From: Octopus sinensis
Taxonomy: Eukaryota
Direction: 5' to 3'
Assembly (NCBI RefSeq): GCF_006345805.1
Contig: NC_043006.1
Coordinates: 76,942,001-77,006,000 of the forward strand
DNA: 64,000 nucleotides
Shown here one piece after another: positions 1 through 64,000 of the stretch. The notes beneath the pieces are model-generated. The model searched no databases and was not told the origin of the DNA. It was given only the letters and a program-made list of their open reading frames with translations. How positions within the stretch are numbered: position 1 is the stretch's first letter; every line of letters begins with the position of its first letter. The position numbers were made by a program, and so were the translations under genes.

Positions 1-296
1 CTGACCATGGGATTGCACATAGAAAGTTACCCTTCCACGCACATGTCCGAGCAAGGCTGTCTATGGAAGACCAACAGTCGCTCATGCATACCAGGCTCCC
101 ATATCTATGATGCCGATCTTATTCAAGGGAAAGGCTAAGGCCCATACAGCTTCACACCAGTGACACCTCATTTCTACAGACGAATGAACTGGAGCAACAT
201 GAAAAAAGACGTCTTACTCAAGAATAGGACGGGTATCGAACTCACTATGTCATGATTGTGTGCCCGAAACTCTAACCACTGAGACATGCGCCTTCA
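1..296 (-). mobile_element. tRNA-derived SINE, family D (tRNA head + CTTGAGCAAGACAC-type central domain)
   Basis: Minus strand reads tgtctcagtggttag (A-box-like) ... gagttcgatacc (B-box) ... ttcttgagtaagacgtc ... gttgctccagttcattc. Related copies at 6630-6840(-), 21850-22010(-), 40915-41070(-), 46085-46260(+), 60572-60760(+). Confidence 0.75.
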
Positions 297-404
297 TATT
301 AATACCTCACTGAATATAAAATTCAAAGCATGCTCAATAAGAGTGATTAATATACATTTATACATTCATATGTATACATCCGCACACACATACGTACGTA
401 ACTA

Positions 405-406
405 TA

Positions 407-448
<42 letters not shown>

Positions 449-459
449 TTATCTATATA

Positions 460-512
<53 letters not shown>

Positions 513-513
513 C

Positions 514-568
<55 letters not shown>

Positions 569-575
569 CCTATAT
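405..575. repeat. (TA)n microsatellite, representative of dozens of (TA)n tracts in the window
   Basis: Directly visible. ORF 449..691 (YIYI) is its translation. Confidence 0.98.
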
Positions 576-1011
576 ACACACCTCATATGCATACGTATAT
601 ACATACGTACGGGCATACATATATGTAGTCTTACACACGTACACGTTCTGTTATTCTTACATGAAGATAAAAATCGTAAATATGTCAGCATTATTTCAGT
701 ATTATCACATAATTACATGAAATGCAAGAACTAGCAGGAGGAGCTACATCAATCAAATATGACATTTTCTGCTCCACTTAATATCCTATCTTTTGCTTAC
801 ACGATCGCGACTGGCCAAATTTTTTGTTTCCGTTTTCTGTTGCTTTTATTCCCCGCAGTTTTGTAGTTGTTGTTATGTAGAAATGCATATTGTCTTTGAG
901 TTCTTTGAATTAATGCCAAAAAAAAAATGCTTAACCAATTCCATGTCATCTATCAAATGCAGTTGTTGAACATAAATTTTTGCAATAAATTTGACATCCA
1001 CTCTGTATGTG

Positions 1012-1045
<34 letters not shown>

Positions 1046-1530
1046 TCTATTCCTTTATTTTCTCTCTCACCTCTCATACTTTCTTCTTCATCTTTCACTT
1101 TTGTTTTTCTTTTATCGCATCTTCGTATCTCTTCCTTCGTCTTCCTGTTGTTGTTGTTGCTTTTCTTCGTATCTTTTTCTTCTTCGTTTTCTTGTTGTTG
1201 TTGTTGTTGCTCTTCTTCTTCTTCTTCTTCTTCTTCTTCTTCTTCTTCATATCTTTTTCTTCTTCGTCTTCTTCTTCGTCGTCGTCTTCTTCTTCTTCTT
1301 CTTCTTCTTCTTCTTCATATTTCTTTCTTCGTTTTCTTGTTGTTGCTGTTGCTCTTCTTCGTATATTTTTCTGTTTTCTTGTTGTTGTTGTTGTTCTTCT
1401 TTTTCTTCGTACCTTTTTCTTCTTCGTCTTCTTGTTGTTATTGCTCTTCTCTGTTCTCCTCCTTGTTTTTCTTCTTCATTCTCTTCTTCTTTGTCTTCTT
1501 CGCGCAACATACACACACACACACACATTC
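1012..1530. repeat. Compound microsatellite/minisatellite: (CT)n, then recurring ~45-bp units built of CTT and GTT tracts, ending in (CA)n
   Basis: Unit tcttcgtatctttttcttcttcgt(t/c)ttcttgttgttg recurs about 5-6 times. It explains the poly-F/S/L/C ORFs 927..1625, 991..1566, 1007..1540 and 1247..1528. Confidence 0.9.
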
Positions 1531-2060
1531 ATACATTTGAATTCAGCAAAGCAAGTGAAAATTTAAACAAACTTAAATCTTTAAATATACATGAAAAAAA
1601 TCGAAATAAAGAAAAAAAAACATAACTATCATCTACATCAAGAAAATTAATTTTAAATGATTATAGTTCCTTACAGTTCAAAAGATTAAGATAAGTGAAA
1701 AATGAATAATTAATTCTCAAAATGTATTCCACTTTAGATTTAAAGTGATTTTCTCTTTTGTTAAAATAATTCAATCAGGGAAGTAAAGCCGCCATGAAAA
1801 TGACAAGTTACAAACATATGTTTAATGAAATAATGTTTATATACATAATATTAAAGTTCAATCAATAACAGAGATTCCATGAGAAAATATTGAAGTGTTT
1901 GACTTCATAGTTTGTATTACACGAATAATTAAGATGTTGAACTTTCAGATAAAAATGCAGGGTGTATAAGAATTTTTGTTTAGCAAAAGCATGGTTTCGT
2001 ATTCAATCCATGTATTATCTAGAGTCCTTCCTTTATCCAAAGGGGTGTGAATTGGGCTTT

Positions 2061-2272
2061 TATTTCTTACCCACAAGAGGATAAACATAGAGGGGACAAA
2101 CAAGGACAGACATAGATATTAAGTCGATTACATCGACCCCAGTGCGTAAAAGGTACCTAATTTATCGACCCCGAAAAGCAAAGTCGATCTCGGCGGAATT
2201 TGAACTCACAGCGTAACGAAATACGACTACGCATTTCACCCGGCGTGCTAACGTTTCTGCCAGCTCGCCACC
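2061..2272 (-). mobile_element. tRNA-derived SINE family A, long-tail variant
   Basis: Minus strand: ggcgagctggcagaaacgttag (A-box-like), gagttcaaattcc (B-box), body ending gtcgatgtaatcgac, tail ...cttgtgggtaagaaata. Confidence 0.9.
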
Positions 2273-2903
2273 GATTGTTAAACCACATAGCAGAATTCTT
2301 AGTTCCTTTTATAGCTAATAAGGCATTGTGAATTTTGGGAGCAAATATTACATTGAGAGGTTTTTAAACAATAAAATCGAATCCGGTACTTGAAAGTATT
2401 TTATGATCAGTAGAGGAATGGAAGGTAACGTCAACATTAACCGGATTTGAGCATAAAATGTAAAGAGGCGTAGTTAAATACCGCAAAGATATTTTTTCTA
2501 AATTTATAGTGCATGTTTATACATGTATCAGCAAAATTAGCTTCTAAACCTATCGCATTATTCATTAACTTGAAGTAAATGTAATGTAATATTCAATTAG
2601 CAAAATTTAGAGATTAATAATCTTACAAACGCTTTAAAATAGATGATATTCTACCATGGGTACTACTTCACAAATGTCGCAATAAAAGCAGCCGCCTCAT
2701 TTTCCAGGTAATATCTAGCAGTTATGATTTTATGAAATACTGTTTGAAGGTAACTGGATACATTAATTTGTGTTCGGAGCTAAAAAAGATTCTATGAAGT
2801 TTCAAGTACAAATCTAGCTGTAAGATTTGTACTTATAAAACAAAATTACCGAAGAGAGGAAAACAAGCTCTGTAGGCCTAATCTTGCAAAGTAAATAGTT
2901 TTA

Positions 2904-3131
2904 TATTTCTTTACTGCCCACAAGGGGCTAAACACAGAGGGGACAAACAGGGACAGACAAAGGGATTAAGTCGATTACATCGACCCCAGTGCGACACTGG
3001 TACTTTATTTATCGACCCCGAAAGGATGAAAGGCAAAGTCGACCTCGGCGGAATTTGAACTCAGAACGTAACGGCAGACGAAATACCGCTAAGCATTTCT
3101 CCCGGCGCGCTAACGTTTCTGCCAGCTCGCC
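2904..3131 (-). mobile_element. SINE family A, long-tail, full length
   Basis: Same head/body/tail as 2061-2272. Imperfect flanking duplication atagtt(t)tata. Confidence 0.92.
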
Positions 3132-3867
3132 ATAGTTATATACTGCTTTCTTGAAGAGGCATATCTCAATTAACATTAAGTATTAAGCATGATGGGAATT
3201 TCGAGCAACATGCATCTCTTCTATCTATTTTAAGCTCTTGGGTCTATTGGCTATTGATAATCTCAACATAAGAAAGGGCAGTGAATATTGACACGGCATG
3301 AACAGACTTAAAAAAAGGATACTGGAGAAAGCTACTCACAAAAGTTAGCTCCATTGTGGTATGCTGTGATGCATAATAATATACAAGGGCCTTTCATTAC
3401 TTAACCAAGTTATAGACAACTGTGCATTCTTATATATTTACCATTACTTTCAATTACTATTGTAAATAACGAACAGATTTGTTATTGCAAATTTCTCATT
3501 CCACATTCGTAAAGTAAATAACATTTGTTTCTTACATGACAAGAGTTTTCTACCTTTCTAGTATCTGTCATTTAGATAATAGGATTTTGTTTTTCATTGT
3601 TATTCTGATCTACTTAATTTACAGTGGACAGCTTCTTAAGATATGCACTTAATTTCGTGTTCTGTTTCATGGAAAATGTTAGATTTTTCAGGATAATGTA
3701 ATACCGTTCCAGTGTGAAGTTAAATCTATTATCCTAATAACTGTGCAATACAAAACGAAGAAAACACTCAAGTCGCTGAAACGTCAATTAAAACCATACT
3801 AGATTAGAGTCCCAATAATCATATCTGAGTTCTTGAGTCAGTAGGTTTTCGTGTCGATGAAGTCTAT

Positions 3868-3975
3868 CTCTCAGATCCGTTATTGTCTCGACGAGGAGCA
3901 ATAGCGGATCTGAGAGGTATGTCTTCCGTTTGCTAGTGTGTTAAATAGCAACACACTAGCAAACGGAAGACATAC
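3868..3975. other. Two abutting hairpins: 18-bp stem (3868-3885/3899-3916, one G-U pair) and perfect 26-bp stem (3917-3942/3950-3975, 7-nt loop)
   Basis: ctctcagatccgttattg / caatagcggatctgagag and gtatgtcttccgtttgctagtgtgtt / aacacactagcaaacggaagacatac are reverse complements, checked by eye. Confidence 0.95.
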
Positions 3976-4494
3976 TATATTCCATGATCACAATCGAGTT
4001 AAGCGAAGTCAGACACCGATTTGCATCAAAGAAAGTTTACTTTCAGAACTGGGTGTAGGGCATAATGTCTGACAGCAGAACTTCTGCTGGAAATTAGCAA
4101 GGCCAGCCGAACAAGATGCTGTTGGGTGTCAGGAGTTGGGTTCTTTTTACTGTGGTTTTTAGACATTCTTTAAAGAAGTAGCCTGATGGATAGTCACAGA
4201 TTCTTCTTAAGTATTCTGGTGATGCAGACCTGCCTGGAGTGCAAGAGTTGTTGAAATTTTTATTAAAAGTTTCTGAAGAACTAGCCTGCTTGGAAATTTT
4301 TCTTTTCGTGGAAAAGTATAGAGTAAATGTCTTAATCTAGCTTTTGCAATATTCTCCTTAGGTTTTGTTTATAAAGATTGTTCAACGATGCTATTTATTG
4401 ATTTTAAAAAAAAATTAATTGCTAAACTAATCAAAATAGAAATTGTAAATCATGCAAACAATGGTGTCTGAGTGTAGCTTAAACCGTAGGTTAT

Positions 4495-4607
4495 ACATAC
4501 ATGCATGCATACATACATACATACATACATACATACATACATACATACATACATACATACATACATACATACATACATACATGCATACACACACACACGC
4601 AAACACA

Positions 4608-4640
<33 letters not shown>
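4495..4640. repeat. (CATA)n then (CA)n microsatellite; similar tract at 6905-7045
   Basis: Directly visible. Explains the HTYI/MYVC ORFs. Confidence 0.97.
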
Positions 4641-4643
<3 letters not shown>

Positions 4644-5905
4644 AGTTAAGATCTTGTACAAATACACAGAAGAGAATGCTTGCAGCAGAATGCCATCACA
4701 TGACCCTGCTCCACGAGCGCATTATCTTTACCTGCTTTGATCGTGTCAAATCATACTAATAATATAACATGCCTTTTGTATATGTGCCTTGCAGACAAAC
4801 TAACGAAAGCAGAAGCCACTTGAATATTTTATAGCCAGCCACTAGATAAGCAAATACAGTCTGTAAAATAAATACAATTATACAAACAGACAAATATGCA
4901 GAAGAATAGCCCGTCAGCCATTTTGAAAACTTGCTCAGACGCAAATAATAATAGACCGATAAAGAAACTCCATGGCAGTTGTTTACATTAAGATCCCTTT
5001 AAGAATGACTCTGATTTTTATCATTATAGTGGTCTATAACAAGCATTGATTTTTTTCTTCTTATAATCTGACAGCCAAGTAACTTTGTATAAATCTGTCG
5101 AAGTCAGTTTATCAGCATAGTACATAGTGGTCATTTGCTAAATGTGATATTAGTGAAACAACTGATTAGATAAGTAAACAGACGAATTTATTCATTTCAC
5201 TTTGAGGGCTGTCTCATTGTTCTGGCTACAGTGGCGACAGCTGTAGACTAAGTAGAATGAAATCGTTCATTCGTCAAGATCAACTGACTCTAAGCATTGT
5301 AAGTTTGTTTGAGTTCAGTTCACATTAATTACATCTCTCCTTCACCCGGGGAAATGCATGATGATCACAACATTTTATTTCTTCATTCATGAAATCATGG
5401 CCTATTACCCAACAAACAAACAAATATTTATTGTTCACTCACACGTAAATACACCTGCATTTTATATGCATAAATGTTAATACGCATGACTCGCGTCTTT
5501 GATACGCTTGTTTGGCTTTTAAATTTTAAATTATAAAACGTTTAAATGCTGCTTTTAACAATGGAAAATAAGAGAGAGGATCCTTCGATGACAATGTCAG
5601 AATAAGATGAAAGCATGTACGCTGTTTTTCATTGAATTTTTGTGTCGTATTTAATTTTAACGCTCTAAATAGCATATGAATTACCCATGTTCAATCTAGC
5701 AACATCCTAGCACGAAAGAACTAATGAACGTCTCATATTCTCCAAGCTGGTCTTTCCTTTTTTCAACATGTTTGAAGTTTGTTAGCCCCTATTATATATC
5801 TTTCTTCCTCACTAGTTCTAACTCAAGTCTCCATCGAATCCCACCCCCAGCGCTTTTGAATTTCTTACCTATCTTTTTCAAATGTGCAAGCATTCTTTTT
5901 GATAA

Positions 5906-6137
5906 TTTTTTTTTATTGCCCACAGGGTGATAAACATAGAGGGGACAAATAAGGACAGACAAAGGGATTAAGTTGATAGCATCAACCCCAGTGCGTAACT
6001 GGTGCTTATTTAATCGACGCCGAAAGAATGAAAGGCAAAGTCGACCTCGGCGGAATTTGAACTCAGAAGGTTGCGAGAGACGAAATACCATTATGCATTT
6101 CGCCTGGCGTGCTAACGATTCTGCCAGCTCACCGCCC
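5906..6137 (-). mobile_element. SINE family A, long-tail
   Basis: Same diagnostic head, body and tail. ORF 5792..6091 is its read-through. Confidence 0.9.
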
Positions 6138-6552
6138 TAATTTAATCGTCACACAATCGTTCCCGCCAACATTCCATGACGTTTTTTTTCTAATTTCTAG
6201 GCTTTTTACTGCTTGTATTCCTTTTCTTGTTTTTGATCTATGAATAAGACTTATGTCCTTTGACATGTACCACTTTATGATTTCTATTTCTCACTGATCT
6301 TTCATTTTGTTCTTATTCTCTTCTTCTTATCCAGTCTTAGTATTCTGTGCCACCAGACCAACAGAACACGCGTACATACACACACACAGTTAGGCTAAAG
6401 CTTACAAAAGATGTTTGTTCTGGTCTCACGGGTAGCAATCATCTTTTTCTATCCAAAGGCTGTTTTAATGCGATATTTACGCTCAATTGTCTTTAGCTTA
6501 TTCGCTTCAAGTTTTACCGCCACCAATAAGAATTATATATTATATATATATA

Positions 6553-6617
<65 letters not shown>

Positions 6618-6629
6618 TATATATATATA

Positions 6630-6840
6630 CGATGGTTATGTGATCAACCAGACTATCAGATGTTGTTATACATTGCTGGTTACAATGCACTTCCGTTGCA
6701 GTGTTAACCATTACTGCTGAGTGGAGTGGAGGAATGAGGAATGAAATATTTTGCTCAAAATCACAACCCGTTGCTTCGTCTGCGAATTGAACCTACGATC
6801 CCTAAATCGTGAGTGCGACACCCAAACTACTTGGCTAAGT
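6630..6840 (-). mobile_element. SINE family D-like copy with aacatctgatagtctgg tail
   Basis: The tail (reverse complement of 6630-6700) matches the plus-strand tail at 13530-13590. Head has a degenerate B-box ggttcaattcgc. Confidence 0.6.
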
Positions 6841-8039
6841 CTCTCTCTTCCTCTCACCCTTTCTCTCTCGTCTTGCTGTATATATATATATATATATATA
6901 TACATGTGTATGTATGTATGTATGTATGTATGTATGTATGTATGTATGCTTGCATGTATGTATGTATGTATGTATGTATGTATGTATGTATGTATGCATG
7001 CATGTATGTATGTATGTATGTATGTATGTATGTATGTATGTATGTATCGCTCTGTTCTTCTCTGGTTTCCTCCTTGGCTCCCTGAAATTTTACGTCTGAA
7101 AGCTAAGACATTTTCTCCTCTTCTCAGCAAGCCGACATTTTATATTTTGCAACATTTGTTCCGGTTCTCTACGATCGACTCTACATTTCAGCGATCTGGG
7201 ACAGATTAAATAAAGAACAAGTGAAGTACTTCAGTGGATCCTAGTAGTAGTAGTAGTAGTAGTGGTAGTAGTTCTTTTTCGTCATCATCACACCCTACAG
7301 TCTTAAATAGAAGTATCGTAGTCTTAATAACCTCCACCGGTTATTAACGCGTCAGTGGCTAACTTAGTAAGCCACTAGTCTTTTGAAACAATTCGAGAAG
7401 CACGTCTAAGACTAACGCATATGATTGACTTTTTTTAGAGACAAAACAATAATTCCTGATGACACTTCAGCTGTAATACGTTCCATATTCTCGTTTTCAT
7501 TCGTTTGTGGTGACGGCAGTGGTGGTGACACCAGTGGTGCCAAATCTGACGTGGCGGCTTCGGTTACTTGGTCATTTAACCTAATACTAATTCTTAGATA
7601 GAAACAGAATGACAGAATATGTGAAAAAAGCTAAAGGCTTCCATTATGATCATAATCCATTTGCCGGGTTAGGGTTAGGGTTATCGACTACTGCAGAAAA
7701 GTAGCAAGAGTGGGGTCAAAAACGGGTGAAATTATTCTGTAGCTTATCATACCTGTTAATCAAAGTGGGATCATCAAAAGTATCTTAACTTCGAAGTACT
7801 GAGAACCCTTGTTACAATGCTGTGTCTTCCCGGGTTTGACTTGCAAAGGATGATTACAAACGGATTACGTTGGACTTAACTTCCACTGTATCAGATTTGA
7901 TTTGGGTTTATACAACAGTGCGGACGTGTGGTGGAATGGTTTGTGTGTAGGGCTCAAAACCGTTAAGTCGTAGGTTTGATTCTTGAACGGAGTGATTGTT
8001 GTGTTTATGAGTACTTACTCCTTAAACTCTTCTCTCTCT

Positions 8040-8260
8040 ATGCAGTATAGGCCCTCGACGATTTTCCTCCGCTGCTCTCAACTATGGGTAGTATCTTCTG
8101 CTTCTTGATCCCTGCATTTTCAGCTCTCACTCAATACCCCGTTTCCCATTGATTTTAGGGCATGCTCCCTTCGGCCTTCCTTATGGGTTCTAGGAACTGA
8201 TCCCCTTAAGGATGATGGCTTCCTTAAGGTCCAGCCCTTTAAATCACACTTGCACTTCAT
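8040..8260 (-). mobile_element. Degenerate 3' end of an RTE-type LINE
   Basis: Minus translation contains a GRPKG-like motif followed by a spacing resembling the RTE C-terminal GRP..TW.R..E.EL...WR motif. Frameshifted and recognised by eye. Confidence 0.4.
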
Positions 8261-9632
8261 ATCTCTCATGTTTCTCTTAGGAAGAAATATTCTTCCTCTT
8301 TGTAGTGTATCTATGGGTGAGTCACTTCATTTCACGCTCTTTCACTCCACTCAGCTGAAAATGAGCATCAATGATAGCTGAAAATAGAAGGTTACCGCTG
8401 CGGTGGTCTGGCATCCTGTTGAGCGTAGAAGAGTAAGCCGTGTACTCCTTTATATTCTCAGCTCGTTAAACGCAAGGAAAGTTAATTCCCGGCCTAATGG
8501 ACGGACCAGTAGTTTTCTAAACAACAGACATAACAATAACAACAAAAAACAACCGTAATAGCAAGTCAACCATAGAGACTGAAGTCGAAGAAGAACATCA
8601 ACAACAACAACAGCAGCAGCAGTCTCTGACTTCCTACGCAACCGCTGAGCCTGGATGCGCATTCATCCATCCGTCGATGCTCTCGGTGTCGGGGGTCGAC
8701 CTGCTTTCTCTTCTGCGGGTCTTACGAATAGCTAAGGACCACGTTTCGGACTTCTCCTGAGGCGCGATCTTGTGAGCTCTGGGAAGAAGACCGCTTCGCT
8801 CAACAAACAAAGCAGCAGCAATAGCAGCAGCAACAGCAGCAGCAAAAGCCAATCAAAATCAAGAGGTTGGTGTATGTTACGGTTGAAGTGTCATTAATAA
8901 AATGCTGTTTTGTCTCTACTAAAGTCAATGATATGCATATGTGTCAAGCTTGTCAGTCTCTCAATTTCTTTCAAACACAAGTCGATCAACAAGTCTGCTA
9001 AGATATTTCATTGCTATAGCATATATTATAAACATTCTGTGAAAACATTAATGCTATTTTATTTTATTCTTGTTTTTTTTCTTTTTAATGTTTTTTGTGT
9101 TCTCTTCAAGGTCTTCTTTTGTTTCAATCGAAATATCGACTAGACACATCAGGTCGACACATTACCATTAGTAGCAAGAAGTTGAAATGGACTGACTCAA
9201 ATAACCAGTGTTGGAGGCTATACATCACTTTGCTTTAACGCAATGAAAATTATAGCAAATAATGATATGAACTTTCGATATGGCTGTGAGTTACACAACC
9301 ATTCAGTTACACATACATACATGCATTCATTTCGTACATACATACATATATATATATATACATGCATACGTACGTACATTCAAATACACACACGCAACTA
9401 CTGGATCGCACATACATAAGTATTTCAGCAAACATGGAAAAATAGATATATTGGGAAAATGAACTATATACAAACACATACACACACACGCACACACATA
9501 GATGTATAGATGTATGTAAGTATGCATATGAGAGTGTGCGTGTTTAACGAATTTTTCAGGCGAAAGAAAATATATTTTGCTATAGCACACCTATTGATTG
9601 AGATTTCTTATATATATATATTTATACATAAA

Positions 9633-9703
<71 letters not shown>

Positions 9704-10296
9704 AATGCATATGTATGTGTGTATATATATATAAATATATATGTGTACTATGTTACATATATGGCGGGTTTTACAAACATGGGAAACAGAACTCAAAATG
9801 TAAAGCAAAGCGTATATATACACATACACACTAACACACACACACACATCGGAATCGTGTAAAACCCAGTTGACGGGTATTGAACAAGCGTCGTATTTGA
9901 AAACAAATAAGGATTCTCAAATAAAATCTTTGATATCTGTCACATTGATCACCCCCAATGTTCTGCTTTGACCTTCAACAATATAAAACAATGCATAACA
10001 TCAGCCCTACGGGACGCATTTAATGAACTCAACTCGTTTAGCTAGTAATTCGGTCAGCTCTTTATTTTAAGGGTAACTTTCTCTCTTGCTGTCTTCTTTT
10101 AGGGCCCCACCGCCCTCCAAAAGATCAAGGTTCCGTTTTATTAATAGTGATGGACACAAAGATATATTTTTGCAATTCTTCATTAAAACAGGGATTAAGT
10201 TAAATTACTGATTGTGTGCGCACGCGTGTATATGTGTGTGTGTGTGCCTGGTTTGCGTATGTATGCTTGTGTGTATGTATATTAATGTTTGTTAAA

Positions 10297-10528
10297 GGCG
10301 GCGAGCTGGCAGAATCGTTAGCACGCCGGGCGAAATGCTTCGCAGTATTTCGTCTGCCGCTACGTTCTGAGTTCAAATTCCGCCGAGGTCGACTTTGCCT
10401 TTCATCCTTTCGGGCATCGATAAATAAAGTACCAGTTTCGCACTGGAGTCGATGTAATCGACTTAATCCCTTTGTCTGTCCTTGCTTGTCCCCTCTATGT
10501 TTAGCCCCCTGTGGGCAGTAAAGAAATA
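10297..10528 (+). mobile_element. SINE family A, long-tail, full length with target-site duplication
   Basis: ggcggcgagctggcagaatcgttag ... gagttcaaattcc ... gtgggcagtaaagaaata. The sequence tatattaatgttt is present near both flanks. Confidence 0.93.
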
Positions 10529-10989
10529 TATATATATATTAATGTTTATTGGTTTATTTTTGCTTTTAATCTATAAAAAACAATTTAACATTAAACTGAA
10601 ACATTAATTCTACGTATTAATTTTTACAATGACTTCGAAGAATCAGCTTGCTCGCCACTGTCTTTAATCTTCTCTCTAGAATAAGTGTTTCTCTCTTTGT
10701 TTTAATAATCTTACTATGTATGTTACAGTCATTGACAAGCTGTGGCAATTATACTGGTTCTGTTTTTCTTTTCTAGTCATTTCTTTTAATTACTTTAGTA
10801 GGTATATCATTTATATTAAATTGCTTTGTAATGTCTGGTAAGTTCATTTCATTTTGAAATTGTTTCCATGTATTAATTTTCATTTCCAGATAACTCGATT
10901 TTGTTGACATTTGAAACTTTATTATTCAACCTCGGTGATATTTAACAAACTATACAATAAATAAATCTAGCTCAAGTGTTATTTTAGGG

Positions 10990-11293
10990 CGGTGGTTCTC
11001 AACTGGGGTCCATATGCTGCCCAGGTGTCCATTTATCAAGGATCCATTATATTGATTATAAAGAACACCCTCGGGAGTCCATTTAAGGATAACTTGCGAT
11101 GGGATTTTGTTGTTAAAGTTTATGCGCAATAAACAAAATACAAAATATTTTAACAACTTTCTTACATAATTCCTAATAATATTTAATTGTAAAAATACAA
11201 GATCTTTTTAAACATCAGATGTCTATGAGCGTCTAGTAGAGTAAAATAAGAATGAAAGAGACTTAGAGGCAGAAAAATGGTTGAAAACCACTG
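10990..11293. mobile_element. hAT (Charlie-like) MITE
   Basis: Terminal inverted repeats CGGTGGTTCTCAAC (10990) and GTTGAAAACCACTG (11280-11293), 12/14 match, resembling the CAGTGGTTCTCAA hAT terminus. No clear 8-bp TSD. Confidence 0.6.
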
Positions 11294-11377
11294 GTTTTCC
11301 TTACTATTGAAGTGAAATGAAAGTAAATTGAAACGTAAAACCAAAGTGCTAACAGCTTAGTGGTATTTCAGCAGATA

Positions 11378-11560
11378 TGTTTCTTTATTAGCCACACAGG
11401 GCTGAACCCAGAGGGGCCAAATTACAAAGTAGAGCTATTCTTTTTGGTGAGAAAAAAAGGGGGCGGGTAGGTTTTCGATCAAAAGGGATCGTAAAAAAAG
11501 AAAGAAAAAAGAAAAAAACATCACTAGGGATCAGGTATCACAGAAATGTCTTGCCCATGC
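11378..11560 (-). mobile_element. Second, short 3'-UTR copy of the Tx1-like LINE at 33561-34374
   Basis: Reverse complement reads ctgtgatacctgatccct...gatcccttttgatcgaaacctac...aaaagaatagctctactttgtaa...cagccctgtgtggctaataaagaaac, colinear with 34045-34373. Confidence 0.8.
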
Positions 11561-13013
11561 CTGATCAATGTCCTTCATCCTACACATTGTTAAACGTACA
11601 GCTCAATTTCCCTTGATTATATTTCAGGTAATGCTCTCAGAATAACACGCAAAATGCTTGCTGTTAAGGGGTACCCATACTTGATTATTAGATTCTTCAG
11701 TTCTAATCTTTGTTAAAGCAGTACAGCTTGATAACACTTACAGGTTAATTTCACATTTTAATATAATACTTTTGTTATATATTATTTTAGATTTCTGATG
11801 TCAAAGTTACGAATTATTTGTTTCTAAGTAAAGACTAAAATCATCAGACCTAGAATGGCGTTAAGTTAATCTCTTTAGATGAAAAGAAGTTATAAAGACT
11901 GACTGAGATCCAAGAGAGCATAATTGCTGCTATTCCGTGTTCAAAGTGGAAAACGAAATGGAATGAAACGAAATAGATGCGAATGAAACGGAACGAATTA
12001 CAAGGAATGAGACTGTGGTCATGAATGAATACCGTGTAATTGAATACAATTAGAGTGGTAAATTCGGTGGAGATTATGGGAAGCAATAACATTAATATCT
12101 GTTTTGAGTTTCGCTGTCAAATCTGTATCATACCAGCCGCGTATGCATATTTTATTTTTCACCAAAATATTATCTGATCATTTATTATTACACATAATGG
12201 GAGCATTGAGTAGCAAATCAATAGCCTCTATTGATCCATCCTGTCTCTGTCTCTCTCTCTCTCTCACACACACTCTCACTCTCATTCTCTTTCAGAATTT
12301 CCTACCCACTCTCTTCCTTCTTTTTTTCTTTTACATTATATATTTATTTATGCCTTTCTTTTGCAATAACACAATCTATTTACCCGATCATTTGACTGGT
12401 CGATGTCAAATGGCTTAACTTACAATTTATTTGTCTTATGAAGCACTCAACCAATTCCAATAAGTATATGTGACATCCTCTTCTTCCACCACAGCTCCCA
12501 CCCCATACACGCGATGTCACATACTTTTTGTTACGCTCTGGCGTTGTCGTTGTCCTTATAATTTATCTAATCTAGTTTTATACAAGACATTTAATCCTAC
12601 AGTGTTTGTTTCTCGTCATTAATAAATAATAGTCGACGTTTCCACGACATCATCGTATTAATTTTTTTGGTCAATTATTCTCCTACTTGTTTCAGTCATT
12701 CGATTTCGACCACGCTGGGGCACCGCCTTCATAAGTTTAGTCGAACAAATTCGCTCTAAGCTTTAATTTGTTTTGGAAGTCTGGCAACAATTCTGTCATT
12801 TGTCTTTGCTGAACTGCTATGTTACGGAAATGTAAACCAGCCAACAGCGCTTCTCAAGCAGAAGGGATACAAATGTAACTTCTCCGTATGTATGTAAGGA
12901 GAGGCTGCTCTTATTTCTAGCAATGTAGGTGTTCAAACACCCTAATCATATTTAGCGATTATTATAGTTTTCCTTTTTGGTAATACAAAGCACACAGCTG
13001 TCTATACTAATTT

Positions 13014-13058
<45 letters not shown>

Positions 13059-13189
13059 TATTATATATATATATATAGAATAGTTGTATACTGTCAATCT
13101 ATCGCCCCACCACCGTACATGTCTCTACGAGAGATTTAGAAATTTAGTATTTCTGATATATATATATATAGATATCTTTATATGTATGT

Positions 13190-13370
13190 ATCGTGTGTGT
13201 ACCGCTGGCGATTTTCCCCCCGTCTTCTCTTCTTTGGATCTTTCATGTTTCTGACGAAGAGCTCAACTCGAAACGTTAAACCCTCTTTCTTTCCTTCTTT
13301 CCTGAGCGTCCAGTAATACTATACTTGTTCCACGTTCTCGCGTTTTCTCTTTGTGTTTTCATGTTCGGAT

Positions 13371-13375
<5 letters not shown>
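13190..13375 (+). mobile_element. Short PLE-like element carrying a hammerhead motif, ending GGATTAAC-(TA)n
   Basis: Colinear with 53545-53746 (shared gaagagctc..ctcgaaacgttaaaccctc...cctgagcgtc...ttgttccacgt.ctcgcgtt...ggattaac). Confidence 0.7.
13247..13281 (+). ncRNA. Minimal type I hammerhead ribozyme motif
   Basis: GUUU-CUGACGA-A-GAG(CUCAA)CUC-GAA-ACGU-U/AAAC: stem I GUUU/AAAC, intact CUGANGA core plus one extra A, stem II GAG/CUC, palindromic helix III ACGU, GUU cleavage triplet. Confidence 0.7.
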
Positions 13376-13409
<34 letters not shown>

Positions 13410-13597
13410 GAGGCTCCGGCAGGGGGTGGTGATCCCTGCTGTACTCTTTCACCACTCTTTCTCCCACTCTTTCTTCAGTTGGCCTGCTCGCTTAGCCAGC
13501 GAGGTGGCGTCATTCGAAGGCTAAAACAATGCGAACGCATTGTGACCAGCGATGTGTAACTACATCTGATGGACTGGTCAGTCACGTGATGGTGATG

Positions 13598-13660
<63 letters not shown>

Positions 13661-14710
13661 TTATGTATACGTACATACACACACCTATATATATATATGG
13701 TTCTAGGAAAATTCAATCCCGGAAAATTCAGTCCCAATAAATCTGGTCCCGGACAATTTTTCGAATCGTTATCTCGTCATTTCGCCGACTATGGAATCCG
13801 TTCGCCCACACGTCCTTTCGCGCACAGGATAACGAATATTTTCAATTTTAAGAAACCCTGGTATGGCTGCAAAATATTCTAAAAGTGTGAAATACCAAGA
13901 CAAATTGATTGATGAATTTAATTATGTTTAAGACTTTCATGAGTTTAGTTCCGATGAGATAAGGAAACTGTGGCGCTGTGAGATTCGCTATACATCTCGT
14001 GCTCGTGTTCATACAGAGAATAAACCAGGTGAACCTATAATTATTTCAACAATCAATAGTCATGATCACGAACCAGCATCAAACGCTGTAGAAGCACGAT
14101 TCGCCACTTCAGCAGTAATAAAACGTTGCAAGATGGAGTTGAAACAAGTACTCGAGTGATCATTTCTGAAGCTACGAATAATATTAGTGAGAAAGGGAAA
14201 TATCAATTCCTACTGTTGCAAACAGTTTCTAGAAGTATTACAAACTGGTGAAAGAAAGCGTTTGGTGCTCCTCCGTTGCCTCTTCATCGAACTGGATTTC
14301 AATTGGCTGATCCTTTTTAAATACTTGGAAGGCAGCAATTTGTCCCTGCAATGCGACACAGGCAGTAAATGTTGAAAAGAGGATTTTAATCTTTGCCTCT
14401 AACGATGATCTTCAACAATTGGAAAACAACTCATTTTTAGGAATAGATAGCGCATTCAAATCATCAGCAGATGTATGGTATTAGCTTTTCACCATTCACG
14501 CTGTCATAATTGCTCGAGCTTTCATTCTACTGCCGGACAAAACACAAGCAACATATGACAAGACCTTTCTTGAAATAAAAAAAAAAAAGTATTGATTGAC
14601 TTTGAACGGGAAATTCGTAACAACTGTGACAATAAATTTACTGGAAGCACCATCGTAGGTTGTTTATTTCCTTTTTCTAGGAAATTATGCCAAACAGTTT
14701 CTAGGAAATA

Positions 14711-15108
14711 GGCGAAGGAGTGGCTGTGTGGTAATTAGCTTGCTTACCGACCACATGGTTCCGGGTTCAGTCCCACTGCGTGGCACCTTGGACAAGTGTC
14801 TTCTACTATAGCCTCGGGTTGACCAAAGCCTTGTGAGTGGATTTGGTAGACGGAAATTGAAAGAAGCCCGTCGTATATATGTATATGTATATATATGTGT
14901 GCGTGTATGTGTATGCATTTGTCCCACCAACATCACATGACAACGGATGCTGGTGTGTTTACGCCCCCGTTACTTAGCTGTTCGGCAAAAAAGACCGATA
15001 GAATAAGTACAAGGTTCACAAAGAATAAGTCCTGGGGTCGATTTCCTCGACTAAAAGGCGGTGCTCCAGAATGGCCGTAGTCAAATGACTGAAGCAAGTA
15101 AAAGAGTA
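14711..15108 (+). mobile_element. tRNA-derived SINE family B nested in the MULE transposase
   Basis: ggagtggctgtgtggtaa...ggttcagtccc head, internal (TA/TG) tract, tail tcaaatgactgaagcaagtaaaagagtaa. Other copies at 58785-59170(+), 50150-50530(-), 22095-22350(-), 44700-44905(+, 3' part), 12670-12870(-), 15900-16050(-). Confidence 0.88.
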
Positions 15109-15163
15109 ACTCGGATATAAAGTTCAATATAGTGCTGATGGTTCTTTTACCACTAAAATAAAA

Positions 15164-15646
15164 ATGTTCTGTGCAGTGGCATTTTTACCACCAGAAGAAT
15201 TAATCGATAATTATGAAGATCTCTGTGAGGACGAATCAGTTCCAATGGATTCTATAAGCTATTTCGAGCTGACGTACATTGGATCAAAGAGAGGAAGACG
15301 TGACAGACGAGATCCCTTGTATCCAGTTAATTTTTGGACTGTTTACAGTCGAGTAATTCAGGAATTGCCTCGGACAAACAATGCTCTTGAGGGGTTTCTC
15401 TCAGCATTGCACACATCAATAACAAGCAAGCACCCAAACATCTGGAAGCTTATTAATGCTCTTCAAAAAGAAGAAACTCTTACACAGATCAAAATAATTC
15501 ATGCCCAAAGAGGAGTCAATCCACGGAAAAAGAGAAAAGACCAGTCAATAGATGCGCGGATAAAAGACCTTGTGCAATCTTATGAGAGTAACGATAAATT
15601 AGCTTTCCTAAAGGCAATTGCTCATTCATTAACATTTTCGGTTTAA
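15164..15646 (+). pseudogene. MULE transposase C-terminal fragment
   Basis: AFLP, YFELTYIG, PLYPVNFW, PRTNNALEG and HPNIWKLI are typical MULE C-terminal motifs. The upstream part carries stops and a SINE insertion. Confidence 0.85.
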
Positions 15647-15828
15647 TTTTAAACATGAGTTACCCTTATTTTTCTGCTGGTTTATACATGTGACTTTTAT
15701 TAATAAAATTATTATTCTATTTTGTTTTTTATTAGTAAAAATCAACGTTTACATGAGAAGTATTTACTAACGCCTAAGCTCAATATTTTTCGGGACCGAA
15801 TATTCCGGGACCGAATTTTCTGGTCACC

Positions 15829-15889
<61 letters not shown>

Positions 15890-16101
15890 CGATATATTAC
15901 GAGCTTCCACAGCTTTCATCAGTCAGAACACTTATAGAGCATCCTTATTCGACACGGGCTATGGGAGTAATTATTTGTCCAAGGTGTCGCACAGCAGTAA
16001 TGAACCTGAAACCACATGGTTGCGAATCGATATTCTTAACAACACATTCATCATTAAGACCCGAAGATAGTTTTTTCGTTATTGTTTATTTATTTATTTA
16101 C

Positions 16102-16266
16102 TTGATAAGTTCACGTCCAGAGCCAACTCCTCGCCTTCCCAGTAGATAACAATATCCGACCTGCCGCAGAAACTTGCGGAAAGGCATTGGCCAAATCGGC
16201 CACAACCGGACGCACTATGACCCATTTTCTTCTCCCATGTGATGTCCTGGTTATCGTCGACAACGA
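16102..16266 (-). CDS. Candidate internal coding exon (phase 1-1, 165 nt), product unknown: VVDDNQDITWEKKMGHSASGCGRFGQCLSASFCGRSDIVIYWEGEELALDVNLS
   Basis: Non-repetitive, visibly GC-rich island. Acceptor ttactgatcctcAG at 16268-16267, donor A|GTAAAT at 16101, open frame between them. No homology recognised. Confidence 0.5.
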
Positions 16267-16585
16267 CTGAGGATCAGTAACATTATCATATTTATTTATG
16301 TATTTTCCTTTCATCCAGTCATTTATTTATATTTTGCTAATTATCTACTACTTTTTCTTCTTAACAAATTTAGTGTTACAATCTCATAAAACACATTTAT
16401 TTCGTCTCGTCTAGAAGCTTAATTTTGTATTCATATCGACATTGCATATTCATAAACATGATACTATCAATTGGATATGGGCAGGATTAGAGCTCAGACG
16501 TAGGACGCCGGAACAAATGTCGCAAAACACTTCTGACACACTGATTCTACCAATCCACAGTCGTGATTATATCATGGCTTGGTTT

Positions 16586-17225
16586 ACGGCGGTGAATTGT
16601 AGAATGACTACTGCGCTGGACAACATGCTTGGTGGTATTTCTTCTGACTTTAAAGTCGGCGAGCTGGCAGAAAGGTTAGCAAGCCGGGCGAAATGCTTAG
16701 CAGTATTTCGTCTGCCGCTACGTTGTGGGTTCAAATTCCGCCGAGGTCGACTTTGCTTTTCATCCTTTCGGGGTCGATTAAATAAATACCAGTTACGCAC
16801 TGGGGTCGATGTAATCGACTTAATACCTATGTCTGTCCTTGTGAGTCCCCTCTATGTTTAGCCCCTTGTGGGTAATAGAGAAATAGGTATTTCTTCTGCC
16901 GTTACGTTCTGATTTCAAATTCCGCCGCGGTCGACTTTGCCTTTCATCCTTTCGGGGTCGATTAAATAAGTACCAGTTACGCACTGGGGTCGATTTAAAC
17001 GACTTGATCCGTTTGTCTGTCCTTGTTTGTCCTCTCTGTGTTTAACCCCTTGTGGGTAGTAAAGAAATAGGTATTTCTTCTGACTTTACGTTCTGAGTTC
17101 AAAAGCCGTCGGGGCCGACTTTGTCTTTCATCCTTTGAGGGCGATAAAAAAAAAGAGGGATCAATTCGATGTAATCGACTTAATCCCTTCCACGAAATTG
17201 CCGGCTATGTACCAAAGTTTGAAAC
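16586..17225 (+). mobile_element. Nested SINE A cluster: an older short-tail copy interrupted by two long-tail copies (16653-17069), with 19-bp duplication GGTATTTCTTCTGACTTTA
   Basis: Duplication at 16634-16652 and 17070-17088. Internal junction aaata|ggtatttc after 16885. Confidence 0.85.
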
Positions 17226-17281
17226 GAATCTCATGACTTGGTTTCGCACTGAAAGATTTATGAAGGGTAGTGTTGATATAC

Positions 17282-17328
17282 TGCATGTTCGCCAGTGGAT
17301 GACGGGGCCACGATTCAAGCAGGCTTGG
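17282..17328 (-). CDS. Candidate 47-nt exon (phase 2-1): QACLNRGPVIHWRTC
   Basis: Pyrimidine-rich acceptor tctttcttcacctgctgtAG and weak donor A|GTATAT. Phases bridge the 17425-17548 and 16102-16266 candidates. Confidence 0.3.
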
Positions 17329-17424
17329 CTACAGCAGGTGAAGAAAGATTCCGTTATAGATTGAGGACTTCTGCGTTATGATCCTTCCTCATTTTTGCTT
17401 TTTATTCAAGTCAGCCCCACGTAC

Positions 17425-17548
17425 ATTCTCGGAGCACGGGATAGACTGGTAAAGACTGTATCGTCTGTATCCTGAGTAAGGTCTATCGTTGACCACTGGT
17501 TATGATCGATGTGACAGGTACCGAAGGATTTCTTTGGATTTTCCTCAT
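17425..17548 (-). CDS. Candidate 124-nt exon (phase 1-2): EENPKKSFGTCHIDHNQWSTIDLTQDTDDTVFTSLSRAPR
   Basis: Acceptor tatataatacAG at 17550-17549, donor AT|GTACGT at 17424, open frame, raised GC. Confidence 0.35.
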
Positions 17549-18454
17549 CTGTATTATATACAGTGTTTATTGAGATATCAGTGATCAGTTTATGATGAAC
17601 TTCGCATCTTATAAATTCCGTTGCTACAAAACGGCTATCCAGGCCTGATCAAAATCCTTTTTGTTCCTCGTTATTAAAAGTGGATTAATTTCACTTGTTA
17701 GATTGCATTTCAGATATTAATCACAAAATAACAAACACATCATATTTATTTATTCATTCATTTATTTATTTATTTTGTATTTCATGTTGATTCGATTCTC
17801 ATAATGAACTCCATAATTAGGTCTTTGTTGTGGGAAATGTCTATGTTTTGCGTAGTTTTATGTGATTGCCTTTTAATTGTTTCAGCATTAAATGCTGTTG
17901 ATACTGTGTGCTTGATCCCGTTCCTCTTGCATATAAAACATTCTGACTCCCAGAAATCGATTTAATTGTGGAACACTCGCATATATAATGATGTGAGTCT
18001 CATTAGACATCAGATCACACGAGCTATATTTAAAAAAAAAATCTCGCTTAAAACAACTATAGTCGTTGTTATTGTTGCTTTAGTTGTCATTGTTTAACTC
18101 CAGGTCAGGCTCACTTGAGACGGCTCACTTAAGAGATCAAAGTGCTTAAGTTGTTACATCCAGTTATTTTATGTTACGGACTATATTGTTTCATTTATGG
18201 TTTATTTAAGACACAATTTTATGATTCTAAAGACATTTAGCTGCTAATTGTAGCAGACCGATCGAGGTGGTAGTGTTAAACTGGTTGCTGTCTTACACTG
18301 GCCACTAAAAACATTGCGATGTTAATATTGACTGAAACCGATGTAAAGATCTAAATCGAATGTGGCCAATCTTTTGCTATTAAAACTAAATTTTCAAGTT
18401 AAAAAAACTAGAGACAATATAGGCAGGAAGAGATTTTCTAAAAGGTTAAACGAC

Positions 18455-18485
<31 letters not shown>

Positions 18486-18501
18486 CGTACATATATATAT
18501 T

Positions 18502-18574
<73 letters not shown>

Positions 18575-18595
18575 GTACATATACGTACATATATT

Positions 18596-18627
<32 letters not shown>

Positions 18628-18944
18628 CGTATACACACACACACTCACATATCTGTGTTTCCTACGTTTAATGCAAAAGCAGTACCGAGTGAGAATTTTG
18701 TAATAATAATAATTATAAGCTGAAAGCTTATAATACTGATTAGTATTATTTACAGTATATATAAATATATAAGAACCGCTGCTTTACACAAACTTAATAG
18801 CTTCATTAATTGGAATATTATGAATCTCATAAAGCATCATGTTACAGAAACAAAGATAACAACAGTTGGCGATTATCCGAGATCAGCCCCTGCTGAGTGG
18901 AACTGTAATCACAGATTTGCTTTATGTTCATATAGATGTATATT

Positions 18945-19282
18945 TATGGGTGTCCTCTATTTGTTGTCATTTTAAAATGATAGTGTGTGATTCGTAAACG
19001 CCGAAGGTTACTTCGGTGGTTCAAATTACCAAATGGGCTAAGCGTCAGCCGGCATCTTAAGATACTTTCCGTGCTGGTGCTTTTAGTCGCCATGATAGAT
19101 CGTTTGCCACTACACACATTTTTTCTCTCCTTGTTTCTCTCCTTGTTTTTTCTGTTTCCCTTTCTGTACAAGAGCGTAGGCTCGAAACGTAAAAGACTTT
19201 TTCTATTCCTGAGCGTTATACTAATACATCTCTTTGTTTTGTACACCACCTGTCTTCGTCTTTTGATTTTTTCGTAAACCCT

Positions 19283-19285
<3 letters not shown>
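18945..19285 (+). mobile_element. PLE-like fragment with degenerate hammerhead motif (19160-19195), abutting (TA)n
   Basis: CUUU-CUGUACA-A-GAGC(GUAG)GCUC-GAA-ACGU-A/AAAG followed by ttcctgagcgt as in 13190/53545. The core has two substitutions. Confidence 0.55.
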
Positions 19286-19346
<61 letters not shown>

Positions 19347-20268
19347 TGGGTCCTCGAGGAAAGTTAGTCGATGACAAATATTCAGGTTTATAGTTATTTA
19401 CTTGCGGCAAACGGTATTTAGGAGAATTAATTAAACAAAATACACTTTGCTCTTTGTCATTATTTAAATATTAAAACATGCATAAAATTATTTCCAAACG
19501 TGCGCATACACACACTCACATAGTCACACAAGCACACATACCTACACACACATACACACACAGGCGCTCGTGAATACACGAACACGTACGTGCACATATA
19601 ATTTATATACAAATTGATGATCTTAGTGTTATCTTTACGCAGCGTTTAGGTAACTAAATGACCTGTCAGCGTTTCAGCGAAATATATAATCATACTAGAA
19701 GTATCATAACAGCAAATCGCCTTTGCTGATCATGTTCGTGGGGCGACGAAACTGAGAGAAAGTGAGAGAGAGAGACAGAGACAGAGACAGATAGACAGAC
19801 TGAAATAGATAGAGAGAAAACCAAAAAAAAAATATATAAGAAGCAGACGAAGAGAGAAAGTGAGAGCGATGGCGACACTTTGTCAATTATATTAGTATAT
19901 GTTAACAATTTTTAAGCTTGTACTGTCGATTGCAAATTACAAATAAATGAACTGAGTCATTCGATATTTAAATGCATTAGTTGTGGATAATATTATCAGA
20001 CATTTAGGCCGAATGGTTTAGTAATTACTCTTCTGAAGTTAATATTATTAAGACACAGAATTCGTGGAAATTCCGTGTTTTATAAATGATTTCCTTTGTC
20101 TATTTATTGCATAAATTTACAGCGCTTCAAAACACTGGTTCATTATCTCAACGAATTTCAGCTTCGTCAGAATATTCTATCGCGCACTCGCGCGTGTGTG
20201 TGTGTATATATATATGTATATATATATATATATATATGTATATGTATATATATATATATGTATATGTA

Positions 20269-20338
<70 letters not shown>

Positions 20339-20566
20339 GTATATATATATATATATATATAATATATTATATATATATATATGTATATGTATTATATATA
20401 TATGTATATATATTATATATATATATGTATATATGAATGTATGTATGTATTATCTATTTATCTATACCTAGATAGATAGGTACATACCTGTATACATGAA
20501 CATATACATTCATACATACATATATATAATATAGATAGATGCATATACACATGAACACATACACAC

Positions 20567-20604
<38 letters not shown>

Positions 20605-20615
20605 TATATATATAT

Positions 20616-20647
<32 letters not shown>

Positions 20648-20653
20648 ATATAT

Positions 20654-20707
<54 letters not shown>

Positions 20708-20989
20708 TTATGTGTGTGTGTGTGTGGTGGGAGCTGTATAGCTACTACCGTCTTTTTTATGTATTTCAATGTGAGAATTTTAATATAAGGAATTTTCCTA
20801 AATTTCTTCCTGTAAGTCAATGCGAGCAAAGTTGGCAACGAAAATGAATAGACAACAAGAGTACTGAGGGAGTGCAAACCACCGCCAAGACAACACCAAT
20901 GACCAGAGATGCTTTTTAAAATGAGAATATCTGAAAGAAACTCGGCTGCTCTCACAAATAATGAATTCGACCGCTCTCAAGCATACATA

Positions 20990-21203
20990 AATAAAAAAAC
21001 AAAGAACAGGAAAAAATTCCAGAATTCCTGTCCTGTACCGAATCGATCTCCAAATCTAATCCGTTCGTGCCAGTCACGAAGCCAAACATCCCTGAAGGTT
21101 TCATCCGAATCCATCCAGCAGTTCTTGAGATATCTTGTCCACAGTCAAACAAACAAACACGACTGAAAACAATACCTCCGCCTTAGCGATGGCGGAGGTA
21201 ATA
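20990..21203 (+). mobile_element. Helentron/HINE-like non-autonomous element end
   Basis: (AAAC)n tract followed by a perfect 10-bp hairpin TACCTCCGCC-ttagcgat-GGCGGAGGTA (21173-21200) at the terminus. Confidence 0.55.
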
Positions 21204-22719
21204 AATTCAATATTACTCAATTAAGTAAACTTAAGTATGCATATACGTCTGAGTTATGTAGCAGATGTTACTGAGGCTTTCATCAATTATATAGAAGTTC
21301 ACGTGATGTCTGTTTGCTTTTTGATTGTTTAATACAAATTAAATCAACTGATAACAATATTGTGTGATGAATAAATATAGTTTAGGGAATTCCATAAGAG
21401 CGTATGTTATTGATGCATTCTCCGGTGACATCAGACTGTTTCAAGCCATCTCAGAATCCGTCTCTCGCTTTCTCTCATTATCTCTCTCTCTCTCTCTCCC
21501 TAATACATTCCTGCATGAATATTAGATATCAGTAAGAGAGACTAATGATATGTTAATTTTTACGCTGCCACTGTAGCTTTACATTAGCAACACGGCCTGT
21601 GCGCAGCTAGGGTGATTAAGTATTTCATGATTACGTCAAATTATTGAAAACGACACTGAATGCATACGAAGCATTCGTTAATGAAATAATTAGCTTTTTT
21701 GCATTGAGAGAAAGCAGGTGCAAAAATCACAACAGTCGTCACTCGCAAACGAGTAAATGCTTTCGCTAACTGGTTAAGTGTCTAAGTAGCCGATTCCTCT
21801 TGACCAGCGTGATACACAGCGTTTGAAAATACTGGAAGTGGGGAATGCAGCATCAGGCCTAGGCGTCCACTCTAAGTTTTCCTGGACTGGAGCAACGTGA
21901 AATAAAGTACCTTGCTCAAAGACACAGGGTATCGCCTAATCCAAGAAGTGAATCCATAATCTTACAGTCATGAGCCTAACACACTCAGAATTAAGTCACT
22001 CGCCTCTTCACAATAAAACACGGTTGTTTGAAGGTTGGTATACACCGGCATAGACAAAATTCAATATATATATATATATATATAATAGTTACTCTTTTAC
22101 TTGCTTCAGTCATTTGACTGCGGCCATGTTGCAGCACTGCCTTTAATCGAGCAGCTCGACCCCGGAACTTATTCTTTTGTAAGCCCAGTACTTATTCTAT
22201 CAGTCTCTTTTGCCGAACCGCTAAGTAACCAGCATCGGTTGTCAAGCAACGCTAGGGGGACAAACTCAGACACACAAACACACAAACACACACACGCATA
22301 TATATATATACATATACACGACGGGCTTCTTTCAGTTTCCGTCTACCAATAATAATTTTTCTGTCGTCTTGGGTTAACATCCCTCACTGTTTGTTTTTAC
22401 TGTTTTGTTCTCACTGTCCTGTTCTTGTTACCACTTTCACTCTCCGCAAAAAATCCCAAATCTTATTTAATTTCCTTTGCGGGAAGGACTGTTTCCATGA
22501 AGTCGTGTCTTGTCCTTACCCTCGTACGTGGAGTAGATGAAACAGGGACAACTAAAGAAGGGGAATATTCTTTATGTTGTATGTCTCGTTTCTCAGTTTT
22601 TTTCGTTGTTTCGTAAAAAGTTCGTTTCCAGGTTTTTGTTTTTATGTTTTTGTTTCTCATTGTGTTTTTTTATGTTCTGTACCCATACATGCATGTATAT
22701 ATATACATATATATAATAT

Positions 22720-22754
<35 letters not shown>

Positions 22755-22826
22755 ATATATATATGTAGGTATGTACATGTATGTATATATGCATATGTTT
22801 ATATATTATTTATGTATTATATATAA

Positions 22827-22916
<90 letters not shown>

Positions 22917-22927
22917 ATATATATATA

Positions 22928-23140
22928 TGGGTGCGAGCTGGCGGAATCGTTAGCATGCGGGACAAAATGATTAGAGACATTTCGTCTGCTTATACATTCT
23001 GAGCTGAAATTCCACCAAGGTCGACTTTGCCTTTCATACTTTCAGGATCGATAAAATAAGTACCATTTGAGCACTAGGATCGATGTAATCGACTTAGACG
23101 CTTTCCCGAAATTTCTGGCTTTGTGTCAAAATTTGAAACC
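22928..23140 (+). mobile_element. SINE family A, short-tail variant (ends ...ggccttgtgccaaaatttgaaac); also 24578-24790(+), 2330-2490(-), 49395-49545(+)
   Basis: Same head and body as the long-tail copies but a different 3' end. Confidence 0.85.
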
Positions 23141-24161
23141 ATTATATATAATATGAAACTTTGATATTTTAGCTTGTAAGCTGACGTCGTATAGGGACGG
23201 CCATTTGCAAAACAATCTTAATGTGTAGTCTTCTAATCAAACGACATCTGTTTCAGAAAGCTGTTTTTCAGTTTACCTTATTACAGTTTTCAGCACTCTT
23301 CTTTTCAAGACCATGACTACACCACAGGGCTAATGAAATTTCAATATATATTGGTATTTACGAAATGTCAAATAACTACATCTCCTAGGCGAAGATAAAT
23401 AGTTCAGGCTCCATGTAATTAGAAATTACAGATTACAATTTGAGAAACACAAACTTCTCTGAGCATTACTGCTTTCGCTAATCGGAATGATTTGAAAACA
23501 TTATCGCTAATAGAAGCCTTGCTGTGCACGAAGAGAACAAATTTATAGACGATCATTAAATACAAGAAAGAAAGAATTGTTCCGTGGTTTCAACTGATTT
23601 TATTTCTCCAGACATGAATATTTTATTTCTTAATACAGGAAATATCCCTCTGATTATTGTTGAAAGGAAACTGAAAGGTACTGCAGATTTCTTTCACAGA
23701 CACACAATACACGATATTACATGGATTGTTAAAACGCTTGGTTTCTCCCAAACTTCTTCATACGTGTCCAAACTAACTCATGCCTACCTCACATTCGGAC
23801 TATAGTTTTTGTTTATCATGTTATTGACTTAAAAGAAAGATTTATCGGATGTTATTAAGAATCAAACGACGAGCTTTTCAGATTTTGAAACTGCTATTTA
23901 TTTATGATGATTAATATATAACCAAATCTTACCTTAGAGGTTTTTAGTGTTAATAGAAGTCTAGGGAGTCTGCAAGTTAAGGGAGTCAAACTAATAATTA
24001 TATTACGTATCCTGGAAACGTGAAACATAGTTGAGTAAACGCAAGGAATATAGGTTAGTCTACTTAGTGTATTTTATTCGTAGCGTTACTGTTTCTTCTG
24101 CGTCGGATTGGATAATACTACTGGAATGCTGAAGCCGCGGTAACGTAATCTTTATCATAAA

Positions 24162-24557
24162 CTAGCAGTATCACCCGGCGTTGCTCGGGTTTGTAAGGGA
24201 AATAACTATATAAGCATTTTTAGAGAGTTATAGCCAAAAAATAGCAAAAAAGCCATTAAAAATGGAAAAAAAATTATGGTAAATTTTTTTTAAATCGTTG
24301 ACTCATCGTAGACATTTTTAGAGAATTACTTCCCTTATATAATAGCGAAAAAATGCATTAAAATGGAATAAAATGATAGTAAATTATTTTTAAAATCGTA
24401 GACTCATCGTAGACGCGCGTTAATACACAGAAGGGCTCGATATGAATCACGACTATAAGATACCCGCTTTTGGTTACACTGCACCGCAAAATGTGGGAGT
24501 AGTTAGGAATCTAAATCGTAGGAGACAGACACACAACTTGACTTTTCTATATAAAGA
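24162..24557 (-). mobile_element. Non-autonomous Helitron
   Basis: On the minus strand: A|TC start at 24557, subterminal hairpin CCCGAGCAACGCCGGG (24189-24174), CTAG|T end at 24162. This is canonical Helitron terminal architecture inserted between A and T. Confidence 0.85.
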
Positions 24558-25008
24558 TATCAGAATGATCATTCAGGCGGAGATCGGGCAGAATCGTTAG
24601 CACACCGGGCGACATGCTTAGAAGCATTTTTGCCCGTCTTTACTCTCTGAGTTCAAATTCCACCGGGGTCAGCTTTGCCTTTCATCCTTTCATGGATCGA
24701 TAAAATAAGTACCAGCTGAACAATTGGGTCGATATAATCGACTTACTCACCCCTGAATTGCTGGCATTGTGCTACAATTTGAAATCAATTCTAGAATTGT
24801 CTCTGACAAACATATTCACACACACACACACCCATATATGAGGGATTGCTCTTATTTCTACCTATATATATTTATGTACGAGTGTGTGTATATATATATA
24901 TAATATAAATAATATATATGTGCATTTATGCATATACATACATATATGTGTGTGTATATAAAATATATATATTATATATATATATATATGTATATATATT
25001 ATGCATAT

Positions 25009-25046
<38 letters not shown>

Positions 25047-25073
25047 ATACATATATATATATACATATATATG

Positions 25074-25105
<32 letters not shown>

Positions 25106-26439
25106 CATATATATGTGGATATATATATATATGTAAGCATACAAATCATGAAAAGTCCGGGAGTATGAGAGGTGAATATATTTGCTTTATCACTTGATAT
25201 TCTTTGGATTACGGCCGTTTCGCAGCGTTTTTCATGTCATAAGAATTTTTGAGTAGAAGAAATTATGCTCGTATGTTTGCATTAATATTCAGCCTTTGCT
25301 TCATAAGATAGAACTATATATTAAAAAATAAATGCAAATAAAGAAAACTAGCACATTAGATCACCAGAAAGTTATGGTTACATCAATGATTCCACTCAAT
25401 ACGTGCATGTAAACCTTTACGTTTGGCAAATAAGGGCATAAATATATTGTTCCTGTGCTATTAACGTGCAAATTAAGAATTTCTCTTTATACATCCATGT
25501 TTAATTTATAGTGATTCTGTAATGTTTAGATATATTTCAGTTCTGATTTAGCCTATATTATGCATAATAATGTATATGTGCGCACGTATGTGGTTTTGTA
25601 AATAATTCTGGAGAGTACCTGTCCAGATGAAATTGATTAAGCCACTTAACACTAGAGAACTCAAATACCTGGGAGTGAGCATTAATATGGTTTATTAAAG
25701 ACACTTAAACCAGAAAAAGGCATACTATTTCGTTTGAAGACACATCGGTGGCAGTTTACCCAGTTTAGGTAGAAAGAAGGAACGAAGAGATAGGTGGAGT
25801 GATAGTAGAAACTGTATCAGTGATTAAAGAATGATGGTCATGGTATTCATTGTAGGTCGTGATGAAGATAGAATTTCTACTTTTACACAGCATCGCCCCG
25901 TTTATTCCTATCACTATCGCCAACTTCACCTCATCTAGCTTTTTGCTTATCTACCTGCCTATATACGGTCTTCAACTTTTGTTTACTATCCAGTCCATGA
26001 TGTGTCTTCGGTTAAAAGAAAATGTCTTTTGTTAGATATATTTATAAGTAACAGAGCGCTCACAAACGCGTACATATACATACACCCACATAATATGTGC
26101 CAAGCTGAAAGTGTAATCTTCTTACCTCAGCATACTAAACATTCGTTGTATGAGCTACGTTGTCTGCTTGGATAGTTTATAGCTTTTTTGTTGAGAAACA
26201 GGATTTTTTAATTCCCGCGTTTTCGTAATATATTTCAGCTATGAGATTTTAGTTAGGTGTCATACATACTGTAATCTGTTTTATGAGTGTTTTAATAACA
26301 TATTTATAACCATGCTGTAACGATAGTGTTTTTACTACATGTGTCGTTTCTATACTTCTAATTGCTGATGCTTCTTCTTTTCATCGGTTTGGATGAATTT
26401 GTTCTTATATTGTACCATGATCTGATTTCTTGATATAGC

Positions 26440-26890
26440 AAGGTACTAGCCATTTACTAATTAATGTTGGAGATGACCGAAATACTAGGATTGCGAATAC
26501 AAGCGATCGAAATGCGGTTTTTCTGTGATGTCTCTGGAGTAGCGTTACTCGACTGAGTGAATAACTCGGAGATCGGAGAATCTCGCCAGGTTGAGCCGCT
26601 ACTTTTCCACTCTGAGGAGTCATAGCTCTGGCAATATGATGCAGTAGAGAATCGCAAGAAGGATACTTCCAGTCGAGCTAACCGGCAGGAAACATAGGGG
26701 TACACGAAAAAGAAAAGAAAGATGGGTAGATAATATCCTTAGTCGCAGATAGTCACACTCGGAAATCCAGCCTGAAAGGGCAGTGACAGGTGCTTCTGAT
26801 AAGATCCTAGAATAGAGGTTCCTGAGGATTCTACCCCACAACTCTTCTAGGAAAAGTGTTCGGAGAAAATAGATGAATGGCTGCTTTACA
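26440..26890 (+). mobile_element. Degenerate 3' end of an RTE-clade LINE
   Basis: Plus translation RIRIQAIEMRFFCDVSGVALLD*VNNSEIGESRQVEPLLFHSEES*L resembles the RTE RT C-terminal AEMRFLRR..GVT.LDRVRN.EIRE.L.VEPLL...E.SQLRW. Confidence 0.75.
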
Positions 26891-28095
26891 CAAAAAGATT
26901 TCCTCATATATATATATATATATATATATCTGGGAGTAACTAAAGAATATTTTTTTTGTTTCATTCCCCTTTGAAATTACTTTTATTCGTGGTTTGGGCT
27001 TTGACTGCCCTTTCTAGCATGTGAGGTGAAGGTATCCTGTCATTGTCACCTCTTTCGTGTATAAATACCTGAATTGTTTATACACTGTTATATATGAAAC
27101 TATGTTGTCTATTGACAACCGGTATGAAAATGTTTTTAAATTTTCTACCCTTATTATTTTCAGAGTAGATAGATAGATAGATAGATAGATAGCTAGCTAG
27201 ATAGATAGATAGATAGACAGATTGATACATGCATACATACATACATACATACATACATACATACATACACACACACATTGACACATATTTACGTATATGA
27301 CAAAGAAACTGGGTAAACGTAATTTATAGGTAAATAATCAACTGGTCTAAATATTTTTTGATGGATGTTTGAATATTTTTTTGATGAACGTTGACAGGTG
27401 CTTGTATTTTATTATATTATATTATTTACACACACACACATATACACACAAACACATAGGTCATAGCCAGCTCTGCTGACAGAAACTTGCCAGTTATTTA
27501 TTACGCATACATAGAGTACTTTTGTATAGAGCTTGACTTTGATTATATACACAACCGTGTATATATAACCACCCAAACACAGATATACACATGCAGAGAT
27601 GCACGTAGGTAAGCATGAAATTCAAAGATATGGAACAAGGGTTAAATAAAAGTTTACTGACAATCATCAGTTTGTCTGTTCTTCACCCCGCCTCGCTGTC
27701 TGACTCTATTCAACACAGTTGCTAGATCATACATGCAACACACACACACACACACAACACACACAGAGACACACAGACACACACACACACACGCACACAC
27801 ACGCACGCACACAAGCACACCTTCAAACACACACATGCACCACATAAACACATACACAAATACATACACACTCCTCTACCACACAGTATGTAAAATTGCT
27901 TGATTCGGCTCAATGCGACTAAAGTTTCACTGGTTTCTTATAGAAACTTAATTCATCGTGTCTTAGTAACCGAATTTTACCGCGAAATTTTAAGCTGTTA
28001 GAGCCAAATGAACCTGTTTTATATAACTTATGTATCTCCTACTAAAGGTGTTGAATGCTCTTTTTCTTTCGTTTATCTACTCAATCGTATACATA

Positions 28096-28144
<49 letters not shown>

Positions 28145-29329
28145 TACACACACATATATATACTTACTTATGTGACATTGACTGATGAGGAATCAGCTAC
28201 GAATTTTCCATGTACTACGGTTTCGATAAATTCACCGTTTGTTAAGTTTCTCTTAAAATTTTCAGTCGTCTGTTGTGTTCCTTTTATCCAATCTTTGAAA
28301 TATATATATGTACATATACTTATTGTCCTCTATTGTCCACCATTTCGTTCTTGGCGGATCCTATATCATCTACCAATTGGCTCGGTTTGAAGGATTCGTC
28401 GTGCGATTCTTTCCTGCGACATTCTAATCACATGATCGTAATACTGGAGCTATGCCTTCTCAGTGTGGAGAGGTATCAACTCGATCTCGAAAGTATCTTG
28501 GTGGATAACGTTACTTCAGAGGTCTTTCGCAATAACCCCATTTTGAACGCTTGTATTTGCGAGTATATATGCTACAGATATTAGAGCATTAATACTTGAT
28601 CTAATTTTCTGCAGTCTGATTTCAAATATCACCCGGGAACAACTTAGGTTCTTTGCAGTTTTAGCTCTGACTCTTTGCGATCTGCCTGGAACCTTTGCAA
28701 CAACACTGACACTTAGCTGTAGCGGTTGAAACTGGCAACAATTCCTTTGGCTAAAAATCAGTGGAAAGAAGAAGGAAACATGCAGGTTAGTCTTCCAAAC
28801 ACAAAACACAGTCTTTCCTAGGTTTGTTCGTATATAAGTAGATGCGGGGTCAATTTTGAATGACGGAAACCCTATAGAATTTGTCCGCTACAGTTGCGTA
28901 TCATTTCGAAAGGGATGCAGTGGGAATCGAACACAGAATTTAGTGCGATCTAGCCAAAGACTACCAGGTACCTTATGCGTCTCTCCATCAATTCTGGCAA
29001 TCCAAATGCCGCCACGTGTAAATATTCTTAGTATTCTTATAAATAGTATAAAATATGAATTCCTGAGAGAATATAAACATAAGCCAGTTAGAACTAGTGA
29101 GTATCTATCAACCATTCAAATTAGATACAGTAATGTGTTAAGTTTGTATCATATATTTATATGAAATTGTTAACGGAGATATACACTAAATCTATCCCAT
29201 TCACTATATTAGTTTTATTCCAAATAAGGTCAAGGATGGTAGTGTGATGTTATTAGATTTGTATGCTCCGATGAACAAATATGAAAAAACATACTCAAAG
29301 GACAATACAAGAAGATAAGACCACCTGTA

Positions 29330-29365
29330 GCAATAACAATAATAACAATAACAACAACAATAATG

Positions 29366-29432
<67 letters not shown>

Positions 29433-29448
29433 TAATAATGATAATAAT
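29330..29448. repeat. (AAC)/(AAT)n microsatellite
   Basis: Directly visible. Explains the poly-N/I/Y ORFs. Confidence 0.97.
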
Positions 29449-29666
29449 TTCCTTGAAATACATGCCTTAAAACTTGTTTCGTTAAAAGAATATGGCGTTT
29501 AAATCTACAAATACATACATACATATACATATATATATATTATATATATATATATATCAACGCGCTGTTCCTTTTCAATCTTCTACACACACACACACAT
29601 ATATGTAAATATATATATGTATGTATATTTGTATCTATGTATATATATATATATATTATATATATA

Positions 29667-29728
<62 letters not shown>

Positions 29729-30796
29729 ATATGTTTGTGTGTGTATATATATATCGATCTATGGTAGCAAACGTATCCGTTCTCTGGACGTTTTAAGATT
29801 CTTTGGTGGTATTTTTTCACCAAATAATGGAACTACCGAGAAGGTTTATGAGTAGCCCGGCAATCTATGTTCCCGATTAACCTAGGAACAGAATGTTGAT
29901 ACTTTTATATATTGCGTTATGATTATTAATGTTTCAAACCTTCTTATTTATTCAGAAATAATGAGAAACAAATTGGTGGTGTATTAACGAAAGTTTTTTT
30001 TACAGGATATTAATGCAGTAGAAAGTGTAAGCATAGATCAAAAGGGAGACCACTTATTTCGGTTAAGGGAATGACAAAATTCTACAGTGTAACCATTTAC
30101 TATTTCAACAATTTTAAGGGTGGGAAAACGCAAGTATTCTTAATAAACTAGAAAGACAAAAAATATTTTTATCGATTGCCCCACCTGGCCGCAGTTCTAT
30201 GACTGAATTAGGTTGTTGTACACCTAAGCATGAAACACACGATGATGTTTATAATCTTTGCAGATGGCACAGACGTTAAAATTATTATTTTTCTCTTCAC
30301 AAAATATAGTTGTAAAACTACTTTGTATATCCCGGAGGCAGAATACTAAACAGTCGCATACCAAAATCATTCGCATTCTGAAAAAAAAAAAAAAAAAATC
30401 TAACATTTTCATAGTTAATATCAATAAAAAAGAAACCTTATTTTATCGTCAAAATATCAAAAGAATAATAAAGCAGTCGACTGGTACTTTTAAAGAATCA
30501 TGTTCCACCTACAATAGAACATAAGGTTACTTAATCACCTTAGCTTGCCTGAAAAATTTACGAATACAAGCTTAACAAATATATATCCCAAAACAAACTA
30601 AGACACAGGAATCAAGTTAAGATAAGGAGAGCAGAAATATTTGGTGTGGAGGGAAAATATAAAAAAAAAATAGGCATACAGATACGGTTGTATGGTAAGG
30701 AGTTTGATCTCCAAGTACATGGAGATCACAAGTGTCTGTAATTTCGGGTGACCAAAACCTTGTGAGAGAAAAACACGCATATATATATATATATAT

Positions 30797-30848
<52 letters not shown>

Positions 30849-30850
<2 letters not shown>

Positions 30851-31065
30851 TCTTTATTGCCCACAGGGAGCTAAGCATAGAAGGGATAAACAATGAGATT
30901 AAGTCGATTATATCGACCCCAGTGCGAAACTGGTACTTATTTAATCGACCCCGAAAGGATGAAAGGCAAAGTTGACCTGTGCGGAATTTAAACACAGAGC
31001 GTAACCTCAGACGAAATATCACTAAGCATTTCGCCCAGCGTGCTAACGATTCTGCCAGATTGCCG
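30849..31065 (-). mobile_element. SINE family A, long-tail, flanked by (TA)n
   Basis: Diagnostic head, body and tail. Confidence 0.88.
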
Positions 31066-31083
31066 TTACATATATATATATAT

Positions 31084-31119
<36 letters not shown>

Positions 31120-32389
31120 TAGCAAACGCCCCCGTCCGTTATTGACCGGTTTGTATAGGTGAAGAGAGTTAACTTGGATGGTGTTGTGGAGATGTTTGGT
31201 GATTGTATGGGGATTTTTACTTTTGGTTAGAGCATAAAAGATTCCTGAGACGTTAAAACTTTTGAGTGTATTTTCTAAATAATGAAAATTCATCGATAGT
31301 GAATCTTAACACGGTGAACCTTTTCAAAATTGTCATAAGGCCAATAAAACGAAGGATTGCAATAAGTACAACTTCCAGTGGAATCGGTCCTCATAATTAA
31401 CTTTAAACTTTTTGCACTCAAACACTTTCACATTAGGATAAGCACAATGTACTCTTCCATAGTACATACCTCATGTTGACACCTCTACGTCAGACTGAAC
31501 GCTGTTTTATCTCCAAAGTGAATATTGCAAGAGATATTTAAGCAATAAACAGTTCTTTGACTTTTGCATTTGACGACTGTTGCTTTACGTATTTTATTTC
31601 GGTTTTCACTGGCGAAGTGGTCTTAACTACGGGATAAGTAACATTAGTTTCGAATAAAAATATCAATGGAAGTTATAATCATCCGATGGACAGGCAAACA
31701 GAAACTGCTACCCAATAAAGGTGTAAAATGCTTAGGAAAGTTTCTCTTCTCCCAAAAACTGACACAAAAGAGTTGAAACGTGGGGGTGAAATAACACAAT
31801 GTGCAATAAAATAACATAAGGCATGTTCTTTGCAAATCTATTTTATCTCAAAAATTGAGCAATACCGCTTATTTTTTAAGTTGGATGAGAAAAATTAGGC
31901 AAGGTTTTAGATGTGACCCCACCAAATTATTCACGTTTTCTAAGCAATCAATTTGTCTTTTCTTCTTTTAATTGAATTTTGTTGAGAATATCTTCAGAAA
32001 ATTGAGTCATCACCAGTTATTTATTTGCTTTATTTCCATATTTTGCTCACTTGAAGTAACTGCCTTTTTCTAGTAGTTTTACATATCAGCTGGTATATTG
32101 CACGAAAAACGGTCGTAAGAACACATTTGAACGCGAATGCATGTGGTTGATTACAGTTAATTAAAGTTGGAGTGATATCGATTTTTTAGCCGTTTTCAAA
32201 CGTGTAAAAACACAGAAATGAATACAGTTGTTCGTGGTCTAATATTTAAATCAAAATGAGACTCTGTTTACAAATAGCAAACTTTATTTACATATATCTG
32301 TCATTAAAATGTGAAAACGTAGAAACGAATTGTTTAAAACAACAGGATGGTGGAAGAAACAAGACAGAATGATTACAAAAATAGCGATT

Positions 32390-32535
32390 CCCACTTTGAA
32401 ACTGACAATTTCGAAAATCTTTTTAGATTAGGGAACGCCCCGCTCTCATGTATTTCAGCGCGATCGGATGAATAATACTCGAGTTATAAGCGCACAACAT
32501 AACAGACCGACAGAACAGGATTTATATATTAGATA
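32390..32535 (-). mobile_element. Probable Helitron 5' terminus
   Basis: Plus strand ...acagaccgacagaacaggatttatatattagat gives A|TCTAATATATAAA on the minus strand, like the 24557 end. The 3' hairpin was not located. Confidence 0.4.
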
Positions 32536-32546
32536 ATATATATTAG

Positions 32547-32620
<74 letters not shown>

Positions 32621-32901
32621 TAGATAAGTAGTTGAATGAATTATCCTAGTATGGATAATTCGGTTAACCGATACCCGAGTAGCAAATTCACGTCAGAAAA
32701 ACACGGTGAAGCTACATGCCAAGGGCAGAGATCAACTGCTTTCGTGTGGAAATTTGTGTGTTTTTATAAATTCCTTGTCTTTCCTGGTGAGAAGGCGGCA
32801 TAATGCACCCCTATTCCTTCGAAATTAGGAATATGCAGTCTTCGAAACATATGTCGAGAATAAAGGAAATTTGTTAAATCGTCATTCAACTCCATTCTCT
32901 C

Positions 32902-33027
<126 letters not shown>

Positions 33028-33344
33028 GGTGTATATTACGATATATATATATGTTACTCAATGGAATTACAACTCTCATTTTCACGTTTTATTCTTTGCA
33101 ATTTTTACAATTTTTTAATATTGAAATAAACTAATACTTTCATGCGTTACGCAATCATCAGGTTTATGCAGTGACAGCTGTGTTGTATAAATGACAAGTG
33201 TCAATTACGTAATACATGAATGTAATTGTTTATTTCAATATTGTAAAATTGGAAAAATTGCAAATATTAAAACGTTTCAGTCAGATTTATTTGGAATTTC
33301 ATTAAGTAATATATTCTTCTATACACAATCATACAAACAGCGGA

Positions 33345-33399
33345 TATCTATCTATCCATACAACCATCTATCTATCTGCCTACCTGTCTATCTATCTAC

Positions 33400-33469
<70 letters not shown>

Positions 33470-33483
33470 GCCTACTTGTCTAT

Positions 33484-33542
<59 letters not shown>

Positions 33543-34556
33543 CCTACCTACCTGTCTATCTGGGATTATGTGGAACAACTGCTGTCACGTGTGGGACGAG
33601 TCGGTTTATCAGCTGAGTCTATCGTCAATATTGTCACGCATCCTTCCTTCAAACGGGAAGGAAGAGCTATTTTCATCATCCTTGTGGCTATGGCGAAAGA
33701 ATGTATCTGGTGGACGCGTCTGAAAGGATTGGAGACAAACACTTTCCTCTCTGGTCAATCTCTCATCAACTTCTTCAAGTACCACTTGAAAAGGAAAGTG
33801 AGAGTAGAGAGGCAAGTTTTGTCTAGCGAATGTTTTAAAAAAAGATGGGTGAATGTAGCAAGGATGGCACGTATGAATGACGAAGCCACCTTGAGCATAA
33901 TCCTATGAACCCAGAAATTGAAAACAGAGGGTTACCCACTTGCAAACAAATGTGGTAACATATAACAATATTGACCAAGGTTACCGTGGTCTTTTTCGTA
34001 GGCTTTTCTTCCCACGGATAAACCTTACTTGCTTTCCCCTTTACACCATATATCATAACACTGTGATACACGATCCCTATTGATCGTTCTTTTTTTCCTC
34101 TTCCCCTTTTTTTCCCTTTTTTTCTTCTTTTTTCATTTCTCTTTTCTTTTTTCCTTTTCTTTTTTTTTCTTTTTATTCTTTTTATTTTTTATTTTATTTA
34201 TTTATTTTTGTTTGTTTGTTCTTTTCTTCCCTTTTATGATCCCTCTTGATCGAAAACCTACGCCACCCCCTTTTTTCTTTTTTGTTTTTTGTTTTTTTTC
34301 ATCCCCCAAAAGAAAAGCTCTACCTTGTAACTTGTCCCATCTGTGTGCAGCCCTGTGTGGCCAATAAAGAAACTTATCTATCTATCTATCTATCTACCTA
34401 CCTGTCTATCTATCTATCTATCTGCCTACCTGCCTGTCTTTCTATTTATCTATCTATCTATCTATCTACCTACCTGTCTATCTATCTATCTATCTGCCTA
34501 CCTGCCTGTCTTTCTATCTATCTATCTGTCTATCTATCTATCTATCTATCTATCTG

Positions 34557-34620
<64 letters not shown>

Positions 34621-34621
34621 C

Positions 34622-34701
<80 letters not shown>

Positions 34702-34712
34702 TTGACTATCTA
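33345..34712. repeat. (TATC)n/(GATA)n array, split by the Tx1-like LINE
   Basis: TATC tracts at 33345-33560 and 34375-34712. Confidence 0.95.
33561..34374 (+). mobile_element. 5'-truncated Tx1/L1-clade LINE: ORF2 C-terminus + 3' UTR + AATAAA
   Basis: ORF 33570..33908 ([10 protein letters not shown]...[16 protein letters not shown]...FFKYHLKRKVRVERQVLSSECFKKRWV) resembles the post-zinc-knuckle C-terminus of Tx1-type ORF2 (AK..IW..R...F...L..R.R.E......F..RW). It is followed by a pyrimidine-rich UTR and aataaagaaac. Confidence 0.72.
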
Positions 34713-35699
34713 TCAATCTATGTATGTTGACAAAGAAGAGGGGGAATTTGAAGAAGATTTGACCACTCGCAGCTCTGGAGCTGAAACTAGTATTGAAAAG
34801 AAATACACACATATATAAGTATATACACATCATGTGTGTGTGTGTGTGTGTGTGCGTGTGTAGCAACTACAGTCGCGATTTTTTCATCGCCTTTTCCTCC
34901 GTCAGAATGGAAGACCCTCCTAATACACTTTTGACTGAACACTTTCCTAAGACGACTAATCTGTACAATGATTACCATATGGTCGTATAACCTGTTATAA
35001 TATGTTAAATCGTTAGAGCATAACTTGTTGGTGCCAGTGAACCGCTAAAGCTCACTGAATTTGCATGTCTTCTTATAGATTTGTTGTCAGTAATCTATAT
35101 TAAATCCCACCAGGCTGTTACTTTTTTATTCTGCTGTTTATTCCCAACTCTTCTAGAAAGGTTTTACATCGCATACTTGTAAAGATATCAACCTCTTAAA
35201 ACACGACCAGATAGAGAACAGAGCCTGACAGAATCGATAGCGTGTTTGAATGTAAAATGAATTTCATTGTGCCATGTGTGGTACTGCGATATGTCTACTG
35301 ACTCCCCAACATGTAATTCGTAAGAGATATGTTCAGCTACTTCTAAATACGTATCAGGCGAAAATGCATTTTTCTGTTACGTAAAGATATAACATTATTA
35401 TTAACGTAGATAGGTTTCGGCCAGAGCACCACCTGGTGAAGTCTTTTAGATCGTGATTCACACCTCAGTCATATACGGGACACCAGAGCGCACTCTAGCA
35501 AAGAGTTATTATTGTTGGAGACATATCTAGGTGTAAGAGGTTGGTCCGGGAGTTTTGGGAAAAATGTTCACACAAGGCCAGTAATTTCGGGTTTGATGAT
35601 GAGTCGATTACATTAACCCTAGTGATCAACCAGTGTTGATTTTATCTAATCTCGAAAGTCGACCTCGGCGGAATTTGAACTCAGAATATAAAGATAGAA

Positions 35700-36107
35700 G
35701 AACCAGTTCTACTATGTGGCTCAGAAACCTGGACGTTACCAAAAAAAAGCTTGAGAGGCGGTTGGATGGAACTTACACTCACCTCCTCATGAGAGCTCAA
35801 AATCTCTCGTGGAAGCGTCATCCAACCAAAGTACAAATATATGGGAAACTACCTCCTGTATCATCTCTTGTGAAAGGTAGAAGAGTCCAGTTTGCTGGAC
35901 ATTGTTGTCGAGCTGAAAACGAGGTAATTTCTACTCTTCTCTGGAAGCCATCTACTCGCGATACCAGAGAGCGCACACTCTCCTACCCTGATGTAATCCC
36001 CAGGGATACAGGCATCCAGCAACAGGACCTCCGTAATGCTATGATGGGTATGAAGTCTGGTGGAACATAGTAAATTCCATTGTCTCGACCATGATGATGA
36101 TGATATG
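35700..36107 (+). mobile_element. 5'-truncated RTE-clade LINE with (GAT)n tail and 12-bp TSD, inserted in a minus-strand SINE A
   Basis: KLERRLDGTYTHLLMRAQNLSWKRHPTK.QIYGKLPP...RRVQFAGHC is an RTE-type RT C-terminus. TSD ATAAAGATAGAA at 35688-35699 and 36108-36119. The host SINE halves join across the insertion. Confidence 0.9.
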
Positions 36108-36574
36108 ATAAAGATAGAAAAATGTTACTAAGCATTTTGTCGGGCATGTTAAAGATTCTGGCGGAAAATGATGGACAATATTAGTTTCAAATTCTGGGAA
36201 ACCTGCTGCTATTTTGGAGGATGGGTGAGTCGATTAAATTAATTATGAACTAGCACTTATTTCCCCTGACTCCAAAATGATGAAAAGCAAAGTCGACCTC
36301 GACCGAATTTGAGCTGAAGATGTAAAGAAGATCGAAATGCCGCAAAGCATTTTGGCTGGCGTGCTAACGATTTTCTAGCTCACCCAATACAAGGGCAGCG
36401 GTTTTAGTTGGAGTGGGTTAGTCAAGTATATCAACGCGAGTGCTGAACTGGTACTTGTTTTATTGACACTGAAAGAATGAAAAGCAAAATCGATCGTGGC
36501 AACGGTTGAATTCAGTATGTAAAGCTAGAAGAAATGCTGCTAAGCAAATGAATATGCCAGATCGTCGACTTAAA

Positions 36575-37180
36575 GTTGAAGAATAATATTCTTTATTCCT
36601 CTAGACACAAGGCTCGAAATTTTGGAGGAGGAGGACAGTCGATTAGATCGACCCCAATACGCAACTGGTACTTAGTTTATCGCCCCCGAAATGATGAAAA
36701 GCAGAGTCGACCTCGGCGGAATTTGAACTCAGAGCGTAAAGACGGACGAAATACCTATTTCTTTACTGCCCAAAAGGGGCTACACACAGAGGTGGGGGGA
36801 GGCAAACAAGGACAGACAAACGGATTAAGTCGATTATATCGACCCCAGTGCGTAACTGGTACTTATTTAATCGACCCCGAAAGGATAAAAGGCAAAATCG
36901 ACCTCGGCGGAATTTGAACTCAGAACGTAGCGGCAGACGAAATACCTATTTCTTTACTACCCACAAGGGGCTACACACAGAGGGGACAATCAAGGAGAGA
37001 TAAACGGATTAAGTCGATTATATCGACCCAAGTGCGTAACTGGTACTTATTTAATCGACCCCGAAAGGATGAAAAGCAATGTCGACCTCGGCGGAATTTG
37101 AACTCAGCTAGTAACGGCATACGAAATACCGCTAAGCATTTCGCCCGGCGTACTAACGTTTCTGCCAACTCGCCGCCTTA
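36575..37180 (-). mobile_element. SINE A trimer: full long-tail + headless long-tail + headless short-tail
   Basis: Two junctions gacgaaatacc|tatttcttta (near 36755 and 36945), the reverse complement of aaagaaata|ggtatttc. Confidence 0.88.
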
Positions 37181-37382
37181 AAGAGATGAATAACATCGAT
37201 TTCTAATTTTGACACAAGTCCAGTAATTTGTGAGGCGGAGTACGTTGATCATATCAACTTCAGCCTTTACCGACCCGAAAGTACAAAAGGCATAGTTCGA
37301 ACCATTCGGAATTTGAGCTCAGAACGTATAGACAGATGAAATGCCAGCTCACTGCCTAAAGGAATAACATTAATATTGAATG

Positions 37383-37662
37383 TTATGGCGTAGTGGTTAA
37401 GAGCGCGGGCTATTCACCTCAACATTCCGAGTTCGACTCCTAGCAGTAACCTGAATACCACCACCACCACCACCACCACCAGCAACAACAACAACAACGA
37501 CAATAATAACATCGAAAAATACCTTAGGAATGAGAACCCAGGTTCGAAATTTCCCCAAGACACCTGAAGAAGGCTGGAAGGTATATCAGCCGAAATGTTG
37601 TGTTAACAACAAACAAGATGAGGACAAATATCCGTCTAATATAAATAATATAAATAATTAAT
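37383..37662 (+). mobile_element. tRNA-headed SINE-like element with a hammerhead-containing 3' half
   Basis: A box TGGCGTAGTGG (37386-37396), B box GAGTTCGACTCC (37429-37440), (CCA)/(CAA) spacer, HHR at 37559-37604, tail taatataaataatataaataat. Confidence 0.75.
37559..37604 (+). ncRNA. Minimal type I hammerhead ribozyme motif
   Basis: GACAC-CUGAAGA-A-GGCUG(GAAGGUAUAU)CAGCC-GAA-AUGU-U/GUGUU: 5-bp stem I, intact core, 5-bp stem II, near-palindromic helix III, GUU triplet. Confidence 0.75.
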
Positions 37663-40544
37663 ATCGAAACGTTGTATTTTAGCTTACACAACCCACCACG
37701 AGAATTAACGAAGGAGCTTCTATTTCTTCGCTCGACCTACTAGAAATAGCAGCCAAATCAAAAGGCAACACTTTGCTGTTTAAAAAAAGAAAAGCTATAA
37801 AATAGATGATACTTTAAATGTTCCAGCCTTGGATATATTAAGTTTGAGAAAAGATGCAATGGTCAAGACTGGAATATTCTTGAACGTAGGTCTGTTTGAT
37901 CAATGTTGATAAAATAATTACTAATCAATACCAGTGTCCAAAATAGTATCAACATAACTATAATTAATCTACCAAAGCAAGATATAACTTGGTTTGGGCA
38001 TAAATATGTTAAAGCAAGTCTTGAAATGATGCAGTGAAGCCTTGAATAGTTATAGACATACTCATAAAATATATATAGACTTCATATTTTGCATCAGAGA
38101 CTCACTGTTTGATATTTTATTAGAATGTGAGTAAAGTATTATGAATAAGGTGTTCATTCATTCAATCGAGATCAGTGTTTATTAACTTACAGAAAATACA
38201 AATTCCTTAAATTTAAGAAGAGTAATGTGCAATCTTAGGAAAGAAGTGCTGCGCATGCGTTGGTTTAAAAATCTGTGTGGAATAGTAAAAGTAGTCTCTA
38301 GCGTAACTAATACTAACTAAAAGCTATATTGGTGTAAAAATATTGGTTTCCAATTTTTGGCAGAAGGCCAGCAATTTCATGGGAGAGAGTAAGTTGAGTA
38401 CATTAACCCCACTACTCAACTGATACTTATTTTATCGACCCTGAAGGGATTAAAGCAAAGTCATTCCCGACGGAATTTGAATTCAGAATGTATCGATGGA
38501 CGATATACCGCTAAACTTTCTGCTTAGCGTGCTGACGATCTTACCAGCTCTCCGTCTCAGTTCGTGTAAAAATATTGGTTTCGTTTTTGATACGTTCAAT
38601 GTTTGTATACTTTTCTAGATTTAAAACAGGATATCTATTTCATTCTAAAATCCCTCAACATTGTACAAAAGGTTTAACGTACCACTGGTCTAGTAGTTTT
38701 CCACTCTGTTGCAAGCATTCTGACCAAGTCTCCGGCCTGAAGATAACTTTCTTCGCCTAATCACAAAATCTTGAAAGGGTTATTAAAGCTGCCCTCGATT
38801 CTCTGACTAAGCCATTAAATTATAAATGTAATGTAAAATGACTTTGAATCGGCGATTAAAAAAAAAATGTCAAGGTTTCTCCTTCCCGCCATCTCACCAT
38901 TTGTTGTATGGCGCCCAACACAATGTTTGTGGTAATAGTGAATTCATTAAACATCAAATAACATTCAGAGCAACAGTAAGATGCACAAGCTTACCATCGC
39001 TTTTGCAATCAATAAATCAATATTTTATTTATCACACGCGAGTACGATGAATAGAACGAATCAGATGAAGCTTTGTAATCAATGGTAATCAATAGATATA
39101 TTCAGAGATGCTGTATTCTAAACTGGACTTATTGACTTCGAGGAAGACAGGCAGTTAGAATTGTGACGTTCATGCCTTCATCAGGGGCATTGGTGATGTA
39201 TGGAAAGCGTAATCAGTCGCTGAAGTAAAGTGAAATTGAAGCAGTTTCCGTTTGTGCTGGGGTTATTTTCTGTAATTCTAAACTGTTCGTACCTTTTAAA
39301 TTACAGAATCAAATGCGGAGGTGTCTTTTAATTGAGTAGCTAGAAACTGACACCAAGTATTATTAATATGTTTTATGTAGTTGTATTTCCACAATGAAGA
39401 ATACCTGTGTCATTATGTGTCATATCAACACTGAAGAAAGAAAAAAAAACCAGAATGACAGGTGGGAACTAAAAAAATAATACAACGTCTATAATGTGGC
39501 AAAATCAAATCCCAAAACTTTTATATCTGTGATCTAAAATTGCTAATATCGATTTGCGACATATGTAGATCCTATAAATTTTTGTTGATAAGGAGAGGAG
39601 ATATTATCGAATCAATTGATCTAAGTCTTTAAATGGAAATTATATTATTGAACACGGAAGGACGAAATGAAGTCACTGTGGGATTTAAAAGTGTAACATC
39701 CACTTCTTTGTGATAACACTAACATTGATGAAATAATGATTTCAAATTTTGGCACAAGGCCATCAACTTTGGAGGAGGGGGTCTAGTCGATTGCATCAAT
39801 CTCAGGGCTCAGCTGGTACTTATTTTATCAACCCCGAAAAAGATGAAAGGCAAAGTCGACCGCGTCAGAATTTAAACTCAGAACGTTAAAGCGGATGAAA
39901 TGCCGCAAAGTATTTTTCCCGGCACGGCAACGATTCTGCCAGCTCTCTGTCATTGCGTTGATGTAATAATAATAACAGTAATATTAATACCAATCGAAAC
40001 ATTTCTCACGCTTCCTCGCGTAAAACAGTCGACTTGATACCAGAATATGCCTTTAAAAACTGCCATAAACTATATAATTGGGCCAGAACGAAAGCGTAGT
40101 ATTATTTGCATTTTATTTTTACAGAAAATATTTCAAGGTCAAGAAAATAAATTACAAAGAAAAATAGATGTTAGTGACTCTGCGGATTTTGTCCGTCACG
40201 ATTAAATCAGTAGTCAATAAAATATCAGGCTTTGAGAGCAATCAACTGAAACGTACTGGCACGTCTGCACTTAAACCCACACACACACTCATGCACGTAC
40301 ACATGTATATATTATGCTTCCCTTAGCCATAGCTGTAATAATAACCAGTCGTAAAAATTCAATTTATTTAATTGTCACGTAAACCAACAGTTTAGTACAA
40401 AGCTTGATATTTATTAACATATGAATGTCAAAATTTGTTTCTGGCCATAAGTAATTGTACATCTAGAGCTGAGTGCCACAACTTATGCCTTCTTTAAAGA
40501 CATTTCACTGAAATATTCTTTACACACACACATACAAAAACATA

Positions 40545-40760
40545 CGAGGGTGTGCTGAAGAGATCTTGGCATTGGGTTGATAAATAGAAGCAGATCACTT
40601 AATTATGATTTTATTCAACATATTCCCCTGTCAGATTCACTCACTCATTGCAGTGGTCTTTCAGTTTTTCTAAGCCCTGTAAAAGAACTCGGAAGGTTTA
40701 GCCACCTATCTTGACTAACGCGACACCCTTGAAAGCCAAGAGCTTCTCAACCCCACCCCG
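40545..40760 (-). mobile_element. mariner-derived MITE with TA TSDs
   Basis: TA|CGAGGGTGTGCTGAAGAG ... CTTCTCAACCCCACCCCG|TA imperfect TIRs. The minus strand at ~40612-40655 encodes HCNE*VNLTGEYVE*, the mariner transposase C-terminal KCV..GEYVE motif. Confidence 0.8.
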
Positions 40761-41477
40761 TATATGTATCCTATATAAATATTCATACATACACACATAA
40801 ATACATACACCAGAAATATCGAAGGTCCTTTCCGAAACATAAGATCACAAGACAAGTTTCTCGGATTCTGTAGCTTATATTTTACTCCTTTTTCCTGGAC
40901 AGAACGACGGTTCGTCGTAGGGTTACTCATGTTTGCCAACTGAATAGACTGGAGAAAAATGAAATGAATTGTCTTGCCCAAAGAACACACCGCATCGCCC
41001 GGTTCAGGAATCGATACCACTATCTAACGATCATGAGTGCAACGTCCTAACCATTCACACACGCGCCTCACTCTCCACCCACACACATATACATACAAAC
41101 ATACATACACTCGCGTGTATATATGATTGTTGTATAAATGCTATTTTCAGTGAGAGAAAGAGCGAAAAAGAGAGGGAGAGAGAGGGCAAGAGAGAGAGAG
41201 AGAGACAGAGAAAGAGAGACAGACAGACAGAGAGTAAACGTCAGCTTCCAGAATTTCTCATATCTATTAACTGAACAATATGTACTTCCTTACGTATGTT
41301 CTACACATTATCTTGCAATAAATAACCGCATAACTGACAATCCATTATATTATTGCAAACTCTAACTGGCTAAGATATATTTCTCTCACATCACATCCTT
41401 CATATATCTTTATTCAATATTAACATACCAATATTTGGACTTGTACCAAAATCTGAAATCAATATTAACTTACCAAA

Positions 41478-43390
41478 GAGCGGCACGCTGGCAGAATGGT
41501 TAGCACACATTTCTTCATGTTCTTTACGTTCTGAGTTCAAATTCTGCTGAGGTCGATTTTGACTTTCATCGTTTTGGGGGTCGATAAAATAAGTACCAGT
41601 TGAGCAATGATATCGATGTAATCGATTAATCCGCCTCCTCCGAAATATCTGGCCTTGTACTAAGATTTGAAACCAATATATATGATATATGGCAACGAAC
41701 TTGCAGTATCGTTAGCCCGCCGGACAGAATGCTTAGCGACATTTCGTCCATCTATACGTTCTGGGTTCAAATCCTACCGGGGTTCACTTTGCCTTTCTTA
41801 TTTCGCTGATACTTATTTTATCGGGGTCAATAAAATAAGTACCAGCTGAGCATTGGGGTCAATGTAATCTATTATCTACATTTTCGGATTTGTTGAGCTT
41901 GTGCCAAATGTGAAGCCCTTATCATTCATCAGTTTTGAAACGGTGAGCTGGCAGAATAGATAAATGAGCTGGCACGTTGAACAAAATGCTTCGTGGCGCA
42001 TCGCCGGTTTTCACGTTCTGAGTTCAAATTTCCAAGAGTCCGACTGTGTCTCTCTTCCTTTCCGATTCAGTAAAATAAAAATACTAGTTGAGCACTGGGA
42101 TCGATCTAATCGACTCCTCTCTACTCCCCAAAATTTTCTGGCGTGTGCCTATGATAGAAAGAAATATCAAATTACAAAATTAATACATGGACCTATTAAA
42201 CAAAATTATTTACTTGTTCGTACGCGTATCTGTTTACAACCTCAACACACACTAACACTTGTTCATCTCTATTTTTGAAACTTTGCTTTTTTACAATAGC
42301 AAATATTAAATTTCATTATTGATTAATGTTATTCATATTCAGTTCCCAATTACTCAGTATTTTATTTACTGGCTTTTTTTTATATAAAAAAGCGATTATT
42401 TTTAGCCATCTTATACTTCTAATTACTTCTAATTACCTATGCGTTATTTTCGAATCAACTTGCATAATATACCAAGCCATCCGAACAAATATAGTCTATT
42501 AGCTATATAGTCTAATATGTTCAATACATATGATTATTATAATTGTCACCTTGCTGAATTTCATCCGTCGTCACGTTCTGAGTTCAAATTCCGCTGAGAT
42601 CGGCTTTGCCTTTCATCTTTTCGGAGTCGATAAAATAAGTACCAGTTGAAGATCGGGGACGATGTAATCGACATACCGCCTCTCCCAAACGTGCTGGCCT
42701 TGTGCCAAAATTTGAAACCGTTTTTAAAAGCTGACAGAATCGCTAGCACTCCGGGCAAAATGCTTAGCGGTATTTCGTCTGCAGTTACGTTCTGAGTTCA
42801 AATTCCGGCGAGGTCGACTTTGCCCTTTATCCTTTCAGGGTCGATGAAATAAGTACCAGTTACGCACTGGGGTCGATATGATCGACTTAATCCGTTTGTC
42901 TCTCCTTGTTTGTCATCTCTGTTTAGCCCCTTGTGGGTATTAATGAAATAAGCATTTCTTCCGGCTTTACGTTCTGAGTTCAAATTCCACCGAGGACGAC
43001 TTTGCCTTCCCTCCCTTCAGGGTCAACGAAATAAATACCAGTCAAGTGCTGGGCTCAACGTAATTGATTGGTCACCTCCTCCCAAAATATCAGGCCTTGT
43101 GCCCAAAGTACAAAGGCCTTTTTTTCAGGAGGTGATGTTAGCGGCAGTTCTTTCGGTTCTTCGTGCCATGATTTAAAGACGGAGTGCAAACAGTTTCGTT
43201 AGCACACCGGAATAACTGCCTAGCAGCATTTCGGTCATCGTTACCTTCTAAGTTCAAACTCGACTGAAATTGACCTTGCCTTCCATCCTCTCGAGATCGA
43301 TGAAATAAGTACCAGTTGACCACTAAGGTCGATGCAATCGACGTACACACTCACTCAAAATTTCAGGCCTTGAGACTATAATCGAAAAGA
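41478..43390 (+). mobile_element. Cluster of about 7 plus-strand SINE A units (41478, 41690, 41940, 42560, 42725 dimer, 43165)
   Basis: Repeated gttctgagttcaaattc...gtcga...aagtaccagt bodies, all on the plus strand. Confidence 0.85.
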
Positions 43391-44126
43391 TTATGTACAT
43401 CACAACGTGGAAATTTTTACACAATACTAATAGAGTATAAGTGTTTCCTAAATTTATATAATCACCCCCATATCTTTGATTATATTGCACTAACCACTAC
43501 CCCGCCCCATTCTCCATTCTTCGTTTTTATTGCCTCGCATGAAAGTCTGTGCATAGAAATCTATTCACACTTTCAATTAATGGGTGCTTCAACTCCATCC
43601 GGATGCAAAACTGATTGTACTTTTATCACAATTAATTCTTTATTAAAAATTGTTTATTGTTCACTTTTCAATACATTATTTTGTTTGCTTTTCTTAGCTT
43701 GCGGCTCCTAATGATGAAATTCTCTCTCTTTCTCTCGCTCACTTCAATTTATATGCATGTGTATACACTTATACGTATATGGATATAAATATATATATAC
43801 ACATATATATGCATATAAACACGCTTACACACACACATATATATATGCATGTATGCATATGTATGTATATAAATACATATACATAATTTAATTCAAATCC
43901 TGAAGGAGAAGACTATTTATTGTACAATTCCATTTATATATTCATGTAAATATTTTCAAGTTAATTTTTCTTTTAAGTGAATATTTAAACTATATAAATA
44001 AAAACAAAAATAAATATACAAGACAAAAACAACCAGGAAAGGAATAAATAAATGCTCTTACGTGGGAAATTTTGACTGGGAACTGTTGGTGTGGACACCT
44101 ACAGTTGTTTTGGGAGTTAGAAAGGA

Positions 44127-44178
<52 letters not shown>

Positions 44179-44633
44179 AAGAGAGAGTGTTTCCTAAGAT
44201 ATCTAACCCTTCTAATATCGATTGCTCTTACTGCCAACTCATAATAATTGCTTTCTGCTACATACAAGGGCCAGAAATTTATGTGGAGTGAGAGGAATTG
44301 CGGGCTGTATCGTCAGCAAGACTGGACGAGTATTTTCATTTCTGAACCTCTGTATGATGGGAGATGAAGATAATTTAAGCTAAATTTTAGCCTATGACGT
44401 ACAGTACCGAAATAAATATGTAAAACATTTTTGTTCAATGCTTTAACGACTCTGACAATTCACCGATTGAATTATGTTGCGAAGTGGCCGAATATTCCAC
44501 AGATACATGTAACACGAACTATGTGACAGGTTTGGACTTCCAAATGAGAGATAAAGTTCCAGTTAGGTGGCTTCTAAACAGTAGTCGTGTAACAAGCTTC
44601 ACTCACGAAGCACGAAAGAAGCCTGTTACACAC

Positions 44634-44684
<51 letters not shown>

Positions 44685-45534
44685 TATGTGTATCTTTGTG
44701 TCTGTGTTTGTCCACCCACTATCACTTCAAACCGATGTTGGAGAGTTTGAGTACCCATAACTTAACGGTTCGACAAAAAAGACCGGTAGGATTAATACTA
44801 GGCTTACAAAGAATAAGTCCTGGGGGTCGATTTCTTCGAATAAAACCCTTTAAGGCGATGCTCCAATATGGCTGCATTCAAATGACTGAAACAAGTAAAA
44901 GAATATATATATTATATATATATATAATATATATATATATTATATATATATATATATATTATATATATATATATATATTTAGCCTTTATTTAAAAGTTGG
45001 ACCAATGAAAATGTTTCCCCAAATGCTGTTAAAAATACAAAATATTTCGCACATACAATTACATAAGCTTTCAAATGATCTGTTTTTCTATATGCATGTA
45101 TATATATTATCTTCAACAGTGTATAACATTCTGTGATGTTTATGAAAATACTCTAGCTTTGTAGGAGTGTGTCTGCTTTTGAAATAAAAAAAAACCCGGA
45201 GGATATTCTTATATTTATTTTTCACACTTCACCTTTAAAATATTTGTTAAAATTAGACGTGTTAGAAACATTTACGACTTACTTTAAACACACGTTTTTA
45301 CAGTGTATATGAGCAGAGATTATTGTGATACTACGAAGGATACTCTTATTCTATAAATGCGCTTTAATGCCTTGTATTTCTACATGATATTCTATGCTGC
45401 TGACAAAAACAAGTGATAGCATGGATGTGAAATTCCATGTGAAACTTTAGATAATTTTAAGTGCAGCTGATTTACAGATGGGATTAAAAATGAACAAAAT
45501 TTTAAAACTCTATAGCATTTTTTAGCATGACTAT

Positions 45535-45842
45535 TGTGGAGGCACATGGCCTAGTGGTTAGAGCAGCGGACCTCGCGATCGGTATATCGCAGTTTGAATC
45601 TCAGACCGGTCGATGTGTGTGTTTATGAGCGAAACACCTAAGCTCCACGCGGCTCCGGCAGAAGGTAATGGCAAACTTCTGCTGACTCTTTCGCCACAAC
45701 ATTCACTCACACTTTTCTCCTGCATCTAGCACGTAATCTGCGACAGACCGGCGTCTCGTCCAGGTGGGGAGCCTCTACGCCAATGAAACCGAGAAACCGG
45801 CCCTTATGAGCCAGGCATGGCTCGAGAAGGAACAAATAACAA
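45535..45842 (+). mobile_element. tRNA-derived SINE family C
   Basis: A box TGGCCTAGTGG (45547-45557). The central ctccacgcggctccggcag is shared with 13409-13430. The tail ends gagccaggcatggctcgagaaggaacaa. Confidence 0.75.
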
Positions 45843-46355
45843 TATGACTATTACGTGACGATATGTATTGAATAATTCTCCCACTATAAAAGATTTTCTT
45901 CCTTGGATGCAATTACAAGCATTACAGTTTCACTTGGAGGTAATATAAATATAGGATGAATGAAAAATATTTGTAAAATTCCTCGATAATTGGGGAGAGC
46001 ATTCAAATGCTTTGGTCCTTGAACGAAATATGAAAAAAAAAAACATGCGATGGAAACTAATTAAGGCAAGAGTAAGTCTGACTCATGGAGGCGCATAGCA
46101 TAATATTAAGGGTGTTACACTCGCGCTCGCGAGGTCGCAGTTTCATTTCCTGAACCGGCTAGTACGTTGTGTTCTTGAGCAAAATATTTCATCTCATGTT
46201 GCTCTCTAATCCCTTCGACACCCGACGGGTGGTACCATGTGAATCTGTTCAAGCAACATCGAGTGAGCGTCAAACATTTGATCACTATAAACAAGTCATA
46301 TCTACGGGTTTTTCAATAAGAAATTTCAGAACTGTGTTTCTCGGATTACGAGAAA

Positions 46356-46439
<84 letters not shown>

Positions 46440-49400
46440 GAACCAGTGTTAAAAGTTTGAATGTCACTTAATTCTTAAATCTCTAGTTCGAAAAATTGGA
46501 AATTTAAAATTCTCAGATAACAAGCAATTGGTTTAAACCATGATTCATATCTTTCATCGACTTGGATGCAAGTTTCAGTGTGAAGTTTCGCTTTCTACAT
46601 TCTCATCTTGACTATTTTACAGAGAAGTGTGTCAAGTGCAGCGAAGAAGGTGAACAATCTCACTGAAACATTATATTGAAGAGAAATATCAAGGCCTGTG
46701 GAAGCATAGTATAAATGATAATTACATTTTATATTGAAAACTACTTAAAGCCTCTGTAAAAGATTGCAGTAAAATAAAGTCAGACAAATATCTGTAAAGA
46801 ATTAAACATTATTTTTCTTCTTTCAATTGTAACTATATTTTTGTGATTAACACTTTTTTTTTTTAATGTGTGATGTTTTAGAAAAGAAAGCACTCTGACA
46901 AATTTATTTCAACTAATGTGGAAAATTGCAAACTCGATAAAATATTAAAAAATTTTAAATATAATACAAGCATAATTCAATGTAGTAAAATTCAAATATT
47001 TATGCAACAGTAAGAATTATATAGCATTATTACCTCCCCTGAATATTATTATTTCCTCCCTGCAAAGAAAAACATTAAAAAATTTAATTTTGAAGCACAC
47101 AAAAAATATTTTTTTAATTTAAAGTTTTATTACGTTTCGGATGTCTAGCAAACGTTAATATGTTTAACAATATTGGTTAATTCATAAAGATAATTTCACG
47201 TTTTATTTTCTATTCACGATTAAATATAAGGTTTCACATTCGAAACAAAAATAGTGTTATAATATTTAAAGGATCTACTGTATATTACTGTTACTAGCGT
47301 ATGTTAAAGGAATACGGTTAAGCTTTTCAATTATACGCATTAGAGTTAGTTAAGTTAGAAATTATAAACACGAATGTAATATTAAAAGAATTGCTCGAAC
47401 AATCTAGAGGATGTGGGCTGCTTTGTTCATAATTTTCTATTCTCGATTCATGTGTTTAAAATGTCTAATCTAAGTTAATTAAAAATAATTTAGATTTTAA
47501 AGTAATTCTTTTAGAAGCATAAAAGTATGCTTTTTTTTAGTAAAACGGGAGCTAAATATATATGGCTTTAATTCATGTAGTAAGAGCATAAATTTTTAAT
47601 GAATCAAATTTCACTTCTGCTCAGGAAAGAATAATCAATGCTTTAATGATTTATTCTGGCTAAGAAAAGCAAAGGGAGAAAATCCCATAATTGGAACCAA
47701 TTAAGATTTTATTTATATAGAATTGCGGAAGTAAATTCGATCTTTGGGAGCATGGTAAATGTTTCAGTGCCATGAGACCTCATCAGAATCAGTTAGTCAC
47801 ACTGTATTACATTTCAATATTTGAGAAAACAAACATTGAGTGCCGTGATAACATAAAACACTGCATGGTGAGGGAGGAACACCAAGGGATGCCACCTGCA
47901 TGGAAAACTAATAGTAACGTAGGCGCTAATATATTTAGCGTAGAGAGCCAAAATATTTTAATTACTTGAAATTACGCCAATGTGCATAATTCGAACTAAC
48001 TAAAAGTTATAAACACATTGCATCATGTGATAATGCACCCACTTATTGTTAGTCTGTCGTGGACTTTGTATCTTAGGATACGTTTTCCACCGCCACTCTT
48101 TATACTTATTGAGATGTTTCTTACTACTAAAACAGCATTGTGTATTTTGTCGATACAAAACCTAGAGCTGTATGTAACTAACATAAATTTAACTAGATAT
48201 TCCAGTTAATCGCTTCTTCACCAAAACGGAACTCATTCTGCTAGGCTACTGAGATTTCTGATCTTTTGGTGTGCTCTTATTCCCACAGTCAGTTCTAATT
48301 AATCCTAAATCACTCTAATCCAAATTCAAAGTACTGAACTCGTGTCGACTTATCGACATGCTAACAAATCCTATAACAAGAAATTTACCAGGAACTTTTC
48401 AATATAAGATAATACTTACACTTGTCACGAATTTCGATATTAGTTCCATTCTTTTTCATTTTATTATCTCAACCATAACTTTAGTCTTTCTCCATAAACA
48501 ATGAACCGTCATAGATTGTGTATGAACTTAATATACACTGGCATCACACACAATAATATATTATGTTATCAGACTACACACTTTAACTACAAGCATGAAC
48601 ACAGAGAAAATATATAAACAAACTATTTACCCATACACATACGCAGGTTCATACATACTCATCTACTGTATAATAATAAACAACAACACAACAACAACAA
48701 CAACAACCACAACAACAACATATATATGCAAGCTATCAAAAAATAAGTCACATGAAATGTCCAAAACCCAAAACAATTAAAACGTTTCAAAAATATCTTT
48801 TGGCGCAGAGCAAATGTTTGTACATAGCTTAATTATATTTGTTGTCATGGGAACAATGTGTATGGATCGAAAAGTGAAAAATCACACAGGCATACGCAAA
48901 CATACTTAAACACCTACTCAATTATACACGCAGTCATATACATATAGATATCACAAATTTTGTTTGTCCCTTAAGTAATTTGTTTTTGTTTGTTTGTTTA
49001 TGGTATTTTGTGTGTTATATAACATGATGAACATTTACTTGTGTGTGTTTTGTTTTTCTAATATTGTTATATTATTTATTGGAAAATTTGATTACTAGAT
49101 AGATCAGGCATCGTAATTTGGCGGTGGTGAAGAGTTCCGTTCCAGAGAGGATTATTATGGAAAATTCAATTTTCAGTCGTTCCACCATTTCAATCAGATA
49201 AAGAATAAAGTTTAGCGCTATTGTCGATTTGTAACTGACCAAGTCTATTATAGAAATGCCAAACACATTGGCATTATATTTAACGATCGCAGTTCCTGTC
49301 CAGCTGCGTTACGAGGAATAGATATTGGTCGCATCTCCAAATTGTTCGTAATGACTAAGAATTATTATCCATCAGTCAGTACAGCACAACTGGAGATAAA

Positions 49401-49544
49401 CTATAAGCAAACTCTTTGGCGCGTCGAACAAAAATGCTTAGCTGTATTTCTTTAGGCTTTATGTTCGGAGTTCAAATCTCGCTATAGTGGATTTTGTCGT
49501 TCATTCCTTCATGACACGTAAAATAAGAGTACCAGTCAAATACC

Positions 49545-49972
49545 TTTCTACTTTAGGCACAAGGCCCGAAATTTTGGGGGAGGGAGCCAGTCGATTAGAT
49601 CGACCCCAGTATGCAACAGGTACTTAATATATTGATCCCGAAAGGATGAAAGGCAAAGTCGACCTCGGTGGAATTTGAACTCAGAACGTAATGACAAACG
49701 AAAAACCACTAAGCATTCCGCCCGCCGTATAAACGTTTCTTATTTCTTTATTGCCCACAAGGGGCTAAACATAGAGGGGACAAACAAGGACAGACAAAAG
49801 AATCAAGTCAACTTCATCGACCTCAATGCGTAACTGGTACTTAATTTATCGACCCCGAAAGGATGAAGGGCAAAGTCGACCTCGGCGGAATTTGAACTCA
49901 TAACGTAACGACAGACGAAAAACCGCTAAACATTTCGCCCGGCATGCTAACGCTTCTGCCAGCTCGCCGCCT
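49545..49972 (-). mobile_element. SINE A dimer: long-tail copy (49741-49972) joined to a headless short-tail copy
   Basis: The junction on the minus strand reads aataaagaaata|agaaacgttt. Confidence 0.85.
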
Positions 49973-50539
49973 TATGTATCTATCAGATACTGAAGTCGAT
50001 GTACTTGACTAACCACTTCCCCTAACAGAGCTGGCCTTGTGCAAAATTTTGAATCAATGATTATTGTTGTTTTGAAGGCGTCGTGCTAGCAGAATTGTAA
50101 ATGTTTGAGCAAAATTACTTCGTGGCATTTGTTCAAATCTCATTTGTCTGTTATCTTGTCTGTGGCCATGTTGGGGCACTGCCTTGAAGGACTTTAGTCA
50201 AATGAATCAACCCCAGTACCTTTTCCATTAAAGCCTGGTGCTTATTCTATCGGTTTCTTTCGCCGAACCGCTACCTTGCGGGGATGTAAACACACCAGCA
50301 CTGGTTGTCAAGCGGTGGTAAGGACAAATGCAGACACGAATACACACACATGCGCACACACACGTACACACACATACATACACACACGATGGGCTATTTT
50401 CATTTTCGATCTCCTAAAATCCACCCACAAGGCTTTAGTCGGCTCAAGGCCGTAGTAGAAGACACTTGCTCAAGGTACCACGCAGTGGGACTGAACCCGG
50501 GACCATGTGGTTGAGAAGCAAACTTCTTGCCAACAGCCT

Positions 50540-50875
50540 CAATTCTATATACCTTCCGATTAAATAAGTACCAGTTACACACTGGTGTCGATATAATCGA
50601 CTTAATCCTTTTGTCTGTCCTTGTTTGTCCCCTCTGTGTGTAGTAGCACCGTGTGGGCAGTAAAAAAATTAGAAACGTTAGCACACCGCGCGAAATGCTT
50701 AGCAGTATTTCGTCTATCCTTATATCCTGAGTTCAAATTTTGCTGAGGTCGACTTTGCCTTTCATCCTTTCGGAGTCCATAAATTAAGTACCAGTTGCGT
50801 ACTCGGGTCGATCTAATCGACTTGCCCCTTCCCCTAAAATTTTGAGCCTTGTGCCGAGAGTAGAAAAGAATATTA
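50540..50875 (+). mobile_element. SINE A dimer: 5'-truncated long-tail copy joined to a short-tail copy
   Basis: Junction gcagtaaaaaaatt|agaaacgttagcac near 50670. Confidence 0.8.
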
Positions 50876-50992
50876 TTCAACGATAAGAAAACCAAAGAAT
50901 AAACAAGGCCGGCTGAGTTGAATGTTACCGGATCTGCTATCAGCTGGGCATAGGTACGCTTTGAGTTGAAACCCTGCATGATCCTAAATTAC

Positions 50993-51182
50993 TTTTCTTT
51001 CATCTCCAGATTCGATAACATTTATTGTCGAATACTGAGATCGATCATATCTTCTGTGGCTTGCCTTCAAATTCGTAAACTTTTGAGGGTCATAGGGAAG
51101 ACAGAGTTGCATGACCAAAGATCTGCATTCATATTTCATTTCTCGGTTGAAATTGCTTGATTTCACTTGTTCCACCAGTGAC
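50993..51182 (-). CDS. Candidate 190-nt exon (phase 2-0): SLVEQVKSSNFNREMKYECRSLVMQLCLPYDPQKFTNLKASHRRYDRSQYSTINVIESGDERK
   Basis: AG at 51184-51183, donor AAA|GTAATT at 50992, 63 open codons with protein-like composition. The acceptor lacks a pyrimidine tract and an ORF of this length can arise by chance. Confidence 0.3.
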
Positions 51183-51578
51183 CTGTACGTTGTACATCAA
51201 TCAGTCTCTGTGAATTTAGGAATCAATAGCTTTATCAAAGGAAACCGCACAATTGATCTAAGCGAATAATGGAGACAAATGGTGTAAATGTGCCACATCT
51301 ATAGCACTGATATTAGAATTATACTTACTGTTAATGCATTAATACATGCTGGAAAAACATAAAATTTCGTGAACCTACGAAACAACTTCTACACGGTCGC
51401 TCAATCTCCTAGAATTAACTGCCAATCCCTCATATCACGCCCTATCATCTTAAAATTAGATTTCTGTTGAAAATTTTGTTGGTTACATATTGTAAAGCAT
51501 ACCAGTTTTCGTGCACAACTTGTCCCCAAAACGAAACTACATCACATAGAGATCCTCATGTGATGCCGTTTCATTTGC

Positions 51579-51990
51579 AACAAGCACTATGACCCGGCCT
51601 TGCCGGGTCTACTGCTAGTGCTTGTTGTTCATTGCCGGGTCGCAGTAAAAGTTTCTCACTAAATCAAGAGCTAAGTTTCTTATCACATTTCAGCCCGGGC
51701 CAGTTTTGTTGTTTATGAGCTAGATGGAGCTTTTTATGAGAGTAATTGATATTCCTTGGACTTCGGCAATGCCCATATGCCCATAACTTATGGGAATAAG
51801 GGATCGGTTTATCGATTTTTTAATGGCTTTCTGTGGTGACTGGGGAAATGAAAAGATCTTCACGACCACCCTCAGACACTTTTGAAAGCCCATAGAAAAT
51901 GCGAGCCTTTTACGTGAAAAACTGTGGATTTGTATAAAGGACACACAGACACACAGATACACAGACATTTTGCCGTTTATAGATATAAAG
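51579..51990. mobile_element. Helitron/Helentron-like non-autonomous element with a nested terminal palindrome
   Basis: GACCCGGC-ctt-GCCGGGTC hairpin (51591-51609) then tactgCTAG|T, enclosed by AACAAGCACTA/TAGTGCTTGTT. The distal end tttatagatataaagat resembles the Helitron end at 24557. Confidence 0.55.
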
Positions 51991-52692
51991 ATTATAAAAT
52001 TACCGGAAAATATTGGTTCAAGAAAGGGCTAGTCAAAACTGCGATGCGTCTTACAATTTCGTGCGCCTTATAAAACATGAACTACTGTAAAACACGACAG
52101 TGGTGGTCACAGTTGGAATGTTTTTGTATATGCCTGCTCGCATCTATAGAAACGGAGAGGCGTTAAACAACAACAAAAGCGGAAAACAATTTTTAACAGA
52201 TTTGGTTAGGCACTGCGTTGAAAACAGATTTAGAATTAAAAAAATAATCACAATATGGAGTAAAAGAAAAAAAAAATACGGAAAAGACAAACTCAGTAAA
52301 GTGTATCAGAGAAACATTTCGAGTATTCAGAATACGTCTACCTTTGTAATCCTGTCAGCGCTTCTGACAACACTAGATTGTAGTTACATTTAAGTTATAG
52401 CCCCACTTAAGTACTTTTCCTTCATCTTCCTATTTTTATCTCATTCAGACATTAATCCTTATAAGACGTCAACGAACAGGACTCTATAAATATTTGAAAT
52501 CAATTCATTTCAAGTCTCTTTTTATATTCTACAAATACGATAGGTTTTACTTAAGTATGGAAGAAAATGTTTTTGGAAAACCTGGATTGACTAAGAATAT
52601 CCATGCAATGCGTTGTCAGAAACTCCGCCGAGCGGTACGTTCAAATTCTAAAACCAGCAAGCAGTTAATTGAAATATTTGGAAAAAATGTAA

Positions 52693-53088
52693 GGGATCTT
52701 TTCGGTTTGAACGGCAGTTTTTTCTAGCGGTGTCATATGAAATTGTCACCCATAATTATGACTCTTGTATCGATCTATTGCATTTCAATCTGTTTTAGGG
52801 TTAGGGTTAAGGTTAGGGGTGGGGGGAAGGGTATCTTTTTTTCTTCACAAATGTAAATAAACCCAATCTGTTTCTTAAACGAGGGACATATTCATACGGC
52901 ACAGAATGTTTTTACCTCAATAGACGTCAGTGATTGGTTGAAATTGCAGAAATTGAAGAAAAACAACAACAAATAGAATTTTCTCAATACAGCCTTTTAT
53001 AAACACATTCTACCAGTATACGAAGTTTAACATTTTTTTGTTACATAGAAATTATGTTAAAAACTGCCGTTCAAACCGAAAAGATCCG
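52693..53088. mobile_element. PIF/Harbinger-type MITE with internal TTAGGG repeats
   Basis: Perfect 29-bp TIR GGATCTTTTCGGTTTGAACGGCAGTTTTT. TAA on both flanks (52690-52692 and 53089-53091). ttagggttagggttaaggttaggg at ~52795-52818. Confidence 0.8.
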
Positions 53089-53445
53089 TAACACGCATTA
53101 TGTGAGTGGATTTGTCCTTTAAACCAATTGGAGAAACTAAGGATCATGTATTGCTTTTATTAGGTTTTTTTTCCGTGAAGTATAAGTCTCTCATTTGTTG
53201 GTAAGTCGAAGGGTGATCAATATATTCAGAAATAAATCGTGAATATCGCTGAGTTGGCTGAGGAAATAGAGTTCAAGAGAGCATTCAGCAGTAAATAGAA
53301 ATAAATAAGTTACAGTATTAAATATGTAATACAAATAGGAGATTTGGTTGCTATGTGTAGTTCCTATTCAAACGACTACATAGAATTCACGTTGGTACAT
53401 GCAATAAGCATATGCTGCATACAATAAATTAAGGAATATTCTGTC

Positions 53446-53504
<59 letters not shown>

Positions 53505-53544
53505 CACACACAATCATATATATATATATTCAACATGTGATCTC

Positions 53545-53741
53545 TTGAGCACCACCAGCAAAAAAATTTTTTTCCTCTGTCTTCCCTTCTCGGGATCTTT
53601 CCTTCTCCTTTGTTTCCGACGAAGAGCTCCGCTCGAAACGTTAAACCCTCCTTCCCTTCTTTCCTGAGCGTCAAATAATACTTTAATTGTTCCACGTACT
53701 CGCGTTGCTGTGTTTTTTTTTCTGTGTTTTCTTGTTTGGAT

Positions 53742-53746
<5 letters not shown>
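53545..53746 (+). mobile_element. Second copy of the PLE-like HHR element; HHR motif at 53612-53646 with a U4C core variant
   Basis: GUUU-CCGACGA-A-GAGC(UCC)GCUC-GAA-ACGU-U/AAAC. Ends ggattaac(TA)n exactly as at 13375. Confidence 0.7.
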
Positions 53747-53826
<80 letters not shown>

Positions 53827-54080
53827 CAAAAGATATAGACCTCAATGTCGCTCAAGATAGCGGACAATATTCATTGAATGATACGGTTATATAGACTCAT
53901 AAACAGGATAATCGTTACACTTCTTCCGCTGTCGCAATTCAATTACAAACACGCAAAAACTTTCGCCTTCGTAACTGACTTGTGGCAGCTGAAGTAAGGC
54001 AGAGATCATCGTAACCTTGACATAGAAACTTGAAACAGCCCTATGCATGAGTCTTTATAACTTTATCAGTCAATGTATGT

Positions 54081-54165
<85 letters not shown>

Positions 54166-54375
54166 TCTGGTCTCACTATAAGTTTAGGTTCACGTAGGAT
54201 TTTCTGAAGCATAACATGAGTACTGAACTGAGTAGTTATATTGTTCTTCTTCCACATCTCCCTTCTCAAAATACCAATGGTAGTAATAGAAAGGTCCTTA
54301 TTAAAGCTAAAAATTAGTTTCTCTTCGACCTATGTGTATTATTAATAAACTTGGTTTTCCTGACTTCATTAATAA

Positions 54376-55698
54376 CACTAGTCATCAAATTAGAACTTTT
54401 ATTTTCTTGCTATAAAATTTTAGAGCTCTTTTAGACTAGTTTTTGGGTGCTTCTTCCAAAATTGACATCAGATTTGCTCTATCACATCACATTTTTGTGT
54501 CATCGATATATACATTTATTTACCTGGAGCATACCAAAAGTTAACTTTACACCACTATATACGGGAATTTTGGCTGGATTGTCTTGCTAATTTTGAATAT
54601 GTTCAAGCTGAGTTTTGCTTTAAAACCCTTCCTCTTCTTTTCAGGTGTGAACTGAATCTGTGATCTAGTTATGGATACAACATGAAAGGGAACATGCTGT
54701 AATGACCCCGATATTTTCTGTTACATTTGGGGAAACTTCATTCCACATGCTCAAAGGCACAACATTAATAACTTTTTCAAGAAGGTGTATCTTGCTTAGT
54801 AGCACTAGGAGACCAGAACAAAACCTGCGTTGAAACTTGGTATGATGAAGCAATTCATCAGAGCTCTTGATTACAGTGGAGACTGCTTCGCTACAGCTTT
54901 TCCAAATCTCAGTAACGAGGAGAATGCAGGAATATTTGATGGGCATCAAATAAGAACACTCCCCAGGGATCCACATTTTGTTACAACAATGAGTGCAGCG
55001 GAGGCTAGAACTTAGAATGTCTTCTCTGATGTAGTGCGGAATTTACTTGGAAATAGGAAAGCTGACAACTGTCAAGAAATTGAGGAGGAGATGTTCTTGA
55101 GTTTTCAAGCACTTGGATCAAAAATGAGCATTAAATCGCACTACTTATACAGTCACTTGAGTGACTCTCCAGAGAACCTGGGTGACCTTAGCGAAGAACA
55201 AGGCGAACGCTTTCGTCAAGACGTAAAAGTAATGGAAGAACGCTACCAAAGCTGATGTGACTCAAACATGATGGCATATTACTGCTGGATGAGAGACATT
55301 CCAGGAGCTGTGCACAAGAGCTCGTCAAAAAATAAAAAAAGGAAGTTGTTACAGTAATAAGATGATCAGAAGGAATGACTAAAATGAATAGATATTTTGT
55401 ATTCAAATTTTGTTATCACCAAGCTTATTTCTTACATGCTAATGTGCATTCCGTCCCTCAAATTTGTGTTTTGATTTATTAGATTATAAAAATACATTGT
55501 CTATTAAAAATTGCATCTACGTTTGTTTAATTTTTCCTTTATGATCATTAAATAACTGTTTCTAGTAAAATTAAAAGATTTTATATTTCAAAAATCTGAT
55601 GTGATAGACAAAATCTGATGCTAGACTTGGATTCCGCGCCCCAAAATTAGCTAAAAACCATTGATAAACTTATGCTAGAAAATTTGTGTTGAGCAGTG
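54376..55698 (+). mobile_element. Internally deleted Chapaev3-like (CMC) DNA transposon
   Basis: TAA|CACT...CAGTG|TAA termini. Shared subterminal catcagattt..tctatcacatca on both ends. Fragments CCNDPDIFCYIWG...LGDQNK are fused to KLGMMKQFIRALD...GIFDGHQIR and LGN.K...MSIK.H.L.SHL...PENLGDLSEEQGERFRQDVKVMEERYQ. Superfamily assignment is from recalled CAC/GTG + TWA hallmarks. Confidence 0.75.
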
Positions 55699-56598
55699 TA
55701 ATGAAGGCCATATATTTGACTATAGTTCCCCCCCCCATTACTACGTTAGCTGTAATGTTTGTATATTATACTGCCATATCTTCACTAAATTCTTTATGAC
55801 GGCTCTATACTAGCAGGCAAAATTCCTTCAGACAACTCTTCAATATCTTTCATTAAATAAATAATATAAAACCAGGAAAGGTTATCTTCTAAAATATAGC
55901 TGGAATGGTCATGGAATTTTTTTTTTATTAAAGGTCTATCTAATCACCGTTGACACGGGACTATGCAGTAATACCAATGCCAGCATGAAGTATTTATTTG
56001 CATTCACATTTCTTACAAATCTCAGTGTAAGAAAGGACACATTGAATAATGGTTTTTAGACGCACAATGCCTGAAAAAAGCCAGATGGTAGTGGTTGGAA
56101 TATCCTTGGTTAATATATTCAGCAAATTATGAGATTAGTAAGAGCAATCAATAAGATGCTTTTCCGTTGTGCGTTGTGGCACTTATCGCTCCAATTTCGA
56201 ACCTTGTAAATAATAAACATTAACATTGGCGTTTATCCATTTGGAATTATTGAATAAAAGATATCGGTATCCGTCAATTTCACGAGCAGCGAAACACATT
56301 TGGTCGAACATTTGAATATTCACCTCTGAGACCGATGGAGAATTCGGAACAGCGGTTCTTTGTACTTCTCATATAGATTATTAGTATTATTTAGTAGATA
56401 ATCTTTTAATATGAAGTATGATTTTCTGTGTTTTATTTAGCCCAGAGTTGCCTCTGATATAGCAGAACCATCGCATAGTTTTTTGTTCTTCCTAAAATAC
56501 TGTAAACCTGTGTCTTTCTTTTGATGAAAGGATGTATTTTAAGAGATTTCGCTGCTATTTGTAGCATCTCAAGTTACCTCAGTTACTTTGTGTATGTG

Positions 56599-56670
<72 letters not shown>

Positions 56671-57354
56671 TGTGTGTGTGTTTTGTTGTGAAAAATACTT
56701 TTTCTCACAATATTTCTCACAATAATTTTTAAAGAAATCTGGACATCTGTCTTACTGCTAACCATCCAACTTCAAATCACAATTCTTAACCGTTGGAAGT
56801 CAAGTAGAGTAAGATGTACATACAGTGTCATCGTATACAGTAGAAGTTGAATACGAAGTCTTGAACTCATCATTTTGTAGTCTGTAATCCATTTCCTTAA
56901 ATTTGAAACCATTAAGTCTTTAAACATTATTTTACTGGGTTCAGGCTTTCGAATGCCCACGTGATGGGGTACCACTTTGAAAAATTTTATTGATCATTCT
57001 CACCTCAGAAGGTATTTCAATCTGGCATTTATTTTATAGATCTCTGCTAGCTTTCAGATATATTGGGATACAATACTCGATTTAACAACGAACAAACGCA
57101 CAAACGCACACACACAGACACACACATTAAATGCAAGAATGACTGTGTAGTTGAGAAGTTTGCTTCTACTATCGCCCTAGGCCAACCAGAGATTGTGACT
57201 GAGACTGAATGCGGTAGACGGAAGCTGCAGCGTTGTTTATCGGAAAAATGACCGAAAAACATGCTTATAAAGAAGAATTGTTTGCTTTATACTCCTCGTG
57301 TGCCAATTCTGCCCATAAGAAAGGAACAAATAATACAATGTGGATCTAGGTCAT

Positions 57355-57388
57355 AACACCAGGGCAACGCCGGGGTGCATTGCAAGTG
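57355..57388 (+). mobile_element. Helitron-like 3' terminus
   Basis: accagggcaacgccggggtgcattgcaag|t resembles the 24162 terminus (cccgagcaacgccggg...ctag|t) with CTAG decayed. Confidence 0.45.
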
Positions 57389-58784
57389 TGTATATATATA
57401 TATAAACACACACACATACACACATATATGTATGCATGTGTATATATGTATGTAATATGCATGTATATATTTATATGTATATATATATATATATGTATGT
57501 ATGTATATATGTATATATATCTGTTTATACATATATATGTTCATATACATACATATATATGTTTATATTTATATATATACACATACACACAAGTATGCGT
57601 GTGTGTTTATATAAATAAGGGTGGTGAGCATATGTATACAGAGGGAGAGAGAGAGAGAGAGAAAAGGAGAGAGAAAAAGGGAGAGGTACAAAGATTTGTT
57701 TCAGAAATTTTCTCTTGCTTTTGTTTGTTTTACATCGTTGAATTTGCAACCTCAGTGTATTTCAGGATCAGAAGTGAAGTTGCGTTCGATAATGCTAACT
57801 TTTTACAACCTATACTTATGAAATATATTAAGCAGACTAACTTCCTGTGTTGCTTAATCTCTTGTTTCAAGTGTAACCGAAAAGAATAATGATAAAAGTT
57901 AGACATTTTATCTGGCCACTTTTCCAATGGCAACTTGGTTTTGACTCTATTGTTTTAATTATTTTACTGTCTAAAGTGTCTGTTTCAATTCACTTGATAA
58001 TGGCGTAGAAATATGTATGACATAACGGCTTGCTACACATCTATCTTTCAAAATAAACATAACTTTTCTACTTCCCAACGGAATGGCTGATATTGGTAGT
58101 AGGTATATTGGTTTTGATATTATATTTCCTTTTTGTATGTGTGTTTCTTTCTTTTATGTTTTGTTGTGCTGTCTTTTATCCATTTTGTTTTTCATGTTAG
58201 CATAGGTGTTATATATTTTATAAATTTCGACGATTGCATTTCGTTGGAGCCAGTAATTTTACACAAAGTTGTATTCTCTATCATCACCAGCAAATACTGG
58301 TCTAATAGCAGCACTTACCATTAATCCCTTCACGTAGACACATATTGGCACTACAAAACTAGAAAAGTATTATGCATCGTTTTAGTAATTTAACACAATA
58401 GGTATAGCAAACTTTCGGATCCTAAGTATGTAATGGGTAAGAATGCAACGCAATTCCAAAGTTAAAAGTCAGTTACTCCTTAAAATGAAGAAAATAAGAG
58501 GGGAGCCTAAATGCTTCTAAGAGGCATGCAAAACTTCGTTTGGAAAATTCTTACACTGGAATATATTTTGCAGTTTTAATTTCATTTCTATGACTGTTTT
58601 CATCTAATTGAGTATTTAGAATAATCGTCCCCCTCTTTCTTTTTCTCTCTCTCTTTCTCTTTCTCTCTCTTTCTCGCTCGCTTTCTTCACATCTTTATGT
58701 TCCGCTTTCGTTTTAAGCCATCGGCGATCATGGACTCCCATACAAGAACTGGAAAAATTGTATTCTTGATAAAGTTACCACAGC

Positions 58785-59170
58785 GCCTGAGTGGCTGTGT
58801 GGTAAGTAGCTCGCTTACCAACCACATGGTTCTGGGCTCAATCCCACTTCGTGGCACCTTGGGCTAGTGTCTTCTACTATAGCTTCGGACCGACCAAAGC
58901 CTTGTGAGTGGATTTGGTAGACGGAAACTGACAGAAGCCCGTCGTATATATGTAAATGTATGTATATGTTTGTGTGTCCATGTTTGTCCCTCCAGCATCA
59001 CTTGACAACCGATGCTGGTGTGTTTACGTCCCCGTAACTTAGTGGTTCGGCGAAAGAGACCGATAAAATAAGTACTAGGCTTACAAAGAATAAGTCCTGG
59101 GGTCTATTTGCTCGACTAAATGCGATGCTCCAGCATGGCCGCAGTCAAACTGAAATGAATATAAAAATAA
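58785..59170 (+). mobile_element. SINE family B, full length
   Basis: Colinear with 14711-15108. Confidence 0.88.
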
Positions 59171-60302
59171 AAGAAGAGCCATTACCAGTTTTCATATAAC
59201 CAATTTATTCGCAGTTTATTCTTGCTCTACCTAGGTTACCATTAAATCAAAGGACCTAATAATCTCTTATGGAGGGTGATCGGTTTTCGTGTCTTCAGGA
59301 CACATTTCTAGGAGGCACACCAGTCCGAGCTATGTACATTTTAGTCACAGGATCTGTGATTTTTACCAATATCTCGCACCATCAACAGTTACTACTACCC
59401 TGGGCCAGAGTAAATCTGATAGTTTTGGTGATTAAGCATTAACTCCATACCCCACCCCCTAAATCCCTGCGCTTCCAACATGGAGTATCTTTTCTGCATA
59501 GAAATTGAAGTTATTACATTTATTTTCAAAACGTGGATATCTGAAGAAATTCTCGAGACAAAAGTTTAAGTTGCGATTGTAGTGTATATTCAGAATCTCA
59601 ACCATCCCTCCCACTCGATTAGAGTTTGAAAAATAATTATATTTCATATAATAAATTTAGCAGTATAAGTTTCTTTTTGTTTTTGTATTTTGGAAGACGT
59701 TTTTGTCAGATGGCAATGAACTTCAGAGTGGCATTCCAACAGGAAAGAAATTCACCCACTGCATTCAACCTCTGCTCAAACTCTGGAAGAATGAAGCGCT
59801 AAAATTCTTTCCAAAGTAAGATAAAAAGTGGTATGTTGGACAAAGTGCCCAACAGCTGAATGCCTGGAGTGGATCTGAACTTACTTCGAATTAGTAAATG
59901 AAATATTTATTCAATCTTTTTGGTTCTACAATACAAGATCTGTCTAGTTTTTGTTAATGTTTTTCTTATCAGCTCATCAAATGAAGTTCCTGGCGTAGTC
60001 TCGATTATCTTTTCAAACATTTTGATTTATTTACACTTGTAATGATTTTTTGAACAAGGCAGAAAAATTACAATTTCCAATATACTCTCTGCTTAAATAT
60101 ATCTTGGAATTCTTGAGTTCCTCATAAGGACTAAACTTTGCTCTCTCTTTCATTCTCTCACTCTTTCTTTTTCTCTTTCATATAATTCCCAAATCAATAT
60201 ATTCAGAATCTTCGTTTACCGTTGTCAGATAAGAAGATAATCTTATTGGATTCAGCAGGTATATCTACCAGTGTAATTAACATGTTGCATCCACTCCTAT
60301 GT

Positions 60303-60533
60303 ATTTCTTTACTACCCACAAGGGGCTAAACACATAGGGGACAAACAAGGACAGACAATCGGATTAAGTCGATTACATCGACCCCAGTGCGTAACTGGTA
60401 CTTAATTTATCGACCCCGAAAGGATGAAAGGCAAAGTCGACCTCGGCGGAATTTGAACTCGGAACGTAGCGTCAGACGAAATACAGCTACGCATTTCGCC
60501 TGGCGTGCTAACGTTTCTGCCAGCTCGCCGCCT
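60303..60533 (-). mobile_element. SINE family A, long-tail, full length
   Basis: Diagnostic head, body and tail. ORF 60387..60851 is a read-through. Confidence 0.92.
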
Positions 60534-61063
60534 TGTTGCATCCATTCATATAGCAAACTGAATATATTAAGGTGTGAATTGCTCAGTGGTTGGAGTGTCG
60601 GAGATCACAGTCACGAGGTAGTGAGAGTTCGATTCTCGGACTGGACTGTGTGTTGTGTTCTTGAGCAAGAGACTTTATTTCACTCGACTGTAGAAATGTG
60701 TTGCAATACCACGGTGCCAATCTGGCGTGGAGAGAAGAGGTCGTTATGCATGGGTGACTACCGGTCTTTCGTAAACCCCTGCCAGGACTTCTGCCTTGGA
60801 GGTGGGGGAAAGTTTCTAGGTTCAATCGCATGGCCTTTCATGAGTTTCTAGGTGCTATCTCATGGTCATTTTTTTACACATTTCTCTTTGAAAACTGGCC
60901 AGTCGATTGCGTAAGCGGAATTCGATATCTAGTTGACCTCAATTACTTTCATTTTGGCAGCCAAACTTGCTGGAAAATCAAGAGCCCCAAGTTATGAGTC
61001 AGATAGAAAAATTTGGTTCTGTTACAACATCATGTTTTCTTCTAACATCTTCCTGACTTTGTC

Positions 61064-61106
<43 letters not shown>

Positions 61107-61135
61107 GTGAAAAGGAACACACGAGTTGATATATA

Positions 61136-61413
61136 TGAAAAAACAAGTCAAGATAGAAAATGCTAAAATAATTTTATAAAGAACATTTCAGTACCGGTTT
61201 CGGTCATTTTGAGACCTTTTCAACTGTAACGCTTAAATAATTAGATTTAGAAAAATTAAAAGAAAAGTTTTTTGAAAGGAATATTTCTTTTAATTTTTCT
61301 AAATTTAATTATTTAATCGTCACAGTTGAAAAGGTCTCAAAATGACCGAAACCGGTACTGAAATGTTCTTTATAAAATTATTTTAGCATTTTCTATCTTG
61401 ACTTGTTTTTTCA
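61136..61413. repeat. Foldback element: perfect 92-bp outer inverted arms (61136-61227/61322-61413) plus ~38-bp imperfect inner arms, within (TA)n
   Basis: Arms verified base by base. Each arm carries a hammerhead-like motif (61323-61360 on +, 61189-61226 on -). Confidence 0.95.
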
Positions 61414-62414
61414 TATATATATATATATATATATATATGCATGTATATATGCATAATTCACTAAAAACATTTTGTCCTGAACATGCACTGCTGAAATTGG
61501 GATACGTCTAACACACCCGTGCATATTTTGTGACCTAAATTACAAGATACACGTAAAGAGATAGGTAGATATACATACATACATACATACATACATACAT
61601 ACACACGCACATGCATATAGATGTCTCACTGTAATGCATTGCAACAAAAACAGAGAACTAGTTTTCTATAGAGATTATTTCGCGGAGAAGTTTTTAACAT
61701 TCATATTACCAATATTAAAAAGAAAATAAAAGTCTTTAGAAATACATAAACATCGCTCAGTCTCAAATTTACACTTATTTACGAAAACAGGCTATTGCGA
61801 GTGATTGAGTAAGAAATCGATATATGTTTAAGCCTTTTCCTTCTGACTTTTTTTTCTGTATTTTCTAGAGAATCGGGGGGGGGGGGGAAAGAGGGAGAGA
61901 TTGAATGAAATAGAAAAAGATATATCGAGAGAGAAGGGGTGGGGAAGAAGAAAACCGTGACAGGGACGGATAGGTAGACAAGCAGAAGATTGGGGTGGAA
62001 TGAAATTAGACACTTGTAAGACGAACGTTATAAAAGAGCTTCTTAAAATAGCTAGATAACTCGCAAGAAAACAAAAAACGAGAAGGAAAAATAAGAAAAT
62101 AACAGTACAAAAATGAATATATATATAAAAGAAAGAAAGAAAATCTACGTACGCAACTTCACGGAATCATTTATTTCGCCATTGAAAAATAAGATGATAA
62201 TGTATTTTAAAAAATCTGATTAGATATCCAAACGTTATTACGAAGAAGAAAGAAAAGGAAAATAAAAAAGAAACGACGTAAAGAGAAACTGAGATGATGA
62301 GGAAGAGAAGTTATATAAATGGGAATGAAATAGGCATTAAGAAGTATTATGAACACAAACACACAGACACAGACACATATATAATTGTGTGCATATATAT
62401 ATATATATTATATA

Positions 62415-62445
<31 letters not shown>

Positions 62446-64000
62446 CATATATATATACATATACATATGCATATATATACATATACATATATATGTACAT
62501 ATACATGTATGTATGTATGTATGATGTATATACTTATGTGGTGTGCGTATGTGTGTGCGTGTAGATATGTTTATGTGAATCAATCAACGTATCTACACAC
62601 ACAAGTACTTACAAACATACACATACAAACACATTTTCTTTCCTATCCACCTACCGCTTTCTCCTTATTCTTGCTACCGTTTTCCCTATTTACCTTGTTA
62701 ACGCTTTCTCTGTCTAGCAATCTTTCCTTCGTTTTCTCTCTCTCTCTCTTTATTTGCCTGCCTTTCTTGTTTACATCCATCTGTCTTTCGGTCGTCATAT
62801 CCGTCAATCTATCCTTCCAACTTGGTTACTTCTTATCCATTTATACGGCTGTCTATGTTTCTATCTCGCCCTCTTTTCCTCCATCTGTATCCTTGTTTTG
62901 ATCACATTCACGACAAACTCTTCTCTGTCACCGTCTCTTTTCTCCTACTTCGTATTCTTCATGCTACTCAATCCATTCACCTGCTCAGTCCATGTTTAAC
63001 TGCTTCTGATTTGTTTGGTCTTCATATCCTTTTCTTCAAGGCCGAAAGGTAAAAAATACTTCAGTTTAGCTTATTTTAGAAGAGCTGCATAAAATCTTTT
63101 GACAAATCGAAAGAAATATTCTCTCTGTACTTGCATTTATAAGTTGTTTCATTTTGTATTCATTTCGCTCTCCTCAGATCTTGCATATATCTGCTGTTCG
63201 GGCCTTGTCTCCACGTTTTCTAGTCCTTCTTCGAGTATTACGTTGCTGAAGCCACGAAAATTAACAGTATTGTTGGATGGGGTCAAAATTGTAATGATAT
63301 TTGGTTGACAACTTCGCGTTTTTTTTTTCTCCCTCTAAATTTTTTTATCGTATATCTATTCCATTTCCACCCCTCTATAAGTACATTCACACATATACAC
63401 ACAGATATGTAGCTGTGACTGTGTGGTAAGAAGATTTACTTTCCAACGCAGCACAACTGCGTGGAAACTTGGGTACACATCTATTATAGACGTTGTTAGT
63501 AGACAGAAACTAAAAGAATACCGTCATATGTGCGTGCGCGCGTGTGTCTGTCTGTCCACTATCAGTGTTTTCCTGAGTTGAAATTCTAGTATGATGTTAG
63601 CTTAACCTCCAAAAAGTTAATTTAAACAAACAGAAACTTTATGCTTCTAGAAAGTCAAGCGTAAAAACCTCATACATAAACAACGTTTCTAACCACTCTA
63701 CATATGTAATAAAAAATAAATCTTGCTAAAATATAGAGGGGAGATTCTGATGTATCTTCCCAGAAAGACATCTGTAATAGGGATACTTTCTATAATGATG
63801 AGCATTACTTCCGCGCAAGCTAATTATTACAAAATTTTCCTTTTAATCTTTTGCTTCGATCTCCCTTACAGCTTATGATACGAAAACTGATGTTTCCTTG
63901 GAAATACACTGCATTTCGCTTGCAAAGGCTGCCAATAAAAACCTTTCTCAAATTAATCCGATTTCGACATAGATATTAGATTCCATCAAGACCACCATGA

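What the first reader, a model, noticed from the sequence alone, without database searches (positions are those of the whole stretch)
16586..17225. SINE-into-SINE insertion at fixed sites: long-tail copies repeatedly abut GGTATTTC or AGAAACGTT in other SINE heads
Seen: of 13 long-tail 3' ends I counted, 7 run directly into a headless SINE A copy at one of two positions. The first is aaagaaata|GGTATTTC (16885, 17069, twice in 36575-37180, variant AGCATTTC at ~42950). The second is |AGAAACGTT (49741, ~50670). At 16634-16652 and 17070-17088 a 19-bp duplication brackets the insert, and the older head and body rejoin across it. The first junction is itself a small palindrome (GAAATA-GG-TATTTC). Established: Tx1-clade endonucleases are often sequence-specific. 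Inference: the Tx1-tailed SINE targets pre-existing SINE heads, building nested multimers; homologous 5' joining would hide most TSDs. Alternatives are RT template jumping or unequal crossover.
Basis: partly seen in the sequence, partly recalled or inferred. Interest (0 to 1): 0.8.

Follow-up and report, generated by a model that had tools for sequence, protein, structure and literature searches.

The report
SINE copies nested at fixed head sites
In this animal genome window, a young short retrotransposon (SINE) repeatedly ends exactly against one of two fixed positions inside the heads of related SINE copies, building small head-to-tail arrays; the pattern is real and far from random, but one window cannot show whether it comes from targeted insertion into DNA or from joining of RNA or cDNA.

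Summary
The window holds 13 copies of a 231-bp "long-tail" SINE (L). Seven of their 3' ends (…AAAGAAATA) abut a headless related SINE in the same orientation. Five abut consensus position 48 (GGTATTTC) and two abut position 15 (AGAAACGTT). Chance does not explain this: P is about 1e-4 for the nesting and about 2e-6 for the two-site clustering.

The 19-bp duplication at 16634-52 / 17070-88 is exact. It brackets an L dimer inside an older SINE that keeps its own outer target-site duplication (TSD, 13/14).

The arrays are not recent tandem duplications, and they are not copies of one composite master. The two position-15 junctions carry different L subfamilies.

The Tx1 / sequence-specific endonuclease reading is untested. 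Six L copies sit at unrelated TA-rich sites, and only one of five loci shows an inner TSD.

New facts: both junction bonds lie at loop edges of two head hairpins. All three young "S2" hosts are headless behind an L tail. One outside contig shows a third junction position (~122).

Best reading (about 0.45): target-primed insertion at hot spots in SINE heads, with some L-S2 composites then spreading as units. Main rival (about 0.3): RNA-level chimeras formed by template jumping or ligation. A new variant of a known kind.

The parts
16572..16585 (+). Outer TSD copy 1 of the host S1 SINE of locus A (TCATGGCTTGGTTT).
   Evidence: 13/14 match with 17231-17244.
16586..16652 (+). Retained head of the host S1 SINE (consensus about 1-66). 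Its last 19 bp (16634-16652) are inner TSD copy 1.
16653..16885 (+). A1: full-length L SINE (starts AAGTCGGCGAG, ends GAGAAATA), 93.5% identical to consL.
16886..17069 (+). A2: headless L unit, consensus 48-231, 91.8% to consL. It carries T at position 56, as its host does and as no other L unit does.
17070..17230 (+). Body and tail of the host S1 SINE (consensus 48 to end). Its first 19 bp are inner TSD copy 2 (17070-17088).
17231..17244 (+). Outer TSD copy 2 of the host S1 (TCATGACTTGGTTT).
36947..37177 (-). B1: full-length L unit of array B.
36756..36946 (-). B2: headless L unit (consensus 48-231) with a 7-bp C-rich insertion in the tail.
36590..36755 (-). Bh: headless S2 unit (consensus 48 to end, tail …GCCTTGTGTCTAGAGGAATAAAGAATATTATTC). 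No host head lies upstream of B1.
42729..42950 (+). C: L unit (consensus 8-231) ending GAAATA against Ch.
42951..43110 (+). Ch: headless, diverged S-type unit that starts AGCATTTC (consensus 48).
49741..49975 (-). D: full-length L unit (subfamily GATAAATTAAG / CTCTATGTTTAG) ending GAAATA against Dh.
49544..49740 (-). Dh: headless S2 unit that starts AGAAACGTT (consensus 15). The D+Dh composite is flanked by a 15-nt duplication of an older antisense S SINE (49529-43 / 49976-90, 11/15).
50557..50670 (+). E: 5'-truncated L unit (consensus about 121-231, subfamily GATTAAATAAG / CTCTGTGTGTAG). No host head lies upstream.
50671..50877 (+). Eh: headless S2 unit that starts AGAAACGTT (consensus 15).
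35688..36122 (+). Independent control event. A 5'-truncated LINE fragment with a (GAT)n tail (35703-36107) is inserted antisense into an S SINE. Its TSD ATAAAGATAGAArAA (35688-702 / 36108-122, 14/15) equals SINE consensus 53-67 and overlaps the 48-66 TSD interval of locus A.
11380..11521 (-). Tail-only relative of the L tail (…CAGCCCTGTGTGGCTAATAAAGAAAC), probably the 3' end of the partner LINE. It is not in a SINE head. A second copy lies at 34204-34372 (+).

Best explanation
Three related tRNA-like SINE families share a head and body (consensus 1-168) but differ in their LINE-type tails: S1 (old), S2 (intermediate) and L (young).

I propose that L RNA is inserted by target-primed reverse transcription (TPRT), and that the primer-strand nick falls preferentially at two bonds inside resident SINE heads: 47|48 and 14|15. 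The second-strand nick falls about 15-20 nt downstream, at 66|67 in locus A.

Where the host head is too diverged to pair with the new cDNA, as in locus A, the event leaves a classical TSD and both heads. Where the host is about 90% identical (S2 or L), the 5' end is assumed to be resolved by annealing to the host head. That leaves 'a full unit plus a headless unit' with no inner TSD. Repeated hits build arrays such as L-L(48-231)-host(48-end).

Some L-S2 composites carry L's Pol III promoter and the S2 tail. These probably then retrotransposed as units. D was inserted whole into an older SINE, and E is a 5'-truncated composite.

Shown: the fixed junctions, the TSD at locus A, and independent formation of junctions. 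Inferred: homology-assisted 5' resolution, amplification of composites, and the cause of the site preference (sequence, DNA structure or chromatin).
For: 1. Locus A has an exact 19/19 TSD that starts at position 48, with the host head retained and the host's own outer TSD at 13/14.
2. A second, unrelated TPRT event hit nearly the same interval of another SINE copy. A (GAT)n-tailed LINE inserted antisense, with a 14/15 TSD equal to consensus 53-67. My own rough estimate (not computed by any tool) is that two TSD intervals would overlap this closely by chance about 5% of the time.
3. All five position-48 junctions use exactly the bond that was nicked in A.
4. The nesting and the site clustering are far beyond chance.
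5. Junctions formed independently. Host types differ. D and E carry different L subfamily markers and are the most distant L pair. Adjacent units are not closest relatives.
6. Four of the five position-48 hosts read GTATTTC after position 48 (…|GGTATTTC). The one S1-type host that was hit (Ah) has this motif, whereas most S1 copies read GGCATTTC.
7. On the primer strand this motif reads …ATACC|, which resembles the …ATAY| ends at standalone L and D sites.
8. A2 carries the host-specific T56, which none of the other L units has.
9. D+Dh is flanked as a whole by a 15-nt TSD (11/15), and E is a 5'-truncated composite. Both fit the secondary spread of composites.
10. There is a published precedent. 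Crocodilian SINEU elements mobilised by Tx1-Mar LINEs insert at two preferred regions of a Mariner transposon and form tandem copies (PMC4494074).
Against: - Only 1 of 5 loci has an inner TSD or a retained host head.
- There is no positive evidence for homology-assisted resolution. Rare variants shared by adjacent units are not enriched: 2 observed against 0.8 expected.
- All three young S2 units in the window, plus one in contig L062, are headless and sit directly behind an L tail (4/4). About 4 of 23 other SINE units do so. A pure DNA-target model does not predict this.
- Position 15 has no TAT/ATAC motif.
- Six of 13 L copies are at unrelated sites.
- The two probable partner-LINE 3' ends are not in SINE heads.
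- Both junction bonds are loop edges of RNA hairpins and are Y|R steps, which fits RNA cleavage better.
- L062 shows a third junction position, about 122.
Confidence: 0.45

Rival explanations
1. RNA-level chimeras. SINE RNAs are cleaved, or the reverse transcriptase stops, at the edges of the two apical loops of the head hairpins (C14|A15 and C47|G48). The reverse transcriptase then runs off the 5' end of the fragment and jumps to an L RNA or its ribonucleoprotein. Alternatively an RtcB-type ligase joins the pieces before reverse transcription. Each composite would be one retrotransposition event with one outer TSD.
For: - Eight of 8 junctions keep the exact L 3' end while the downstream partner is 5'-truncated. 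This is the U6/L1-chimera signature (PMC6789731; PMC2104539 and PMC4476161).
- The truncation points are 15, 15, 48 (five times) and about 122.
- Both recurrent bonds are loop edges of the two most stable local hairpins, each with a z-score of about -3, and all are Y|R steps.
- Four of 5 loci lack a host head and an inner TSD.
- D is flanked as a whole by a TSD, and E is 5'-truncated inside the L part.
- All young S2 units are headless behind an L tail.
- Three old S copies carry deletions inside the same hairpin region.
- Same-orientation tail-to-head arrays are common.
Against: - Locus A has a 19/19 duplication of host positions 48-66 with the host head retained. To explain it at RNA level needs an extra jump onto a 1-66 fragment of the same diverged S1 RNA, or a roughly 1-5% coincidence in which a dimer inserted at exactly bond 47|48.
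- The unrelated LINE's TSD at 53-67 points to a DNA-level hot region.
- Pol III SINE transcripts normally extend past the element's end. A precise GAAATA acceptor end therefore needs internal re-initiation or 3' processing.
- No known ribozyme was found by Rfam.
- The S2-versus-L asymmetry is not explained here either.
Confidence: 0.3
2. Composite master lineages. A few L-S2 (and L-L) composite loci arose once or a few times by any mechanism. Pol III transcribes them from the L head through to the S2 tail. Most junction-bearing copies would then be descendants, not new junction formations.
For: - Young S2 units occur only as headless passengers behind L (3/3 in the window, plus L062).
- D and E diverge equally in the L part (82.3%) and in the host part (82.1%).
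- D was inserted as a unit with an outer TSD, and E is a 5'-truncated composite.
- The L-full + L(48-231) dimer occurs twice (A1A2 and B1B2).
Against: - The hosts at position 48 belong to three different families.
- D and E carry different L subfamily markers and are the most distant L pair. Dh, Eh and Bh are equidistant from one another, a star-like pattern.
- Locus A shows a primary insertion with a TSD.
- Recurrence of exactly the same two bonds still needs a site-specific first step.
Confidence: 0.15
3. DNA-level tandem duplication. After one founding insertion, unequal crossover, replication slippage or gene conversion produces the period-184 arrays.
For: TRF reports arrays of 2.4-2.6 copies with periods 184 and 191. 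The units share 120 bp of homology on which misalignment could occur.
Against: A1/A2 are 88.0% and B1/B2 88.5% identical. That is no closer than to dispersed copies (up to 91.9%), and they differ in subfamily markers. Duplication cannot explain junctions at five separate loci.
Confidence: 0.05

Closest known systems
SINEU SINEs mobilised by Tx1-Mar LINEs in crocodilians (Kojima 2015, PMC4494074)
   Same: A SINE inserts preferentially at a few fixed regions of another transposon, in a fixed orientation per region. Tandem copies arise by sequential insertion. Preference ranges from weak (13-23%) to strong (90%) between families.
   Different: There the target is an unrelated Mariner DNA transposon, tandem copies sandwich a TSD, and partner Tx1 LINEs are found at the same sites. 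Here the target is the head of the SINE's own relatives, most junctions lack an inner TSD, the partner LINE is unidentified, and its two probable 3' ends in the window are not at the site.
Tx1L / Tx1D, Keno, Mutsu, Kibi/Koshi: sequence-specific Tx1-clade LINEs (as summarised in PMC4494074)
   Same: Retrotransposition into a fixed site of a repeated sequence, attributed to endonuclease specificity.
   Different: Those elements are nearly always at their target. Here 6 of 13 copies are elsewhere, and membership of the Tx1 clade could not be tested.
U6/L1 and other bipartite or tripartite chimeric retrocopies (template switching: PMC2104539, PMC4476161; RtcB ligation: PMC6789731)
   Same: The upstream partner keeps its exact 3' end. 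The downstream partner is 5'-truncated. One TSD pair surrounds the whole chimera. Multi-part chimeras occur.
   Different: In those chimeras the truncation points are scattered. Here two bonds recur, both partners are related SINEs, and locus A has an inner TSD.
Nested retroposon insertions (transposition-in-transposition) and Alu-into-Alu hot spots at A-rich linkers and tails (from my own knowledge, not checked here)
   Same: SINEs insert into SINEs at places that fit the LINE endonuclease motif.
   Different: Those hot spots are simple A/T-rich tracts. Here the sites lie in a GC-rich tRNA-like head at hairpin loop edges, always in the same orientation.
Birth of dimeric SINEs (Alu from FLAM+FRAM; Twin SINE of Culex; shrew-mole dimeric SINE, PMC13023118)
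   Same: Two SINE monomers are fused head-to-tail and then amplified as a unit.
   Different: Those are single founding fusions. Here fusion appears recurrent and position-specific.

Membership tests
tRNA-derived SINE with a LINE-derived tail | Internal Pol III promoter (A and B boxes) in a tRNA-related head | tested here: inconclusive
   A-box-like TGGCAGAA (consensus 11-18) and B-box-like GAGTTCAAATTCC (73-85) are seen by eye. ARAGORN finds no tRNA, and Rfam gives no tRNA hit even at E<=10.
tRNA-derived SINE with a LINE-derived tail | Dispersed copies flanked by TSDs, with some copies 5'-truncated | tested here: met
   TSDs: L10297 18/20, L60302 16/18, L30850 18/19, L2904 8/9. Copies C and E are 5'-truncated.
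tRNA-derived SINE with a LINE-derived tail | 3' tail shared with a LINE | tested here: inconclusive
   Two tail-only elements (11380-11521 and 34204-34372) share about 80% identity over the last 42-50 nt of the L tail. No reading frame is attached, so their LINE nature is inferred.
SINE mobilised by a target-specific Tx1-clade LINE | Partner LINE belongs to the Tx1 clade | not testable with these tools
   No LINE reading frame that shares the L tail is in the window. The only LINE ORF (35603-36067) has a (GAT)n tail unrelated to L. Public contigs retrieved through it lack the SINE.
SINE mobilised by a target-specific Tx1-clade LINE | The large majority of copies sit at one target sequence with a constant TSD | tested here: not met
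   Seven of 13 3' ends (5 of 11 loci) are at two sites, and 6 copies are at unrelated TA-rich sites. Only 1 of 5 loci has a TSD at the target. This fits a preference, not specificity.
SINE mobilised by a target-specific Tx1-clade LINE | Partner LINE copies occupy the same target site | tested here: not met
   The two probable partner 3' ends (11380 and 34372) abut unique sequence and a (TATC)n repeat, not SINE heads. The sample is only n=2.
Chimeric retrocopies (template switch or RNA ligation) | Upstream partner has an intact 3' end and the downstream partner is 5'-truncated | tested here: met
   Eight of 8 junctions, including L062.
Chimeric retrocopies (template switch or RNA ligation) | One TSD pair around the whole chimera and none at the internal junction | tested here: inconclusive
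   D has an outer TSD of 11/15. B and C have weak outer candidates. A has an inner 19/19 TSD, which contradicts this feature.
Tandem repeat made by unequal crossover | Adjacent units are each other's closest relatives | tested here: not met
   A1/A2 are 88.0% and B1/B2 88.5% identical, against up to 91.9% with dispersed copies.
Ribozyme-bearing tandem retroelements (retrozymes, Sm-alpha, HDV-like 5' ribozymes) | A recognisable self-cleaving ribozyme whose cut site is the unit boundary | tested here: not met
   No hammerhead, HDV-like, twister or other ribozyme family was found at E<=10 in a single L copy or in array A. There is no CUGAUGA core by eye. An undescribed ribozyme is not excluded.

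The most novel reading that the evidence does not exclude
The two junction bonds are defined by structure, not by a DNA sequence motif. They are the loop edges of the two head hairpins (C14|A15 and C47|G48). There are two possible routes. Either the SINE RNA is cleaved there, by itself or by a tRNA-processing-type nuclease, and the fragments are joined or template-jumped into multimeric, possibly circular, SINE RNAs that are then retrotransposed. Or the retrotransposition machinery is drawn to the exposed segment between the A and B boxes of Pol III-bound SINE copies. That second route would be integration inside Pol III genes, a mode not described for LINE/SINE systems.
Probability: 0.2. Interest if true: 0.75.

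Novelty: new variant of a known kind. Interest (0 to 1): 0.5.

Why it matters
If L SINEs preferentially enter the heads of their own relatives, the genome holds a self-targeting SINE system. Such a system builds multimeric SINEs and gives birth to dimeric SINE families in plain view. It would also concentrate new insertions in already 'dead' DNA, a safe-haven strategy known for some LINEs but not for SINEs that target SINEs.

If the junctions are instead made at the RNA level, the same arrays would record site-specific processing of SINE RNA at tRNA-like loops, followed by template jumping or ligation. That would extend the U6/L1 chimera mechanism to SINE-SINE multimers.

Either way, repeat annotation and age estimates in this genome need to treat these composites as nested or chimeric events, not as tandem repeats. 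SINEs make up about a tenth of the window.

Tried and rejected
Attempts to obtain more of the genome:
- A metagenome scan with an L-tail 19-mer gave 61 chance hits with no SINE.
- A protein-database search with the SINE translated in its open antisense frame gave one 543-bp contig, L062, which was useful.
- A search with the LINE-fragment ORF gave 65 proteins. The five longest or closest contigs fetched (L063-L069) lack the SINE.
- Scans of genome contigs and viral contigs with a 22-mer of the SINE body gave one chance match in a haloarchaeal coding region and nothing else.
- ORF 15164-15646 did not identify the organism; its best hit is 56% to a Palaemon carinicauda protein.

Other negative results:
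- Unequal crossover as the origin of the arrays was rejected on pairwise identities.
- Host-derived segments or gene conversion between adjacent units: shared rare variants are not enriched.
- Known ribozymes or tRNA models in the SINE or across the junction: none.
- Microhomology between the L 3' end and the primer strand at positions 48 and 15: none. Only L062 has AATA.
- The 12-bp palindrome GACTTT|AAAGTC at the 5' junction of A rests on a private G>T change in A1, so I treat it as coincidence.
- A GAAATACC…CTAAGC stretch next to the tail-only element at 11380 is not a SINE.

Full report
**What is in the window.** The window is eukaryotic: about 35% G+C, very rich in microsatellites, with no tRNA or Rfam hits. 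From memory, an unrelated SINE seen at about 50395-50556 resembles octopus SINEs. A recent Octopus vulgaris annotation reports 11.6% SINE content and active L1-Tx1 LINEs (PMC13282606). I could not verify the organism.

Self-comparison and alignment define three related SINE families. They share a head and body (my consensus positions 1-168) and differ in the tail:
- L: 231 bp, tail …GTTTAGCCCCTTGTGGGCAATAAAGAAATA, 85-96% identical to its consensus.
- S1: about 213 bp or more, tail …GCCTTGTGCCAAAATTTGAAACC…, 72-88% identical to consensus.
- S2: tail …GCCTTGTGCCTAAAGTAGAAAGGAATATTATTC, with copies 80-84% identical to each other.

In these coordinates GGTATTTC is positions 48-55 and AGAAACGTT is positions 15-23.

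**Checking the observation.** BLAST with the consensuses finds 13 L SINE units. It also finds two tail-only relatives of the L tail (11380-11521 on the minus strand and 34204-34372 on the plus strand), which are probably 3' ends of the partner LINE. Seven L 3' ends run directly, in the same orientation, into a headless SINE unit:
- At position 48: 16885|6, 17069|70, 36947|6, 36756|5 and 42950|1.
- At position 15: 49741|0 and 50670|1.

These seven junctions lie at five loci:
- A: 16586-17230
- B: 36590-37177, minus strand
- C: 42729-43110
- D: 49544-49975, minus strand
- E: 50557-50877

With SINEs covering 9.9% of the window, five of eleven independent L loci nested in the same orientation has P about 1e-4. 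Five events falling on two of 210 positions has P about 1.6e-6. The 19-bp duplication at locus A is exact, and the host head and body rejoin across it.

**Independence of the events.** Adjacent units are not recent duplicates. A1/A2 are 88.0% identical and B1/B2 88.5%, while either matches dispersed L copies at up to 91.9%. They also differ in subfamily markers. This rules out unequal crossover.

The two position-15 composites carry L parts from different subfamilies. D has GATAAATTAAG and CTCTATGTTTAG. E has GATTAAATAAG and CTCTGTGTGTAG. They are the most distant L pair at 82.3%. Hosts at position 48 are an old S1 (A), an S2 (B), another diverged S (C) and L itself (A1|A2 and B1|B2). A single amplified composite master is therefore excluded, and the same two bonds were used repeatedly.

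**Anatomy of each locus.**

Locus A reads: outer TSD (16572-85), S1 head 1-66, full L (A1), L 48-231 (A2), S1 48-end, outer TSD (17231-44, 13/14). The inner 19/19 duplication of host positions 48-66 brackets the A1+A2 dimer. This is the signature of staggered nicks at 47|48 (primer strand) and 66|67.

Locus B reads full L, then L 48-231, then S2 48-end. It lies between two older S copies and has no host head.

Locus C reads L 8-231, then S 48-end, with no host head.

Locus D reads full L, then S2 15-end. As a whole it sits inside an older antisense S copy, whose positions 132-146 are duplicated on both sides (49529-43 / 49976-90, 11/15).

Locus E reads L about 121-231, then S2 15-end, with no host head.

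One outside contig from an ENA metagenome (L062) holds a full L whose GAAATA end abuts an S2 unit starting near position 122. It shows AATA microhomology and gives a third junction position.

**Features that bear on mechanism.**

(a) A separate TPRT event hit almost the same interval of another SINE. A 5'-truncated LINE with a (GAT)n tail (35703-36107) lies antisense in an S copy. Its 14/15 TSD equals SINE positions 53-67, which overlaps A's interval of 48-66.

(b) Standalone L copies have ordinary 9-20 bp TSDs that begin with TAT, ATA or GTAT. The machinery therefore has a loose TA-type preference, not strict specificity. GGTATTTC contains the only GTAT in the head, and the one S1-type host that was hit has it, whereas most S1 copies read GGCATTTC. 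Position 15 has no such motif.

(c) Folding shows two stable local hairpins in the head:
- H1: stem 9-14/21-26, loop 15-20.
- H2: stem 31-43/48-60, loop 44-47.

Each has a z-score of about -3. Bonds 14|15 and 47|48 are loop edges, and both are C|R steps. The L062 site is also C|A if its host resembled Dh. Three old S copies carry internal deletions in this hairpin region.

(d) All three young S2 units in the window, and the one in L062, are headless and sit directly behind an L tail. Roughly 4 of 23 other SINE units do so.

(e) I found no enrichment of rare variants shared by adjacent units: 2 observed against 0.8 expected. There is therefore no positive sign that upstream units carry host-derived heads. 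A2 does carry the host-type T56, which is unique among L units.

**Weighing the explanations.** Locus A, together with the LINE event in (a), shows that DNA-level TPRT does occur in the 48-67 segment of these SINEs. If the other position-48 junctions had a different origin, then an L dimer whose own internal junction is at 47|48 would have inserted at exactly bond 47|48 by coincidence. I put that coincidence at about 1-5% even after allowing for the motif preference. This favours insertion at hot spots as the origin of the junctions.

The missing heads then require homology-assisted 5' resolution. That is plausible because the new cDNA is about 90% identical to S2 and L heads. It would fail for the diverged S1 head of A, which is exactly the locus that kept its TSD.

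The S2 association, the unit-wise insertion of D and the truncated E are best explained by adding a second step. L-S2 composites have a Pol III promoter and a LINE-recognised tail, so they could spread as units.

The main rival is RNA-level chimera formation. In that model the RNA is cleaved, or the reverse transcriptase stops, at loop edges. This is followed by template jumping (PMC2104539, PMC4476161) or RtcB-type ligation (PMC6789731). It explains the loop-edge positions, the exact L 3' ends, the headless hosts, E and L062. It handles locus A poorly.

I rate the models as follows:
- DNA hot-spot insertion, with secondary spread of composites: about 0.45.
- RNA-level chimeras: about 0.3.
- Composite masters as the main source: about 0.15.
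- Recombination: about 0.05.

**Comparison with what is known.** The closest described system is SINEU/Tx1-Mar in crocodilians (PMC4494074). There, SINEs and their Tx1 partners insert at two preferred regions of a Mariner transposon, with tandem copies arising from sequential insertion. The present case differs in four ways:
- The target would be the head of the SINE's own relatives.
- Most junctions lack an inner TSD.
- About half of the copies are elsewhere.
- The partner LINE and its clade are unknown, so 'Tx1-tailed' remains an assertion.

The case also resembles U6/L1-type chimeras in junction anatomy. It does not meet the test for a crossover-made tandem repeat, and no known ribozyme was found.

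**Verdict.** This is a real, non-random and recurrent pattern, and a new variant of known kinds of behaviour (target-preferring SINE insertion or chimeric retrocopies). The mechanism cannot be settled from one 64-kb window plus one outside contig. A census of junctions, TSDs, empty sites and S2 copies in the source genome would settle it.

Noticed in passing
window 35688-36122: A 5'-truncated LINE fragment (ORF 35603-36067, no Pfam hit) with a (GAT)n tail is nested antisense in an S SINE. Its 14/15 TSD is ATAAAGATAGAArAA. Relatives of the ORF (up to 90% identity) occur on many ENA metagenome contigs that lack the SINE.
   Followed up: partly
window 49431-50053: An older S SINE on the plus strand is split at consensus 132-146 by the whole L+S2 composite D. 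The flanking 15-nt duplication (49529-43 / 49976-90) is 11/15 identical.
   Followed up: yes
window 36590-36755, 49544-49740, 50671-50877; L062 60-171: There is a third SINE subfamily, 'S2' (body GTTGCGTACTGGGGTCGATCTAATCGAC, tail …GTGCCTAAAGTAGAAAGGAATATTATTC). Its young copies occur only as headless units directly behind an L tail. The only S2-like copy with a head (41941-42160) is much more diverged.
   Followed up: partly
window 37200-37366, 41480-41675, 36389-36575: Three old S copies carry internal deletions inside the head hairpin region: consensus 16-51 (with GGCA microhomology), about 31-50, and about 24-39. The same region holds the two junction sites.
   Followed up: no
window 11380-11521 (-), 34204-34372 (+): These are short elements that share only the last ~50 nt with the L tail. 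They end in AATAAAGAAAC and are preceded by T-rich sequence and GATCCCTnTTGATCGAAAACCTAC. They are probably 5'-truncated copies of the partner LINE's 3' UTR.
   Followed up: partly
window ~50395-50556 (antisense); L062 ~430-543: A second, unrelated tRNA-like SINE (…GGGTTCAGTCCCACTGCGTGGTACCTTGAGCAAGTGTCTTCTACTA…) lies next to the 5' side of an L composite, both in the window and in the outside contig. From memory it resembles octopus SINEs.
   Followed up: no
window 36120-37366 (-), 41440-43372 (+): Seven to eight SINE units of different ages lie tail-to-head in one orientation, with spacers of 0-20 bp. This suggests a general tendency to insert at SINE ends, or serial template jumping.
   Followed up: no
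window 15164-15646 (+): A 160-aa ORF with no Pfam hit. Its best relative is 56% identical, an uncharacterised Palaemon carinicauda protein. It is probably a fragment of a DNA transposon gene.
   Followed up: partly
window 16647-16658: The 5' junction of the insert at locus A forms a perfect 12-bp palindrome, GACTTT|AAAGTC. It depends on a private G>T change in A1 and is probably coincidental.
   Followed up: partly
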